A stretch of 64,000 nt of DNA, taken from assembly GCA_963665325.3 (NCBI GenBank), contig CAXXWS020000003.1, forward strand, positions 1,024,001-1,088,000, given 5' to 3'. This document shows positions 1 to 64,000 of this stretch, one piece after another. Positions within the stretch are counted from its first letter, which is position 1; every line of letters starts with the position of its first letter. A program made the translations under genes and the position numbers. Below the pieces are notes generated by a model. That model saw only the letters and a program-made list of their open reading frames with translations. It searched no databases and had not been told where the DNA came from. The DNA comes from Alphaproteobacteria bacterium (GTDB lineage: Bacteria; Pseudomonadota; Alphaproteobacteria; Bin95).

Positions 1-192
1 CCGAGCGCAATATCGGCCATCTGCCGGAGCATCTGGAGCGGATGGAGCAGGAGCGCATGCCGCCGATGGCGGGCAGGGGCACCCGAGCCGCCCGGCCCAT
101 GGGAGCCGCCCTGCGGGGAGACGGAGCGGGCACCGCCGGCAGCGCGTGTCTGCCCCCGTTCTCCAACCGGCCGGGCACGATCGGGACGCCCT

Positions 193-1152
193 TCATCGCC
201 GCCCCATGTCCAGCACGACCGAAACCGGGCAATGATCGGAGAGCGGGGTTCCGGCGTAGACCAGTTCCTCGAAGCTCCCGGGCACGACCCGGTGCGCGAG
301 CAGACGGCCGTAAACGATATGGTCGATGAACAGGGGATACCTGCCGCCGTTGCACGTCGCCCGCCTCCCCGAGGTCGCGCGATGGAGCTTCAAATGCCCC
401 GGATCGCCGTCGTCGATCCGGGGCCAGAAATCGTCGCCTGGCGCGTCGAAGCGGCGGTTGAAGTCGCCCAGCACCGCGAACGGCGTGCCTTCCGCCGCCC
501 GCGCGTCGATCCACCGCTCCAGCACGGGAATCTGCATCGCGAGCTTCCGACACGCATCCTTGCCGAGCGAGGCGACCGAACCCTGGAAGCAGAACGACTT
601 CAGGTGGATCGAGAGCAGGCGGAGGCTCTCTCCGCTTGCCGATATCCCGATGTCCACCCCGTGGCGCAATCTGCCCCCCGCGCCGAGGGCGGCGAGATCG
701 GGATGGCGTCTTGCCGAAATCGACTTGCGCACCGCAAATGCAGTGCGCTGCGCGTGATTCCTGTCCGAAACGAAGAACCTGTATCGAGCGGGATCGAACA
801 CCCTCGCGAGCGCTCTCTCGTTCTCGACCTCCTGTACCGCGACTACACCCGCATCGAGCCGTTCGGCATGCTGCCGCAATCCACGGAAATCTTCCTCTGT
901 CCTACGGCTGGGCGGCTCGCCCACCCCGTCCCGCAGGTGCTCGATATTCCAGGTCGCGATCTTGATTGTGTCGGCGGATACGGGAGATGCCGAAAGCAGC
1001 GCGCCTGAAATAAAGAGGCAGATTATCGCCGCTGAGAGGGCGCACGCTTTCAGCGGTGTTAGCGGCGACTTCGTTACGGCCCACCTGAACCGGTAGGAGA
1101 AAAACTGGCCGCCATATGCCCGCTGCAACGGACCATCGACACAAGCGCTCAT
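193..1152 (-). CDS. Secreted endonuclease/exonuclease/phosphatase (EEP) family protein (true start probably downstream of 1152)
   Basis: Motifs ATWNIE, VAVQEV, HLKS, GDFN, IDHI and SDHCPV; a hydrophobic signal-like stretch precedes the domain. Confidence 0.85.
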   Translation of the reverse strand: MSACVDGPLQRAYGGQFFSYRFRWAVTKSPLTPLKACALSAAIICLFISGALLSASPVSADTIKIATWNIEHLRDGVGEPPSRRTEEDFRGLRQHAERLDAGVVAVQEVENERALARVFDPARYRFFVSDRNHAQRTAFAVRKSISARRHPDLAALGAGGRLRHGVDIGISASGESLRLLSIHLKSFCFQGSVASLGKDACRKLAMQIPVLERWIDARAAEGTPFAVLGDFNRRFDAPGDDFWPRIDDGDPGHLKLHRATSGRRATCNGGRYPLFIDHIVYGRLLAHRVVPGSFEELVYAGTPLSDHCPVSVVLDMGRR

Positions 1153-1230
1153 GTTTATCCGTCCCTTAACGATCGTGATTGCCGATGGAGGTCATTTGCA
1201 GGCAGTACGCTGGAACCGGCGGGCGTCACC

Positions 1231-2598
1231 TCAACGGACCTTGATGCTTCCCTCGATTCTGGACTTTGTGCCGGCACCGCCGTCCTTTACCGACGTATCC
1301 ACGTCGAAGTCGCCGGTGATTTTCAGGTTGTCGTCAATCGACAGCTGCGCGGCTCCACCCTTCCGATCGTGCGGAAGAAACGCCACGCCGGGCTCCGTCG
1401 GCACCGCTTCCGCCAGCGCCCGGATGTAGATCGCGGCATCCGCGGCCGACAAATTGTTCGTACCGATCTTCTCGGTGACTTTCTCGATTGAGGAGGCGAC
1501 CGCTTCCACCGCGCTGACGCGGGCATTACGGAAGTCGGCCTGAGCGGCGAACAAGTTTCTGCAATGCTCAAGGAACGCATTCCCCGCGAGTCTGGTCGGA
1601 CCCCCGCCGCTGTCGAATGCTTTGTTGATATCGTTCCTGAACTGACCCAGGTGGTTGTGATGCCGCAGGGTCTCGAAGCAGACCTGCGCTTCGTAGTCCT
1701 GGTTGATCGCATTGAGCGTGACCGCGCGGACCGCCTCGGCAACGTCGTCGGCGGCCGACCGGACGCTGGCGCCGTTGGAACCGCTTCCAGGTTCGCTACC
1801 GTCCCGGCCCCGCGTCTCCCTGGCTGCCTTGAGGAAGGAGTCTTTCAGCGCAAGAATGACGTGCTGCCTGCGCTCGATCTGTTTTTCGATGGTCGAGAGT
1901 TCGTGACGTGCCGCCTCGATCGCGGCTCTGCCATTCTCGTCGTTGGGCACCTGGCTCTGGGCCTCAAGCTTGGCCAGGAAAGCCTTAGCGTTCTTGCGCT
2001 CCCGACGCAGGTCGCGCAGCGCCGCCTCCGATTCTTCCAGCGCGCCGGTGATGCGGGCAAGCCGCGTGGCGGGAGCTCCGGAGACTCCTCTACGCGCCGC
2101 GGTCACCGCTCCGGTAAGCTGTTCCACTGCCAGGAGCGCGACGATCTGGTTCTGGAACCGCCGCTGAAGGACGTCGTAGGCGACCGCGTCGATACCGTCG
2201 TTCATGAAGGCTTCGCAAAGCCGGAAATATGCATCCCGCAGTAGCTGGATCGTCTGGGTGCGCAAGCCAACATAATCCTGCGTTTCGCTTCTCATGAAGA
2301 GGCCCTTCAGCACCGCCTCCAGCACGTCCGCCGATACCTCTCCGCCCAGCGTCTGCGCCGTCGACTGGAGCGCATCCGGGCTGGGCTCAGCGCAGACCGC
2401 CACGCTGGCAATCGGTTTGCTGCGATCGTCGAGCAACGGCTGCCCGTCCGAACCGATCACCGCCCGCCTCACGGAGACTATCGCGCGATGCTTCGCCTCG
2501 ACCAGACGGCTCTTCCCCCGCGAGACGTCAAAGGTATCGCCGTCATGGATACAGCCGGCGATCAGAACCGAAAGACCCAGCAGTACGATCAACCGCAT
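1231..2598 (-). CDS. Uncharacterised lipoprotein with coiled-coil region
   Basis: Lipobox MRLIVLLGLSVLIAG-C; CAEPSPDA and RTQTIQLLRDAYFRLCEA segments; central heptad-rich helix. Confidence 0.8.
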   Translation of the reverse strand: MRLIVLLGLSVLIAGCIHDGDTFDVSRGKSRLVEAKHRAIVSVRRAVIGSDGQPLLDDRSKPIASVAVCAEPSPDALQSTAQTLGGEVSADVLEAVLKGLFMRSETQDYVGLRTQTIQLLRDAYFRLCEAFMNDGIDAVAYDVLQRRFQNQIVALLAVEQLTGAVTAARRGVSGAPATRLARITGALEESEAALRDLRRERKNAKAFLAKLEAQSQVPNDENGRAAIEAARHELSTIEKQIERRQHVILALKDSFLKAARETRGRDGSEPGSGSNGASVRSAADDVAEAVRAVTLNAINQDYEAQVCFETLRHHNHLGQFRNDINKAFDSGGGPTRLAGNAFLEHCRNLFAAQADFRNARVSAVEAVASSIEKVTEKIGTNNLSAADAAIYIRALAEAVPTEPGVAFLPHDRKGGAAQLSIDDNLKITGDFDVDTSVKDGGAGTKSRIEGSIKVR

Positions 2599-3299
2599 CT
2601 CGATCGATCCCGTTCACCGACTTTCTGCACTTGTTCCCGACAGGCGCCGCACCCTCCCTTGTCGAACGGAATCTTGATCCGGGTTCTCGCGATGTATTCG
2701 CGAAGGTCGCTTCTCTTCTTGTCATCCCCGACCAGTCCGACGATTTCCAGCCCACATCCAAAATCGTCGGTCCTGCGAACCAGCTTGCGGGCAATTGACG
2801 CGATCGTGTCATCGCGTACGTAATGGGTCTCCAGCCCCATGGCGGTCTTCAACGCGCCATTCAGCGGCGAACAGCGGCAACTCCCTGGAATTTCTCCCCG
2901 CCTGATACTGATCTTTCGCTCCAGTTTTTCGATCGAGATATCACCGAAGCCGCGAGGAGCGGACAAGGCGGCGGCAATGTTGCTGCAAGGCAGGCAATCC
3001 CTTATCTCCTTCAGCTTATTCAATGCCTCTTGGAGAAGATCGACGTTCTTGTCATTCGCCTTGATCAGCAGTTTCACCGAGTCGAGGAAGAGCTTGTCCG
3101 CTCGGGCATCCCCGCACGCCGGCTTACACGTCGCTCCGGGCGCATCTTGGCCAGTGTTGACGGTCTGGGTATCGGTACCGCCGATGTGAGCAGCCGCAGG
3201 GCCGTTCGCATCGGACGTCCGGTCGGTGCCGGTGCAGGACACCAGCAACAGGGCCGCGATCAGCAGGGCGGGCAGGGACACCGCCGGCGCGTGGATCAC
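2589..3299 (-). CDS. Cysteine-rich helical (TPR-like) lipoprotein
   Basis: GTG at 3299 preceded by GGAGG; lipobox LLIAALLLVS-C; 11 Cys; overlaps the next gene by 10 nt. Confidence 0.65.
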   Translation of the reverse strand: MIHAPAVSLPALLIAALLLVSCTGTDRTSDANGPAAAHIGGTDTQTVNTGQDAPGATCKPACGDARADKLFLDSVKLLIKANDKNVDLLQEALNKLKEIRDCLPCSNIAAALSAPRGFGDISIEKLERKISIRRGEIPGSCRCSPLNGALKTAMGLETHYVRDDTIASIARKLVRRTDDFGCGLEIVGLVGDDKKRSDLREYIARTRIKIPFDKGGCGACREQVQKVGERDRSRCG

Positions 3300-3439
3300 G
3301 GAACCTCCCTGGCCTGGGGAGGGATCGAGCCCCACGGAACGGCGCGGTTTCGTGCTATGTGCCGCCATGGCCGGGCCATCCCTTGCCGGTTTTCGTCAAA
3401 ATCAAGCTGCATAATACTGCTTGCCAGTCGGTCCGCTAC

Positions 3440-3649
3440 CCGCGCATTCACGATCTCCGGCATTCGCTCGCGGCGGTCGCGGTCAACGGCGGCGAGGGCC
3501 TGCGCGTCGTCGCCGGGTTGCTCGGCCATGCCGACATCAAGACCACCTTCGGCTATGCGCACCTCGCCGAGGACACCGTGTTCGACGCGGCCAACCGGGT
3601 GTCGCGCGGCATTGCCGACATGCTCGACGGCAGGGAGGCGGGCCGATGA
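3440..3649 (+). pseudogene. Tyrosine integrase, C-terminal fragment
   Basis: RIHDLRHS...LLGHADIKTTFGYAHL (HxxR, H and Y catalytic residues) with no N-terminal part. Confidence 0.85.
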
Positions 3650-3777
3650 CCGAACGCAGCCGCCTGACCGATGCGCTCGCGCTCGCGGTCTGTCCGCGCG
3701 AGCGCGAATACGCCATCCACGATACCGCCCTGCAAGGCTTCATGCTGCGCGTCCAGCCGAACGGCGCCTGTAGCTTT
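3646..3777 (+). pseudogene. Tyrosine integrase, N-terminal arm-binding fragment
   Basis: MTERSRLTD...REYAIHDTALQGFMLRVQPNG resembles the N-termini of the integrases at 4111-6408; ATGA overlap with the previous fragment; similarity is lost after ~44 codons. Confidence 0.8.
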
Positions 3778-3779
3778 CC

Positions 3780-4088
3780 GATGCATCGAGAGAGGGCGCG
3801 GCTGAACTTTGGTCGCCTTGTGGAAACGCATGTCGATGGGATCGCATCCCCCAAGTCCATCGCCACATCCGGGCGAACAAGCAGAAGCAGCTCCCCGGGT
3901 TGCGCCGGCGCGGCCTCCGGAAGCGGCAGATCTTCGGCCGTTCCAGCCTCGTTCGTCCCGAGCCGGATCAGCAGGCAATCGCCGCGGCGCGTTTCACCAT
4001 CATCCTCGTCTTCAACCTCCAGGCCGTAGTGCAGCGCCAAGGCGCTCTCAACGAGATGAAACTCAGCCATTGCCAGCACCTTCCCCAT
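3780..4088 (-). other. Possible small acidic hypothetical gene or remnant downstream of the integrases
   Basis: GGAG 4 nt before the ATG at 4088; reads protein-like for ~85 codons, then runs antisense into the integrase fragments. No recognised motif. Confidence 0.25.
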
Positions 4089-4110
4089 TGGTCTCCCATA
4101 CCGCGTCCGG

Positions 4111-5286
4111 TCACCCGGGGGCAGTGCCCGCCCGCGTTGCGCCTGTCATGACGGTATGGACGGCCCGCCCGACCCGTTCGGCTGCGGCCTCGATCTCCCG
4201 GTCTCCGACATGGGCGTAGCGCATCGTCATACTCACATTGCTGTGGCCGAGCAGGCGGGCGACGACCGGCAGCGGCACGCCGTTCATCGCCGCCTGACTG
4301 GCTACGGTATGGCGAAGATCGTGCAGGCGGACGTTGCCTATCCCGGCCTCGCGGCGCGCCCGGTACCAGAGGGGAAGCCCCCGGCATTGAGGACGGGACG
4401 GGTTCCTGACGGAGGGGAACAGCCAGGGGCCGGTTCCCTGCGCCATGCGGCGCCCGACGATCTCCCTGGCCGGGTCGTTGAGCAGGACCGTCCTCGGCCC
4501 GGTCTTCGAGTCTTCGAGCTCGAGCCGGTCGTCCCTGACCTCATCGCGGCAAAGACGCACGATCTCGCCCTTGCGGCAGCCGGTGAGCAGCAGCAGGCGG
4601 ATCGTGTCGGCCTGCTGCGCCTCGGACGCAGAGCCTCCGGCATGGCGGTCGAGAACAAGGTGGAGGCGGGCAATCTCCTCGCGGGACAGGAACCGCGTCA
4701 TCTTCCGGCCGGGATTGCGCCGGATGCCTCTTGTCGGGTTGGTCCCGACATGCCCGAGCGCGCGCGCATGGTTGAGGATGTGGCCGAGCAGGTTAAGGGC
4801 GGCATTGGCCGCCCCCGGTGCGTTCCGGCTGCGGGCCTCGAACCAGCGGACGATCATGCGCCGGCCGATCCGGTCGACGCGGCGGGCCCCGAAGGCCGGA
4901 AGCAGGCGCCGTTCCAGGATGCCCTCGGAGTTCCTCTGCGTGGATGGCTTGAAGCGTGCGAAGCGGTCCGTCTTCCACGGCCCGGCGACGAAATCCCGGA
5001 ACAGCGGCGCCGTTCCGCGAGCCTCGCCGTCCGTGCTGTCGTTCCCGGTCGCCGCCACCTCCATACAGGCGCGGCGTACTTCTTCCACCTTGCGCAGCGC
5101 CGCCGGGCCGAAGGACGCCTTCCTCACGCCCCGATCCGTCTTGCGGTGGTATATGAAGGTCCGGCTGCCGGAGGGGCGTACGCGCACGCCGAGCCCGGCG
5201 ACCTGCGTGTCCCATACGGTATATTCGCGCGCCCCGGCCCGGAGCCGTGCGATGCCCGCGTCGGTCAATCTCCTGCGGTCCGGCAT
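4111..5286 (-). CDS. Tyrosine recombinase/integrase with N-terminal arm-type DNA-binding domain
   Basis: WDTQVAGLGVRVRPSG arm domain; LLTGCRKGEI, KTG, HDLRH, LLGH, MRYAH. Confidence 0.95.
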   Translation of the reverse strand: MPDRRRLTDAGIARLRAGAREYTVWDTQVAGLGVRVRPSGSRTFIYHRKTDRGVRKASFGPAALRKVEEVRRACMEVAATGNDSTDGEARGTAPLFRDFVAGPWKTDRFARFKPSTQRNSEGILERRLLPAFGARRVDRIGRRMIVRWFEARSRNAPGAANAALNLLGHILNHARALGHVGTNPTRGIRRNPGRKMTRFLSREEIARLHLVLDRHAGGSASEAQQADTIRLLLLTGCRKGEIVRLCRDEVRDDRLELEDSKTGPRTVLLNDPAREIVGRRMAQGTGPWLFPSVRNPSRPQCRGLPLWYRARREAGIGNVRLHDLRHTVASQAAMNGVPLPVVARLLGHSNVSMTMRYAHVGDREIEAAAERVGRAVHTVMTGATRAGTAPG

Positions 5287-5289
5287 CGC

Positions 5290-6408
5290 TCAGCTCCCGA
5301 GAATGCCGGCAAGCGCGTCGGCGGCCTCCCGGACCGGGCGGTCGGAAAGGTGGGCGTATCTGAGCGTCGTCTGCGCATTGTCGTGCCCGAGCAGCCGCGC
5401 CGCAGTCGTGACGCTCTCGCCCCCCATGATGGCGATGCTGGCGTAGGTGTGGCGGCAATCGTGCAGCCGGACATCGGCAATCCCCGCTTCCTCCCGGACC
5501 CGGCGCCAGAACTTGTCGAACATGGCCGAGCTCGCCGGGGCCCGCCGCTGGGGCGAAGGAAAGACCCATTGGCCCTCGTGCGGCAGACCGTCCAGCACGG
5601 CGCGGGCCGGCGAGGACAGCCACACCGTCCGGGGACCCGCCTTGCCGTCGCGCAAGAACAGATGCCCCTCCCGGTAGTCCGACCATTCGAGCATCGCGAT
5701 CTCGGTCTTGCGGCAACCGGTCAGCAGCAGCAGGCGAACGAATGCCGCCTTGCGGGGATGGCGCGCCTCGTGACGGTCCAGTACCTGTCCGAGCCGGCGA
5801 AGCTCCGGCCCGGACAGGAAGCGCTCCCGGCCCTTGCGCCGGTAGCGCCGGATGCCCGTGCAGGGATTGCTGCCCTCCGGGCGGTAACCGTAGACCTCCG
5901 CCTGGCGCATGATGACGGAGAGGACCGGCGCGGACCGGTCCGCCGCCACTGGCGTGGCGTGCAGGGAGGCGAACCAGCGCTGCACGTCCTCCCTTGCGAT
6001 GTCGGCGATGTTCATCCCGGCGAACCGGGGCAGGATCGTGCTGCGCAGATAGGTCCGGTTGACCTTGAGGGTTCCGGGTTTCCAGCGCCGCCCATAGCGG
6101 TCGAAGACCTCCTCCGCCACGGTCTCGAACAATCTCTCTTCCGGCAGGACGGGCGTCTCGTCGCGCCGGATCGCGGCAAGAAGCTCCGTGGCCCGCCTGC
6201 GGGCCTCGCCGAGGCAAAGGCCGCCGACGATCCCCACCGTTTTCCAGACCCGGCGACCCTCGTGCTGGCTATGGATGAAGTAGCGTTTGGCCCCCGAGGG
6301 AAGGACGCGAACGCCGAACCCCTTCAGCGCGCTGTCGCGAACATCGTAGGGAGACTGGCGCGGCCTGAGGCCCTCGATCCGGCTCTCCGTGAGGCGGACG
6401 GTTGACAT
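5290..6408 (-). CDS. Tyrosine recombinase/integrase with N-terminal arm-type DNA-binding domain
   Basis: RDSALKGFGVRVLPSG arm domain; LLTGCRKTEI, KAG, HDCRH, LLGH, LRYAH; GGAGG RBS. Confidence 0.95.
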   Translation of the reverse strand: MSTVRLTESRIEGLRPRQSPYDVRDSALKGFGVRVLPSGAKRYFIHSQHEGRRVWKTVGIVGGLCLGEARRRATELLAAIRRDETPVLPEERLFETVAEEVFDRYGRRWKPGTLKVNRTYLRSTILPRFAGMNIADIAREDVQRWFASLHATPVAADRSAPVLSVIMRQAEVYGYRPEGSNPCTGIRRYRRKGRERFLSGPELRRLGQVLDRHEARHPRKAAFVRLLLLTGCRKTEIAMLEWSDYREGHLFLRDGKAGPRTVWLSSPARAVLDGLPHEGQWVFPSPQRRAPASSAMFDKFWRRVREEAGIADVRLHDCRHTYASIAIMGGESVTTAARLLGHDNAQTTLRYAHLSDRPVREAADALAGILGS

Positions 6409-6451
6409 GCTTGTTCCTCCTGCATCCGGTTGCAGGCGGGGGAAACTGCGG

Positions 6452-6482
6452 CTGCAATTGCACCCCGAACCTGCGATTGCAC
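6452..6482. repeat. 12-bp direct repeat pair, candidate integrase arm-binding sites
   Basis: CTGCAATTGCAC (6452-6463) and CTGCGATTGCAC (6471-6482) lie between the integrase start and the presumed att junction. Confidence 0.45.
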
Positions 6483-6510
6483 GAGGAAAAACAAACGCTG
6501 TATCAATACC

Positions 6511-6987
6511 TTAGCATCGAAGATGCGGCACGAAGGTGTAATGGACGCAAACGTCTGTCAGCCCGCCCGTCAACAGCAGTGTATCGACCCGCAGACCCCG
6601 CAGCAGGATTTCCAGATCGGTGCCGTAGAACGCCGAGTAGCGGCGCTTCTGGACGAGGTAGTCCCCGTCGCGGAAACCGGTCACCTCCTTCGCCAAAGCC
6701 GTTTCCGGGTTGTTGTCGAGGCAGTGTATGTCCTCGCTGCCGTCGAGTTCGCGGCCGAAATCCACCAGGTCGGCCCGGTGGATCTCCTGAATGAAGACGA
6801 TCGGGATGTCCACCTCTCGCGCCCGGTCGATGGCTATGCGGGCCCGGGCGACCCGCCCGGCATAGTCCGGCATGTGCGGGATCGAGCGGACCTCCTTCTC
6901 GACGAAGGCGGACTGCTGAATGTCGATGACGATGAGGCCCGGTCGGCCCTCGATCAGGCTGCGCTTGGAATTTCCGGTATCGGTCAT
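6511..6987 (-). pseudogene. Isochorismatase/cysteine hydrolase family protein, 3'-truncated
   Basis: LIVIDIQ, KRRYSAFYGTDL and GGLTDVCVHYT, then an abrupt PHLRC-stop; the family's C-terminal segment is missing. Confidence 0.8.
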
Positions 6988-7049
6988 TTGAGGACTCCGC
7001 TTCAGGTCGGGCCGTTCAGCCCTGTGTCCGGCAATCCCGCACCCCGCCG

Positions 7050-8126
7050 TCAGGCCGCCCGGATCCGGGTCCAGGCCGCTTCGTAGAGCCGCGCGACCTC
7101 CTCGCCCCGGTATAGTGCCGGCTCGCAGGCCGCAAGCGTCTGTTCGCTCGGGAAGATGCCCGGGTTGCCCGTATAGTCCGCCGGCAGCAGCGCCTTCGAG
7201 GCGGCGTTCGGCGTCGCATAGCGGATCGCCTCCGCAATCGCCGCGCCGGCCTCGGCCCCCAGGATGAAATCGATAAAGGCGTGCGCGTTCCCGGGATGCG
7301 GGGCGCCGCGCGGGATGGCGAGGGTATCCTCCCACAGGATGGATCCCTCGCGCGGCACGACATAGGAGATGTCGTCATCCTGCGCCATCGCCTGCAATAT
7401 GTCGCCGTTCCACTCCATCGCGATGTCCACCTCGCCGGAGAGCAGCAGGTCCTGCCCATTGTCCGGCGCGAACAGCTTGAGATGCGGCTTCTGCGCGACA
7501 ATCAGCGTCTCGGCCGCCGCGATGTGCTCCGGGTCGCCGGTATTGAGCGGATGGCCCAGATATTTGAAGGCCGCGCCCAGCACCGTGCCCGCCTCGCTGA
7601 GCAGCGCGCAGCGCCCGCTATGGCGGTCGGAGTCGTAGAGCCAGCGCCAGCTGTCGGGCACGCCCTCGCAGCGGGACTTGCGGTAACCGATCCCCATCGT
7701 GCCCCACATATAGGGGATGGAGTGTTTCCGGCCGGGGTCAAAGACAGCGTCCCGGAAGGCGGGTTCGATATTCGCCATATTGGGGAGGGCCGCGTGGTCG
7801 AGCGGCATTAGCATGTCTTCCGCGATCATGCGCTCGACGAAATCGTTGGTCGGCACGATCACGTCGTAGCCGGGATTGCCCTTCTTCAGCGTTGCGAACA
7901 ACTCGTCATTGTCCGCATAGAGGTCCATCCGGACCGATATGCCGGTCCGCGCCGTGAAGTCCGCAAGGGTGGTCTCGCCGATATAGGTGTCCCAGTTGTA
8001 GAAATTGAGCTTGGGCTCTTCCCCGGCGAGGCCGGCTTGCGGCAGGATCGCGAGGCCCGCCGCCGCCGCGCCCGTGCCGGCAAGGAAGCGGCGGCGCGTC
8101 GGCCGGGTTCCGAAAACCGTGCGCAT
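7050..8126 (-). CDS. Spermidine/putrescine ABC substrate-binding protein (PotD/PotF family), Tat-exported
   Basis: TRRRFL twin-arginine signal; LNFYNWDTYI, YDVIVPT, PYMWGTMGIGY; AGGAG RBS before 8126. Confidence 0.9.
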   Translation of the reverse strand: MRTVFGTRPTRRRFLAGTGAAAAGLAILPQAGLAGEEPKLNFYNWDTYIGETTLADFTARTGISVRMDLYADNDELFATLKKGNPGYDVIVPTNDFVERMIAEDMLMPLDHAALPNMANIEPAFRDAVFDPGRKHSIPYMWGTMGIGYRKSRCEGVPDSWRWLYDSDRHSGRCALLSEAGTVLGAAFKYLGHPLNTGDPEHIAAAETLIVAQKPHLKLFAPDNGQDLLLSGEVDIAMEWNGDILQAMAQDDDISYVVPREGSILWEDTLAIPRGAPHPGNAHAFIDFILGAEAGAAIAEAIRYATPNAASKALLPADYTGNPGIFPSEQTLAACEPALYRGEEVARLYEAAWTRIRAA

Positions 8127-8209
8127 CGGGGTCTCCTGGGTCTTCGGGGCGCGGTCGGGCTGAGTATCGAGGGCACGCATGGAGAAGTCAAATGAGGGGA
8201 CTGCCGGAA

Positions 8210-9052
8210 ATGCACGCTAGAATCGGGGGACGGACACGGATTATCGCGCTTCTTGGCGTGCCGACTGTGACCTTCAAGTCGCCCCTTATCTACAACCCCT
8301 GGTTCCGGAACCAGGGCATCGACTGCATCATGGTGCCGATGGGCTGCGAGGCGGCGGATTTCCGGGCCTTCCTGCCGCTCGTCTTCCGCCTGCGCAACAT
8401 TGCCGGCGCGCTCATCACCATGCCGCACAAGGTGGCGGCGGCGGGCCTGCTGGACGAGGCCGGCCTCGCCGCGGACATCTGCGGATCGTGCAACGCGGTG
8501 AAGCGCGACGGGAACGGCCGTCTGGTCGGCGACATGTTCGACGGCGAGGGCTTCGTCGCCGGCCTTCGCGGCAAGGGCCGCGAGGTCCGAGGCACCTCGG
8601 CGCTTGTCGTGGGATCGGGCGGAGTCGGGTCCGCCATCGCGGCATCGCTCGCACAGGGCGGCGCACGGCACCTGGCCCTTTTCGACATCGACGGAGAGGC
8701 CTGCGACAGGCTCGCGGTCCGGCTGCGCACCCATTACCCGGACCTCGTCCTCAAGACCGCATCGAACGACCCGCAGGGCCATGACATCGTCGTCAACGCA
8801 ACGCCGGTCGGCATGAAACCGGACGACTCCCTGCCGATGGACGTGGAACGCATCGTGCCGGGCAGCTTCGTCGGAGATGTCGTGCTCGCGCAGGAGGAGA
8901 CCCCGTTCCTCGCCGCGGCCCGAGCCAGGGGATGCCAGACCCAGGCCGGGATCGACATGGTCTTCGAGCAGGTCCCGGCCTGTCTGGAATTCTTCGGCTT
9001 CCCCACGGCCGTGCCGGAGGAACTGCGCCGGCTCGCCGAACTCGAGGATTGA
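8210..9052 (+). CDS. Shikimate dehydrogenase family protein
   Basis: KSPLIYN, ITMPHK, CNAV, GSGGVG, VNATPVGM. Confidence 0.9.
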   Translation: MHARIGGRTRIIALLGVPTVTFKSPLIYNPWFRNQGIDCIMVPMGCEAADFRAFLPLVFRLRNIAGALITMPHKVAAAGLLDEAGLAADICGSCNAVKRDGNGRLVGDMFDGEGFVAGLRGKGREVRGTSALVVGSGGVGSAIAASLAQGGARHLALFDIDGEACDRLAVRLRTHYPDLVLKTASNDPQGHDIVVNATPVGMKPDDSLPMDVERIVPGSFVGDVVLAQEETPFLAAARARGCQTQAGIDMVFEQVPACLEFFGFPTAVPEELRRLAELED

Positions 9053-9104
9053 TACCGGCCGGGGGCTTCGACACAGGAGAAGCCGTGGTAAGCTGGACAC
9101 AGGC

Positions 9105-9131
9105 AAAAGGCGGCTTGCGGAGCCGTCTTTT
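9105..9131 (+). terminator. Intrinsic terminator (possibly bidirectional)
   Basis: AAAAGGCGGCT-tgcgg-AGCCGTCTTTT hairpin flanked by A and T tracts. Confidence 0.7.
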
Positions 9132-9271
9132 CGACTCCGGAAACCGAAGGAACCGCATTGTCATGCCGAAGACGGACAGAGGACATGCGCTCATCGGTTT
9201 CGAGCCCTGAACCGCGGCGCGAGGACAGCGGGTCGACCGGCCACCTCGGATCCGGCACCCGGTAAAGCCCG

Positions 9272-10183
9272 ATGCTTGCGCGCTTCCAGGCCCTGCCGCC
9301 CGTCGCCCGGGGCATGTTGCTGATGGTCGTCACAACGGTCTGCTTCACGGCGATGCACACGATGGCGCGGGCGATGGGCGAGGTCTTGCCGCCCTTCGAG
9401 GTCGCATTCTTCCGCAACCTGTTCGGCCTGCTGGCGCTGGCGCCTGTCTTCCTGCGCCACGGTATCGCGCCCCTGAAAACGGAGAAGCTGCGCCTCCACG
9501 CGCTGAGGGGCGCGGTGCAGGCGGGCTGGATGCTGGCCTTTTTTACCGGGCTCACGATGATCCCGTTGGCCGACGTAACAGCTCTCGCATTCTCCGCACC
9601 GCTGTTCGGCAGCCTGCTGGCCGTGATCCTGCTGGGCGAGGTCATCCGCATGCGCAGGGTTGCGGCGTTGGTCGTGGGCTTCGTCGGCGTGCTGGTGGTG
9701 CTGCGTCCGGGCTTCGAGGAGGTCAGCGCCGGCGCTCTGCTGATCGTCGCCGCCTCGATCGCCTGGGGCTTGACGATCACGATCATCAAGGTCCTGGCGA
9801 AGACTGAATCGAGCGTGACGCAAACGGTCTATATGGGCCTGTTTCTCACCCCGATCATCCTCGTGCCGGCGCTCTTCGTCTGGGAGTGGCCGGAGCCCGT
9901 TCACTATCTGTGGCTTATCGCCATCGGCATTTTCGGCACTCTCGGCCACCTCGCCTTCGCGCAGGCCGTCAAGCTCGCCGATTCGACGGCCGTCCTGCCG
10001 CTCGACTTCCTGCGGCTCATCTGGGCGAGCCTGATTGGATTCTTCCTGTTCTCCGAAGTGCCCGACGCCCTGTCCTGGCTCGGAGGTGCGGTCATTTTCG
10101 TCTCGGCCACCTATATCGCCTTCCGGGAAAGCCGGCAGGCGCTGTCAAAGCAGATGCCGGCTGCTTCTTCCGACACCCGCTAA
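9272..10183 (+). CDS. DMT/EamA family transporter (paralog 1)
   Basis: About 10 TM helices; AFFRNLFG, LLGEVI, LRPG. Confidence 0.92.
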   Translation: MLARFQALPPVARGMLLMVVTTVCFTAMHTMARAMGEVLPPFEVAFFRNLFGLLALAPVFLRHGIAPLKTEKLRLHALRGAVQAGWMLAFFTGLTMIPLADVTALAFSAPLFGSLLAVILLGEVIRMRRVAALVVGFVGVLVVLRPGFEEVSAGALLIVAASIAWGLTITIIKVLAKTESSVTQTVYMGLFLTPIILVPALFVWEWPEPVHYLWLIAIGIFGTLGHLAFAQAVKLADSTAVLPLDFLRLIWASLIGFFLFSEVPDALSWLGGAVIFVSATYIAFRESRQALSKQMPAASSDTR

Positions 10184-10189
10184 AGGCCG

Positions 10190-11098
10190 ATGTTCGCGCG
10201 CTTCCAGGCTCTGCCGCCTACCGCCCAGGGCATGTCCCTGATGATCTTGACCACGCTCTGCTTCACGACGATGCAGACGATGGTACGGCTGATGGGCGAG
10301 GCGCTGCCGCCCTTCGAGGTTGCATTCTTCCGCAACCTGTTCGGCCTGCTCGCGCTGGCGCCGATCTTCCTGCGCCACGGCATCGGGCCCTTGCGCACGA
10401 AGAAGCTGCATCTCCATGCGCTGAGAGGCGCGGTGCAGGCGGGCGGAATGCTGGCCTTCTTCACCGGGGTCACGATGATTCCGCTCGCTGAGGTAACGGC
10501 GCTCTCCTTCTCCGCGCCGCTGTTCGGCAGTCTGCTGGCCGTGATCCTGCTGGGCGAGGTCATCCGCGTGCGCCGCATCACGGCGCTGGTCGCCGGTTTC
10601 GCCGGCGTGCTGCTGGTGTTGCGTCCGGGCTTCGAGGAGATCAGCACGGGGGCCATGCTGATCGTCGCCTCCTCGCTCACATGGGGCATGGCGATCACGC
10701 TCATCAAGGTGCTGGCGAAGACCGAAACGAGCGTGACGCAGACCGTCTATATGGGCCTGTTCCTTACCCCGATAACCTTCGTCCCCGCGCTCTTCGTCTG
10801 GGAATGGCCGCAGCCGGAGCACTATATCTGGTTCGCAGCCATCGGCATTGTCGGAACCGTCGGGCACATCGCTTTCGCTCAGGCCGTCAAGCTTGCCGAT
10901 TCGACGGCGGTGCTGCCGCTCGACTTCCTGCGGCTCATCTGGGCGAGCCTTGTCGGATTCCTCCTGTTCGCCGAGGTGCCGGATGCCGGGTCCTGGCTCG
11001 GTGGCGCGGTCATTTTCGCCTCGGCGACCTATATCGCCTTCCGCGAAAGCCGGCTCGCGCGGTCGAAACAGGCTGGCAATGCTTCTACCGACACTTGA
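10190..11098 (+). CDS. DMT/EamA family transporter (paralog 2)
   Basis: Colinear with and highly similar to 9272-10183. Confidence 0.92.
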   Translation: MFARFQALPPTAQGMSLMILTTLCFTTMQTMVRLMGEALPPFEVAFFRNLFGLLALAPIFLRHGIGPLRTKKLHLHALRGAVQAGGMLAFFTGVTMIPLAEVTALSFSAPLFGSLLAVILLGEVIRVRRITALVAGFAGVLLVLRPGFEEISTGAMLIVASSLTWGMAITLIKVLAKTETSVTQTVYMGLFLTPITFVPALFVWEWPQPEHYIWFAAIGIVGTVGHIAFAQAVKLADSTAVLPLDFLRLIWASLVGFLLFAEVPDAGSWLGGAVIFASATYIAFRESRLARSKQAGNASTDT

Positions 11099-11123
11099 AC
11101 AAGCAGACAAACGCCCCTATAAT
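11095..11123 (+). promoter_or_regulatory. Sigma70-type promoter of ftsK-lolA
   Basis: TTGAAC-N17-TATAAT, 32 nt before the ftsK ATG. Confidence 0.6.
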
Positions 11124-11155
11124 AACGCCAAATTTGAAGTTCCGGAGTCATTCCG

Positions 11156-13531
11156 ATGACCAGCGCGATCATGCGTTCCGAGCGGCCGGTGCTGTTCTCG
11201 CCGCGGCTGCGCCACGGCCTCCGACGGCTGGGGCTGAGGGCGCTCGGCAGCGTGCAGCTTGCTGCGGGGCTGGCGCTGGCGCTGGCGCTGGTTACCTATG
11301 ACGCCTCCGATCCTGCCGCCAATGTCGCCTCCGGCGGCGCGACCTCGAATGTGCTCGGCAGCGCCGGCGCCTGGATTGCGGACTGGCTGCTGCGCGGCTT
11401 CGGCGTGGCGGCCGCGGCCGCGGCCGTCGTCCCGATCGCCTGGGGATGCCGCGGGCTCAAGCTGAAGCGCACCCGCCGCGTCGCGCTGCGCCTGATCGCC
11501 CTTGTCCTGGTCCTGCCCTGCCTTGCCATGGGGCTGGCGGCGCTTCAGGGCGTCGGCGACTGGCCGCTTCGAGAGGGCCCGGGAGGCGCTATCGGCACGG
11601 TGCTGTACCACCGCGCGGAGTTGCTGTTCGGCGGTTCGGCGTGGATCGTCCATGCCGCCAGCCTGGGCGTCGCAGCGCTGCTCGCGGCTTGGGCGTTCGG
11701 TTTCGACCTGGAGGATTGGGCCTGGGTCGGCGCCGGCGTAGTTGCGGCCGGGCGCGGGCTTCGGCGCGCCGCCGGGCTGCTCCCTGTGCCGTCGGTAAGA
11801 CTATCCGCCCATGCCCGGCGGACCGAGAACCCGCATCGCACCCGGCGCCGGACCGCGCCGGCGCTGCGCCAGGCCGGAATCGAGGAGGACGATATAATCG
11901 TCCCCGTCGAAGCGGAGGAAGTGCCTCCCGTGCCGCCACCGCCTGCACCGCCCGAGCAGCAGCCGGCCCGGCGCAGGAAGCGCGGACCGACGATACAGCA
12001 GCGCAGGCTGCCTCTCGACGATGGCTACATGACGCCGCCCGTCGAACTTCTGCAATTGCCGCCGCCCGATGCCGAGCGCGGCATGCCCGACGATGAGACG
12101 CTGGAGCGCAACGCAGCGCTGCTGATGTCGGTGCTTGAAGATTTCGGCATCGGCGGCGAGGTGGTTGCGACGCGCCCCGGCCCCGTGGTCACGCTCTACG
12201 AATTCGAGCCCCAGGCCGGAATCAAGTCATCGCGCATCATCGGGCTCGCAGACGACATTGCCCGCTACATGTCCGCGGTCTCCGTACGCGTCGCGCTCGT
12301 TCCCGGCCGCACGGTGATCGGCATCGAAATGCCGAACCGGATCCGCCAGACCGTCTTCATGCGCGAACTGATCGAGACGGATGCGTACGAACTGTCGAAG
12401 GCCGATCTGCCGCTGATACTCGGCAAGGATATCGGCGGCGGCCCGCAGGTTGCCCAGCTGGAGCGGATGCCGCATCTGCTGATCGCCGGCACGACCGGTT
12501 CCGGCAAGTCGGTGGCGATCAACACCATGATCCTCTCGCTGCTTTACAAACTGCCGCCGGAGCGCTGCCGGCTCATCATGGTCGATCCGAAGATGCTGGA
12601 ACTCTCGGTCTATGAGGGAATTCCGCATCTCCTGACCCCGGTCGTCACCGATCCCAGGAAGGCCGTCGTCGCGCTCAAATGGACCGTGCGCGAGATGGAG
12701 AACCGTTACCGGGTGATGTCCGCGCTCGGCGTGCGCAATATCGGCGGCTACAACGCCCGCATCGCCGAGGCGCTCACGCAGGGCGAGACGCTGACACGCC
12801 GGGTGCAGACAGGCTACGACCCGGAGACGGGCGCACCGGAGTTCGAGGACCAGCCCCTCGACATGCGCCCCCTGCCCTTCATCGTGGTGGTGATCGACGA
12901 ACTCGCCGACCTGATGCTGGTCGCGCGGAACGACATCGAGACCGCAATCCAGCGTCTCGCCCAAATGGCGCGGGCCGCCGGCATCCATCTGCTCATGGCG
13001 ACCCAGCGCCCGTCCGTGGATGTCATCACAGGCACGATCAAGGCAAATTTCCCGACCCGGATCAGCTTCCAGGTCACGTCCAAGATCGACAGCCGCACCA
13101 TTCTGGGAGAAGGCGGCGCGGAGCAGCTTCTCGGCCAGGGCGACATGCTGTTCATGGCCGGCGGAGGCCGCATCGCCCGCATCCACGGCCCCTTTGTCTC
13201 GGACGAGGAAGTCGAGGAGATCGTCGCCCATCTGAAGACGCAGGGGTCGCCCGACTATCTCGACGCCATCACCGAGGACGAGGATGTCGCTTCCGGGATT
13301 CCGGGTTTCGAGAAGCCCGAAGGCGAGTCGGGCGACGACGACCTCTACGACCGCGCCGTGGCCTTCGTCGCACGCGAGCGCAAGGTGTCCGTCAGCCTCA
13401 TCCAGCGCCATCTGCGCATCGGCTACAACCGCGCCGCGCGCATCGTCGAAGAGATGGAGGCGCAGGGCGTCGTCAGCGGGCCCAACCACCAGAACAAGCG
13501 CGAAGTGCTGGTAGGCGGACATGGCGATTGA
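11156..13531 (+). CDS. ftsK: DNA translocase FtsK
   Basis: N-terminal TM domain; [14 protein letters not shown] Walker A; IDELADLM; [12 protein letters not shown]; gamma domain [10 protein letters not shown]. Confidence 0.97.
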
Positions 13532-14174
13532 CCGGCTGTTCCGGACTGCGGCGGCAGCTTTGCTTTCCTTTGCGTTCGCTTCGCCCGCCTCCGCCGACAG
13601 CGCCGCCCTCGACGACGGGGACCGCACTGCCATCGCGCGCGCCGAGGCCTATCTGAACGGGCTGACCACGCTGCAGGCGCGCTTCGTGCAGCTCGATTCC
13701 TCGGGCGAGGCCGCAACCGGCAGACTCATGGTCAGGCGTCCGGGGCGGATGCGCTTCGAATACGATCCCCCGACACCGATCCTGCTGGTGTCGCCTGGCT
13801 CCGAACTGATCTATTACGACCGCGACCTCAAGACGGCGACCCGCCTCGACTGGGAGGATACGCCCGCCTGGTTCCTGCTGGCCGACAGGGTGTCGCTGTC
13901 GCCGGACGGCCCTTACCGGGTTGTCGATGTCCAACAGTCGCCGGGCCTGCTGGTCTTTACGGCCGAGGACGCCGACGCCCCGGACAACGGATACATCGCC
14001 GTCAGCTTCGCCGACCGGCTCGGAACGCTGAAACTGACAGGATGGGTTGCGGTGGACGCGCTCGGCCAGCCGACCCGGATCACCCTGTTCAACATTGCGG
14101 CGAACCTGCCGATCGACGACTCGGCCTTCGTGTTCGACGAACCCCTTTCCGCCTTCGAGAAGCAGGACCCATAG
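13521..14174 (+). CDS. lolA: Outer-membrane lipoprotein carrier protein LolA family
   Basis: Signal peptide; ARFVQ and RPGRMRFEY; located directly after ftsK. Confidence 0.9.
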
Positions 14175-14249
14175 GCGCTCTCCCTTCGCCGGAGGCGGAA
14201 GACAGTTGAAACGGCGCGCCGGGCGAAGAATAATCGGGGAAAGCCGGCC

Positions 14250-15137
14250 ATGACGGAGCTTTCCACGATGCAGACACTGACCCCCGAACAGCGCCGCAAT
14301 TGGGACATCGACGGCTACCTGCTCGTCGAGGGAGCGTTGGCGCCCGACAAGGTGTCCCTCTTCTCGGACAAGATCGACGAGATCCGCAAACGTCCGGGTT
14401 ACGAGCCGTTGTCGGGCATGCTTCCGCGAGGCCATTACGGCTGGGTCGAGCAGTGCACCGACCAGAACCCCGAAGCCTTCATGGACCGGCGCGACCTGCT
14501 CTCCTACGACCAGTCCTTCATAGACCTGATCGACCATGCGCCGGTTTTCGACCTCATCGTCGACATAATGGGCCCCAACCTCGCCTTCAGCATGTCGCAG
14601 GCCATCGTGCGCGCTTCCGGCGACGGCTTCGAAGGCTTCACCCACACCGATGGCGGCGAGGGCCAGCGCGAGGTGCGGGTGACCGAAACCAGCCGGCCCA
14701 TCGCGGTCAAGGCGCTCTATCTGCTGACCGATGTGGAAGGCCGCGACGCCGGCAATTTCACCGTGTATCCCGGCAGCCACATGCGTCCCTTCCCCTGGGA
14801 CCGCCAGCCGCCGCTTTCGCCGCAATCGCCGGGCGCGGTGCATCTCGAAGGCAAGGCCGGCGACTGCTTCATCTTCTCCCACGCGCTCTGGCACGGGCCG
14901 GCGCCGAACCGTTCCGGCCGCGCGCGCAAGACGTTGCTCTACAACTATTCGCAGATGTTCATGCGCGCCTACGACTATCACGGCTCGCACAGCCTCACCC
15001 AGCGCGCCACGCCGCGCCAGCGCCGCCTGATGGGCGACCTCGGCTACGACTTCCGCCCCGGCTCCTATTTCTATGTGCCGGACGACCAGACCGAGGTCAT
15101 CATGGGCCGCAGCGAAGCGGCAGCCGCAGCCGAATAG
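14250..15137 (+). CDS. Phytanoyl-CoA dioxygenase (PhyH) family Fe(II)/2OG enzyme
   Basis: DGYLLVEGAL, HTD, PGSH, LWHG. Confidence 0.88.
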   Translation: MTELSTMQTLTPEQRRNWDIDGYLLVEGALAPDKVSLFSDKIDEIRKRPGYEPLSGMLPRGHYGWVEQCTDQNPEAFMDRRDLLSYDQSFIDLIDHAPVFDLIVDIMGPNLAFSMSQAIVRASGDGFEGFTHTDGGEGQREVRVTETSRPIAVKALYLLTDVEGRDAGNFTVYPGSHMRPFPWDRQPPLSPQSPGAVHLEGKAGDCFIFSHALWHGPAPNRSGRARKTLLYNYSQMFMRAYDYHGSHSLTQRATPRQRRLMGDLGYDFRPGSYFYVPDDQTEVIMGRSEAAAAAE

Positions 15138-15158
15138 GATGCGGCCTCCCGGAGAGGC

Positions 15159-16610
15159 TCAGAAGGCAGTGAAATACTCCGCGTGCTCCCATTCCGAGAC
15201 GGTCATGAGGTAACGGTCCCATTCCGCACGCTTTAGCCTCGCCAGATAGGACACAAACGCGTCCCCAAGGACGGCGCGATACATCTCCGACGCCTCGAAA
15301 CTCTCGATGGCGGCCAGCAGGCTGACCGGCAGGCGCTCGGCGCCTTCGTCGTCGTAGGGGTCGGCAAGGGGCGGAGGCGGGACCAGGCCGTTCTCCAGCC
15401 CGTCCAGCCCCGAGAGGATCTGGAAGGCGAGCGCAAAATAGGGATTGGCGGTGCTGTCGGGCACACGGTTCTCCACCCGGCTGGCCGGGTCGCCGGGAGC
15501 CAGGAGCGTGCGCAGCATGGCGCCGCGATTGTCCCCGGCCCAGCCGATGCGGTTGGGCGCCAGCAGGTAGGAGGTGTAGCGCTTGTAGCCGTTCACCGTG
15601 GGCGTCGTGGCGATGCAGGAGGCCGCGGCATGGCGCAGGAGGCCGGCAATCCAGCCGCTTGCCGCAGGCGTGAGCGCGCCGTCCGGGCCGGGGGCGAAAA
15701 GGTTCCGTCCATCCGCATCGGCGAGGGACTGGTGGATATGCCAGCCATTGCTCGCGGCGTTGGGCAGCCGGGGCCGGGCCATGAACGAGGCCAGGAGCCC
15801 CTCGCGGTGGCACATCTCCTTGACCATCGTGCGGAAATTGACCGCCATGTCGGCAATCGTCATGGGATCGCCGGGAGCAAAGGTGAACTCGAACTGGCTC
15901 GGTCCCATCTCGATCTCGACGCTGCGCACCGGCATGCCCATGGTCTGCGCGGCGCGGCGGAGCCTGTCGAGAAGCGCCTCGCTCTCGCCGTAACGCGTTT
16001 CGGTCAGATACTGGTAGCCTTGGTTCAGCGCGCGCGTCACCGGAGGACGGGCCGGCATGGTGGTGTCCGCGTGGTCGAGCGCGGGATCGGTGACCTCGAA
16101 GACCTGGAATTCCACCTCCAATCCCACGACCGCCCGCATACCCTGTTCGGAGAGCCTGTCGCAGGCGCCCTGCAGGATCCGGCGCGAGGCGAAAGAGACG
16201 GGCTCCCCCGAAGTCATCGACACATCGCAATGGATCAGCGCGGAATGCGGCGACCAGGGCAGCACGCGGAATGTGTGCGGCAGGGGCGCCAGCACCAGGT
16301 CGCCCGCTCCCAGCATCGGCGCGTCACCTCCTTCCGACCAGACGGGAAACACCGTCCGGTGCGAGACGTCCTTGAGCAACAGGGTGGAAGGGGCCCGAAT
16401 GCCGGAGGCGAAGGCGTCCGTCAGCGCCTCGGCCGTGATCGTCTTGCCGCGCAGGATGCCGTGAGGATCGGCAAGGACTACGCGGACGGTCTCGATTCCT
16501 TCGGCCTCGACCAGCGCGACCGTTTCCGCGGCGCGGGCGATATCCTCCTGCGAAAGCGCGCCCGTTCGCGCCAGGGCGCCCGCCCGGATCCTGTCTTCGA
16601 CGGTGGCCAT
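15159..16610 (-). CDS. Glutamine synthetase-like (gamma-glutamyl ligase) protein
   Basis: GILRGK, GLEVEF, EMGPSQFE, NGWHIHQSL, RVENR, ANPY. Confidence 0.92.
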   Translation of the reverse strand: MATVEDRIRAGALARTGALSQEDIARAAETVALVEAEGIETVRVVLADPHGILRGKTITAEALTDAFASGIRAPSTLLLKDVSHRTVFPVWSEGGDAPMLGAGDLVLAPLPHTFRVLPWSPHSALIHCDVSMTSGEPVSFASRRILQGACDRLSEQGMRAVVGLEVEFQVFEVTDPALDHADTTMPARPPVTRALNQGYQYLTETRYGESEALLDRLRRAAQTMGMPVRSVEIEMGPSQFEFTFAPGDPMTIADMAVNFRTMVKEMCHREGLLASFMARPRLPNAASNGWHIHQSLADADGRNLFAPGPDGALTPAASGWIAGLLRHAAASCIATTPTVNGYKRYTSYLLAPNRIGWAGDNRGAMLRTLLAPGDPASRVENRVPDSTANPYFALAFQILSGLDGLENGLVPPPPLADPYDDEGAERLPVSLLAAIESFEASEMYRAVLGDAFVSYLARLKRAEWDRYLMTVSEWEHAEYFTAF

Positions 16611-16616
16611 GTCCGT

Positions 16617-17936
16617 CTAGACCGACGCATCCCAGGGGCATGCGGCGCGGCGCTCCAGGTCGGCTCGCATGCTGGCGGCTTCCCAGTCGGCCGTGTTCGC
16701 AATGGCGTCGTTGGACAAGGGTCCGACGATCCCGGCCACATCGACGCCTTTCCGCATGGGCAGAGCTGTCTCCTCGTTCCCGGCCAGACCCTCGATAGCC
16801 CCCCGCAACAGCCTGCGATACTGCACGATACCTGCATCGGTCGCGCCCAGATGCTCCCTGGTGCGGTCCTGGATCGGGCCCATGCCCTCGACTGCCCACT
16901 GGTCGTGCACATTGATGTCGAGCCCCATGCCCGTATAGGTCCGGGCCTCCTGTTCTTCCGGCCGGTATCCGTAATTGTTGCCCCTGTTCTTCAGCGGGGC
17001 GTAGTCGGGCAGGCTGTGTTCCTTTAACCGTTGCGCGCGCATCGTCTCTTTGTCCACCGGTTTGTCGAAACTGGTGAACAGGGAGTACCAGTAGCAGGTC
17101 TCGTCATCGACCGGCACGTGCCACTGGGTAATCGTCATCTCGCGGCTCATCGGGATGCAGATCGCCGCGGGGAAGATCTGGTTCGTGACGCGCACATGGG
17201 TCAAGCCGTTTCCCATATGTCTGAGCGCGGTCAGCTTGAGCCCGAATTCGGTCTCCTCGACCCTGATCTCGGGACGCGGATATTCCCGCAGCAGCTGCGT
17301 CATGGGGATGTTGGTGCCGGTGGCCGCGCTGTCCCGGAACTGCCTGCCGTAGCCCGCCTTCGGGTCCTCGTCCTCGAGGAAGCGGTGCAGGAAGGAGGCG
17401 TGGGCAGGATCGATGCCGATTTCCAGCGCCTGCAGCCAGTTGCACTCCCACAGTCCCTTGAACGCGAAGACATGCGTCCCGGGCGCCCGGAAGCAGTCGA
17501 AATTGGGGAAGGCCGGCGGCTCGCCGGGACCCATATAGGCAAAGACGATGCCGTTCTTTTCGACGACCGGATAGGATACCGACCTGATCTGCCTGAACAT
17601 TTCCGAGCCCTCGGGCTCGCCCGGCTGTTCGATGCATCGGCCGTTGCGGTCGTAGAGCCAGCCGTGGAACGGGCAGCGCAGGCCGTTGTCTTCGCGGCGG
17701 CCGAAGCACAGGTCTGCGCCCCGGTGCAGGCAGTGCCTGCCGATCAGTCCGAGCCCCCCCTCATTGTCGCGAAACAGCACCAGCCGCTCGCCCAGAAGCG
17801 TCACCGGCACGACCGGGCGCTCGCCCTTCAGCTCGTCGCTGAGCGCGGCCGGCTGCCAGTAGCGGCGAAGCACCTCGCCCGCGGGCTCACCCTTGCCCGT
17901 CCGGGTAAGCCGATCGTTGAGTTCCCGGCTCATCAT
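16617..17936 (-). CDS. Rieske non-heme iron oxygenase (LigXa/phthalate dioxygenase-like)
   Basis: CLHRGA...CPFHGW Rieske motif; DPAHASFLH mononuclear Fe site; ATGA overlap with the reductase stop. Confidence 0.93.
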   Translation of the reverse strand: MMSRELNDRLTRTGKGEPAGEVLRRYWQPAALSDELKGERPVVPVTLLGERLVLFRDNEGGLGLIGRHCLHRGADLCFGRREDNGLRCPFHGWLYDRNGRCIEQPGEPEGSEMFRQIRSVSYPVVEKNGIVFAYMGPGEPPAFPNFDCFRAPGTHVFAFKGLWECNWLQALEIGIDPAHASFLHRFLEDEDPKAGYGRQFRDSAATGTNIPMTQLLREYPRPEIRVEETEFGLKLTALRHMGNGLTHVRVTNQIFPAAICIPMSREMTITQWHVPVDDETCYWYSLFTSFDKPVDKETMRAQRLKEHSLPDYAPLKNRGNNYGYRPEEQEARTYTGMGLDINVHDQWAVEGMGPIQDRTREHLGATDAGIVQYRRLLRGAIEGLAGNEETALPMRKGVDVAGIVGPLSNDAIANTADWEAASMRADLERRAACPWDASV

Positions 17937-19195
17937 GGTTCGGCTCCTGCAATTGCGGACACCGGGCCGCGCCGGTCCACAGGCGCCGCCAGACAGGCCT
18001 TGAGCGGAGTGTCCGGGTCCGAAGCGGCAGCCCTGTCGAACAGGCCGGGCTCGCCGATCAGCCGGCGCGAGGCCATGTGGTCGGCAACCGCATTGACGGA
18101 ATAGACGGCGACGAGGCGGTCCCCCAGGGTCTCGACAAGGCTGAAGCTGCCGCTCTCGAGGGCACCGCGGACCGTCAGTTCGCCGCCCCGGACCGAAAGG
18201 CCCGCCATCTGGAGCTTCATGTCGAACTGGTCGCTCCAGAACCACGGCACGGGATCGTATGAGCCGCCCTGCCCCGTAATCTGCCGGGCAACCGCCCTGC
18301 CCTGGTCCACCGCATTTTGCACCGATTCCAGCCGTGTCCGGCTGCCCGTTACCGGCAAGTCGAACGCTGTGCAATCGCCGACCGCATACACGTCCGGAAT
18401 CGTGCTTTGCATGGCCCCGTCGACCAGGATTCCGCCGAGCGCGGTCGCAGCCCCGGCATCCGCCGCCAGGCCGATATCGGGCACGCTGCCCACGCAGACC
18501 AGAACCAGATCGGCCGTCAGGGAGACCCCGCTCGATAGCTTAACCGAGACGATCCGGCCGTCCTCCGCGGCGACCCTGTCGATCTGCGCACCGAGGTGAA
18601 TGCGCACGCCCTCGGCGCGGTGCCGGTGACAGATATATTCGGACAAGGCCGCGGGAATCGCACGCGTCAGCAGCCGGTCCTGCATCTCGACGACATCGAC
18701 CGTGAGCCCCAGCTTGCGCGCAGTTGCGGCAACTTCCAGCCCGATGAACCCGCCGCCGACGATGACCAGGTTCGCTCCGGGGGCAAGCGCATCCTGCAGC
18801 GATTGCGCGTCCTGCATGTTCCGAAGCACGAAGACATTCTCGCCCTGGAAGCCTTCGAGCATCCGCGCGCCGGCTCCGGTGGCGATCACGGCCTTGTCGT
18901 AGGCCAGGGTCCCGTCCGCCAGCCGCACCGTCTTCGATGCCGGGTCGAGCGCGCGGGCGCGGATGCCGAGCATGAGCTCGATGCCGTTCCGCTCGAAATA
19001 GTCGGGGCCCCGAAGCGCGATCTGCTCCGGGCGCTTCTCGCCCGCCAGCATCGCCTTGGACAGGGGGGGGCGGTGATAGGGCGCGCAGTCCTCGTCGCCA
19101 ATCAGGCGGATCGGCTCCTGGTAGCCGGCCTGGCGCAGCGAGGCGGCGGCCTGAACCCCGGCATGACCGGCGCCGACGATGACGGTGCCCGACAT
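17933..19195 (-). CDS. NAD(P)H-ferredoxin reductase (GR-type FAD enzyme)
   Basis: GAGHAG, PYHRPPLSK, GGGFIGLE, RLESVQNA, PWFWSDQ. Confidence 0.93.
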   Translation of the reverse strand: MSGTVIVGAGHAGVQAAASLRQAGYQEPIRLIGDEDCAPYHRPPLSKAMLAGEKRPEQIALRGPDYFERNGIELMLGIRARALDPASKTVRLADGTLAYDKAVIATGAGARMLEGFQGENVFVLRNMQDAQSLQDALAPGANLVIVGGGFIGLEVAATARKLGLTVDVVEMQDRLLTRAIPAALSEYICHRHRAEGVRIHLGAQIDRVAAEDGRIVSVKLSSGVSLTADLVLVCVGSVPDIGLAADAGAATALGGILVDGAMQSTIPDVYAVGDCTAFDLPVTGSRTRLESVQNAVDQGRAVARQITGQGGSYDPVPWFWSDQFDMKLQMAGLSVRGGELTVRGALESGSFSLVETLGDRLVAVYSVNAVADHMASRRLIGEPGLFDRAAASDPDTPLKACLAAPVDRRGPVSAIAGAEP

Positions 19196-19518
19196 CAGAT
19201 CTGCACACGCGGCAATTGGAACACCGCGCCCTCAAGGGACGGCTCCAGCTCTATCTGGCAGGAAAGCCGGCTGTTCGGGCGCCTCTCGTCCGCCGCAAAG
19301 TCCAGCATGTCCAGCTCGTAGGCATCGTCTGCCGGGCCGACGCTCTCGGGGGCGTATACATGGCAGGTCGCGCAGGCGCAGGCGCCGCCGCATTCGGCCT
19401 CGATACCCGGGACATCGTTCATGATGGCGACTTCCATCACGCTGGTGCCCGGCGTCCCGCTCACATGGAACATCTCTCCGTCGGCTGTCCTGAATGCGAT
19501 GCTGATTTCATCCGTCAT
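19195..19518 (-). CDS. 2Fe-2S ferredoxin (putidaredoxin/adrenodoxin type)
   Basis: ECGGACACATCHVY and SRLSCQI. Confidence 0.93.
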   Translation of the reverse strand: MTDEISIAFRTADGEMFHVSGTPGTSVMEVAIMNDVPGIEAECGGACACATCHVYAPESVGPADDAYELDMLDFAADERRPNSRLSCQIELEPSLEGAVFQLPRVQI

Positions 19519-19687
19519 GCGGTCATTACCCTCTGCCGGGTTTCCGGTCACCCGGCATCGCGAAACAAGGGGGCCTGCAGCAGGTCTCGACGACCGGTCT
19601 CAGCCGACTGGTCGGGCCGGATGTTAATGCATTCGCCGTTCCCCGGCCAAGCCGCGAGGCGGGACGAAGGAACCGGCCGATACGGCG

Positions 19688-20527
19688 TCAGCTTTCGAAG
19701 ACGACGAAGGCCCTGAGTTCGATGCTCTCGCGCGGCGGCGCGGCGGGGTCCTGGTCCGGCAGGGCGAAGGCGCCGTGCGGCGTGTAGCGGGCGCGGCCGT
19801 CGTCCAGGCTGTCCCAGCCCTTGATGAGCAGCACCTCGTCGCGCTCCATGCGCGGCGCCCAGTACCAGCGATGCGCCGGCGAGTAGGCAAGCTGGTAGAT
19901 TTCGCCCACCCGGTCGGGGAACACCTGGTCGGTGGCCAGAAGGTCCTCCTTCGGGATGCTGCCGGCATCGGCCAGCGCGAGCGGCGAGCGCTCGACCGGC
20001 CCCCGGATCGGCCGCCAGACATTGATCTGCACGATCCGCCCGCCGGCGCCGAGCACACGGTCCACCGTCTCGTCGCCGAGTTCGTCGCGGGCGCGTTTGG
20101 GACCGGAGTCGTCGGTATAGTCCACATGCACCCGGCTCGCCGGCATGCGCATACCGTCGGGATTGGTAGCGCCCGCGCCGGCATCCGAACGCCGCGTGCG
20201 GTCGAACACGACCGCGATGTCTGCGCCCGTCAGACGTTTCAGGAAGTCCTCGACCTCGCGGTCATAGACATCGCCGACCGCCTTGTCGTCATACAGGTCG
20301 TCCACCGCCGTCTCGTGGCGGTGCAGTTCGAAGCCCGTCGCATCCAGCGAGAGCCGGGCCGCATCGGCGCGCATGTCGTGGATCGACACCGGGCGCTCCT
20401 CGGTCCTGAAGTGGACTTTGGGCACCCCGCCGGTGATCCGCGAACTCTCGAACCACGGCTTGGTGTCCTGGCGGACCGTGAAGGTGAGGTCTGCAACGAC
20501 CCGGGTCGGGCTGTGGGCGTCCGGCAT
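19688..20527 (-). CDS. CmcJ/NvfI-like oxidoreductase (probable Fe/2OG enzyme)
   Basis: HVDYT, INVWRPI, PLALADA, PHGAF, RESIELR. Confidence 0.8.
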   Translation of the reverse strand: MPDAHSPTRVVADLTFTVRQDTKPWFESSRITGGVPKVHFRTEERPVSIHDMRADAARLSLDATGFELHRHETAVDDLYDDKAVGDVYDREVEDFLKRLTGADIAVVFDRTRRSDAGAGATNPDGMRMPASRVHVDYTDDSGPKRARDELGDETVDRVLGAGGRIVQINVWRPIRGPVERSPLALADAGSIPKEDLLATDQVFPDRVGEIYQLAYSPAHRWYWAPRMERDEVLLIKGWDSLDDGRARYTPHGAFALPDQDPAAPPRESIELRAFVVFES

Positions 20528-20641
20528 GGCGGCACCGAGGCTCCTTTACGTCTTTCGCTCGAGGGGCGACATTCGCCGGATTAGGTGGAACGAAACCGGC
20601 GGGCGGTCAAGGGCGCGGGCCGGAAGGGGGAAGGAGCTTCC

Positions 20642-21370
20642 ATGCGACTCGAAGGCAAGACGGTTCTGGTAACGGCGGCGGGACAGGGCATCGGCCGCGC
20701 CATCGCGCTGGCGGCGGCGACGGAAGGCGCGCGGGTGGTCGCGACCGACATCGCCGCGGATAAGCTGGCGGATCTGGGCGGCGGCATCGAAACGCACCGG
20801 CTCGATGTGACCGACGGCGCGGCGATAACGGCATTCGCAGGGGCGCTCGGGCAGGTGGACGCGCTTTGCAATGTCGCGGGCTTCGTCCATCACGGCACGA
20901 TCCTGGAAGCGACGGAAGCCGAACTCGATTCCGCCTTCGACCTCAATGTAAAGTCGATGTTCCGCACCATCCGGGCCTTCCTGCCCGACATGATGGCGGC
21001 GGGCCGGGGCTCCATCGTCAACATGGCCTCGGTCGCGTCCAACCTGAAAGGCGTGCCCTATCGCGCGGTCTATTCCACCACCAAGGCGGCGGTGATCGGG
21101 CTGACGCGGGCGGTGGCGGCGGATGCCATCTCGACGGGCGTGCGCTGCAATGCAATCGCGCCCGGCACCGTGCAGTCGCCCTCGCTGGACGAGCGCATCG
21201 CGGCCTTCGACGACCCCGTGCAGGCGCGCAGGGACTTTATCGCCCGCCAGCCGCTCGGCCGCCTCGGCACGGCGGAGGAGATCGCGGCGCTCGCCGTCCA
21301 CCTCGCCGCCGACGAAAGCGCCTACACCACCGGCGCCGTCTTCATCGCCGACGGCGGGATCACGCTGTAG
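20642..21370 (+). CDS. Short-chain dehydrogenase (BDH2 / 2-keto-3-deoxy sugar acid dehydrogenase-like)
   Basis: TAAGQGIG, YSTTK, PGTVQSPSL; AAGGAG RBS. Confidence 0.9.
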   Translation: MRLEGKTVLVTAAGQGIGRAIALAAATEGARVVATDIAADKLADLGGGIETHRLDVTDGAAITAFAGALGQVDALCNVAGFVHHGTILEATEAELDSAFDLNVKSMFRTIRAFLPDMMAAGRGSIVNMASVASNLKGVPYRAVYSTTKAAVIGLTRAVAADAISTGVRCNAIAPGTVQSPSLDERIAAFDDPVQARRDFIARQPLGRLGTAEEIAALAVHLAADESAYTTGAVFIADGGITL

Positions 21371-21508
21371 GGCAGCGTTTCGCATCGCATGCCCCGTCTG
21401 CTCCGGTGCTGGACTCGGTTCCGGCCGTTACCTACTGTGAATGGCGGCCTGAGCGATGGAGCAAGGGAGCGCTTCGGCGGTCGCCGCTTTACTACGGGAG
21501 GAAGAGAA

Positions 21509-22507
21509 ATGTCTGTGTTCAAGTCACTGACGCTGGGCTGCGCGGCGGTCGCGGCGTCGTTCCTGACGACCGCCGTGATGGCGCCAGCCGGCGCAACGAC
21601 GCTGATCGGCGCGGTGCAGTTCGACGAGAGCCACGCCTTCACCAAGGCGCTGCGCAAATTCGAGCAAGAAGCGTCCGCCTGCTCGAACGGCTCGCTGGAA
21701 TTCGATCTGCACCTGAACTCGGAGCTCGGTCTCGAGAAGGACTATTTCGAGAATATGAGCCAAGGCATCGCGGTAGATTACGCCATCGTCGCGCCGTCGC
21801 ACATGTCGACCTTCAGCGCCAAGGCGCCGCTGATGGATATGCCGTTCCTGTTCCGCGATCTCGACCACTGGAACAAGGTGATGGAGGCCGACGCGCTGGC
21901 GCCATTGGCCGGTGATGTGCTCGAGACGGCAAGTGTGCGGCTGATCGGCTATGCCGGCGGCGGCACCCGGCAGTTGATCGTGAACCGCCCGGTCACGAAC
22001 ATGTCCGAACTCAAGGGCCTGCCGATGCGCGTGATGGGCGCGCCGATCCAGACTCGAATCTTCGAGGCGATCAACGCGCATCCCTCGGTAATCGCCTATG
22101 CCGAGGTCTATAACGCCATCCAGACCGGCGTGATCGACGGCGCCGAGAACGAAGCCGCCGGCATCGAGCAGATGAAGTTCTACGAAGTCGGGCCGCATAT
22201 CTCGCTGACCGCGCACGCGATCACCGTGCGTCCGCTCGCCTTCTCCGATGCGACCTTCCAGCGGCTGAGCGCCGATGAGCAGGCTTGCGTGCTCAAGGCT
22301 GGCAAGATCGCCGGCAAGTATGGCCGCGACATCGAATCGAGCCAGGACAGCGCCAAACTGAAGGCTATGGAGGACGCCGGGCTGCTGAAGACCCATGTCT
22401 TCGCCGAACGCGACATGCTGCTGGAGCTTGCCGGTCCGGTGAAGCGCGCCTATGCCGAGGAACTGGGGGCGGTCGACGTGCTCGAGGCCATCGAGGCAGT
22501 CCAGTAA
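21509..22507 (+). CDS. TRAP transporter substrate-binding protein (DctP family)
   Basis: Signal peptide; LKGLPMRV and EVYNAIQTGVIDGAEN. Confidence 0.92.
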   Translation: MSVFKSLTLGCAAVAASFLTTAVMAPAGATTLIGAVQFDESHAFTKALRKFEQEASACSNGSLEFDLHLNSELGLEKDYFENMSQGIAVDYAIVAPSHMSTFSAKAPLMDMPFLFRDLDHWNKVMEADALAPLAGDVLETASVRLIGYAGGGTRQLIVNRPVTNMSELKGLPMRVMGAPIQTRIFEAINAHPSVIAYAEVYNAIQTGVIDGAENEAAGIEQMKFYEVGPHISLTAHAITVRPLAFSDATFQRLSADEQACVLKAGKIAGKYGRDIESSQDSAKLKAMEDAGLLKTHVFAERDMLLELAGPVKRAYAEELGAVDVLEAIEAVQ

Positions 22508-22584
22508 CGTCGAGCCGAACGGCGGGGCCGTCCGGCCCCGCCTGTCGGACCCTCCCGACCTGCACCTGAACCCGGGAGGTGCGT

Positions 22585-23079
22585 ATGCGCAAATTCCTGG
22601 GCGCTTACTACCGTCTGCTCAGGATTCTGCTGACCGTGCTGATGGCCGTGCTGATCGTGCCGGTCGCGATGCAGATCCTTAGCCGCTACACCGGCATCAT
22701 CCCGCGCTTCATCTGGACCGAGGAGATCGCGCGCTTCTGCTTTGTCTGGATCATCCTGATCGGCGCGATGATCGCGGTGCGCGACGGCACCCATTTCGAT
22801 GTCGATATCCTGCCGCACAGCTCCAACCCGCTGGTCGAGCTGATCATGAAGCTGATCGGCCATACGGCGGTATTCGCCGTCGCCCTGACCTTCATGATCT
22901 ACGGTTACGATTTCGCCATTCTCGGTTCGCGCCAGCACTCGGAAATCGCCGGTCTGCCCATGCTCTCGATCTACATCGCCTGGCCGATCGCCGGCGTGAC
23001 CTGGGCGATGTTCCTGATCGAGAGGATCTGGGACCTCATTCGCGACTACCGCGCCGGGAGCGCCCATGGCGCCGGGTGA
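22585..23079 (+). CDS. TRAP small permease (DctQ family)
   Basis: 4 TM helices; WTEEIARF; GGAGG RBS. Confidence 0.9.
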   Translation: MRKFLGAYYRLLRILLTVLMAVLIVPVAMQILSRYTGIIPRFIWTEEIARFCFVWIILIGAMIAVRDGTHFDVDILPHSSNPLVELIMKLIGHTAVFAVALTFMIYGYDFAILGSRQHSEIAGLPMLSIYIAWPIAGVTWAMFLIERIWDLIRDYRAGSAHGAG

Positions 23080-24370
23080 AGTTGCCGCCATCCTGTTCGG
23101 CGTCTTTGCTGTCCTGGTGATCCTGCGCGTGCCGGTGGCATTCGCGCTGGGGCTCGCGGTCGTGCCGGTCTTCTTCATCGAGGAACGGCTGACCCCGGTG
23201 CTGCTCTTGCGCGAGATGTTCAAGAGCTACAACGCTTTCGTTCTCCTGGCGGTGCCGTTCTTCCTGCTGGCGGCCAACCTGATGAACGCGGCCGGCATCA
23301 CCGACCGGCTGATCCGGCTGGCGCGCGCCATGGTCGGGCATCTGCCGGGCGGGCTCGGCCATGTCAATGTCGTGGTCTCGATGCTCTTTGCCGGCATATC
23401 GGGGTCGTCGACGGCGGATGCGGCGGGGATCGGCTCGCTCTTGATCCCGCAGATGAAGAAGCAGGGCTATGACGCACCCTTCGCGGTGGCGATTACGGCA
23501 TGCTCCTCCGTAATGGGCGTCATCATTCCGCCCTCGATTCTCATGGTCGTCTGGGGCGGGCTGATGTCGGTCTCGATCGGCGGGCTGTTCCTGGCGGGCG
23601 TCGTGCCGGGAGTGCTGATTGCAGGCTCCCAGATGCTGACGGTCTATATCTACGCCAGGCGCCGGGGCTACCCGGTTTACGCCCGTTCCACCCTCATCGA
23701 GCTTATGGTGGCTGCGGGAAGCGCGTCGCTGGCGCTGATGACGCCCCTGATTATCGTCGGCGGAATTGTCGGCGGTTTCTTCACGCCGACCGAGGCCTCC
23801 GTGGTGGCGGTGGTCTATTCGCTGATCCTCGGCACCGTAATTTACCGCTCGGTCGCGCTGCCGGCGCTGCCGGGCATTCTCTATGACAGCGCCCGGTTCG
23901 CTGCGATCTCGCTGTTCTGCATCGGCACCGCCTCGGCATTCGGCTGGTGCCTGGCGTTTTTCAAGATCCCGGCCGCACTTGTCGGTCAGATCGAGGCGAT
24001 GGGGCTCGGGCTGATCGGCACCGGCGTGATGTGCGCGCTTGCTTTCCTGATCATCGGTATGTTCATCGATGCGATCCCGGCGATCATCATCCTGGGCACG
24101 GTGCTGTTCCCGGTGACCCAGCATGTCGGCATGCACCCGATCCACTTCGCGATCATCGGCGTCATCAGCCTGGCCTTCGGGCTCGTCACCCCGCCCTACG
24201 GGCTCTGCCTGCTGATCGCCGCCTCCATCGGGCGGATCCGGGTGATCGATGCGCTCAGGGACGTCGCGATCATCCTGTTACCCATGATCTTCGTGCTCGG
24301 TATCGTGATCGCCCTTCCCGATGCGATCCTGTCCTTGCCGCGCTGGGTTATGCCGAGATTCATCAATTGA
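23066..24370 (+). CDS. TRAP large permease (DctM family)
   Basis: LAVPFF, GISGSSTAD, IIPPSI, FTPTEA, VTPPYG. Confidence 0.93.
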   Translation: MAPGEVAAILFGVFAVLVILRVPVAFALGLAVVPVFFIEERLTPVLLLREMFKSYNAFVLLAVPFFLLAANLMNAAGITDRLIRLARAMVGHLPGGLGHVNVVVSMLFAGISGSSTADAAGIGSLLIPQMKKQGYDAPFAVAITACSSVMGVIIPPSILMVVWGGLMSVSIGGLFLAGVVPGVLIAGSQMLTVYIYARRRGYPVYARSTLIELMVAAGSASLALMTPLIIVGGIVGGFFTPTEASVVAVVYSLILGTVIYRSVALPALPGILYDSARFAAISLFCIGTASAFGWCLAFFKIPAALVGQIEAMGLGLIGTGVMCALAFLIIGMFIDAIPAIIILGTVLFPVTQHVGMHPIHFAIIGVISLAFGLVTPPYGLCLLIAASIGRIRVIDALRDVAIILLPMIFVLGIVIALPDAILSLPRWVMPRFIN

Positions 24371-24395
24371 TACGCCACTGAGCAGGGAGCAGATC

Positions 24396-25265
24396 ATGGA
24401 ACGCTACAAGATCGAGCCCCTCGCGGACGGATTCGGGGCCGAGGTCACCGGCCTCGACCTCGCCGCCGAGACCGGCGCGGACGAGATGGCTGCGCTGCGT
24501 CGGCGGTTTCACGACAGCCAGCTCATGGTGATCCGCAACCAGAAAATCGAACCTCGGCGCTTCCTGTGGTTCGCCCGCCATTTCGGACGCCCGCAACCGC
24601 ATATCGCCGCTCACCTGCGCCACAAGGAGGTGCCCGAGATTCTGCGGCTTTCCAACATCTTCGTCGATGACAAGCCGACCGGGATCTTCGACGGCGCCGC
24701 GTTCTGGCATCAGGACATGGCTTATGAGGATGTGGCTTCCAACGCCACGATTGTCCACGCGATCGAGGTGCCGGACCGGGGCGGCGAGACGCTGTTCGCC
24801 GATATGCGGGCGGCCTATGACGCACTTGAGCCCGGGATACGCAAACGCATTGCGGGCTTGGTCGCGTGCCATCGCTACGGCAACCGCGCCGACGAGGACT
24901 ACAACACCCGCACCAAGGCCATGGAATTGACAGCGGAGGAGTAAGAGCAGGTGCGTGACGTTTTTCACCCGCTGGTGCTCACGCATCCGGTTACCGGTCG
25001 TCCCGCACTCTACGGCGCCGCTTCCACGTCGCGGGGTATTCGGGGCCTGGAGGATGCCGAGGCGCGCGCGCTGCTCGATGCGCTCGCCGAACATGCGTCG
25101 CAGGACCGCTTCGTGCACGCCCATCGTTACCGGCCCGGCGATATCGTGCTCTGGGACAATTTCTCACTGATGCATAAAGCCACGCTGATCGACCGCGCGA
25201 GCGGGTCGGGGACGCAGCGCTACCTGCACCGGATCAGTACCAAGGACTTACCGGCGACAGCCTGA
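24396..25265 (+). pseudogene. TauD/TfdA-family dioxygenase with in-frame TAA at 24942-24944
   Basis: WHQD and GGETLFAD upstream of the stop; HPLVLTHPVTGR and WDNFSLMH...R continue in the same frame after it. Confidence 0.85.
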
Positions 25266-25322
25266 TATTCGGGGCTGGCGTTTCAAGCCCCAGTGAGCGT
25301 CTTCGGCCTTGCGAGTCGCGCC

Positions 25323-26699
25323 CTACAGGTCGCCGTCTGCCTTCATCATGTCGAGGGCGCTGGCGAAGGCTTCCACGGTGGCGTCGATCTCGGCTTCGCC
25401 GTGGGTGGCGGAGATGGTACCGCCGGGCCAGCCGGTGAAATCGACGCCATGCACATTCATCGCGAGGCGCAGCTTGTGCGCCGCGCCCGGCGCATTGCCG
25501 CGGAGCTCCTCGTAGCCACAGGCGAACGGATCGAACGTGTCCGGCGAGACATCCGCCCGCCCGGTGGGGTTGGTGAAGATATGGAAGACCGAGAAGGTGC
25601 CGTAGGCCGCCCACGGAACGCCGGCGGCCCGGATGGCGTCGTTCAGGCCCGCGCGCAGGCGCTCGCCCGTCGCATTGGCGCGCTCGCAGGCGCCGGTCGC
25701 ATCCAGCTTCGTCAGCGCCGCAAGGCCGGCGGCCGCGGCCACCGGATTGGCGTTGTAGGTGCCCTGGTGGCCCACCTTCTCGATGCCCTTCTCGCGGGTG
25801 AGATCGAAATCGAGCCGCTCGAAGAAGTCGGCCCGCCCGACGACCGCCCCGCCCGGCAGGCCGCCCGAGACGATCTTGGCAAAGGCAGTGAGGTCCGGGC
25901 GGATGCCGTAATGGCCTTGCGCGCCGCCGGGGGACACGCGGAAGCCGGTCACCACCTCGTCGAAGATGAGCGCCGTGCCGTTCGCGGCGGTCGCCTCGCG
26001 CAGTCCTTCGAGGAAGGCCGGAGAGGTCGGCACCATGCCGGTAGAGGAGCCGGTCGGCTCCAGGATGGCGGCGGCAATATCTCCGGCGGCGAGCGCCGCC
26101 CGCGCGCCGTCCAGATCCTCCGGATCGACCAGCACCGTGCTCTCGGCAATGCCGGGCACGAGCCCGACGGCCGAGGAGCCGTCGAAATGCGAGTTCTGGC
26201 CGGACGCCATATGGTCGTGCCAGCCGTGAAAGTGGGTGCGCACCCGCAGGATCTTCGCGCGCCCCGACAAGGTCCGCGCAAGGCGAAGCGCGAGCAGCGT
26301 CGCTTCCGTGCCGGAGGAGGTGAAGCGCACTTTCTCCGCCGAGGGAACCAACGACTGGATCTTCTGCGCCCAGCGCAACTCGCCTGTATGGCTCGCGCCG
26401 AAATGCGTGCCGCAGGCGAGCGCGTCGGCGACCGCCGCCACTACATCCGGGTCGTTGTGGCCGAGCAGCAGCGCGCCGTGCCCGCCGAAATAATCGATGT
26501 ATTCATTGCCATCGACATCCCATTTGCGCGGGCCCTGGGCGCGCTCGACATAGATGCCGTAGGGCTCCAGCCGGCGGCTGTCATGGGTGATGCCGGAGGG
26601 AAATGTGCGGCAGGCCTCGTCGAACAGCTTGGCGCTGGTCGGCGTCTTTTGCCTGTAGGCGGCCAGGATGCCGGAATTGCTGAGCGGGGCGTCGGGCAT
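25323..26699 (-). CDS. Class III PLP aminotransferase (GSA aminomutase-like)
   Basis: WDVDGNEYIDY, SGTEA, FDEVVTGFR, FAKIVSGG, GTYNANP. Confidence 0.92.
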   Translation of the reverse strand: MPDAPLSNSGILAAYRQKTPTSAKLFDEACRTFPSGITHDSRRLEPYGIYVERAQGPRKWDVDGNEYIDYFGGHGALLLGHNDPDVVAAVADALACGTHFGASHTGELRWAQKIQSLVPSAEKVRFTSSGTEATLLALRLARTLSGRAKILRVRTHFHGWHDHMASGQNSHFDGSSAVGLVPGIAESTVLVDPEDLDGARAALAAGDIAAAILEPTGSSTGMVPTSPAFLEGLREATAANGTALIFDEVVTGFRVSPGGAQGHYGIRPDLTAFAKIVSGGLPGGAVVGRADFFERLDFDLTREKGIEKVGHQGTYNANPVAAAAGLAALTKLDATGACERANATGERLRAGLNDAIRAAGVPWAAYGTFSVFHIFTNPTGRADVSPDTFDPFACGYEELRGNAPGAAHKLRLAMNVHGVDFTGWPGGTISATHGEAEIDATVEAFASALDMMKADGDL

Positions 26700-26704
26700 G
26701 GCAG

Positions 26705-27745
26705 TCACACTCCGTCGAGTTTGTAGAAGCGCCGCGCAGTGCCGGCGAACAGGTCGGCCTTTTCGCCGTCGGACGCGGCGGCGGCAAGTTTCTTGAAGGC
26801 ATTCCACATTACAGCATAGCTGCAGGACGCCTTGTCCACGGGGAAATTGCTCTCGAACATGCAGCGCGAGGGGCCGAACGCCTCGATGCAGGTGTCGATA
26901 TAGGGCTTCCACACGGCGGCGAGCGTGTCGGAGTCGGGCGCCCGGTCCTGCTTGTGGAAGTCGAACCCGTAGACCTTCATGCCGAGGCCGCCGAGCTTGA
27001 CATGGACGTTTTCGCATGCCGCGATGGCCCGGATGCCGGCCTGCCAGCCGGGGAAAATCTCATCGTGCCGCCCGGCATAGGGGCCGATGCCGAGCGGTCC
27101 GCCGACATGGTTCAGCACAATCCGGGCGTTCGGGAAGGCGCTCGCCAGACCGACGACATCCTCAAGCTGCGTGTGGTAGAGCCACGCCTCGAAGGTGAGG
27201 TCCAGCGCAGCGAGCCTGGCGAAGCCCTCGCGGAAGGCTGCATCGCGGAAGAGCCCCGGCGGCGGGTTGGTGTGGCTGTTGCGCACATCCGGGCTCGGGT
27301 CGTATCCGGCCGCGTGGCGGATGCCGCGGAAGCGCCCGTTGCCGGCGGCGATCTCGGCCTGCAGCACGTCTTCGGCCGCGGCGCCCAGGGTGAGGTCGGC
27401 GAAGCCGACGATGCCGGCGCAGGCCGCCGTTTCTCCATAGCGTCCGGACGCGCTCATCGCGGCCGTCCCGTTGACGAACTCGACCTCTCCTACCGGCGCT
27501 TCGGCCTCGGGGCCTCCGCCCCGGTACATCGCACCGCATTCGATGAAGACCGTCGCGCGGACATTGTGGCCGCTGCCGGTGTCTTCCAGCAGCTCGTGCA
27601 GCAGGTAGCGATGGAAGGGAAAATCCCACAGATGATGGTGCGGATCGACGATCGGCAGGTCCGGCTCCAGAATCTCTTCCTCTGTCGTGGCGAGCCAGGC
27701 GTCGTCAATGGCGGTCATCCGCGACTCGACGGAGTTTGCAGTCAT
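26705..27745 (-). CDS. Amidohydrolase-2 family protein (lactonase-like)
   Basis: DPHHHLWD, FRGIRH, MFESNFPVD; ATGA overlap with the upstream gene. Confidence 0.9.
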   Translation of the reverse strand: MTANSVESRMTAIDDAWLATTEEEILEPDLPIVDPHHHLWDFPFHRYLLHELLEDTGSGHNVRATVFIECGAMYRGGGPEAEAPVGEVEFVNGTAAMSASGRYGETAACAGIVGFADLTLGAAAEDVLQAEIAAGNGRFRGIRHAAGYDPSPDVRNSHTNPPPGLFRDAAFREGFARLAALDLTFEAWLYHTQLEDVVGLASAFPNARIVLNHVGGPLGIGPYAGRHDEIFPGWQAGIRAIAACENVHVKLGGLGMKVYGFDFHKQDRAPDSDTLAAVWKPYIDTCIEAFGPSRCMFESNFPVDKASCSYAVMWNAFKKLAAAASDGEKADLFAGTARRFYKLDGV

Positions 27746-28707
27746 TCCAGTCCGATCTCCTCTCTCACCCCCGGCTCCAGCGCCGCATGGAGCTTGACCA
27801 GCCGATCGTAGCACTTGGCCTGGTAGCGGAAATGCGGCTGACGGAAGCGGCGCCCCCCCAGCATGACATCGACATCGCCGGCCGCATTGGCCTTCAGGAA
27901 CGGCCAGTAGACCTCGCGCGCCATCTCCAGCAGCGCGGCGACGGCGGGGCCCGGCTCCTCCCACTCGCCGTCCACGCCGGAAAGGTCGTCCGCACGGCGC
28001 ACCCAGGCGTCGGTGCGCGGCGCGCGGGCGCGCATGACGGCCATCGGCGTCGGATCGATGCCGAGCGTCTTCAACTGGCCGAACAGCGCGAGATCGGCGA
28101 CCGAGGGGCGCGTGCCGAACAGGAACCGCCCGTTGGCGACCGTCGTCTCGAGCGCGTCGAGGATGCGCAGATAACTCGCCTCGAAGAGCGGCGCCGCTTC
28201 CGGCGTGCAGCCGAGAAAGCCCATGCGCTCGACCTGCCGCTCCCGGAAAGGCCGGACGGCCGCGGCGAGTTCGCCGGCGTCGAGGTCGCTGCGGGCGTCG
28301 TCCATCACCCAGAGCGCGGCAAAGTCCGCATCCTCCGAGGCTCCGAAGCGATAGTGGAAGAGGCATTTGGACAGCCATTCGTCGGCCATATCCTCGATCA
28401 GCCAGGCGAGGAAGCGGTCGCGCGAGCGCTCGGGCAGCAGCGAGCGCCCGTCCTCATGCCGGCCTTCCAGCTCTTCCAGTATGGGTGTGCTGTCGGTCCT
28501 GAGCTCGCCGTTCGGGAATTCGAGCACCGGCGTCAATTGCGGGCGGACATGGGCGAGCGGCTCGTACATCTGCACGAAGCGGCAGACCCAGCGACAGGGC
28601 AGCCGGCGGTAGCGCAGCGCCGCCCGGAGCTTGACGGTGTAAGGCGACGCCTCCACGCCGTAGAGGATATAGGGACGCCCGCCCGGCTCGCCGTCCGTTC
28701 CGGTCAA
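27742..28707 (-). CDS. Glutathione S-transferase family protein
   Basis: [29 protein letters not shown]. Confidence 0.85.
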
Positions 28708-29495
28708 TGGGACAGAATCTGGCTAAGGAACAGCCTGGTCCGCTCCGATTGCGGATTGTTGAAGAAGGCTTCCGGCTCGTTCTGCTCCACGATCTGGCCT
28801 TCGTCCATGAATATGATGCGGTGCGCGACCTGACGGGCGAAGCCCATCTCGTGCGAGACGACCAACATGGTCATGCCGCTTTCGGCCAGATCGACCATGA
28901 CGTCGAGCACTTCCTTGATCATTTCCGGGTCGAGGGCCGAGGTCGGCTCGTCGAACAGCATGATGCGCGGCTGCATGCACAGCGAGCGCGCGATCGCCAC
29001 CCTCTGCTGCTGGCCGCCGGAGAGCTGCCCCGGATATTTCAGCGCCTGGTCGCCGATCTTCACCCGTTCCAGGTAGTAGCGCGCCCGTTCCTCGGCTTCC
29101 TTCTTCGGTTCGCGCCGGACCCAGATCGGCGCGAGCGTACAGTTCTCGATCACCGAGAGGTGGGGAAAGAGGTTGAATTGCTGGAAGCACATGCCGACTT
29201 CGGAGCGGATCCGGTCGATGTTCTTGAGGTCGGAAGACAGCTCCGTGCCCTCTACGAAAATCGTGCCCGTCTGGTGGTTCTCCAGCGCGTTGATGCAGCG
29301 GATGAGCGTGGACTTGCCGGACCCGGACGGCCCGCAAACGACGATACGCTCGCCGCGAAAGACGGAAAGATTGATGTCGCGAAGGACATGGAACTCGCCG
29401 AACCACTTGTTCATGCCGGCGATCTCGATGGCGCTCTCTCCCGATGCCGTCGTGGCGCGGCGTGCTTCGTCCTGTTCGGTTGCGGCATCGGTCAT
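28704..29495 (-). CDS. aapP: General L-amino acid ABC transporter ATPase (AapP/BztD)
   Basis: [28 protein letters not shown]. Confidence 0.92.
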
Positions 29496-29510
29496 GGGCC
29501 CGGCCCTTCC

Positions 29511-30824
29511 CTATCGGTGTCCGACATCGAGGTTGCGCTCCAGATACATCGAATAGCGCGACATGGCGAAACAGAAGATGAAGAAGAACAGCGCGATGAA
29601 GCCGTAAAGCTCCCACACGATGCCATTCCAGTTCTGGTCGGCGCGGATCGGCTGCAGCAGGCCCACCGGGTCCAGCAGCCCGATGATGATGACGAGGGTC
29701 GTGTCCTTGAACAGGCCGATGAAGGTGTTGACGATCCCCGGAATGGAAATCTTGAGAGCCTGCGGCAGGATGATGAGGCGCATCGACTTCCAGTAGTCCA
29801 GCCCGAGGGAATCGGCGGCCTCGTACTGCCCTCTGGGCAGCCCCGCGAGCCCGCCGCGGATGACCTCCGCCATGTAGGCTGAGGCAAAGGCGGTCACCAT
29901 GATGACCACGCGCAGGATCAGGTCGAATTCCGTGCCGGGCGGCAGGAAGTAGGAGAGCAGCAGCCAGGCGACGAACAGCAGCGTGATCAGCGGCACGCCG
30001 CGAATGAACTCGATGAACCCGACGCAAACCGCCTTGATGAGGATCAGGTTGGACTGCCGCCCGAGCGCGAGCACGATCCCGATGGGCAGCGAGCCCGCAA
30101 TGCCGGAGACACCGATGATGCTGGACAGCAGGAAACCGCCGAGCCTGGCGGACTCCACCGGCTCGAGGCCGATGGCCAGCACGGCGCTCAGCGCATCCTC
30201 GAAGGCGGTTACGCCGAACAGCCACCAGAGCGCCGTGGCGAGGATTCCCGTGCCGACGGCCGCCAGGGAAGCGATCCCTTCGTCCAGTCTTCCGCCCGCA
30301 AGCCGCGGCAGGAAGCGGACACAGGCCCAGCCGATGGCGGGACCGACGATGACGCCGACAGGTCCCCAGAGGGAGCCGCCCCAGATCAGCCAGTAAGCGA
30401 GAAGCGGATAGAGGGCGGTGAAGATGAGCAGCTTGCGCGGCGCGGAGCTGAACAGCGCGGGCCAGATCGCGACGAACAGCAGCACGAAGGTCACGACCGG
30501 CCGCCAGCGCAGATCGTCCGGATAGAACCCGAACACGAACTGCATGAAGCGTTCGTTGATGACGGCGAGACATGCGCCGTCGTCCACTTCCCGGCACCCC
30601 TGCAGCGAAGACGCGTTCCAGACCGAGTCCAGGAACAGCCAGGGCACGACCATGGCGAGGATATAGGCGACGAACGCGAGCGACAGCAGGGTCGCGACCG
30701 AATTGAAGATGCCCGAGAACAGGTTGTCCCGCGCCCATCCGAGTGCGCCGCCCGTCCTTACGGGCGGCGGCGATGGCGGGATTTGCCGCTCGGCAACGAA
30801 TGCGACGGGCCTTTCGCCGGCCAT
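29511..30824 (-). CDS. aapM: Amino acid ABC permease (AapM/BztC)
   Basis: IEFIRGVPLI, AYMAEVIRGG, LFKDTTLV. Confidence 0.9.
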   Translation of the reverse strand: MAGERPVAFVAERQIPPSPPPVRTGGALGWARDNLFSGIFNSVATLLSLAFVAYILAMVVPWLFLDSVWNASSLQGCREVDDGACLAVINERFMQFVFGFYPDDLRWRPVVTFVLLFVAIWPALFSSAPRKLLIFTALYPLLAYWLIWGGSLWGPVGVIVGPAIGWACVRFLPRLAGGRLDEGIASLAAVGTGILATALWWLFGVTAFEDALSAVLAIGLEPVESARLGGFLLSSIIGVSGIAGSLPIGIVLALGRQSNLILIKAVCVGFIEFIRGVPLITLLFVAWLLLSYFLPPGTEFDLILRVVIMVTAFASAYMAEVIRGGLAGLPRGQYEAADSLGLDYWKSMRLIILPQALKISIPGIVNTFIGLFKDTTLVIIIGLLDPVGLLQPIRADQNWNGIVWELYGFIALFFFIFCFAMSRYSMYLERNLDVGHR

Positions 30825-30825
30825 C

Positions 30826-32040
30826 TCAGCGCTCCTTCAGCCCGGCGCGTCGGTTGTAGGCGTTCATGGCCCCGGAAATCGTCAGCGAGGCCGCCAGGTA
30901 GAACGCCATCAGGAGCAGGATGCACTCCATCTCGCGGCCCGTCTGATTCAACGTGATGCCGCCGAGCGTCCCGGTGGCGTCCATGTATCCGACAGCGATG
31001 GCGAGCGACGAGTTCTTGGTCAGATTGAGGAACTGGCTGATGAGCGGCGGCACGATGACGCGAAGCGCCTGAGGCAGCACGACGAGGCTCATGGTCCGCC
31101 CGGGCCTGAGGCCGAGCGCATGGGCCGCCTCCGTCTGGCCCTTGCTGATCGCGAGGATGCCGGCGCGCACGATCTCGGCGATGAAGGCGCCGGTATAGAC
31201 CGAGAGCGCGAGCCACAAGCCGATCAGGCTGTCGCGCATATAGATGCCGCCCTTGAAATTGAAGCCCTTGAGGGCGGGAAGCTCCAGCGAGATCGGCGAG
31301 CCCATGGCGAAGAACGCGAGCAGGACCGGGACGGTGAGAATTGCGAGCCGGACCCGGAACACCGGTAGTATCTGGCCGGTCGCCGCCTGCCGGACCCTGG
31401 CCCAGCGGCCGAAATACCAGGCTGCGGCTAACGACAGCAGCAGCACTGCGCCAACTACTGCCGAACCCGCTTCGAAGACCGGGGCCGGGATGTAGAAGCC
31501 CCTGTTGGTGATGAAGACGCTGTCGAACAGGAAGCCGCTCATCGCGTCCTCGCCCCGGAACGACCTGATACCCGGAAGGGCTTCGTTGACGATGGCGACC
31601 GTGAACAGGATCCAGATAAGGACCGGAATGTTGCGGACCGTCTCGATATAGACCGTCATCAGCCGCGCGACGACCCAGTTCCGGGAAAGCCGGAGCACGC
31701 CGACGAAAATGCCGATGACCGTCGCGGTAATGCAGCCCATGATCGCGACGAGGATGGTGTTGATAATGCCGACAAGGGCGGCGCGCCCGTGCGTGGACGT
31801 CGAATCGTAGTCGAGCAGGTGCTGGTTGATGTCGTAGGCGGAGGTTTCGAAGATGAAACCGAAATCGATGTCCTTGCCGAGCGCCGCGAGGTTCCGGACT
31901 GCGTTGTCTATCGCCCATGCGAAGGCCAGCATGATGACGATCAGTGCAAAGATCTGAATCGTGTAGGAACGATATCTGGTGTCGTAGAGGAGCTGCCTGA
32001 GGCGAAACGGTTCCGGAGGCGGCTGCCCTGTACTGGACAT
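30826..32040 (-). CDS. aapQ: Amino acid ABC permease (AapQ/BztB)
   Basis: RNIPVL, FIAEIVRAGI, LNLTKNSSLA. Confidence 0.9.
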   Translation of the reverse strand: MSSTGQPPPEPFRLRQLLYDTRYRSYTIQIFALIVIMLAFAWAIDNAVRNLAALGKDIDFGFIFETSAYDINQHLLDYDSTSTHGRAALVGIINTILVAIMGCITATVIGIFVGVLRLSRNWVVARLMTVYIETVRNIPVLIWILFTVAIVNEALPGIRSFRGEDAMSGFLFDSVFITNRGFYIPAPVFEAGSAVVGAVLLLSLAAAWYFGRWARVRQAATGQILPVFRVRLAILTVPVLLAFFAMGSPISLELPALKGFNFKGGIYMRDSLIGLWLALSVYTGAFIAEIVRAGILAISKGQTEAAHALGLRPGRTMSLVVLPQALRVIVPPLISQFLNLTKNSSLAIAVGYMDATGTLGGITLNQTGREMECILLLMAFYLAASLTISGAMNAYNRRAGLKER

Positions 32041-32103
32041 GCGTCACAGCTCCCCGTCAAACGCGGCCGACGGCCTCGCCGTTCGAAGGCCCCCGGCCCG
32101 GGC

Positions 32104-32136
32104 AAAGAAAGGGCGCTTCCTCATGGAAGCGCCCTT
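32104..32136 (-). terminator. Intra-operon intrinsic terminator/stabiliser after aapJ
   Basis: AAGGGCGCTTCC-tcat-GGAAGCGCCCTT perfect stem; U-rich tail on the minus strand. Confidence 0.8.
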
Positions 32137-32149
32137 CGCATTGTAGTGC

Positions 32150-33169
32150 TTACCGGAACGGCGGGGCGTAAAGAATGCCGCCCTTGGTCCAGAGCTGGTT
32201 CAGCCCGCGGGCCAGGCCGATAGCGGTGTTCTCACCGATATACTTCTCGAAGATCTCACCGTAGTTGCCGCCGGCCTTAATCGCGTGGACGGCCCAGTCG
32301 GCGGAGAGGCCGAGCATCTCGCCGTAGTTGCCCTCGACGCCCAGCAGGCGCTTGACCTCGGGGTCCTTGGTGTCGGCAGAGGCCATGCTGTCCACATTCG
32401 CCGCCGTGACGCCTTTCTCCTCGGCGATGATGAGACCGTTCAGCACCCAGCGCACGATGTCGCCCCAGGCATTGTCGCCGTGGCGGACCAGCGGGCCGAG
32501 CGGCTCCTTGGAGATGATTTCCGGCAGGATGATATGGTCCGCCGGGTTCTCGAAGGTGGCGCGGGTCGCGGCCAGGCCGGAAGCGTCCGTGGTGTACACG
32601 TCGCAGGCGTTCGACAGATATTTCTGCTGCGATTCGGCGTTGGTCTCGATCGGCACCGGCTCGTAGTTCATGTTGTTGGCGCGGAAATAGTCGGCCAGGT
32701 TGAGCTCGGTGGTGGTGCCGGTCTGGATGCAGACCGTCGCGCCGTCGAGTTCGGTGGCGGACGTAACACCCATGTCCTTGCGGATCATGAAGCCCTGGCC
32801 GTCATAATAGTTGACGCCCAGGAACGAGAATTTCAGATCGACGTCCCGGCTCAGCGTCCAGGTCGTGTTCCGGTACAGCATGTCGACTTCGCCCGAGGCA
32901 AGCGCCGTGAAGCGCGTCTTGCCGGTCGTCGGCGTGAACTTGATCGCATTCGGGTCGCCGAACACGGCCGCGGCCGTCGCGCGGCAGAAGGTGACGTCGA
33001 AGCCGTCCCAATTGCCGTCGGAATCGGTGAACGCGAAGCCGGCGAGGCCGGTGGAAACGCCGCACTGAATGAAGCCCTTGGCTTTCACGTCGTCCAGCGT
33101 CGCTCCGTGGGCCCCGACGGAGAACGCCGCGGCCGCAGCAGCGGCAACCAATGTCGTTTTCAGTTTCAT
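32150..33169 (-). CDS. aapJ: Amino acid ABC substrate-binding protein (AapJ/BztA)
   Basis: Signal peptide; RNTTWT, YYDGQGF, ISKEPLGP, GILYAPPFR. Confidence 0.93.
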   Translation of the reverse strand: MKLKTTLVAAAAAAAFSVGAHGATLDDVKAKGFIQCGVSTGLAGFAFTDSDGNWDGFDVTFCRATAAAVFGDPNAIKFTPTTGKTRFTALASGEVDMLYRNTTWTLSRDVDLKFSFLGVNYYDGQGFMIRKDMGVTSATELDGATVCIQTGTTTELNLADYFRANNMNYEPVPIETNAESQQKYLSNACDVYTTDASGLAATRATFENPADHIILPEIISKEPLGPLVRHGDNAWGDIVRWVLNGLIIAEEKGVTAANVDSMASADTKDPEVKRLLGVEGNYGEMLGLSADWAVHAIKAGGNYGEIFEKYIGENTAIGLARGLNQLWTKGGILYAPPFR

Positions 33170-33319
33170 GGGTTCTTGTTCTCCCGTTCGAGTTCGGTGC
33201 GCTACCGCGCGGAATTCCGGCGTGTCCCCGCTCCTTAAGGCCACTCATGAATACCGAACGCGGACTGCGTTCGCATGATACCTGATCGGTGTGCCGCTCG
33301 GCAACAGGATTGCCCCCGG

Positions 33320-33571
33320 TGCCGTTGGCAGATGATGCGTCCGGTTTAGGTAGCAGATGGATTGTCCGGTTTGGTTTCTCCCGGAGGAGGGACCTGGATG
33401 ACCCGGACGACATGGCTACAGGAACGCAGGATGGAGAAGTTTGAGGATATGCTGGTCCGCTTTGGGTCACGGCGTCTTTCGGCGCCGGACGCGGCGAAGC
33501 GTCCGGGGATGTCGGAGCGGACGTTCCGGCGCTACCGGCGGCGCTGGGAGGAGGACGGGCTGGAAGGTCTA
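33320..33571 (+). mobile_element. Truncated ISNCY/IS1202-like element: left end plus transposase N-terminus
   Basis: TG-starting end with two GCA-ATG...GTCCGGTTT sub-repeats; ORF from 33398 MTRTTWLQERRMEKFE...GMSERTFRRYRRRWEEDGLEGL (HTH); no catalytic domain. Confidence 0.8.
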
Positions 33572-33663
33572 ACTTCTCTGCCTCAGCCAGGTCCTGCACT
33601 CGCTCGTAGTGCCCGGCTCCGGTACGCTATGTTGCATGGGAGCGTTGTAACGGGGAGAGGGCG

Positions 33664-34440
33664 ATGACGGACGCTGTGCTGGTTTCGGTGGACGGCGGGG
33701 TGGGGGTGCTGACGCTCAACCGGCCCGACAAGTTCAACTGCATCTCGACCGGACTTCTGGACGGGCTCAGGGACGGCATGGACCGGTTCGAGGCCGACCC
33801 GGCGGTGCGCGCCGTGCTGCTGAATGCCAGCGGCAAGCAGTTCTGTACCGGCGCCGACCTCGACGAGGTGCTGGACCGGCGCAAATCCGCCGAAACGCTC
33901 ACGCCCTTCATCGGCGCCATCCATGAGGTGACGCGCCGCTTCGAGGTCTCGCCGCTGCCCGTGGTGGCAGCGGTGCAGGGGTTGGCGCTCGCCGGCGGCA
34001 TGGAGATCGTCGTCGCCTGCGACACGGTGTTCGCCGCCGAGAGCGCGCGCATCGGCTGCCAGCACGCCCGCTACGGCCTGCCGCCGGGCGGCGGGGGCAC
34101 GCAGCGGCTCGCCCGCCTCGTCGGCCTGCGCCGGGCGCTCGACCTCATGTTCACCGCCCGCTGGCTCGACTCCGCCGAGGCGGAGCGCTGGGGCCTCTTC
34201 AACCATGTCGTGCCAGACGAGGAGCTCGACGCCCGCGCGCGCGCCTATTGCGCCGACCTCGCCGCCAAGAGCCGCCACGGCCTCGCGTTCATGAAGGGCA
34301 TGGCGCGGCGCGGCCTCGAAGGGCCGCTCGAAGTCGGCCTCGCGCTGGAGCGCGGCGCGGTCGTGGCCGCCCTTCAGCACAGCGACGTGGCCGAGGGCCT
34401 CGACGCCTTCCAGTCCAGGCGCGAGCCGGTCTTCCCGTAA
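33664..34440 (+). CDS. Enoyl-CoA hydratase/isomerase family protein
   Basis: LNRPDKFN, FCTGADL, ALAGGMEI, GGGTQRL. Confidence 0.92.
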   Translation: MTDAVLVSVDGGVGVLTLNRPDKFNCISTGLLDGLRDGMDRFEADPAVRAVLLNASGKQFCTGADLDEVLDRRKSAETLTPFIGAIHEVTRRFEVSPLPVVAAVQGLALAGGMEIVVACDTVFAAESARIGCQHARYGLPPGGGGTQRLARLVGLRRALDLMFTARWLDSAEAERWGLFNHVVPDEELDARARAYCADLAAKSRHGLAFMKGMARRGLEGPLEVGLALERGAVVAALQHSDVAEGLDAFQSRREPVFP

Positions 34441-34457
34441 GCAGGAGCCTCCGTTTC

Positions 34458-35663
34458 ATGCAGCTCGAATTCACCGCCGAGGAACGCGCCTTCGCTGACG
34501 AGGTCGATGCCTTCTTCCGTGCCAACCTGGACCCCCGGCTCTCCGAGCAGGTCAAGCGCAACCCCTCCTATGTCTCCAAGGAGGACATGCGGCGCTGGCA
34601 GAAGGCGCTCTACGAGCAGGGCTGGATCGCGCCTAACTGGCCCGAGGAGCATGGCGGCACCGGCTGGACACCGACGCAGAAGTTCATCTTCGAGGAAGCC
34701 TATCAGCGCTACTACGCGCCCCGGCTCTCGCCCTTCGGGCTGATGATGGTGGGGCCGGTGATCTACACCTTCGGCAGCGAGGAGCAGAAGGCCGAGCACC
34801 TGCCGGCGATCCTGAAGAGCGACCGCTTCTGGTGCCAGGGCTACTCCGAGCCCGGCTCCGGCTCCGACCTCGCCTCGCTGAGGACGCGCGCCGTGCGCGA
34901 CGGCGACGAGTATGTCGTCAACGGCTCGAAGATCTGGACCAGCAGCGCGCACAATGCCGACTGGATCTTCGCGCTGGTGCGCACCGACACGGAAGCCGCA
35001 AAGCAGCAGCAGGGCATCTCCTTCCTGCTGATCGACATGAAGACGCCCGGCATCGAGGTGAGCCCGATTATCTCCATGGACGGCGGGCATTATCTGAACC
35101 AGGTGTTCTTCACCGATGTGCGCGTTCCGGTTTCGAACCGCATCGGCGAGGAGAACAAGGGCTGGACCTACGCCAAGTTCCTGCTCGGCAACGAGCGCGC
35201 GGGCGTTGCCGGTGTCTCCAAGTCGCGCATGAAGGTCGACCGGCTGAAGGAGATCGCCCGCACGGAGACCGGCGCGGACGGGGGAAAGCTCGGCGAGGAC
35301 CCGGCCTTCCGCGCCCGCCTCGGCGAGATCGAGGCAAGGCTCGGCGCGCTGGAGATCGTCAATCTGCGCACGCTGGCGGCGGAGGAGAAGGGCGGCGGCG
35401 TCGGGCCGGAAGCCTCGATCCTCAAGATCTGTGGCACGGAGATCGAGCAGGCGCTCAACGAAATGCTGATCGAGGCGGTCGGCGTCGATGCGGTCCCCTA
35501 TTCGCTGGAATGGACCCGCCTCGACACCAATGAGGAGCCGCCCATCGCCGACCGGTCCATCGGCCTGATGAGCGAGCATCTGCTGAAGCGGGCGGCCACG
35601 ATCTACGGCGGGTCGAACGAGATCCAGCGCAACATCGTCGCCAAGCACGTGCTGGGGCTTTGA
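34458..35663 (+). CDS. Acyl-CoA dehydrogenase (PimC-like)
   Basis: WCQGYSEPGSGSDLASL, NGSKIWTS, IYGGSNEIQRN. Confidence 0.93.
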   Translation: MQLEFTAEERAFADEVDAFFRANLDPRLSEQVKRNPSYVSKEDMRRWQKALYEQGWIAPNWPEEHGGTGWTPTQKFIFEEAYQRYYAPRLSPFGLMMVGPVIYTFGSEEQKAEHLPAILKSDRFWCQGYSEPGSGSDLASLRTRAVRDGDEYVVNGSKIWTSSAHNADWIFALVRTDTEAAKQQQGISFLLIDMKTPGIEVSPIISMDGGHYLNQVFFTDVRVPVSNRIGEENKGWTYAKFLLGNERAGVAGVSKSRMKVDRLKEIARTETGADGGKLGEDPAFRARLGEIEARLGALEIVNLRTLAAEEKGGGVGPEASILKICGTEIEQALNEMLIEAVGVDAVPYSLEWTRLDTNEEPPIADRSIGLMSEHLLKRAATIYGGSNEIQRNIVAKHVLGL

Positions 35664-37939
35664 GCGCGATGGCTATCGTCCACCACGGCTCGCACTGGGG
35701 CGCCTTCCGGGCCGAAACGTCGGAGGGGCGCGTCACCGGCGCGCTGCCCTTCGCCAAGGATCCCGAACCTTCCCCCATTGTGACCTCGATACCGGACGCC
35801 GTGCATCATCGCTCGCGCATAGAGGGACCGATGGCGCGGCGCGGCTGGCTGGACGGCGACGGCGGTGAGGGGCGCGGTCGCGATTCCTATGTAGCGCTCG
35901 ACTGGGACCGGGCGGTCGATCTCATCGCGGGGGAGGTCGCGCGCGTCGGCCGCGATTTCGGCAACGCCTCGATCTTCGCCGGCTCCTACGGCTGGGCGAG
36001 CGCCGGGCGCTTCCACCACGCGAAGAGCCAGCTGCAGCGCTTCCTGAACATGGCGGGCGGCTTCACCAGCCAGCTGCACAATTACAGCTATGCGGCGGGC
36101 CTCGCCGTGCTGCCGCACATACTGGGCGGCGTGGAGGCGGCGGCGGGCCCCGTCACGGACTGGCCCTCCATCGTGGAGAACACCGGGCTGATGGTGTCGT
36201 TCGGCGGCCTGCCGGTGAAGAACGCGCAGGTCGATTCCGGCGGCAATGGCGAGCATGCCGCGGCCGCCTATATCCGCGAAGCGCGGGCGCGGGGCGTTCG
36301 CTTCGTTGCCATCTCGCCGCTTGGCGACGACCTGCCGGCGGACCTGGGCGGGGAATGGATTCCGATCCGCCCCGGCACCGACACCGCCATGATGCTGGCC
36401 CTCTCGCAGGTGCTGCTGGCCGAAGGGCTGGCCGACCGGGCATTCCTGGAGCGCTATTGCACGGGCGCCGCGGCCTTCGAGGCCTCGCTGGAAGGCAGAA
36501 CGCCGGAATGGGCCGAGGGGATTACCGGCGTGCCGGCCGCGCGCATCCGTTCGCTCGCCCGCGAGATGGCGGGCGCGCGCACCATGATTTCGACCGCCTG
36601 GGCCCTGCAGCGAGGCGACCATGGGGAGCAGCCCTTCTGGGCCACCGTGGGGCTCGCGGCCTGCCTCGGCCAGATCGGCCTGGCCGGCGGCGGCTTCGGC
36701 TTCGGCTACGGGTGCGTCTCCGGCATCGGCGCGCCGCGCCACGGCCTTTCCGGGCCGACTTTCCCGATCGGGCCGAACCCGGTCGATGACTTCATACCCG
36801 TCTCGCGCATTGCGGACATGCTGCTCGATCCGGGCGGCGACTACGATTTCAATGGCGAGCGGCGGCGCTATCCGGATACGCGCCTCGTCTATTGGGCGGG
36901 CGGCAACCCGTTCCACCACCACCAGGACATCAACCGGCTGATCCGCGCCTTCCGCCAGCCGGAAACCGTGGTCGTGCACGACCCCTGGTGGACGGCGACC
37001 GCGCGCCACGCCGATATCGTCATCCCGGCAACCACGACGCTCGAGCGCAACGACATAGCCGCCGGCAGGCGGGACCGCTTCTGGCTCGCCATGCACCGCG
37101 CCATCGACCCGGTCGGCCGGGCGCGCAACGACCACGATGTCTTCGCCGATATTGCCGACCGCCTCGGCTTCCGCGAGCGCTTCACCGAGGGCCTCGGTGA
37201 GATGGAGTGGCTGCGCCGGATGTATGACGAGGCCTGCGGGCGCGCGGCCGAACGGGGCCTCAACCTGCCGGACTTCGACGCCTTCTGGGACGAGGGCCAT
37301 GTGGAGCTGCCGCGGCCGGCGCGCCCGCGCATCCTGTTCGAGGGCTTCCGCAGGGGCGAGGATGCGCTGGCGACGCCTTCGGGGAAGATTGAGCTCTATT
37401 CGGAGCATGTGGCGGGCTTCGGCTATGAGGACTGCCCCGGCTATCCGGCCTGGCTGCCGCCGAAGGAGTGGCTCGGCGCGGAGGCCGCACAGCAATGGCC
37501 GCTGCACCTGATCTCGAACCAGCCGGCGACGCGCCTCCACGCGCAGCTCGACCAGGGCCGCGTGTCGCAGGCGAGCAAGGTGCAGGGCCGCGAGCCGATC
37601 CGGCTGAACCCGGCGGACGCCGCCGCGCGCGGCATCGCGGACGGGGACGTGGTGCGCGTGTTCAACACCCGCGGCGCGCTGCTCGCGGGCGCGGTGCTGA
37701 GCGGGGAGGTCGTGCCCGGAGTGGCCGTGCTCGCGACCGGCGCCTGGTACGACCCTGCCGACCCTGCGGAGCCGGACAGCCTCGACAAGCACGGCAACCC
37801 CAATGTGCTGACCGCTGACCGCGGCACCTCGAAGCTCGGCCAGGGACCGAGCGCGATGAGCGCGCTGGTCGAGGTCGAGCGTTTCGAAGGCGAACTGCCC
37901 CCCGTCACCGCCTTCGAGCCCCCCGACATCGCTGCATGA
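35660..37939 (+). CDS. Molybdopterin guanine dinucleotide S/N-oxide reductase (BisC/TorA family), cytoplasmic
   Basis: SHWGAF, GSYGWASAGRFH, NYSYAAG (Ser ligand), WAGGNPFHHHQD, GAWYDP; no Tat signal. Confidence 0.9.
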   Translation: MSAMAIVHHGSHWGAFRAETSEGRVTGALPFAKDPEPSPIVTSIPDAVHHRSRIEGPMARRGWLDGDGGEGRGRDSYVALDWDRAVDLIAGEVARVGRDFGNASIFAGSYGWASAGRFHHAKSQLQRFLNMAGGFTSQLHNYSYAAGLAVLPHILGGVEAAAGPVTDWPSIVENTGLMVSFGGLPVKNAQVDSGGNGEHAAAAYIREARARGVRFVAISPLGDDLPADLGGEWIPIRPGTDTAMMLALSQVLLAEGLADRAFLERYCTGAAAFEASLEGRTPEWAEGITGVPAARIRSLAREMAGARTMISTAWALQRGDHGEQPFWATVGLAACLGQIGLAGGGFGFGYGCVSGIGAPRHGLSGPTFPIGPNPVDDFIPVSRIADMLLDPGGDYDFNGERRRYPDTRLVYWAGGNPFHHHQDINRLIRAFRQPETVVVHDPWWTATARHADIVIPATTTLERNDIAAGRRDRFWLAMHRAIDPVGRARNDHDVFADIADRLGFRERFTEGLGEMEWLRRMYDEACGRAAERGLNLPDFDAFWDEGHVELPRPARPRILFEGFRRGEDALATPSGKIELYSEHVAGFGYEDCPGYPAWLPPKEWLGAEAAQQWPLHLISNQPATRLHAQLDQGRVSQASKVQGREPIRLNPADAAARGIADGDVVRVFNTRGALLAGAVLSGEVVPGVAVLATGAWYDPADPAEPDSLDKHGNPNVLTADRGTSKLGQGPSAMSALVEVERFEGELPPVTAFEPPDIAA

Positions 37940-38019
37940 GCGCATCTGGGCAATCGCATTTCAGCTTCGGCGGCTTCGGTCCGCACGGACTCTCTGTAGG
38001 ACCGGACGCTTTCCCCTTT

Positions 38020-38041
38020 CGTCACCCCGGCCCCCGAGCCG
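38020..38041 (+). repeat. REP-like palindrome, left part (interrupted by the IS; continues at 39425-39431)
   Basis: Rejoined sequence CGTCACCCCGGCCCCCGAGCCGGGGTCCA forms a CCCCGG/CCGGGG hairpin. Confidence 0.75.
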
Positions 38042-38056
38042 TGTGTGGACGCCTCC

Positions 38057-38308
38057 CTGGATGCAAGCAGTTTTTTCGGCTTGGTCGGGCCTATGCGGTC
38101 AGGCGGAGTCGTGTGTCCGGTTTCCCTTGTGCGGCACTTGAGTTGCCGCGGGCCAGTATGGAGATACGCGGATCGGGTCCATATCGGGGTCATGCGCTCG
38201 CGGCGCGCCGGCTCAGCCTGGTTTTCCCGATCCCGTCTCATTGACCGTTTGCCCTTACCCCTTGCCTCGGCCTGCCTGCATCCTCCGACGGCTCGCCGCA
38301 CCGCCTTC
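38057..38308 (-). ncRNA. Putative bridge/seek RNA of the IS1111 element (exact ends unknown)
   Basis: An 8-bp stem (38170-38177/38226-38233) encloses segments matching both target halves; second hairpin at 38131-38149; segment 38110-38116 matches the element end. Confidence 0.75.
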
Positions 38309-39340
38309 TCAGGCGGCTGCGGGAGCCCGGTAGGTCTCCTTCTTCACGGCCAGCGCCCACAGGATGCGCGCCATGCGATTGGCGAGCGCGACGGCGACCA
38401 GCTTGCGCTTCCCTGGCTTGCTCGCCAGCAGGCGCGCCAGCCAGGGATCGTTGCACTTGCCCCGGCGGATGGCGTTCTGGATCACCGACATCGCCCCGAC
38501 CACCAGCAGGCGGCGCAGGTCCTTCTGGCCCATCTTCGAGATCTTGCCGAGCCGCGGTTTGCCGGCTGTACTGTGCTGGCGGGGCGTGAGGCCGAGCCAG
38601 GCAGCGAAGTCGCGCCCCTTGCGGAAGGTTTCGAGCGGCGGGGCCAGGGCCTGGAGCGCCAGCGCCGTGACCGGCCCCACCCCCGGCACGGTCATCGCGC
38701 GGGCCGCCTCCTCGTCCTCGCGCGCGGCGGCCCGCAGCGTCCGGTCCAGCTCTCTGACCTTCCCGTCCAGCTCGGCGATCCGTTCCAGCAGCAGTGCCCC
38801 CATCTCGTGCGTCAGCGCCGGCAGAGACGCCCCCTCTTCGCCCTCAAGTGCCCAGGCCAGACGTGCCACATGCGCCGGCCCCTTGGGAGCTACAAGGCCG
38901 AACTCCGCTAGATGGCCCCGCAGCGCGTTGATCGTCTGCGTGCGCTGGCGCACCAGAAGCATGCGCACCCCCAACTGCATCGCCCCCGCCTGGCTCTCCT
39001 CGCTCTTCACCGTCACGAAGCGCATGGTCGGGCGCTGCGCCGCCTCGCAGATCGCCTCCGCGTCCGCCGCGTCGTTCTTCTGCCGCTTCACATAAGGCTT
39101 CACATAAATCGGCGGGATCAGACGAACCTCATGGCCCAGCTTGCCGATCTCGCGGCCCCAGTAATGCGCACCCCCGCACGCCTCCATCGCAACCGTGCAG
39201 CGAGGTTGAGACAACAGAAACGCCAGAACCCGACCCCGCGACAGCTTGCGACGGAACGCCACCGAGCCGTCCGAATACGCGCCGTGCATCTGAAAGCTGT
39301 TCTTCGACAGGTCCACCCCGATGATGCTAACCTCCTTCAT
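38309..39340 (-). CDS. IS110-family DEDD transposase/recombinase
   Basis: IGVDLSK, AMEACG and KNDAADA (D-E-D-D); VPGVGP; WLGLTPRQHSTAGK (catalytic Ser region). Confidence 0.96.
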   Translation of the reverse strand: MKEVSIIGVDLSKNSFQMHGAYSDGSVAFRRKLSRGRVLAFLLSQPRCTVAMEACGGAHYWGREIGKLGHEVRLIPPIYVKPYVKRQKNDAADAEAICEAAQRPTMRFVTVKSEESQAGAMQLGVRMLLVRQRTQTINALRGHLAEFGLVAPKGPAHVARLAWALEGEEGASLPALTHEMGALLLERIAELDGKVRELDRTLRAAAREDEEAARAMTVPGVGPVTALALQALAPPLETFRKGRDFAAWLGLTPRQHSTAGKPRLGKISKMGQKDLRRLLVVGAMSVIQNAIRRGKCNDPWLARLLASKPGKRKLVAVALANRMARILWALAVKKETYRAPAAA

Positions 39341-39504
39341 TGGATGCCTCCTTCCCATTGGGGGTTTCAACAACACCACCATGGCACATTGCGATGCCGT
39401 CGGATGGAGGCGTCCACCCTATCGGGGTCCATCCATGGCTCTCGATACCGCCGCAACCGGTGGAGATGAGGGCGAACCGCCGAAGCTGCCGAGAGAACCG
39501 AGGC

Positions 39505-39533
39505 TGGGCCCCGGATCAGGGTCCGGGGCGACG
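39505..39533 (-). repeat. REP-like palindrome, inverted partner copy
   Basis: Its reverse complement CGTCGCCCCGGACCCTGATCCGGGGCCCA aligns ungapped (24/29) with the rejoined left copy. Confidence 0.75.
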
Positions 39534-39665
39534 CGTTGGGGATATGCAATGCATTGCCGCCGGACGGAGATGTGTGCATGCGATAGGCTCGGCGTCCGGA
39601 GCGGCGACGGGGGGTAGGGCGAAAGGGACGCTCGAATCGGCCCGTTTTCGAATGCGATTGCCCGG

Positions 39666-40829
39666 ATGAGCGCATCGGGGCCGCTTGCCGGCCTTCGGGT
39701 GCTGGAGATAGCGGGCGTCGGGCCGGGGCCGCATTGCGCAATGCTGCTGGCCGACATGGGCGCGGATGTGCTGCGCATCGACCGGGTGCAGCCCCGCTAC
39801 CGGGTCCATGCGCGCACCGACCTGCTGAACCGCGGCCGCCGCTCGGTTGCGCTTGACCTCAAGCAGCCTCGCGCGGTCGAGACTGTGCTCTCGCTGGCGG
39901 AAAAGGCCGACGTGCTGCTGGAGGGCTTCCGGCCGGGCGTCATGGAACGGCTCGGCCTCGGGCCGGAGCCTGTGCTCGCGCGCAATCCGAAGCTCGTCTT
40001 TGCGCGGCTGACCGGCTGGGGGCAGACCGGGCCGCTTGCGGAGGCGGCGGGCCACGACCTCAACTATCTGGCCCTGACCGGCGCGCTTCACGCCGTCGGC
40101 CCGGCCGCCGGCCCGCCGGTACCGCCACTCAACCTCGCCGGCGATTTCGGCGGCGGCGCGCTCTATGCCGCTTTCGGTATCCTGGCGGCGCTGTTCGAGC
40201 GCGGAACCTCCGGAAAGGGGCAGGTGATGGATGCCGCGATGGTGGATGGCGCGGCCTCGCTGATGACCTTCGTGCAGGGGCTCATGGCCGCCGGCTGGTG
40301 GCGGGACGAGCGCGAGGCGAACCTGATCGACGGCGGCGCGCCCTTCTACCGCTGTTATGAGACCGCGGACGGCAAATGGGTGGCGCTCGGCGCCATCGAG
40401 CCCGAGTTCTACGATGCCTTCCTGAGGCTGACCGGCCTCGACGGCGAGGGGCTGCCGAAACGCATGGACCGGGCCAACTGGCCGGAGCTGACCGAGCGCT
40501 TCAAGCGGCTGTTCCTGACGAAGACGCGCGAGGAGTGGTGCGCCCTGCTGGAAGGCACCGACGCCTGCTTCGCCCCGGTGCTGACCCTGGAGGAAGCGCC
40601 CGCCCACCCGCATATGGCGGCGCGGGGCGCGCTCGCCGCCAGCCATGGCGTCGTCCAGTCCGGTCCCGCTCCCCGCTTCTCGCGCACGCCCGGCGCACTC
40701 TCCCGCCCGCCGCCCGCACCCGGCGAGGACACGCGCGCGGCGCTTGCCGACTGGGGACTGGACGAAACGGATATCGACGCTCTCATCGCTTCGGGCGGGG
40801 CGCTGCAGGCGGAAGCGACGGAGGAGTGA
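39666..40829 (+). CDS. CaiB/BaiF CoA-transferase / alpha-methylacyl-CoA racemase family
   Basis: GPLAGLRVLE, LADMGADV, EGFRPGVMERLGLG, GHDLNY, GDFGGG. Confidence 0.93.
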   Translation: MSASGPLAGLRVLEIAGVGPGPHCAMLLADMGADVLRIDRVQPRYRVHARTDLLNRGRRSVALDLKQPRAVETVLSLAEKADVLLEGFRPGVMERLGLGPEPVLARNPKLVFARLTGWGQTGPLAEAAGHDLNYLALTGALHAVGPAAGPPVPPLNLAGDFGGGALYAAFGILAALFERGTSGKGQVMDAAMVDGAASLMTFVQGLMAAGWWRDEREANLIDGGAPFYRCYETADGKWVALGAIEPEFYDAFLRLTGLDGEGLPKRMDRANWPELTERFKRLFLTKTREEWCALLEGTDACFAPVLTLEEAPAHPHMAARGALAASHGVVQSGPAPRFSRTPGALSRPPPAPGEDTRAALADWGLDETDIDALIASGGALQAEATEE

Positions 40830-40890
40830 GAGACCGGTTGGAAATTGCGCCGGAGCGGGATCCGGTTTGACGGCATCGACTGTTTGTTCG

Positions 40891-40946
40891 TAATTTATGA
40901 AATAATTCAAAAAATATCTTGACTCCGGGAAATTCCTCCCGATATT
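40891..40946 (+). promoter_or_regulatory. Candidate strong sigma70 promoter with AT-rich UP element
   Basis: Very AT-rich 40891-40918, then TTGACT (40919-40924)-N16-GATATT. Confidence 0.5.
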
Positions 40947-41320
40947 GGGACACGAGGAAGGAAGCGGTATCCGCGCGGGGCTGCTTCCTTTCCCGGTTCG
41001 CGCCGGCGCGAAAAGACCCCTGAGAAACTGACGGGACAAGTGCGCCCTGCATCCGGGTTCGCACGCGCGGGCGCAATCAGGCGCGCGAACCGCGCCGGCG
41101 CTAACGGGCGCCCGCGCCCGCGTGCGATACGCGCGAAACAGGGTCCTGCTGCAGCGGGTGAGCCGGCGCCGGGATGAACGGAACGAAGAGGGATCGAAAG
41201 GAGTGAACCATGCCGAAGCCGCAAAGCCGGGGATATCGGACGGAATACCCCGAGCCCCGGTCCGAAACGACGGCTGCATACCCGAAGAGACATCAGGCTA
41301 TGCGCTACACGCATGCGGAT

Positions 41321-41354
41321 CATGACAAAACATGACATCCCATGACACTCCATG
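41321..41354. repeat. 10-bp-period CATGAC repeats
   Basis: CATGACaaaa CATGACatcc CATGACactc CATG. Confidence 0.8.
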
Positions 41355-41420
41355 GGAGGCTCCGCTGCGGGGCGCCCGCCGGAGGCCGGCAAAGGGCGGC
41401 GCCGGCCCGGTCCTCTACCC

Positions 41421-41525
41421 CCTTATCCCGAGTAGCGGCGCGAGCCGCGTATCGAGGGAGGCGTTTCCACCGGGGGACGGTCCTTCGATACGCGCCCGCT
41501 GGCGCGGGCGCTACTCAGGATGAGG
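41421..41525. repeat. Alphaproteobacterial-type repetitive palindromic element
   Basis: Inverted arms CCTTATCCCGAGTAGCG...CGCGTATCGAGGGA and TCCTTCGATACGCG...CGCTACTCAGGATGAGG. Confidence 0.75.
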
Positions 41526-41547
41526 AGAGGGCCGGGACGCCGGGCGG

Positions 41548-41649
41548 GGCGGCGCCAACGCCGCCATCCGAAATGTTTGCCGCGTTCGGCGCGGCGGCGC
41601 CAACGCCGCCATCCGAAATGTTCGCCGCGTTCGCCGCGGCGGCGCCAAC
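41548..41649. repeat. 45-bp tandem repeat, about 2.3 copies
   Basis: Units start at 41548, 41593 and 41638 (GGCGGCGCCAACGCCGCCATCCGAAATGTT...); 2 mismatches between the full copies. Confidence 0.9.
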
Positions 41650-41678
41650 CCGTGAGTCTCAACCCGGCAGCGCTGGTA

Positions 41679-43367
<1,689 letters not shown>

Positions 43368-43546
43368 TTCATGGGCTCCGGTCCGGGCGCCGAATATCCT
43401 GCGAGTGTATCCGCGCGACGGCGAAAATGCTGCCTCATTCGTCGGGCCGGCGGGGATGGTGGCGACGGTTCGGTCTTCACAAACGCCGGTTCCGGGCTTA
43501 GGGAAGTCCGGGCGAGGACGCGATTCATGCGCGATGCCGGAAATCC

Positions 43547-45079
43547 ATGACTGAACCGGTCACGCTCACGCCCGGGCCGATCGGCTTGCCGGACCTCGAA
43601 GGGCTGTATCGCGAGAGCCCGCCGGTCGTGCTGGACCGGAGCTGCCGGGCAGAAGTCGAGCGGGCGGCGGCGGTCGTCGAGCGGGCAGCCGCGGGCGACG
43701 CGGCGGTCTACGGGGTCAATACCGGCTTCGGCAAGCTGGCGGGCACCCGCATTTCGCCCGAGCAAACCGCCCGGCTGCAGCGCAACCTGATCCTCTCCCA
43801 CAATGCCGGCGTCGGCCCGGACCTGCCGGAACCGGTCGTCCGCCTCATGATGACGCTGAAGCTGCTCAGCCTCGGCCGCGGCGCCTCGGGCGTGCAGTGG
43901 GCCATCGTCGAGGTGCTGGAGCGGATGCTGGCGGCAGGCGTCACCCCCGCGGTGCCGGCGCAGGGCTCGGTCGGCGCCTCCGGCGACCTGGCGCCGCTCG
44001 CCCACCTGACGGCCGTCATGATCGGCGAAGGCAGGGCCAGTTGGCGCGGCGAACGCATGGCCGGCGGCGCGGCAATGCAGGCGGCCGGGATCGAGCCGGT
44101 CGTGCTGGGCGCCAAGGAAGGCCTCGCGATGATCAACGGCACCCAGTGCTCGACGGCGCTGGCACTGGCCGGCCTGTTCGACGCCAAGCGGTTGTTGCGC
44201 GCCGCGCTCGTCACCGGGGCGCTCTCGGTCGATGCCACTCTCGGGTCCGACACGCCCTTCGATCCGGAGGTCAATGCACTGCGCGGCCACCAGGCCCAGA
44301 TCGATGTCGCGGCGGCGCTCAGGGCGCTTCTGGCCGGGAGCGACATCCGCGCTTCCCATATCGATTGCACCCGGGTGCAGGACCCCTACTCGGTACGCTG
44401 CCAGCCGCAGGTGATGGGCGCCTGCCTCACCCTGCTCCGCCAGGCCGGATCGGTGCTGGCGGTCGAGGCAGCGGCGGCGACCGACAATCCGCTGGTCCTG
44501 ACGGAGCGCGGCGAAATCCTGTCGGGCGGCAATTTCCACGCCGAGCCCGTCGCCTTCGCCGCCGACCAGATCGCGCTTGCGGTGAGCGAGGTCGGCGCGC
44601 TGACGGAGCGGCGTATCGCGCTGCTGGTCGATCCGGCGATGAGCGAGCTGCCGGCCTTCCTGACGCCGGAGCCCGGCATCAACAGCGGCTTCATGGCGGC
44701 CGAGATCACCGCCGCGGCGCTTGCGGCGGAGAACAGGCAGCGTGCGGCACCGGCCAGCATCGACAGCCTGACCACCTGCGCCAACCAGGAAGACCATGTG
44801 TCGATGGCGACCCACGGCGCGCGCCGGCTGTTGGAGATGAACGACAATCTGGCCAAGATCGTCGCCATCGAATGGCTCGCCGGCGCCCAGGGCATAGGGT
44901 TCCGCGCGCCGCTGAAGACGAGCGCGCGCCTCGGCCGGGCGGTGAAACGGCTGCGTGCGGTTGTGCCCCCGCTCGAAGAGGACCGGTATATGGCCCCGGA
45001 CATCGAGGCCGCGGTCGCTCTGGTGCGGGCCGGCGCGCTGGTCGAAGCGGCGGGGCCGGACGGGATGCCGGGCTGGTGA
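43547..45079 (+). CDS. hutH: Histidine ammonia-lyase
   Basis: [11 protein letters not shown]-forming [29 protein letters not shown]. Confidence 0.96.
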
Positions 45080-45098
45080 GCGGACGAGCCGGCCCGGG

Positions 45099-45926
45099 TC
45101 AGGGCCTGCGGGCGAGGAACCTGACGCCTCCGAGATTGCCTCCGCGAAACAGCCCGGCGATGCTCGAATAGAAGTCGTCCAGGCCGGCAAATACCTGCTC
45201 GCCGTGCAGGGCCACCTCATGCTCGCGACTGTCGCGATAGGCCTGTGCGCGTTCCGCAACATGGTCCGTCCAGGACGCTGTCACATCCTCAATGACGACT
45301 TCGGCGAAGCCGGCCCGGTCGAGGTCCCGGCGCAGTTCGTCCAGACGGGGAAGATTGCGGCTGTAAACCTTGACGGCGAGGGTCTCGCGTTCGTCGTCGG
45401 TGAATGCTCCGCGCTCGAAATAGTCCTCGACATACATGCCGCCTCCGGGGCGGAGCGCCTCGTAGCAGCGCCGGTAGAGCCGCTCGCGGTCGGGGATGTG
45501 CAGAAATGCCAGCCAGGCGAAGAGCGCGTCGAACCCGCCGGGCGGCACGACTCCATCCAGAACGTCGCCCTGCCGGTGATGCACGAGATGCGCGAGGCCG
45601 CAGCGTTCGGTCAGCCGGGACGCGACCTCGTTCACATCCGCCTGGAGCTCGAGCGCTGTGACCTCGCATCCCGCCCGGCTGGCGATGAAGCGGGCCGGGC
45701 CGCCGAGACCGGAGCCGACATCGAGGACCCGGTGGTGCGGCTCGACCGCGAGCCGGGCGATGCCTTCGCCAACCGCTTCCGTGCCGTGATAGTGGTATTG
45801 GTCAAACCGGCTGAGCAGGCCCAGGGGAATAGGGTCGTCGTCCCCGATGCCGGCATCGCGAAGCTGGGCATACACGCGGTCCACTCGCGAGTAGAGCTTC
45901 ATCGCCTTGATGTCTCGGTCGGTCAT
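45099..45926 (-). CDS. SAM-dependent methyltransferase (sarcosine/dimethylglycine N-methyltransferase-like)
   Basis: DQYHY, VLDVGSGLGGPAR, LRPGG. Confidence 0.88.
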   Translation of the reverse strand: MTDRDIKAMKLYSRVDRVYAQLRDAGIGDDDPIPLGLLSRFDQYHYHGTEAVGEGIARLAVEPHHRVLDVGSGLGGPARFIASRAGCEVTALELQADVNEVASRLTERCGLAHLVHHRQGDVLDGVVPPGGFDALFAWLAFLHIPDRERLYRRCYEALRPGGGMYVEDYFERGAFTDDERETLAVKVYSRNLPRLDELRRDLDRAGFAEVVIEDVTASWTDHVAERAQAYRDSREHEVALHGEQVFAGLDDFYSSIAGLFRGGNLGGVRFLARRP

Positions 45927-45962
45927 GGTACGGGCGGGCCGCTTCCTGTGCGCCGACCCGGC

Positions 45963-46538
45963 CTACGCTGCCCGGCCGGTCTTGCGGAAGGCCCTGCCGC
46001 CGCTTTCCGGCTGGTCGGAGCGGAAGATCAGGTCGTCCACGGGTTCGCCTGCATCGTAGCGGGCGACGAGCTCGTCCGGATCGAAGGGCTGGCCGACAGG
46101 GTCGCGCGCGAAGGTCTCGCTGCGCATGAACTCGCCGGCTGCGGCAAGGTCCATCGCGTCGATCTGGAACTCCAGCCCGTTGCCGTCCGGGTCGCGGTAA
46201 TACATGGAGAGCGTGAGCCCGTGGCGGATCGGCCGCCAGGGCAGGATGTCCATGGCCTTCAACCGCGTGTAGGTGTGGAGGAGCTCGCCCAGGTCCTTCC
46301 AGGTGTAGGCGACGTGGTTGACGCCCGCCTCGCCGGGCTGCCGCTCCACGGCGCCCTCGGCCGCCGGCCCCAGATCGATGAAGGCGAAGCGGTGGTGCTC
46401 GTCATCGTAGGTGAGGAAGGCGAGCCGGTCGTCCCGGTGCTGGATGCGCGCCTCGAAGACGCGGGCATACCAGTCGATCATCTCCTCGAAGCGATGGGTG
46501 TTGTAGACGATGTGGGCGAATTTGCTGGGTGCGACCAT
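45963..46538 (-). CDS. VOC/glyoxalase family protein
   Basis: AHIVY, DDEHHR, NHVAY, YYRDPDGNGLE; GGAGG RBS. Confidence 0.88.
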   Translation of the reverse strand: MVAPSKFAHIVYNTHRFEEMIDWYARVFEARIQHRDDRLAFLTYDDEHHRFAFIDLGPAAEGAVERQPGEAGVNHVAYTWKDLGELLHTYTRLKAMDILPWRPIRHGLTLSMYYRDPDGNGLEFQIDAMDLAAAGEFMRSETFARDPVGQPFDPDELVARYDAGEPVDDLIFRSDQPESGGRAFRKTGRAA

Positions 46539-46577
46539 CTCTGCCTCCCCGGATGCGCTGGCGTTCGCGGCTGCCCG

Positions 46578-46676
46578 TCAGACCCTGACCGGCGGTTCGG
46601 TCTCGCTCGTCGCCAGCATTTCGGCGTCTGTCATGGCCATGATCTTCTCATACCGGCCGGGCGGGTAGTTGTTCAT
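46578..46676 (-). CDS. Possible 32-aa small protein or 5' gene remnant
   Basis: GGGAG 7 nt before the ATG; MNNYPPGRYEKIMAMTDAEMLATSETEPPVRV; mostly G/C third positions; co-oriented with its neighbours. Confidence 0.4.
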   Translation of the reverse strand: MNNYPPGRYEKIMAMTDAEMLATSETEPPVRV

Positions 46677-46718
46677 GGCGCATCTCCCTGTTTCGGCCGG
46701 CCTCGCCGGATGCAGCTC

Positions 46719-47927
46719 TCAGCCCGTACGGGGCGGCCGGTCCGCCGCTGCCGCTTCCAGATCGAACGCATCGTAGCGGTAAAGCCAGTCCAATGTCCCG
46801 CCGCGCGCGCCGGCGATGGTGCGATTGCGCTCGGCGGCGGCTTCTCCGCGCACGTGGAAGACCTCGGCGTTCCGGCGGGAGTCCTGCTGGACGCGCGCGG
46901 TCCGGTCGCGGCGCAGGTCCTCGTAGCGCTTCAGGCCCGCCGGGACATCGTCCCCCGCGGCAAGGCATTCCGCCAGCACGGCGCCGTCCTCGATCGCCAT
47001 GGCGGCGCCCTGGGCCATGAATGGCAGGGTCGCGTGGCAGGCATCGCCGAGCAGCGTCACCCGACCCTTGCCCCATCGCGGCATGGGCGGCCGGTCGAAC
47101 AAGGCCCATTTGTAGCAGGCGTCCGGGTCCATGGCGTCGATGAGCCGCTGCACGCCCTCGTGCCAGCCGGCGAAGTCTCGCCTGAGTTCGGCATGGTCGC
47201 CGCGCTCGATCCAGGATTCGCGCTCCCAGCCTTCCTTCTCGACCACGCAGACGCAGTTCACAGCCTCGCCCCGACGGACATAGTAGTGGACGACATGGCC
47301 GCCGGGACCCAGCCAATTGGAGGAGACCGGACGCACGAAGCCCACCGGCAGACGCGCCACCGGCACCAGGCTGCGCCATGCGACCGTGCCGGTGAAGGTC
47401 GGCGCTTCCGGGCCGAACAGGATGGACCGGACCGCCGAGTGGATGCCGTCCGCGCCGATCAGTGCTGCGCCCCGGTGGCGGACGCCGGCGGTAGTCAACA
47501 AGACCTCATCGGCGGACTGTTCCATGCCGGCGACCTCCGCATCGGTATGCAGCGAGATCAGCGGTTCGGCGGCGGCGGCCTCCGCCAGCGCGCCGACCAG
47601 GTCGGCCCGGTGGATGTGGTAGTAGGGAAAGCCGTAGCGGCGGCACAGCCCTTGGCCCAGTTCGTTCTCGAAGATGGTATCGCCGCTCGACCAGTCCCGT
47701 ATATGGCCCGCGACCGGCAGGAACGCGACCGCCTCCAGGGCTTCCGCCAAACCGAGTCGGTGCAGGACCCGCGTGCAATTCGGGCTGAGCTGGATGCCGG
47801 CGCCGATCTCGCCGAACTCCGGCGCCTGCTCGAAGACGTGAACCTCGAGGCCCTTTGCGGCCAGGCAGAGCGCCGCCGCCAGCCCACCGATGCCCCCGCC
47901 AGCGATCAGGATGTCACCGCCGGCTAT
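46719..47927 (-). CDS. FAD-dependent monooxygenase (salicylate hydroxylase-like); start codon appears to be ATA
   Basis: [44 protein letters not shown]. Confidence 0.88.
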
Positions 47928-49396
47928 CGTCCGCGCTCCCGTTCTTCGGCAAGTGCCGGCCGCGAGAGCGTGCGCGCCACCGCATCGGCCCAGCGCGCGC
48001 GCGCCGGCGCGGGGTCGCCCCGGGGCTCGAAACGTCGCCCAGCGGGGCGCGGGGCCTCGCGCGGATCGGAGAACACACCCGCACCCAGGCCCGCCAGCAC
48101 GGCCGCGCCCCACGCCGTCGTCTCGGTGACCGCGGGGCGCTCTACCGCGAGGCCGGCAATGTCGGCGAGCCTCTGGGCGAACCAGTTATTGCCGCTCATC
48201 GCCCCATCTATCCGCAGCAGGGCGGGTTCGAGGCCGTCGGCAGCCGCCGCATCCAGCAGGTCCGCAGTCTGGTGCGCGGCGGCTTCGAGCGCGGCACGGG
48301 CAAGCTCGGCCGGCCCCGTGTCGCGCGTCAGGCCGAAGAGCGCGCCCCGCGCCTCGGCATCCCACCAGGGCGCACCAAGGCCAACAAAGGCCGGCACCAT
48401 GATGACGCCGCTTTCGCCTACGCCCTGCGCCAGCGCCTCCGTTTCCGCCGCATCGGCGATGACGCCCAGCCCGTCGCGCAGCCATTGCACCGCCGCCCCG
48501 GCGACAAACACCGCGCCTTCGAGCGCATAGGTAGTCCGTCCGTCGAGCCTGAGCGCGATGGTGGTAAGCAGGCGGTGGCGGGAGGCGGCGGGCTCCTCGC
48601 CGGTATGCGCCAGCAGGAAGCAGCCTGTGCCGTAGGTGCTCTTGATGTCGCCCGCTTCGAGGCAGCCCTGGCCCAGGGTGGCCGCCTGCTGGTCGCCCGC
48701 CATGCCGGCAATCGGCACGGGCGCGCCCAGAATGTCCGTCATGCCGAAGCCGTCGGCATTGCCGCGCACCTCAGGCAATACGGACTCGGGGACCCGGAAG
48801 AGTTCGAGCAGGTCGGGGCTCCAGGCGTTCTTCCGGATGTCGAAGAGATTGGTACGCGAGGCATTGGTGGCGTCGGTGGCGTGGACCCGGCCGCCGGTCA
48901 GCCGCCAGGCGAGGAAGCTGTCCACCGTGCCGAAAGCGAGGTCGCCGCGCTCGCGCGCGCCGGGCAGCCGGTCGAGCAGCCAAGCGAGCTTGGTCGCCGA
49001 GAAATAGGGGTCGATCAGCAGGCCGCTCAGCCCGGTGACGAACGGCTCCAGCCCCTCGGCGCGGAGGCGGTCGCATTCGGGCGCCGTGCGCCGGTCCTGC
49101 CAGACAATGGCGTTATGGAGGCAGGCGCCGGTTTCCCGGTCCCAGAGCAGCGCCGTTTCGCGCTGGTTGGCGATGCCGATGGCGGCGGGCAGGTCGCCGC
49201 CGGCTGCCTCGCGCAGCACGGCCACGCTGGCCGACCAAATTTCCTCCGGGTCGTGCTCCACCCGGCCGTCCGCCGGGTAGAACTGGCGGAGTTCGCGCTG
49301 GGCAGTCCTGACAAGCGCGCCGGCAGCATCGAACAGAATTGCACGGGTCGAGGTCGTGCCCTGGTCGAGTGCGAGGAGAAGCGGGGCGGAAGCCAT
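47924..49396 (-). CDS. glpK: Glycerol kinase
   Basis: [43 protein letters not shown]. Confidence 0.93.
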
Positions 49397-49454
49397 GGCG
49401 GCTATGCTAAGGAAGCCGGACCGCGTTCCGCAACCGCAGGAAAGGCCGCAGCCC

Positions 49455-50234
49455 ATGCCGCGTTTCGCCGCCAACCTCTCGATGCTGTTCACCGAGCACG
49501 AGTTCCTCGATCGCTTCGACGCCGCCGCCAGGGTGGGCTTCGAGGCGGTCGAGTTCCTGTTCCCCTACGACTTCGCCCCGGAGGAGGTGGCGAAGGCAAA
49601 GGCGGACGCAGGCGTCGAGGTCGTGCTGTTCAACATGCCTCCGGGAGACTGGGGGGCGGGCGAGCGAGGGCTGACTTCTGTGCCGGGGCGCGAGGCGGAG
49701 TTCGCGGAGGCGCTGGAGACGGCGGCCGGCTGGGCCGACATGTTGCAGAGTCCGCGCGTCCATGTCATGGCGGGCATACCCGGTGAGGGAGCGGAGGCCG
49801 AGGCCGAGGCGGTCTATGTCGCCAACCTGAAGCGCGCCGCCGCCCGGCTGGGCGAGCGCAGCGTTTCCATCGAGCCCATTAACCGGCGCGACATCCCGGG
49901 CTTCTTCCTCAACCGCCAGGACGAGGCGCATCGCATCCGCGCCGCCGTCGGGGCGGAGAACGTCAAGGTGCAGATGGACCTCTACCACTGCCAGATCGTC
50001 GAGGGCGATGTCGCGATGCGGCTGCGCGAATGGCTGCCGGGCGGCGGCGTCGGCCATATGCAGATCGCCGGCGTGCCCGAGCGCCACGAACCTGCGGTCG
50101 GCGAGATGTACTATCCCTACCTGTTCAGGCTGATCGACGAACTGGGTTACGAGGGCTGGATCGGCTGCGAATACCGCCCGCGAGCGGGGACGGTGGAGGG
50201 GCTCGGCTGGGCCAAGGGTTACGGCATCGGTTGA
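49455..50234 (+). CDS. Hydroxypyruvate isomerase family protein (Hyi/OtnI)
   Basis: [34 protein letters not shown]. Confidence 0.92.
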
Positions 50235-50267
50235 CCCGTCTCCACCGCTTTCGGGGCGGAGACGGGT
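50234..50267. terminator. Hairpin between convergent genes
   Basis: ACCCGTCTCC...GGAGACGGGT 10-bp stem; weak U tails. Confidence 0.5.
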
Positions 50268-50273
50268 TCCGCG

Positions 50274-51656
50274 TCAGTCGAGCAGCACCCTCGGCAGCCA
50301 GAGCGCGATATCGGGCCATGCGAGCACGAAGCTGAGGCCGATGAGCTGCAGGCAGACGAACGGGATGATGCCCCGGTAAATCGACGACAGCTTCACCTCG
50401 GGTGGCGCCACACCCTTCATGTAGAACAGCGCGAAGCCGAAGGGTGGTGTCAGGAAGGAGGTCTGGAGGTTGACCGCCACCAGCAGCGCAAACCAGTAGA
50501 TCTTTTCCGCGTGGATGACGTGCTCGCCGAAATCGAGCTCCTGCACGATCGGCGTGAACACCGGCAGCACGATGAGCGTGATCTCCAGGAAGTCGAAGAA
50601 GAATCCGAGGAAGAAGACCGTCGCCATCAGGACGATGAGCAGGCCCCAGTCGCCGAGGCCAAGCGAGAAGATCAGCTCCTCCACCACATCGTCGCCGCCG
50701 AGCGAGCGGAAGACATAGGAGAATGCCGTCGCGCCGATGAAGACGAAGAAGATCATCGCCACGGTCATCGAGGTGCGGTTCAGCACATCGCCCAACGCCT
50801 CGATGGTGAGGTTCCGGTTGATGAACGCAAGGAAGGTGGCACCGAAGGCGCCGACAGCCGCCGCCTCGGACGGCGTGGCCCAACCGGCGATGATCGACCC
50901 CAGAACCAGCACGATCAGGAAGACCGGCGGAATGAAGCCCCGCAGCACCATGCCCCCCAGCTCGGCCATGCTGCCGGGGCCGCGTTCGTCCGGCAGCGGC
51001 GGCCCGAGCCGCGGCCAGATGGCCGTGAGCACCATGATGTAAATGAAGTAGAGGCCGGAGAGCAGCAGCCCCGGGAACACCGCGGCGACGAACAGATTGC
51101 CGACCGAGATCGACAGCAGGTCCGCCATGATGACCAGCATGATGCTCGGCGGAATCAGGATGCCGAGCGTGCTGGCGGCAGCGATGGTGCCGGTCGCCAG
51201 TTCCGGGTTGTAGTTGCGCTCCAGCATGATCGGCAGCGCCATCAGCGTGATCATCACCACCGAGGCGCCGATAATGCCCGTGCTGGCCGCCATGATGGTG
51301 CCCATGACGGTGACGCCGAGCGCCAGCCCACCGGGCACCCGCCGCAGCAGGACCTGCAGGCAGTGCAGCAGGTCGTGGGCCACGCCGGAGCGTTCCAGCA
51401 TGGTGCCCATGAAGACAAAGAGTGGCACCGCGACCAGCACGAGATTTTCGGCCGCCCCGCCCCAGACGCGCGGAAGGATGTTGAAGAACTCGATCGGTGC
51501 GAACACGTCCAGAGCGGTGCCGATCAGGCCGAATGCCAGCGACGCGCCGCCGAGCGCGAAAGCGACCGGGAAGCCGGTGAACAGCAGGCAGCCCAGCCCG
51601 ATGAACATGTAGATCGCAATGTATTCCTGCAGGTGCCAGTAGATTTCCTGGAACAT
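50274..51656 (-). CDS. TRAP large permease (DctM family)
   Basis: AVPLFVFMG, ASTGIIGAS, LIPPSI, FLTPPFG. Confidence 0.93.
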   Translation of the reverse strand: MFQEIYWHLQEYIAIYMFIGLGCLLFTGFPVAFALGGASLAFGLIGTALDVFAPIEFFNILPRVWGGAAENLVLVAVPLFVFMGTMLERSGVAHDLLHCLQVLLRRVPGGLALGVTVMGTIMAASTGIIGASVVMITLMALPIMLERNYNPELATGTIAAASTLGILIPPSIMLVIMADLLSISVGNLFVAAVFPGLLLSGLYFIYIMVLTAIWPRLGPPLPDERGPGSMAELGGMVLRGFIPPVFLIVLVLGSIIAGWATPSEAAAVGAFGATFLAFINRNLTIEALGDVLNRTSMTVAMIFFVFIGATAFSYVFRSLGGDDVVEELIFSLGLGDWGLLIVLMATVFFLGFFFDFLEITLIVLPVFTPIVQELDFGEHVIHAEKIYWFALLVAVNLQTSFLTPPFGFALFYMKGVAPPEVKLSSIYRGIIPFVCLQLIGLSFVLAWPDIALWLPRVLLD

Positions 51657-51659
51657 GGT

Positions 51660-52292
51660 TCAGCGGCCCTCCGCCTGCTCGTCGCTCGACGCGATCACCA
51701 CCCGTTCGGTGATCGGTTCCTGCACGGTAAGCAGGGGCACGTTCAGGCCGGGAGGCCCGAATAGGTAGGCGGTCTTGCGCAGCCAGACGCTGATGCCGGC
51801 GAGCAGCGCAAACACGAAACCCAGGAAGAGAATGCCCTTGATGACCCAGCGATTGCTGAGACCGACCAGGGAATAGGAAATCTCATTCTGGATGAAAGAC
51901 TTGTAGGCGAAGTCCCAGGAGAACCAGATCAGCACGCAGCAATAGGGGATCATCGCGATGGTGACGCCGATCCACTCGATCCAGGCCTGCTTGCGGATCG
52001 GCAGGCGCTCGCGGATGACGTCCACCCGCACATGGCTGTTCATCACATAGCCGTAACCGAGGGCGGAGGCGAAGAGCGCGGTGTGGAAGTGCCACTCCCA
52101 TTCCTGGAGCACGGTCGATTCCAGCTGGTCGCCCAGCAGATCGATGACCCAGAGCTGGAACGTGGTGAACTTGCGTGTCACGACATCCCACATCGTCACG
52201 ATGATCAACGGGATGATGGCGACTGAACCCACCCGGCCGACAAACGTCACGATCTTGTTCAGCCGGTCGCTGATCTGCACGAGCTTTTCCAT
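51660..52292 (-). CDS. TRAP small permease (DctQ family)
   Basis: LQEWEWHF, HVRVD; 4 TM helices; GGAGG upstream. Confidence 0.9.
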   Translation of the reverse strand: MEKLVQISDRLNKIVTFVGRVGSVAIIPLIIVTMWDVVTRKFTTFQLWVIDLLGDQLESTVLQEWEWHFHTALFASALGYGYVMNSHVRVDVIRERLPIRKQAWIEWIGVTIAMIPYCCVLIWFSWDFAYKSFIQNEISYSLVGLSNRWVIKGILFLGFVFALLAGISVWLRKTAYLFGPPGLNVPLLTVQEPITERVVIASSDEQAEGR

Positions 52293-52383
52293 CGGACTCG
52301 CCCGCAACCTCCCTTGAAACTCCCGAACGCCAAACGGAGTGGCTATCGGCCCGCCTGCCCGTACGGCGTCCGGCAAGCGAGAG

Positions 52384-52418
52384 AAACCGCCGGGACGGAC
52401 TCAAGCCCATCCCGGCGG
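52384..52418 (-). terminator. Hairpin downstream of the TRAP binding-protein gene
   Basis: CCGCCGGGA...TCCCGGCGG stem followed by TTTCTC on the minus strand. Confidence 0.6.
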
Positions 52419-52463
52419 CAAGTTAGCCCCCTGCGGGGGCCGGTTCGCTAGTCGGCCCGACGG

Positions 52464-53513
52464 TCAGTCGAGATAACCGTGTTCCTTCCAGATCGCGTAT
52501 TTGTCGCGGAAGGCCTGGTAGGAAGCATGGAACTGGGCGAAGTTCGGGTCGGCCGCAATCTCCTCGGCCACAACCTCGTCCCAGGCACTGGAGAGCTTCG
52601 CGAGATCGTCGTCGCTCCAGCGAACGCTCTCGACGCCCTTTTCCTTCAGCTTCAGCATCGCCTCGAACTGAAACGCCTCGGAGCGAACGAACGACCAGGT
52701 GATCGACGCATCGCACGCATGGCGAATGATCGCCTGGTGCTGGTCGGACAGTCCTTCGAACGCCGACTTCTTCATCAGCAGTTCGCCGATTGAGGACTGC
52801 TGGTGCCAGCCCGGGAAGTAGTTGAATTTGGCGATCTGGTAGAAGCCGAGGTCGAGGTCGATCGACGGCATGGAGAACTCGGTCGCGTCGATGACGCCGC
52901 GCTCGAGCGCGGGATAGATGTCTGCGCCCGCCAGAAGCTGGGTCGAGACGCCGAGCTTGGTCATCACCTTCGCGCCCAGACCGAAGAAGCGCATCTTCTT
53001 GCCCTTCAGGTCGTCGATCGAGTTCAGCCTGGAGCGGAACCAGCCGGAGGTCTCCGGGGCGATCGCCGCGCAGTGCAGTCCGAGCAGGTCGTGCTTGGCG
53101 TACAGCTCGTTGTAGAGCTCGTCACCGCCGCCATAGCCCATCCAGGCCAACAGTTCGCCGGCGCGCGGGCCAAACGGCACTGCCGTGAAGAAGGAGAGCG
53201 CCGGGTATTTGCCAGTGTGGTAGCCAGCGGTGCCCCACATGGCGTCCACGGAGCCCGCCTCAACGGCGTCGAAGCCCTGGAGCGTCGGCACGAGCGCGCC
53301 CGGCTCATAGAATTTGATGTTCAGGTCGCCGGCGGACATGTCCTTGACGATGTCTTCATAGCGCGCCGCAACCTCGCCGATGATCGACAGCTTCGATCCG
53401 AAGGCGCTTTGCATTTTCCAGCGCACTTTCTGCGCTTCGGCGTCGCCCGCAGCACCCAGGGCGACCGCGCCCACAAGGCCGATTGCGGCTGCTGTAAGGA
53501 ATTTCTTGACCAA
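52464..53513 (-). CDS. TRAP substrate-binding protein (TakP/alpha-keto acid type)
   Basis: TTG start after GGAGGT; signal peptide; VRWKMQS, VPFGP, KMRFFGLG, YFPGWHQ. Confidence 0.9.
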   Translation of the reverse strand: MVKKFLTAAAIGLVGAVALGAAGDAEAQKVRWKMQSAFGSKLSIIGEVAARYEDIVKDMSAGDLNIKFYEPGALVPTLQGFDAVEAGSVDAMWGTAGYHTGKYPALSFFTAVPFGPRAGELLAWMGYGGGDELYNELYAKHDLLGLHCAAIAPETSGWFRSRLNSIDDLKGKKMRFFGLGAKVMTKLGVSTQLLAGADIYPALERGVIDATEFSMPSIDLDLGFYQIAKFNYFPGWHQQSSIGELLMKKSAFEGLSDQHQAIIRHACDASITWSFVRSEAFQFEAMLKLKEKGVESVRWSDDDLAKLSSAWDEVVAEEIAADPNFAQFHASYQAFRDKYAIWKEHGYLD

Positions 53514-53623
53514 CTGTGTTACCTCCCTGGTACCAGTGAACACACCCGCACATCTCCGAACGGGTGCGGAGCGCACTCTGAATAGCAGAAAAATTTTCGG
53601 CGCGCGACTCCTCCCGCCGCCTC

Positions 53624-53745
53624 TGTCGTTAGCAGATGATGTGTCCGGTTTAGGTAGCACATGGATTGTCCGGTTTGGTTTCTCCAAGACGAGGGACCTG
53701 GACGACCCGGACGAGATGGCTACAGGAACGCAGGATGGAGAAGTT
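53624..53745 (+). mobile_element. Second ISNCY/IS1202-like left-end relic
   Basis: Ungapped match to 33320-33441 (9 mismatches in 122 nt by manual count); begins TGT; transposase ATG changed to ACG. Confidence 0.85.
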
Positions 53746-53757
53746 CATTACCCCGGT

Positions 53758-56145
53758 TCAGATTGTGCCGAGCGCGAGCAGCACCTTCTGAGGGGTGAAG
53801 GGCATGTCGGTGAGCCGCGCCCCTAACGGCGCCAGCGCGTCGTTGAGTGCGTTCATCACCGCGGCCGGCGCGCCGCAAGTGCCCGCTTCTCCCGCACCCT
53901 TGGCCCCGAGATCGGATTCGAAGGTTGGCGAGACCGCGTGGCCGCATCGCATGTCGGGCAATTCCGCCGCCATCGGCACGAGATAGTCGGCCATGTTGGC
54001 GTTCAGCATTTGCCCGTCGCGGTCGTACACGCACTCTTCCCAGAGTGCTGCGCCCAGCCCCTGCACGACACCGCCCCGGATCTGCTCGTCCACCAGCAAC
54101 GGATTGATGACCGTGCCGCAATCCTCGATGCACCAGTGGTCGAGCAGGGTAATGAAGCCGGTCTCGACATCGACCTCGAGATATGAGGCCTGCGCACCGT
54201 TGGTGAACGCAAAGGGGTGCTTGCGCGGGACATAGTGGCGGGTCGCGACCAGCTCCGACTGGAAGCCGTCCGGCAGGGTATCAGGCCGGTAGTAGCAGAT
54301 GCGCCCGATTTCATCGAGGCCGATGCGTTCCGCCCCCGTCTCCGCGTCCACCACGACCCCGCCCCGGATGTCGAGGTTCCCCGCCTCATCCTGAAGCATG
54401 ACCGCCGCAGCGCGGAGAATCTGGATCCTGAGCGCGCGGCCTGCCTGGGCCACCGCCTCACCACCGATGCCGGCTGCGCGCGAGCCCCATGTGCCGCCCC
54501 CGTAGGGCGTGTGCTCGGTGTCGCCGGTGACGATCTTGAGACGCTCGGGAGGGACGCCGACGGCCGTTGCCGCGACCTGCGAGATCACCGCCTCCATGCC
54601 CTGGCCCTGCTCGGTCGCGCCCGTCGCGACGAAGACATTGCCCCTGGCGTCGAGGCGCAAGGTCGCCCCGTCCTGGGCGGATATGCGCGCGCCGCCCACG
54701 CCATAGAACATGGCGGAGGGGTTCGTCACCTCGATGAAGCTCGCGAGGCCGATGCCGCGATAGACGCCTTGCGTGCGAAGGGTGTCGCGCTCCGCCTTCA
54801 GGGCTTCGTAGTCCATCGCCTCCAGCAGCTTCGCGAGGCTCTCCTGGTGGGAGAGGTTCTCGAACGGGAGCCCCTGCACCGACCGGCACGGATACGAATC
54901 GTCCGCACGAAGGTTCCTCCGGCGAAGCTCTGCCGGATCGAGTCCGGTCGCGCGGGCCGCCGCATCCACCAGCCCCTCGGCCACCGCGCATTTGATCGGG
55001 TGTCCGACCGCGCGGTACTGACACATCATGTTCTTGTTCTGAAAGACGACAGTCGCCTGCGCCCGGTAGTGTTCGAACTCGTAGGGGCCGCCCATCAGGT
55101 TCACGACCTGGTTCACCTCGATGCCGCTCGTGCGCGGATACATCGAGTAAGGGCCGATGCCGCTGAGCGCGTCGATCTCGAAGCCGAGAATGGAGCCGTC
55201 ATTCCTGACCGCGATCTTTCCCCGGACCCGCTGGTCGCGCGCATGGATGTCGGACAGGAAGCTCTCCAGCCGGTCCGCCACGAACTTGACCGGCCGCTTG
55301 AGCAAAAGCGAGAGCCCGACGGTCGCGATCTCGTCGGCGTAGGTGTGCACCTTGATCCCGAACGAACCCCCGACGTCGCGCGCGATCACGCGGACCCGAT
55401 GCTCGTCGAGGCGAAAATGGGTCGCCAGGATGTTCTGGATCATGTGCGGGCACTGGGTGTTGTGCCACACGGTGAGCTGCCCGTCGCCGGGATTCCAGTC
55501 GGCGAGGATCGCCCGCGGCTCGAGGCACACCCCGGTGTGCCGGGCGAAGACATATGTCTCCTCGATGACATGGTCGGCTTCCGCATATGCCGCATCGACG
55601 TCGCCGAAGTTCGCGTTGCGCCGCCACGCGAGGTTGTCGCCGAGGCTCTCGTGGATGACGGTCGTGGCGGGCTCGAGCGCGGTCTCGGCGTCGGCCACGG
55701 CGGGCAGCACTTCCCAGTCGATCTTCACAAGCTCCGCCGCATCCTCCGCCCTGGCGCGGCTATCGGCGACCACCGCCACCACCGCCTCGCCCTGCCAGGT
55801 TGCCGTCTCCGGGGGCAACGCATATTGCGGCGCGGATTTGAGGCCCTCGAGGTGGGTCAACACCCCGACCCAGGGGTCGTGTATCTCGGCCAGCTCGCGT
55901 CCGGTCACGACAGCGATCACCCCCGGGGCCGCCTTCGCCGCTTCCGCGTCGATCGACCGGATCCGCGCATGGGCATGGGGAGAGCGGACGAACGCCGCGT
56001 GGCCCGCCCGCTTGCCGAGCTCGATGTCGTCGACGAAGGTGCCGCGACCCTCGGCGAGACGAGGCGCATTGGGGCGCGGAACCGACCGGCCGATATAGGA
56101 GTTCGGGCGGTCGAGGAGCCAGCGATCCGCGATGAGATCGGTCAT
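53758..56145 (-). CDS. Xanthine dehydrogenase family molybdopterin-binding subunit (CoxL-like)
   Basis: VRSPHAHA, VGGSFGIK, QYRAVG, EQGQG, GTWGSR, GAGEAG. Confidence 0.93.
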   Translation of the reverse strand: MTDLIADRWLLDRPNSYIGRSVPRPNAPRLAEGRGTFVDDIELGKRAGHAAFVRSPHAHARIRSIDAEAAKAAPGVIAVVTGRELAEIHDPWVGVLTHLEGLKSAPQYALPPETATWQGEAVVAVVADSRARAEDAAELVKIDWEVLPAVADAETALEPATTVIHESLGDNLAWRRNANFGDVDAAYAEADHVIEETYVFARHTGVCLEPRAILADWNPGDGQLTVWHNTQCPHMIQNILATHFRLDEHRVRVIARDVGGSFGIKVHTYADEIATVGLSLLLKRPVKFVADRLESFLSDIHARDQRVRGKIAVRNDGSILGFEIDALSGIGPYSMYPRTSGIEVNQVVNLMGGPYEFEHYRAQATVVFQNKNMMCQYRAVGHPIKCAVAEGLVDAAARATGLDPAELRRRNLRADDSYPCRSVQGLPFENLSHQESLAKLLEAMDYEALKAERDTLRTQGVYRGIGLASFIEVTNPSAMFYGVGGARISAQDGATLRLDARGNVFVATGATEQGQGMEAVISQVAATAVGVPPERLKIVTGDTEHTPYGGGTWGSRAAGIGGEAVAQAGRALRIQILRAAAVMLQDEAGNLDIRGGVVVDAETGAERIGLDEIGRICYYRPDTLPDGFQSELVATRHYVPRKHPFAFTNGAQASYLEVDVETGFITLLDHWCIEDCGTVINPLLVDEQIRGGVVQGLGAALWEECVYDRDGQMLNANMADYLVPMAAELPDMRCGHAVSPTFESDLGAKGAGEAGTCGAPAAVMNALNDALAPLGARLTDMPFTPQKVLLALGTI

Positions 56146-56624
56146 GACCTGCCTCCTTCGCGCGCGCGGGCCATCTCGAACGCATCGACGATCGCCTCGT
56201 AGCCCGTACACCGGCAGTAGTTTCCGGAGATGAACTCGCGAATCTCGCGCCGGCTGGCAGTGGGATTGCGTTCCCTGAGTTCGGCCAGGGTGAGAAGCAT
56301 GCCGGGGGTGCAGTATCCGCATTGGAGTGCGTTGCGCTCGATGAACGCATCCTGGAGGGCACGGATCTCGCCCGTGTCGCTTACCCCCTCGATCGTCCAC
56401 ACCTCCGCCCCATCCGCCTGCGCGGCCAACATGAGGCACCCGCGCACGATGCGCCCGTCCACCCGCACGGTGCAGGCTCCGCACACGCCGTGCTCGCAGC
56501 CGACATGGCTGCCGGTGAGGCCGAGCTCCTCGCGCAGGAAGTCCACCAGGTTCATCCGCGCCTCGACGCGGCGGGACGCGAGTTCGCCGTTCACCCTCAC
56601 ACTGACTTCGACGTTGGTGTCCAT
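56142..56624 (-). CDS. 2Fe-2S subunit (CoxS-like)
   Basis: GCEHGVCGACT, QCGYCTPG, CRCTGY. Confidence 0.94.
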   Translation of the reverse strand: MDTNVEVSVRVNGELASRRVEARMNLVDFLREELGLTGSHVGCEHGVCGACTVRVDGRIVRGCLMLAAQADGAEVWTIEGVSDTGEIRALQDAFIERNALQCGYCTPGMLLTLAELRERNPTASRREIREFISGNYCRCTGYEAIVDAFEMARAREGGRS

Positions 56625-56636
56625 CGATTCCCTCCC

Positions 56637-57497
56637 TCAGCCCGCCGCCGCAAGCGGGCCCAGGACCCGCTTGACGAGCACCCCCGCGAGATGCCGGCGC
56701 ATCGCCGCGTCTGCATTCAGGTCCTCGAACGGGTCCAGCTCCTCCTTGAGCGCTTCGGCGATCCGGGCGCCCAACGCATCCGACCAGCTCTCCCCCTGGA
56801 GCAGCGCCGCGCTCTGCACCGCTGCGACGGGCCGCTCACCGGCGCCGAAGAACACGAGGCGGCCGCCGCCGAAGCTGCCATCTTCGATCTCGACATGGGC
56901 GGCGAGTCCGATCATCGCGTAGTCGCCCTGCCGTCGCGCGAACTCAAGGAAGCCCGATCTCCAGCTCGCGCCGATTCCGGGAATCTCGACCGAGGTCAGG
57001 ATCTCGTCCGGACCGAGAGCCGTTTCGTAGAGCCCCTGGAAGAATGCGTCCGCATCCACGGTCCGGCTGCCGCCCTTGCCGGCGATCACCATTCGCGCGC
57101 CCAGGGCGACAGCACAGGCGGGGAGCTCGGCCGCCGGGTCTGCGAACGCGATTGAGCCGCCGAAGGTGCCGCGATTGCGAACGGCGGGGTGGGCGATGTG
57201 CGGCATGGCGTTTGCGACGAGCGGCGCATGGGTTGCGACGAGTTCCGAGTTCTCCACGTCCGCGTGGCAGGTCATGGCGCCGATCCTGAGGCCGCCGCCG
57301 GTCTCCTCGATCCCCGCAAGGCCTGCCACTCGGCCGATATCGACCAGAAGCGCGGGAGCGGAGAGCCGCATGTTGAGGGTGGCCATGAGGCTCTGGCCGC
57401 CGGCGAGGACTCTGGCGTCCTCCCCGTGTTCGTGCAGCAGGTCGATGGCGTCTTCGAGGCTTTCCGGCCTGGCATAGGCGAATGGGGCAGGTTTCAT
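56637..57497 (-). CDS. FAD-binding subunit (CoxM-like)
   Basis: MKPAPF, LAGGQSL, RNRGTFGGS, ADPAAE. Confidence 0.93.
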   Translation of the reverse strand: MKPAPFAYARPESLEDAIDLLHEHGEDARVLAGGQSLMATLNMRLSAPALLVDIGRVAGLAGIEETGGGLRIGAMTCHADVENSELVATHAPLVANAMPHIAHPAVRNRGTFGGSIAFADPAAELPACAVALGARMVIAGKGGSRTVDADAFFQGLYETALGPDEILTSVEIPGIGASWRSGFLEFARRQGDYAMIGLAAHVEIEDGSFGGGRLVFFGAGERPVAAVQSAALLQGESWSDALGARIAEALKEELDPFEDLNADAAMRRHLAGVLVKRVLGPLAAAG

Positions 57498-57563
57498 CGG
57501 CAAGTTCCCCCATATGCAGGCCCGGCTGTCATGCGGGTCTTTCGACTGCCGGGCGGCGGCGGC

Positions 57564-58466
57564 TCAATCGTCCGCCGCAGCCGCGGGCATGCTGCCGGCT
57601 GCGGCCCGATACCAGTCAAGGATGTCGCTCCCGGTCCAGAGAACGGCGCTCCCGGTGCCCGAGACAGCGTCCAGCACTTTCTCGAAATACTTGATGCGGA
57701 ACGGCGTGCCCGAAATGTAGGGATGCACCGCAATCGCCATTATACGCGCGCCCCGCTCCCCCTCCCGGTCCAGGCGCTCGAAGGCGTCCATGCACCGGTC
57801 GTAGAACTCCGCTGCCTTGTGGTGCTGGACGAGCATCATCGGGATGTCGTTCAGCTCCACCGTATAGGGGATGGATGTGAGGTTGCCGTGCTCGGTCCGG
57901 ATGTCGAATGGCTGGTCGTCCATCGGGAAGTCGGCGACATATTCGATGCCGGCTTCGGCGAGGTAATCAGGGGTTTCGAAGGTCTCGGTCAGGCCGGGAC
58001 CCATCCAGCCACGGGGCGGGCGGCCCGTGAACTCCCGGATCGTCTCGATTGTCTGCCGGATGTCCTCGCGCTGGTCCTCTATCAGGTGGGTCGGGCGCTG
58101 CCGGTAGGCGTGGCCGAGAAACTCCCAGCCTGCATCGCGCGCGGCGCCGGCAATGCGGGGATACTGGACGCAGACCGAGCCGTTCACCGACATGGTGACC
58201 GGGATGCCGCGCGAGACGAGCGCCTCGTGGAACCGCCAGAACCCGACCCGCATGCCGTATTCCTGCCACGACCAGTTCGGAATGTCGGGGATGTGGACCT
58301 GATGCCCCGGCGGCGGAAGCACCGTGCGCGGCATGGGCTTCTCGATGTCCCAGTTCTCGATGTTCACGATAACCCAGACCGCCACTCGCTTGCCGTCGGG
58401 GAGCGCGAGCGGCTCGCGGTCAACCATGGCCGAGTAGTCGATGCGCTCACGCGGCTTCATCGCCAT
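57564..58466 (-). CDS. Polysaccharide deacetylase family protein (PuuE allantoinase-like)
   Basis: EYGMRVGFWR, RGWMGPGL, YTVELND, AVHPY. Confidence 0.88.
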   Translation of the reverse strand: MAMKPRERIDYSAMVDREPLALPDGKRVAVWVIVNIENWDIEKPMPRTVLPPPGHQVHIPDIPNWSWQEYGMRVGFWRFHEALVSRGIPVTMSVNGSVCVQYPRIAGAARDAGWEFLGHAYRQRPTHLIEDQREDIRQTIETIREFTGRPPRGWMGPGLTETFETPDYLAEAGIEYVADFPMDDQPFDIRTEHGNLTSIPYTVELNDIPMMLVQHHKAAEFYDRCMDAFERLDREGERGARIMAIAVHPYISGTPFRIKYFEKVLDAVSGTGSAVLWTGSDILDWYRAAAGSMPAAAADD

Positions 58467-58594
58467 GGGGACAGACCTCCACAAGGGTCGCCGCCGGCTC
58501 GGACCGTTGGCGGGCGCCGGCTGCGAGGTCCCGGATCGACGATAGGCAGGCCGTTCCGGGCTGTCAACGAAGGGAGCACGCCGGGCGGAACGAC

Positions 58595-59689
58595 TCACCC
58601 ATTGCCGATGGCCGCGTTGATCGCTGGCATGACCTTCTCCGCCATCAACTCCATCGACCGGATGCCGAGCGCCTTGTCCTCCCAGTCCTTGCCGGCATAG
58701 AGCAGCGTCCCGAAGTCGCCCGTTACCTCGCGGAAGGCGAGCAACTGGTCCACCACGCTGGCGACGTCGCCCGCGATGACGAGGCTGTCCACCACATAGT
58801 CGAGGGTCAGCTTCTCGTCCGGGAAATCGGGCGCGGGCTTGAACGCGGCGTGGCGGTTGGCCTTCCTGAGCTTGGTGAAGAGCTGCTTGTAGTAAAATCG
58901 GTAGGGGCTGCGCTCGTTCTCCTTGCCGTAGTCGAGCGCGGTCCGGCGGTCGTCATGGACGAAGATCGACCGCGCGACGCGCCAGTTGCCGGGATCGGCC
59001 GTGCGGCCCGCCTCCTCGCATCCCTGCACATAGTTCGCCCAGTGGGTGGGGACCCATTTCGGCTGCAGGAAGTTCGCCGAGATCGGGAAGAAGCCCCTTC
59101 GGCCGATCTCGACCGCGCTCTTCGAGTGCGGCGAGACGACGGTGGCCAGGATGGGCGGGTGCGGCTTCTGGTAGGGCTTGGCGATGGGGCCGACCCCGAT
59201 CTCCGGGAAGAGCGTCTCGCGGGTCGTGATGTTCCAGTGCTTGCCTTCGAGGTCGTAGGGCGGCTCACCCTGCCAGATGTTCAGGATGTGGCCGATGGAC
59301 TCCAGGAACATCTCGCCCCGGTCCAAGCCGCGTATGCCGAGCGCCTCTGCGTCGGACTCGAGCGCGCCCGGGCTGATGCCGAGCAGGAACCGCCCCTTGA
59401 GCAGGTGGTCCAGCATGGCCGCCTGGGCGGCGATGAGCACGGGATGGCTGTGGGAGAGGTTGGCGGTGCCGGTCCCGAGCTTGATCTGTTTCGTGTCGGA
59501 AACCAGGCTCGCCTGGAACAGCATCGAATTAGTGATGCTCTCGGCCGCGTCGGTGACGTGCTCGCCGACATAAGCCTCGGAGTAGCCGAGCCGGTCGGCG
59601 AGGATAACCGCCTCGCGGTCCTCCTCCAGGACCTCGGTATAATTCCGGTCCAGCCGGTGGATCGGCATGGTGAAGAAGCCGAGCTTCAA
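58595..59689 (-). CDS. LLM class flavin-dependent oxidoreductase
   Basis: TTG start after GGAG; KLGFFTMPIH, YVGEH, KPYQKPHPP. Confidence 0.9.
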   Translation of the reverse strand: MKLGFFTMPIHRLDRNYTEVLEEDREAVILADRLGYSEAYVGEHVTDAAESITNSMLFQASLVSDTKQIKLGTGTANLSHSHPVLIAAQAAMLDHLLKGRFLLGISPGALESDAEALGIRGLDRGEMFLESIGHILNIWQGEPPYDLEGKHWNITTRETLFPEIGVGPIAKPYQKPHPPILATVVSPHSKSAVEIGRRGFFPISANFLQPKWVPTHWANYVQGCEEAGRTADPGNWRVARSIFVHDDRRTALDYGKENERSPYRFYYKQLFTKLRKANRHAAFKPAPDFPDEKLTLDYVVDSLVIAGDVASVVDQLLAFREVTGDFGTLLYAGKDWEDKALGIRSMELMAEKVMPAINAAIGNG

Positions 59690-59726
59690 GGGCGGAACTC
59701 CGGGTTTCGGGGCGCTGGCACCCAGC

Positions 59727-60458
59727 TCAGGCTCCGAGATAGTACTGCTTGACCATCTCGTTCTCCGCCAGCGCAGCGGCCGAGGGGGCGGCGAACGCGA
59801 TGTCGCCATGCACGATGATGTATCCGCGGTCGGCGATCTTGATTGCCTGGTTGAAATTCTGCTCGGCCATCAGCACCGTCAGGTTCCGCTGCTCCTTCAA
59901 CTCCCTGATCTTCGCGATCACGCGGCTCACAAGAATCGGCGCGAGCCCGACCGACGGCTCGTCCACGAGCAGGATGCGGGGCTCGGACATGAGCGCGCGG
60001 GCAATCGCAAGCATCTGCTGTTCGCCCCCGGACATCGAGCCCGCGAGCTGCCGGCGGCGCTCGGCGAGCACCGGGAACGCCTCGAAGCAGAACGCGAGAT
60101 TGGCGCCGATCTGCCGCCTGGCCGACTCACGGTAGGCCCCGAGCATCAGGTTCTCCTCCACCGTCAGGCGGGGAAAGAGGCGCCGGCCTTCCGGGACGAG
60201 GGAGATCCCGAGTTCCACTACTTCCTGAGGCGTCTTGCCGACGAGTTCGATCCGCTCGCCGTCGTCGGTTTCGAGCGCGATGGAGCCGGCGGTGGGCTCG
60301 ACGATTCCCATGATGCAGTGGATGAGCGTTGATTTGCCGTTGCCGTTGGTGCCGAGAAGCGCGACCGTCTCACCCGGCTCGACGGAGATCGAGACGCCGT
60401 GGAGGACGCGCACCGAGCCGTAACCGGCCTCCACATCGCTTACGACAATCCTACTCAC
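59727..60458 (-). CDS. Branched-chain-type ABC ATPase (LivF family)
   Basis: GTNGNGKS, SGGEQQM, DEPSVGLAP. Confidence 0.92.
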   Translation of the reverse strand: MSRIVVSDVEAGYGSVRVLHGVSISVEPGETVALLGTNGNGKSTLIHCIMGIVEPTAGSIALETDDGERIELVGKTPQEVVELGISLVPEGRRLFPRLTVEENLMLGAYRESARRQIGANLAFCFEAFPVLAERRRQLAGSMSGGEQQMLAIARALMSEPRILLVDEPSVGLAPILVSRVIAKIRELKEQRNLTVLMAEQNFNQAIKIADRGYIIVHGDIAFAAPSAAALAENEMVKQYYLGA

Positions 60459-61188
60459 CGAGATATGCCCTCTCGACCTCGGGGTCGTTGACGATGTCGT
60501 CCGGCGCGCCCTCAGCGATTTTCCGGCCTGCGTCGAGCACGACGATCCGTTCCGAGAAGCGCATCACGGCCCGCATGATGTGCTCGATCATGATGATCGT
60601 GATGCCTTCCTCGTTCAGCCGGAACAGGATTTCGAGGATGTCATCGACCTCAGAGGAGGAAAGGCCGGCCATCGCCTCGTCCGAGATCAGCAGTTCCGGC
60701 TCCGTCGCCATCGCCCGCGCGAGTTCGAGCTTGCGCATGTCGATCTGGGTCAGCTTCCCCGAGTTTTCGCCGGCGCGGTCCGCCAGGCCGATCGTCTCGA
60801 GGATGGACATGCCGCGCTCGGAAATCTCTGCGGGACCGGTATGCGTGGCGTATTCGAGGGGGATGACCAGGTTCTCCAGCACCGTCATCGACCGGAACGG
60901 CTTCGGGATCTGGAACGACCGGGCGATCCCGAGCCGGGTTCGCTCATGCGGCTTGCGGCCGTCCAGCTTCCCGCCCTTGAAGAAGATTTCGCCGCCGTCG
61001 TTCGCGAGCGTCCCGGAGATGCAATTGATCATGGTCGTCTTGCCCGAGCCGTTCGGGCCGATCATTCCGAATCGTTCCCCGGTCCGCACGCCGAGGCTCA
61101 CCTCGTCGAGCGCGGTGAAGCCGCCGAACCGCTTGGTAACCGCGCGCGCATCGAGGAGCACGCCGCGCGCCGCGCCGTCATCCGTCAT
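60451..61188 (-). CDS. Branched-chain-type ABC ATPase (LivG family)
   Basis: GPNGSGKT, ARSFQ, IEHIM, AYLG. Confidence 0.92.
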   Translation of the reverse strand: MTDDGAARGVLLDARAVTKRFGGFTALDEVSLGVRTGERFGMIGPNGSGKTTMINCISGTLANDGGEIFFKGGKLDGRKPHERTRLGIARSFQIPKPFRSMTVLENLVIPLEYATHTGPAEISERGMSILETIGLADRAGENSGKLTQIDMRKLELARAMATEPELLISDEAMAGLSSSEVDDILEILFRLNEEGITIIMIEHIMRAVMRFSERIVVLDAGRKIAEGAPDDIVNDPEVERAYLGE

Positions 61189-62137
61189 CGCCGGCCCTCC
61201 TCCGCCATTTCTTGACCAGCCCGACGATTCCCTCCGGCGCCGCGATCACGAAAAACACGAGCAGCACGCCGACGATGAGCAGGTTGAGCTCCGAGGAGAT
61301 CGTCACCGTCGCGACCTGCTGCACCGTGCCGAGCAGCAGCGCGCCGATGAGGGGCCCGACCCAGGTGGTCGCCCCGCCGATCATCGGCATCGCGATGGAG
61401 TTGACGGCATAGACGAGGTTGAACGCCGACGACGGCTCGACGAACCCGACATAGAGCACGAAAGGCGCCCCGGCGACGCCCATGAGGAAGCCGGAGACCG
61501 TGGTCGCCACGAGCTTCAGCTTCAGCGTCGGCACGCCGGCGCACTCGGCCGCCTCCTCGTCGTCGCGGATCGCGGCGATGCCGCGCCCGGCCTTCGAGCG
61601 CTCGATCCAGCGCGCGGCCGCGACGGCGAAGATCGCAAGGAGGAGCATCACGAAGAACAGGAACTCGATGTAATCGCCGAACGGGGCGATCTCCCGGTCC
61701 CGCAGGATGTAGGCCCCGGTCGCGCCGCCCACATAGTCCCAGTTGATGACGAGGGTCTCCAGGACGATGGCGAGCGCGAGCGTCGCGATGGCGAAGAAGA
61801 CGCCCCGCAGCCGCAGCGTGAGGTAGCCCATGGCGAGCCCGAGGAGCCCGCACACGATTCCCGATACCGGGATCATGAGGAGCAGGGGGGCCTTGAAGAG
61901 GTTGTAGAGCACGACGGAGGTGTAGGCGCCGACCGCGAAGAACCCGGCCGTGCCGAAGTTCACGTAGCCCATATACCCGCCCATGATGTTCCAGGCCGTG
62001 GCGAGCACCACATATTGCAGCACGACATAGCCCGCGAAATAGACGAAGGCGTTGACCGGTACGATGTCGAAGATCGTGAGCGCGGCGCCGAGAAGCGCGA
62101 TGACCGCGGCCCAGAGCCAGAACGAGCCGAGTTTCAT
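61178..62137 (-). CDS. Branched-chain-type ABC permease (LivM family)
   Basis: AWNIMGGYMG, LRLRGVFFAI, AIRDDE. Confidence 0.92.
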   Translation of the reverse strand: MKLGSFWLWAAVIALLGAALTIFDIVPVNAFVYFAGYVVLQYVVLATAWNIMGGYMGYVNFGTAGFFAVGAYTSVVLYNLFKAPLLLMIPVSGIVCGLLGLAMGYLTLRLRGVFFAIATLALAIVLETLVINWDYVGGATGAYILRDREIAPFGDYIEFLFFVMLLLAIFAVAAARWIERSKAGRGIAAIRDDEEAAECAGVPTLKLKLVATTVSGFLMGVAGAPFVLYVGFVEPSSAFNLVYAVNSIAMPMIGGATTWVGPLIGALLLGTVQQVATVTISSELNLLIVGVLLVFFVIAAPEGIVGLVKKWRRRAGDDG

Positions 62138-62152
62138 GGCGCGCGCTCCCGC

Positions 62153-63025
62153 CTACCGGCCGAAGAGGCCCTGCGGCCGGAAGGCGAGCGCAAGGAGCAG
62201 GATGCCGAAGGCGACGGCGGGCGCCCATGACGGGCCGAAAAAGGTCGACACGACGCTCTCCGCAACGCCGAGGACCAGCGCCGCGACGAGGGTGCCGGGG
62301 ATCGAGCCGAGCCCGGCGAGCACGGCAATCGCGAACACCTGGCCGATATAGAGCCGCCCGACGGACGGCTCGATGGGAATGATGATGATGAGAAGGGCGC
62401 CCGCGATCGCCGTCGTCCCGATGCCGATGCCGAAGCCGAGCTGCTTGATCCTGACCGGATCCGCCGCCATGAGCTGGAGGGCGAGGCGGTCCTGCGCGAC
62501 GGCCATGATCGCCCGGCCGTTGAACGTGCGCGACATATAGAGATAGACCGCGCCGAACATGGCGAGCGACACGCAGAAGGGAACCAGCATGCGGGTCGGC
62601 ACCCCGATCCCGCCGATCTTCCAGTTCTGCCCGATATAGGGGGCCTGCACGGAGCGGAAATCGACCCCGTAGGCCATGATGAGGCCGACCTCGATGATGA
62701 ACATGACGCCGAAGAAGAAGGCGAGGCCGCGCAGCGCCTCGGCGTCCTTGCGCTCGAAGCTCTCATAGTAGATCCGGTAGACCCCGACCCCGACGAAGAA
62801 GAACACCGGCGCGAAGACGAGCCCCACCAGGATCGGGTCGAACCCCCACATGCTGTTGCACATATAGGCGATGTAGGAGCCCAGGATGACGAATGCCGGA
62901 TGGGCGATGTTCACGATGTTGAGCTGTCCGAACGCCACGGTGAGGCCGAGGCTCACCGCGGCGTAGAAGCCGCCGAGAAGGACCCCGGCGACGAGCGCGT
63001 TCAGGAGAAGCTCAATTGAGAACAC
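62153..63025 (-). CDS. Branched-chain-type ABC permease (LivH family)
   Basis: GLTVAFGQLNIVNIAH, LAGLGSIPG, RPQGLFG. Confidence 0.92.
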   Translation of the reverse strand: MFSIELLLNALVAGVLLGGFYAAVSLGLTVAFGQLNIVNIAHPAFVILGSYIAYMCNSMWGFDPILVGLVFAPVFFFVGVGVYRIYYESFERKDAEALRGLAFFFGVMFIIEVGLIMAYGVDFRSVQAPYIGQNWKIGGIGVPTRMLVPFCVSLAMFGAVYLYMSRTFNGRAIMAVAQDRLALQLMAADPVRIKQLGFGIGIGTTAIAGALLIIIIPIEPSVGRLYIGQVFAIAVLAGLGSIPGTLVAALVLGVAESVVSTFFGPSWAPAVAFGILLLALAFRPQGLFGR

Positions 63026-63125
63026 CGGCGGATTCGGTCCTTGAATGCTGCGCGCGAGGCCTCACCCCGCGCGGCGCGGAATGAGGCCTCGTTCTCGGAA
63101 TGCGGGCAGGCGCCCGGCCGCGGGC

Positions 63126-64000
63126 CTACTCGGCGTAAGGAACGTTGATGTCTCCCGATTTCCACTCCGCCGGATACAGCACGACGCGCGTTCCCTGCTT
63201 CGTGAAGGTCGCAAGCTCGGTGTCCTCGATGCCCTGATACTGGACCATAAGCACGCGCGTCTTCGCCCACTCGCCGTTCGGCGCGAAGCTCACCTTGCCC
63301 ACCACCGTGTTGAACTCGTTGCCGCGGATGTATTCGCCGATCGCGGCGTGGTCCATGCCGTTTGTGGCCGTGATCGCCTGCCCCAACACCTGGAGATACG
63401 CATAAGCGTAGGGCTGGAGGTAGTAACCCAGCGGATCGACGCCCTTGCCCACCGCCGCTGCCTGGTACTTCTCGAGGAACGCCTCGACACCCTCGAATTT
63501 GAGGGTCGGCTCAGGCACCCAGAAGTCGTAGTTGACGATGCCGTTCAGCTTCGGCCCGAGCGCGGTCATGATCGAGGCGAACTGGAGCCCGACCATGCCG
63601 CCTCCGAACATCCTCGCCTTGAGGCCGACCTCCGTGGCCGCCTTCACCATCCCCACCGAGTCGGGCGGATAGGATGCGACGAACACGATGTCCGGAGTGC
63701 GGGCCTGGATCGCGTTGACGATGGGCGTGTAGTCCGCCGTCCTGGGCGGATAGGACTCGTCATAGACGATCTCGAGCCCGTATTCCTCCGCGTTGACCCG
63801 GGCACCAACCACCGCATTGCGGGCGAACTCCGCATCCGCGCCGACGAGCGCGATGGTCTTCGGCGGCGGATCCTGCGCCGTGGCGAGTTCGAAGAAGCCG
63901 CGGGACCAGTCCGTCATCGGCTTCGGGCCTGCCGGCATGATCTGGAAATAGTTGGGATAGTTGAACTTTTCGTTGACCGCGAGGCCGAACAGGGCCGGAA
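63126..64000 (-). CDS. Branched-chain-type ABC substrate-binding protein (5' part outside the window)
   Basis: Open frame to the window edge; DAEF, ASYPPDS, NTVVG; located upstream of the LivH-like gene. Confidence 0.88.
   Translation of the reverse strand, partial: PALFGLAVNEKFNYPNYFQIMPAGPKPMTDWSRGFFELATAQDPPPKTIALVGADAEFARNAVVGARVNAEEYGLEIVYDESYPPRTADYTPIVNAIQARTPDIVFVASYPPDSVGMVKAATEVGLKARMFGGGMVGLQFASIMTALGPKLNGIVNYDFWVPEPTLKFEGVEAFLEKYQAAAVGKGVDPLGYYLQPYAYAYLQVLGQAITATNGMDHAAIGEYIRGNEFNTVVGKVSFAPNGEWAKTRVLMVQYQGIEDTELATFTKQGTRVVLYPAEWKSGDINVPYAE

What the first reader, a model, noticed from the sequence alone, without database searches (positions are those of the whole stretch)
38042..39424. 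IS1111 element whose non-coding end visibly encodes guides for its own target and donor (bridge/seek RNA)
Seen: the pre-insertion target is GAGC-CG-GGGTC. On the transposase strand the 3' non-coding region reads GAGCCGG (38214-38208), a small GCGC hairpin, then GACCCCG (38191-38185), all inside an 8-bp stem. These two segments can pair with opposite strands of the two target halves, and each includes the CG core. Further on, ACACACG (38116-38110) equals the element's own end plus core (38046-38040). Known: IS110/IS1111 recombinases are RNA-guided, and IS1111 members have sub-terminal IRs and a downstream ncRNA. The class is described, but this looks like an intact member with a readable REP-specific programme. 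A second donor guide is not clearly identifiable (only TATC matches).
Basis: partly seen in the sequence, partly recalled or inferred. Interest (0 to 1): 0.85.

Follow-up and report, generated by a model that had tools for sequence, protein, structure and literature searches.

The report
REP-targeting IS1111 element with guide RNA
This is an intact, recently active insertion sequence of the IS1111 group whose 3' non-coding end encodes a guide RNA matching both its insertion site and its own ends; it is a clear new example of a mechanism described in 2024, not a new mechanism.

Summary
Window 38042-39422 is a 1381-bp IS1111-group element. It carries a 343-aa DEDD transposase on the minus strand and 12-bp sub-terminal inverted repeats, with CG core copies at 38040-41 and 39423-24. 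Three identical copies sit at the same position of three different REP-like hairpins.

The 267-nt 3' non-coding region holds a stem with an internal hairpin. This is flanked by GAGCCGG (pairs with the transposase-sense target strand) and GACCCCG(ATA) (pairs with the other strand), followed by a donor guide, ACACACG(A).

In this window alone the two target matches are only modestly unlikely (244 of 20,000 shuffles). The strong evidence comes from relatives. In 43 representative relatives the same two RNA positions match each element's own flanks (0 of 2000 permutations reach the observed mean). The donor guide equals the element's own right end in 52 of 55. The stems show compensatory changes in 16 of 23 pairs.

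The family-consistent second donor guide is CUCCAU (38163-38158), which is imperfect in this element. Transcription is not shown.

Verdict: a new member of a known kind, of modest interest.

The parts
38042..39422 (-). IS1111-group insertion sequence, 1381 bp without the shared core.
   Evidence: Three 100% identical copies in the genome. Their flanks are alike for only about 60-70 nt and unrelated beyond, so these are three separate insertions. Ends were fixed by comparison with 63 relatives.
38040..38041 (-). Core dinucleotide CG at the right junction (transposase-strand orientation).
   Evidence: The same dinucleotide stands at both junctions. In relatives it is CG, TG or AG, and is identical at both ends and in both guides in 45 of 55.
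39423..39424 (-). Core dinucleotide CG at the left junction.
38309..39340 (-). Transposase gene, 343 aa plus stop. GGAGG lies 6 nt upstream of the ATG. Candidate DEDD residues are D10, E53, D90 and D93. C-terminal motif is GLTPRQHS-TA-G.
   Evidence: ORF. (PF01548 E 3.8e-13; PF02371 E 3.7e-21). (NF033542, 303.6 bits). (motif positions). The DEDD assignment is by position and motif, not by structure.
39406..39417 (-). Left sub-terminal inverted repeat (GTGGACGCCTCC on the transposase strand), 5 nt (ATAGG) from the left terminus.
38045..38056 (-). Right sub-terminal inverted repeat (GGAGGCGTCCAC on the transposase strand), 3 nt (ACA) from the right terminus.
38042..38308 (-). 3' non-coding region (267 nt) that encodes the guide RNA. 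The 5' non-coding region is only 82 nt.
   Evidence: Covariance model R1, built from relatives, places the RNA at 38108-38237 (99 bits, E 9e-22).
38170..38233 (-). Target-binding module. Outer stem 38233-38226 / 38177-38170. Three-pair helix CCA 38221-38219 / UGG 38181-38179. Capping hairpin 38206-38194.
   Evidence: MFE fold. Consensus fold of 56 relatives. In one search helices 1-4 had 12 of 14 pairs with changes on both sides.
38208..38214 (-). 5' target guide GAGCCGG. It is complementary to the transposase-sense strand of the target (C-CG-GCTC) and covers the core.
   Evidence: At this RNA position, 26 of 43 representative relatives match their own target over 7 nt or more, against 35 of 1806 cross pairings.
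38182..38191 (-). 3' target guide GACCC-CG. It is identical to the transposase-sense strand, so it pairs with the other strand. Its AUA extension matches the first 3 nt of the element's left end.
   Evidence: In 27 of 43 relatives the match to the element's own left junction is 7 nt or more, against 56 of 1806 cross pairings. The AU after the core is conserved in most relatives.
38158..38163 (-). Proposed 5' donor guide CUCCAU, complementary to left-end positions 1-6. The family left end is ATGGNN; here it is ATAGGG, giving 4 Watson-Crick pairs and 1 wobble of 6.
   Evidence: Left-end position 4 (G or C) always faces C, U or G in a pairable way. All ATGC left ends face GCAU, but those probably form one clade.
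38119..38154 (-). Conserved stem-loop between the two donor guides. GCGGC 38149-38145 pairs with GCCGC 38135-38131. The outer GGCC helix is half broken in this element (3' strand AACC).
   Evidence: helix 6: 4 of 5 pairs with changes on both sides; helix 5: no pair with a change on both sides, and the only non-paired cells are this element and L015.
38109..38116 (-). 3' donor guide ACACA-CG-A. It is identical to the last 5 nt of the right end, plus the core, plus the first nt of the left end (the circle junction).
   Evidence: In 52 of 55 relatives the 5 nt equal the element's own right end, including all 14 with a non-consensus end (ATACA 5, ACAGA 3, ACAAA 3, ACATA 2, ACGGA 1).
38061..38066 (-). 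TTGCAT, a -35-like hexamer 19 nt from the right terminus. In the circular form a 17-nt spacer would bring it to a -10-like hexamer made of CA + core + AT.
   Evidence: a TTGNNN hexamer lies 19 nt from the end in 52 of 56 relatives, 20 nt in 3, and is absent in 1. No sigma-70-like promoter was found in the integrated copy. The function is inferred, not tested.
38020..38041 (+). Left part of the interrupted REP-like hairpin (ACCCCGGC-CCCCGA-GC|CG on the + strand). The rest continues at 39425-39430.
   Evidence: The uninterrupted 22-mer occurs 9 times in the genome.

Best explanation
This is a functional IS1111-group insertion sequence that chooses its insertion site with an RNA made from its own 3' non-coding region.

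Shown by sequence and comparison:
- The RNA region folds into a conserved stem that encloses an internal loop capped by a small hairpin.
- The 5' side of the loop (GAGCCGG) is complementary to one strand of the REP-like target. The 3' side (GACCCCG) is complementary to the other. Both cover the CG at which strands are exchanged.
- A second module follows. Its 3' segment (ACACACGA) copies the right end plus core plus the first left-end base, which is the junction of the excised circle.
- A 5' segment (CUCCAU) can pair, imperfectly here, with the left end.

Inferred from the IS1111 and IS621 literature:
- The element excises as a circle.
- Joining the ends creates a promoter (TTGCAT, then 17 nt, then CA-CG-AT) that drives the transposase and the RNA.
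- The DEDD/Ser-Thr recombinase bound to the RNA aligns the circle junction with a REP copy and exchanges strands at CG.
- The AU(A) that follows the core in the 3' target guide would then pair with the newly joined left end, like the handshake guides of IS621.
For: Element and activity:
- Transposase families.
- 12-bp sub-terminal repeats, with a long 3' and a short 5' non-coding region.
- Three identical copies in three unrelated places, each at the same base of a REP-like hairpin.
- 30 exact empty sites remain in the genome, 21 of them in hairpins.

Family test on 43 representatives with distinct guides and targets:
- Longest match of the 5' loop strand to the element's own target has mean 6.88 nt, against 3.69 for cross pairings.
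- For the 3' strand the means are 7.12 and 3.84.
- 0 of 2000 permutations reach either mean. Wrong-strand controls give 3.79 and 3.28.

Natural re-targeting in the same genome: the 73%-identical copy on contig C5 keeps the scaffold, with compensatory stem changes, but carries guides that match its own different flanks and its own right end ACAGA.

Donor guide and core:
- 52 of 55 relatives match their own right end, including all five variant classes.
- The core dinucleotide is the same at both junctions and in both guides in 45 of 55.

Structure:
- 95.1% of cells are paired, against 83.9% in shuffles.
- 16 of 23 pairs change on both sides.
- 0 of 500 shuffles reach any of the five measures. 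Slid controls give 22-44% paired.

Link to known elements:
- Model R1 finds the same RNA downstream of the transposase gene of an annotated IS5075 (32.7 bits, E 6e-8) and of another Klebsiella-plasmid IS110-family element (67.8 bits).
- The order and overlap of the guides match IS1111 seekRNAs.
Against: - No RNA has been shown. The only hint is one 163-nt contig, identical to 38124-38286, in an RNA library (X15). The tool warns this may be DNA.
- No sigma-70-like promoter lies in the integrated copy.
- Folding energies are not unusual: z = -1.56, -1.40 and -0.02.
- In this window alone the two target 7-mers arise in 1.2% of shuffles, and a further chance 7-mer exists at 38295-38289.
- 17 of 43 representatives have a 5'-guide match under 7 nt, and 16 of 43 a 3'-guide match under 7 nt. 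Some copies (L016, L017) sit in flanks that do not fit their guides.
- The donor module is the weaker part:
  - No closing helix is predicted for it.
  - Its outer helix is half broken in this element.
  - CUCCAU mismatches this element's left end at one position.
  - For ISEc11 the short 82-nt seekRNA alone sufficed for movement. If that RNA lacks the donor module, which I could not check, RNA reading of the ends would be dispensable there.
Confidence: 0.88

Rival explanations
1. Same element and same RNA-guided target choice, but the RNA reads only the target. The ends would be recognised by the protein through the sub-terminal inverted repeats. The internal ACACACG would be a DNA-level second copy of the end (a protein-binding repeat), or have no function.
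For: - For ISEc11 the 82-nt short seekRNA sufficed for transposition.
- No closing helix is predicted for a donor loop.
- The 5' donor segment is imperfect here and has only one clear compensatory class.
- A repeat bound by the same protein would also change together with the terminus.
Against: - The internal copy includes the core dinucleotide and the first left-end base. That is the circle junction, not just the end. Its core base follows the target core: TG, CG or AG in 45 of 55.
- All five right-end variants are mirrored.
- The arrangement (guide, stem-loop, guide) repeats that of the target module.
- Durrant et al. report donor-complementary nucleotides in IS1111 RNAs.
Confidence: 0.09
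2. The guide-like matches in this copy are chance, or a by-product of GC-rich repeats, and the element is an ordinary site-specific IS with protein-only targeting.
For: - 1.2% of shuffles reproduce the pair of 7-mers, and a third chance match exists.
- Folding z-scores are unremarkable.
Against: - The own-versus-cross test across 43 relatives: 0 of 2000 permutations.
- Guides change with the target in the 73% relative in the same genome.
- Stem covariation.
- Experimental demonstration of RNA guidance in four IS1111 members.
Confidence: 0.02
3. The element is a recently immobilised relic. The guides are real but the system no longer moves, because of the TA variant of the catalytic motif, the left-end mismatch and the weakened donor stem.
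For: - The ..HS-TA-G motif was seen in only 1 of 79 relatives with a recognisable motif, out of 82 loci scanned, plus this element.
- The left end ATAGGG mismatches CUCCAU.
- The outer donor helix keeps 2 of 4 pairs.
Against: - Three copies are 100% identical over 1381 bp in unrelated places, with an intact ORF.
- The same derived features occur in a 90%-identical element of another genome, L015.
- TA is noted as an occasional natural variant.
Confidence: 0.05

Closest known systems
IS1111-family seekRNA elements ISEc11, ISPa11, ISKpn4 and ISPst6 (Siddiquee et al. 2024, PMC11187229; outline and sections 6, 8, 9, 10, 13, 14 read)
   Same: - DEDD transposase of about 340 aa, sub-terminal inverted repeats, and the long non-coding region downstream of tnp.
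- Two short RNA segments matching opposite strands of the target, overlapping at the insertion point, with the top-strand-complementary one 5' of the other.
- Like ISPa11, it targets a REP.
- A relative with the same scaffold but different guides and target is found, as with ISEc11 and ISXne4.
   Different: - A different host group and a different target (GACCC-CG-GCTC in a REP-like hairpin).
- Nothing has been tested experimentally here.
- A second module matching the element's own ends is evident here. The parts of that paper I read do not assign a donor-reading role to the long seekRNA.
- I had no sequences of those four IS, so I made no direct alignment.
IS621 bridge RNA (IS110 group; Durrant et al. 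2024, PMC11208160; Hiraizumi et al. 2024, PMC11208158; passages read)
   Same: - Bispecific logic: a target loop and donor segments.
- Each DNA is read on both strands around a shared core dinucleotide.
- Bases after the core pair with the partner DNA after exchange (handshake guides).
- It targets a REP.
   Different: - The RNA lies in the right end (3' of tnp), not in the left end.
- The guide order is reversed relative to the IS110 type.
- The sub-terminal repeats are long (12 bp).
- The donor segments flank a stem-loop, with no predicted closing helix, rather than lying in a simple internal loop.
- The core is NG (here CG) rather than CT.
IS4321 / IS5075 (IS1111 group, targeting Tn21-family terminal repeats; names as annotated in plasmid records)
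   Same: - The transposase is 39.2% identical over residues 1-339 of 343.
- The RNA model built from this element's relatives hits the IS5075 3' non-coding region at the equivalent place (32.7 bits, E 6e-8).
   Different: Distant sequence, different target, and different hosts (enterobacterial plasmids).
ISPpu9 / Ssr9 of Pseudomonas putida (PMC12288879; only the search listing and abstract were seen)
   Same: An IS110-family element inserted in REP sequences, with a small RNA gene downstream of the transposase gene.
   Different: ISPpu9 has extra stand-alone copies of the RNA gene. Here the model search of the element's own genome found the RNA only inside the four elements. Only 150 of 5249 first-look candidates were scored.

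Membership tests
IS1111 group of the IS110 family | DEDD (RuvC-like) transposase with the IS116/IS110/IS902 C-terminal domain | tested here: met
   PF01548 (E 3.8e-13) and PF02371 (E 3.7e-21). NF033542 at 303.6 bits against a cut-off of 140.
IS1111 group of the IS110 family | Sub-terminal inverted repeats of 7-17 bp with short terminal extensions | tested here: met
   The 12-bp repeat GTGGACGCCTCC lies at 39417-39406 and 38056-38045, with extensions of 5 and 3 nt. The length range is quoted from PMC11208160.
IS1111 group of the IS110 family | The longer non-coding region lies downstream of tnp | tested here: met
   267 nt downstream against 82 nt upstream.
IS1111 group of the IS110 family | Transposase of 330-350 aa with a GL-P----S/T-G motif | tested here: met
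   343 aa, with GLTPRQHS-TA-G at residues 250-260. The TA form is named as an occasional variant. Relatives have TG (40) or SG (36) among the 79 loci with a recognisable motif, out of 82 scanned.
IS1111 group of the IS110 family | Transposase related over its full length to accepted IS1111 members | tested here: met
   39.2% identity over residues 1-339 to transposases annotated IS4321 or IS5075. No tree was built with IS110-type outgroups.
IS1111 group of the IS110 family | Orientation-specific insertion at one position of a specific target | tested here: met
   Three independent copies lie at the same base and in the same orientation of the REP-like hairpin.
IS1111-type seekRNA | [quoted passage not shown] | tested here: met
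   This assumes that the paper's 'top' strand is the transposase-sense strand.
IS1111-type seekRNA | The RNA is made, binds the transposase, and is essential for movement | not testable with these tools
   The only hint is one exact 163-nt contig in an RNA library. This does not prove transcription.
IS1111-type seekRNA | A circular intermediate with a junction promoter | not testable with these tools
   The motif arrangement is compatible: TTGCAT lies 19 nt from the end, and this spacing is conserved in 52 of 56 relatives. No joints were seen in the four runs laid, but all were contigs, which drop rare forms.
IS110-type bridge RNA (IS621-like) | The RNA is encoded in the left end, upstream of the recombinase gene | tested here: not met
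   The RNA lies downstream, in the right end.
IS110-type bridge RNA (IS621-like) | Two simple internal loops (target-binding and donor-binding), each closed by helices | tested here: inconclusive
   The target loop is present, with covariation. No closing helix is predicted around the donor segments.
Any curated Rfam family | A match to a covariance model of Rfam 15 | tested here: not met
   Only three sub-threshold chance hits, none in the non-coding region.

The most novel reading that the evidence does not exclude
The IS1111-type RNA is a full two-specificity bridge RNA with its own architecture.
- The element's ends are read by two RNA segments that flank a conserved stem-loop (NNCCAU for the left end; right-end 5 nt + core + A), rather than by an internal loop.
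- A conserved AU after the core in the target guide acts as a built-in handshake with the left end.

If this is right, donor choice in IS1111 elements is programmable by RNA. The 'long seekRNA' then has a defined job that the short form lacks.
Probability: 0.55. Interest if true: 0.5.

Novelty: new member of a known kind. Interest (0 to 1): 0.3.

Why it matters
For the biology of this genome, the finding explains why the element sits only in one repeat family. It also predicts where the element can go next: 30 exact sites remain.

For the field it is one more natural IS1111 guide RNA with a fully readable programme. It comes with a set of more than 40 relatives in which target guides, core and right-end guide can be read off by position.

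That set gives comparative support for RNA reading of the donor ends in IS1111 elements. In the passages I read, this step is predicted (PMC11208160) but not tested. The set also offers compact natural variants for anyone engineering these recombinases.

It does not open a new mechanism.

Tried and rejected
- **Rfam scan of 37500-40000.** Only chance hits.
- **Single-sequence folding energies.** Not distinguishable from shuffles, so they were not used as support.
Rejected because relatives whose left end begins ATG also have TATC.
- **A handshake role for the bases after the core in the donor guide.** They match the right flank in some relatives (GC in the L063/L068/L085 group) but not generally, including not here. 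This was read by eye from the tables and then dropped.
- **A closing helix for the donor module.** None was predicted in four sub-alignments.
- **Stand-alone copies of the RNA gene in the element's own genome.** None was found beyond the four elements. One weak hit (16.6 bits, E 0.93) was ignored.
- **An empty site for the C5 relative.** No match at up to 1 mismatch.
- **Sequencing runs.** All were held as contigs. Four RNA-library runs were laid. They gave no joints, no RNA ends and no strand information, so they show neither transcription nor circles. Parts without cover mean nothing. No DNA run was laid for the circle junction.
- **One script failed on a key error.** It was rewritten.
- **Not attempted.** Protein structure prediction, complex prediction and the large protein searches were not run, because the family assignment was already unambiguous.
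Full report
**What is there.** On the minus strand of window 38042-39422 lies a 1381-bp element.
- It has one open reading frame, 39340-38309, of 343 aa, preceded by GGAGG.
- The protein carries the two domains of IS110-family transposases: PF01548 (E 3.8e-13) and PF02371 (E 3.7e-21).
- It scores 303.6 bits on NCBIfam NF033542, 'IS110 family RNA-guided transposase'.
- Twelve-base inverted repeats (GTGGACGCCTCC) lie 5 nt inside the left terminus and 3 nt inside the right terminus.
- The 5' non-coding part is 82 nt and the 3' part is 267 nt.
- The dinucleotide CG stands at both junctions (38040-41 and 39423-24).

**Copies and target.**
- The genome (5.58 Mb, 67% G+C) holds three copies that are 100% identical.
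- Their flanks are alike for only about 60-70 nt and unrelated beyond that. They are therefore separate insertions.
- All three are at the same base and in the same orientation of a repeated hairpin...GTCACCCCGGC-CCCCGA-GC|CG|GGGTCCA....
- The uninterrupted 11-mer GAGCCGGGGTC occurs 30 times. In 21 of these the complementary arm lies within 45 nt upstream. The uninterrupted 22-mer occurs 9 times.

**The observation.**
- The 8-bp stem, the GCGC hairpin and the two 7-mers appear in the minimum-energy fold.
- Folding energies are not better than shuffles: z = -1.56, -1.40 and -0.02.
- On this window alone, 244 of 20,000 dinucleotide shuffles of the non-coding region give a core-spanning 7-mer of each polarity in the right order within 60 nt.
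- A further chance 7-mer match exists at 38295-38289.
- The single sequence is therefore suggestive only.

**Relatives.** A scan of one genome per species returned 80 loci encoding relatives at 48-90% identity. The set was reduced as follows:
1. 67 had recognisable sub-terminal repeats at the expected spacing.
2. 63 of these had a left end beginning AT. L051, L052, L054 and L059 were dropped as mis-set.
3. 57 had distinct non-coding regions after 6 duplicates were removed.
4. One of these, L069, proved not to be an element and was dropped later.

On the transposase strand the junctions read: left flank, NG, ATGGNGTGGAC ... GTCCACACA, NG, right flank. The NG core is CG, TG or AG.

Aligned non-coding regions show a constant scaffold.

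**Test of target guides.** 51 elements had 10 nt of flank on both sides. I took one representative per distinct guide pair and target, giving 43. For each I measured the longest exact match between each loop strand and the element's own target or left junction, and compared this with all 1806 cross pairings.

| Measure | Own | Cross pairings |
|---|---|---|
| 5' strand, mean longest match | 6.88 nt | 3.69 nt |
| 5' strand, match of 7 nt or more | 26 of 43 | 35 of 1806 |
| 3' strand, mean longest match | 7.12 nt | 3.84 nt |
| 3' strand, match of 7 nt or more | 27 of 43 | 56 of 1806 |

- No permutation out of 2000 reached either observed mean.
- The wrong-strand controls gave 3.79 and 3.28.
- A sizeable minority fall below 7 nt (17 and 16 of 43). 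Some of these are copies in flanks that do not fit their guides (L016, L017). Others may have shifted registers or mis-set ends.

**Re-targeting in the same genome.** The 73%-identical element on contig C5 keeps the scaffold, with two compensatory changes in the outer stem. Its guides are different: they match its own flanks over 8 and 9 nt, and its own right end ACAGA.

**Structure.** RNAalifold on 56 sequences predicts four features:
- the outer stem;
- a three-pair helix (CCA/UGG) that closes the guide loop;
- the capping hairpin;
- a second stem-loop further downstream.

Counting pairs on that structure gives:
- 95.1% of cells paired, against 83.9% in shuffles and 22-44% when partners are slid;
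- 16 of 23 pairs with changes on both sides;
- 0 of 500 shuffles reaching any of the five measures.

The structure was derived from the same alignment, which favours it somewhat. The slid controls and the many pair types (for example five types at columns 54/68) are nevertheless strong.

**Donor side.**
- In 52 of 55 relatives the five bases at that position equal the last five bases of the element's own right end. This includes every one of the 14 elements with a non-consensus end: ATACA 5, ACAGA 3, ACAAA 3, ACATA 2, ACGGA 1.
- The three exceptions are L020, L026 and L055.
- The next two bases follow the core. In 45 of 55, the junction cores and the cores in both guides agree.
- The base after that is A in this element and many relatives, matching the first base of the left end. 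The segment thus copies the circle junction.

Just 5' of the stem-loop, NNCCAU faces left-end positions 1-6.
- Position 4 of the left end is always pairable with the RNA: G with C or U, and C with G.
- All ATGC left ends face GCAU. These probably form one clade, so this counts as one event.
- In the window element the left end is ATAGGG, and CUCCAU gives 4 Watson-Crick pairs, one wobble and one mismatch.
- No helix closing this module is predicted.
- In this element and L015 the outer helix of the stem-loop keeps 2 of 4 pairs.

**Extension of the 3' target guide.** After the core the RNA reads AU in most relatives and AUA here, matching the first bases of the left end.
- The match to the occupied left junction is therefore 10 nt, against 7 nt to the empty site.
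- In IS621, dinucleotides placed like this pair with the partner DNA after strand exchange and modulate both insertion and excision (PMC11208158 passages; PMC13626964 abstract).
- For IS1111 members the donor must sit in the correct flanks to move.
- Either reading fits. Neither is tested here.

**Expression.**
- No sigma-70-like promoter is found in the integrated copy.
- TTGCAT lies 19 nt from the right terminus. A TTGNNN hexamer lies 19 nt from the end in 52 of 56 relatives, 20 nt in 3, and is absent in 1.
- Joining the ends would place CA + core + AT 17 nt downstream of it. This is a weak -10 with the key A2 and T6.
- This agrees with the junction promoter described for the family, but it is an inference.
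- Of four RNA-library runs laid as contigs, one holds a 163-nt contig identical to 38124-38286.
- Other contigs match only the conserved 38217-38261 piece and diverge exactly where the 5' guide begins. One carries the guide set of the L016/L019 type.
- The tool warns that such contigs do not prove transcription.

**Relation to known elements.**
- The transposase is 39.2% identical over residues 1-339 to transposases annotated IS4321 and IS5075.
- A covariance model built from the relatives (R1) finds the RNA 75-90 nt downstream of the transposase gene of an annotated IS5075 (32.7 bits) and of another Klebsiella-plasmid element (67.8 bits).
- In the element's own genome R1 finds only the four elements.
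- Among 41 genomes of the host's kin, including the host itself, 16 have hits at E <= 1e-5, and one has 39 copies.
- The family is therefore common.
- The literature already reports three things. RNA guidance has been shown in four IS1111 members. Bridge RNAs are predicted in the right end of 93% of ISfinder IS1111s. Donor-complementary nucleotides lie 'in a multi-loop structure'.
- I could not open the supplements of either paper, and I have no access to ISfinder. Whether this very element is catalogued is unknown.

**Verdict.**
- The element is a new member of a known kind.
- What this analysis adds is a position-by-position reading of the programme. It also adds comparative support for RNA reading of the right end and core in this branch of the IS1111 group, and a corrected second donor guide.
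- Interest is modest.

Noticed in passing
Own genome C5:113347-114745 (locus L004): A 73%-identical relative with the same RNA scaffold but different guides and target. Its target loop carries a 22-nt tandem duplication (capping hairpin plus the start of the 3' guide). Its right-junction core is TC, while the left core and both guides have TG. It is single-copy, and no empty site exists in the genome at up to 1 mismatch.
   Followed up: partly
window 38182-38184, 39418-39422, 38119-38122; locus L015: This element and its 90% relative L015 share four derived features. The left end is ATAGGG instead of ATGG.. (also in L020). The 3' target guide ends AUA. The outer helix of the donor stem-loop is half broken. 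The catalytic motif reads TA instead of TG or SG. The three identical copies argue that the element is nevertheless active.
   Followed up: partly
L016 and L017 (same assembly as L019): Copies with the same guides as L019 and L024 sit in flanks that do not match those guides: the right side only in L016, both sides in L017. This could be off-target insertion or later recombination between copies.
   Followed up: no
L033, L035, L037, L060: Four copies in two genomes have TG at the left junction but CG at the right junction and in both guides. Their 3' guide matches the inferred empty site better than the occupied junction.
   Followed up: no
window 38238-38308: The stretch between the stop codon and the RNA scaffold contains a block conserved across relatives (GUAAGGGCAAACGGUC, about 38259-38244). 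The block is also present in RNA-library contigs from other relatives. Its role is unknown; it could be a processing or binding site.
   Followed up: no
Own genome C1:1733432-1733627 (locus L005): A 186-bp fragment, 90% identical to the left end and the first 37 codons of the transposase gene, with an internal stop. It is a truncated remnant of a related copy.
   Followed up: no
window 39425-39520: The flank next to the element is itself repeated elsewhere (82-84% at C3:720174 and C1:961716). The C1 copy carries an uninterrupted target site.
   Followed up: partly
Own genome C4:880156-880977: A distant IS110-family transposase homologue (31% identity over residues 48-327) lies on the same contig. 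Weaker partial matches occur on C1, C2 and C5.
   Followed up: no
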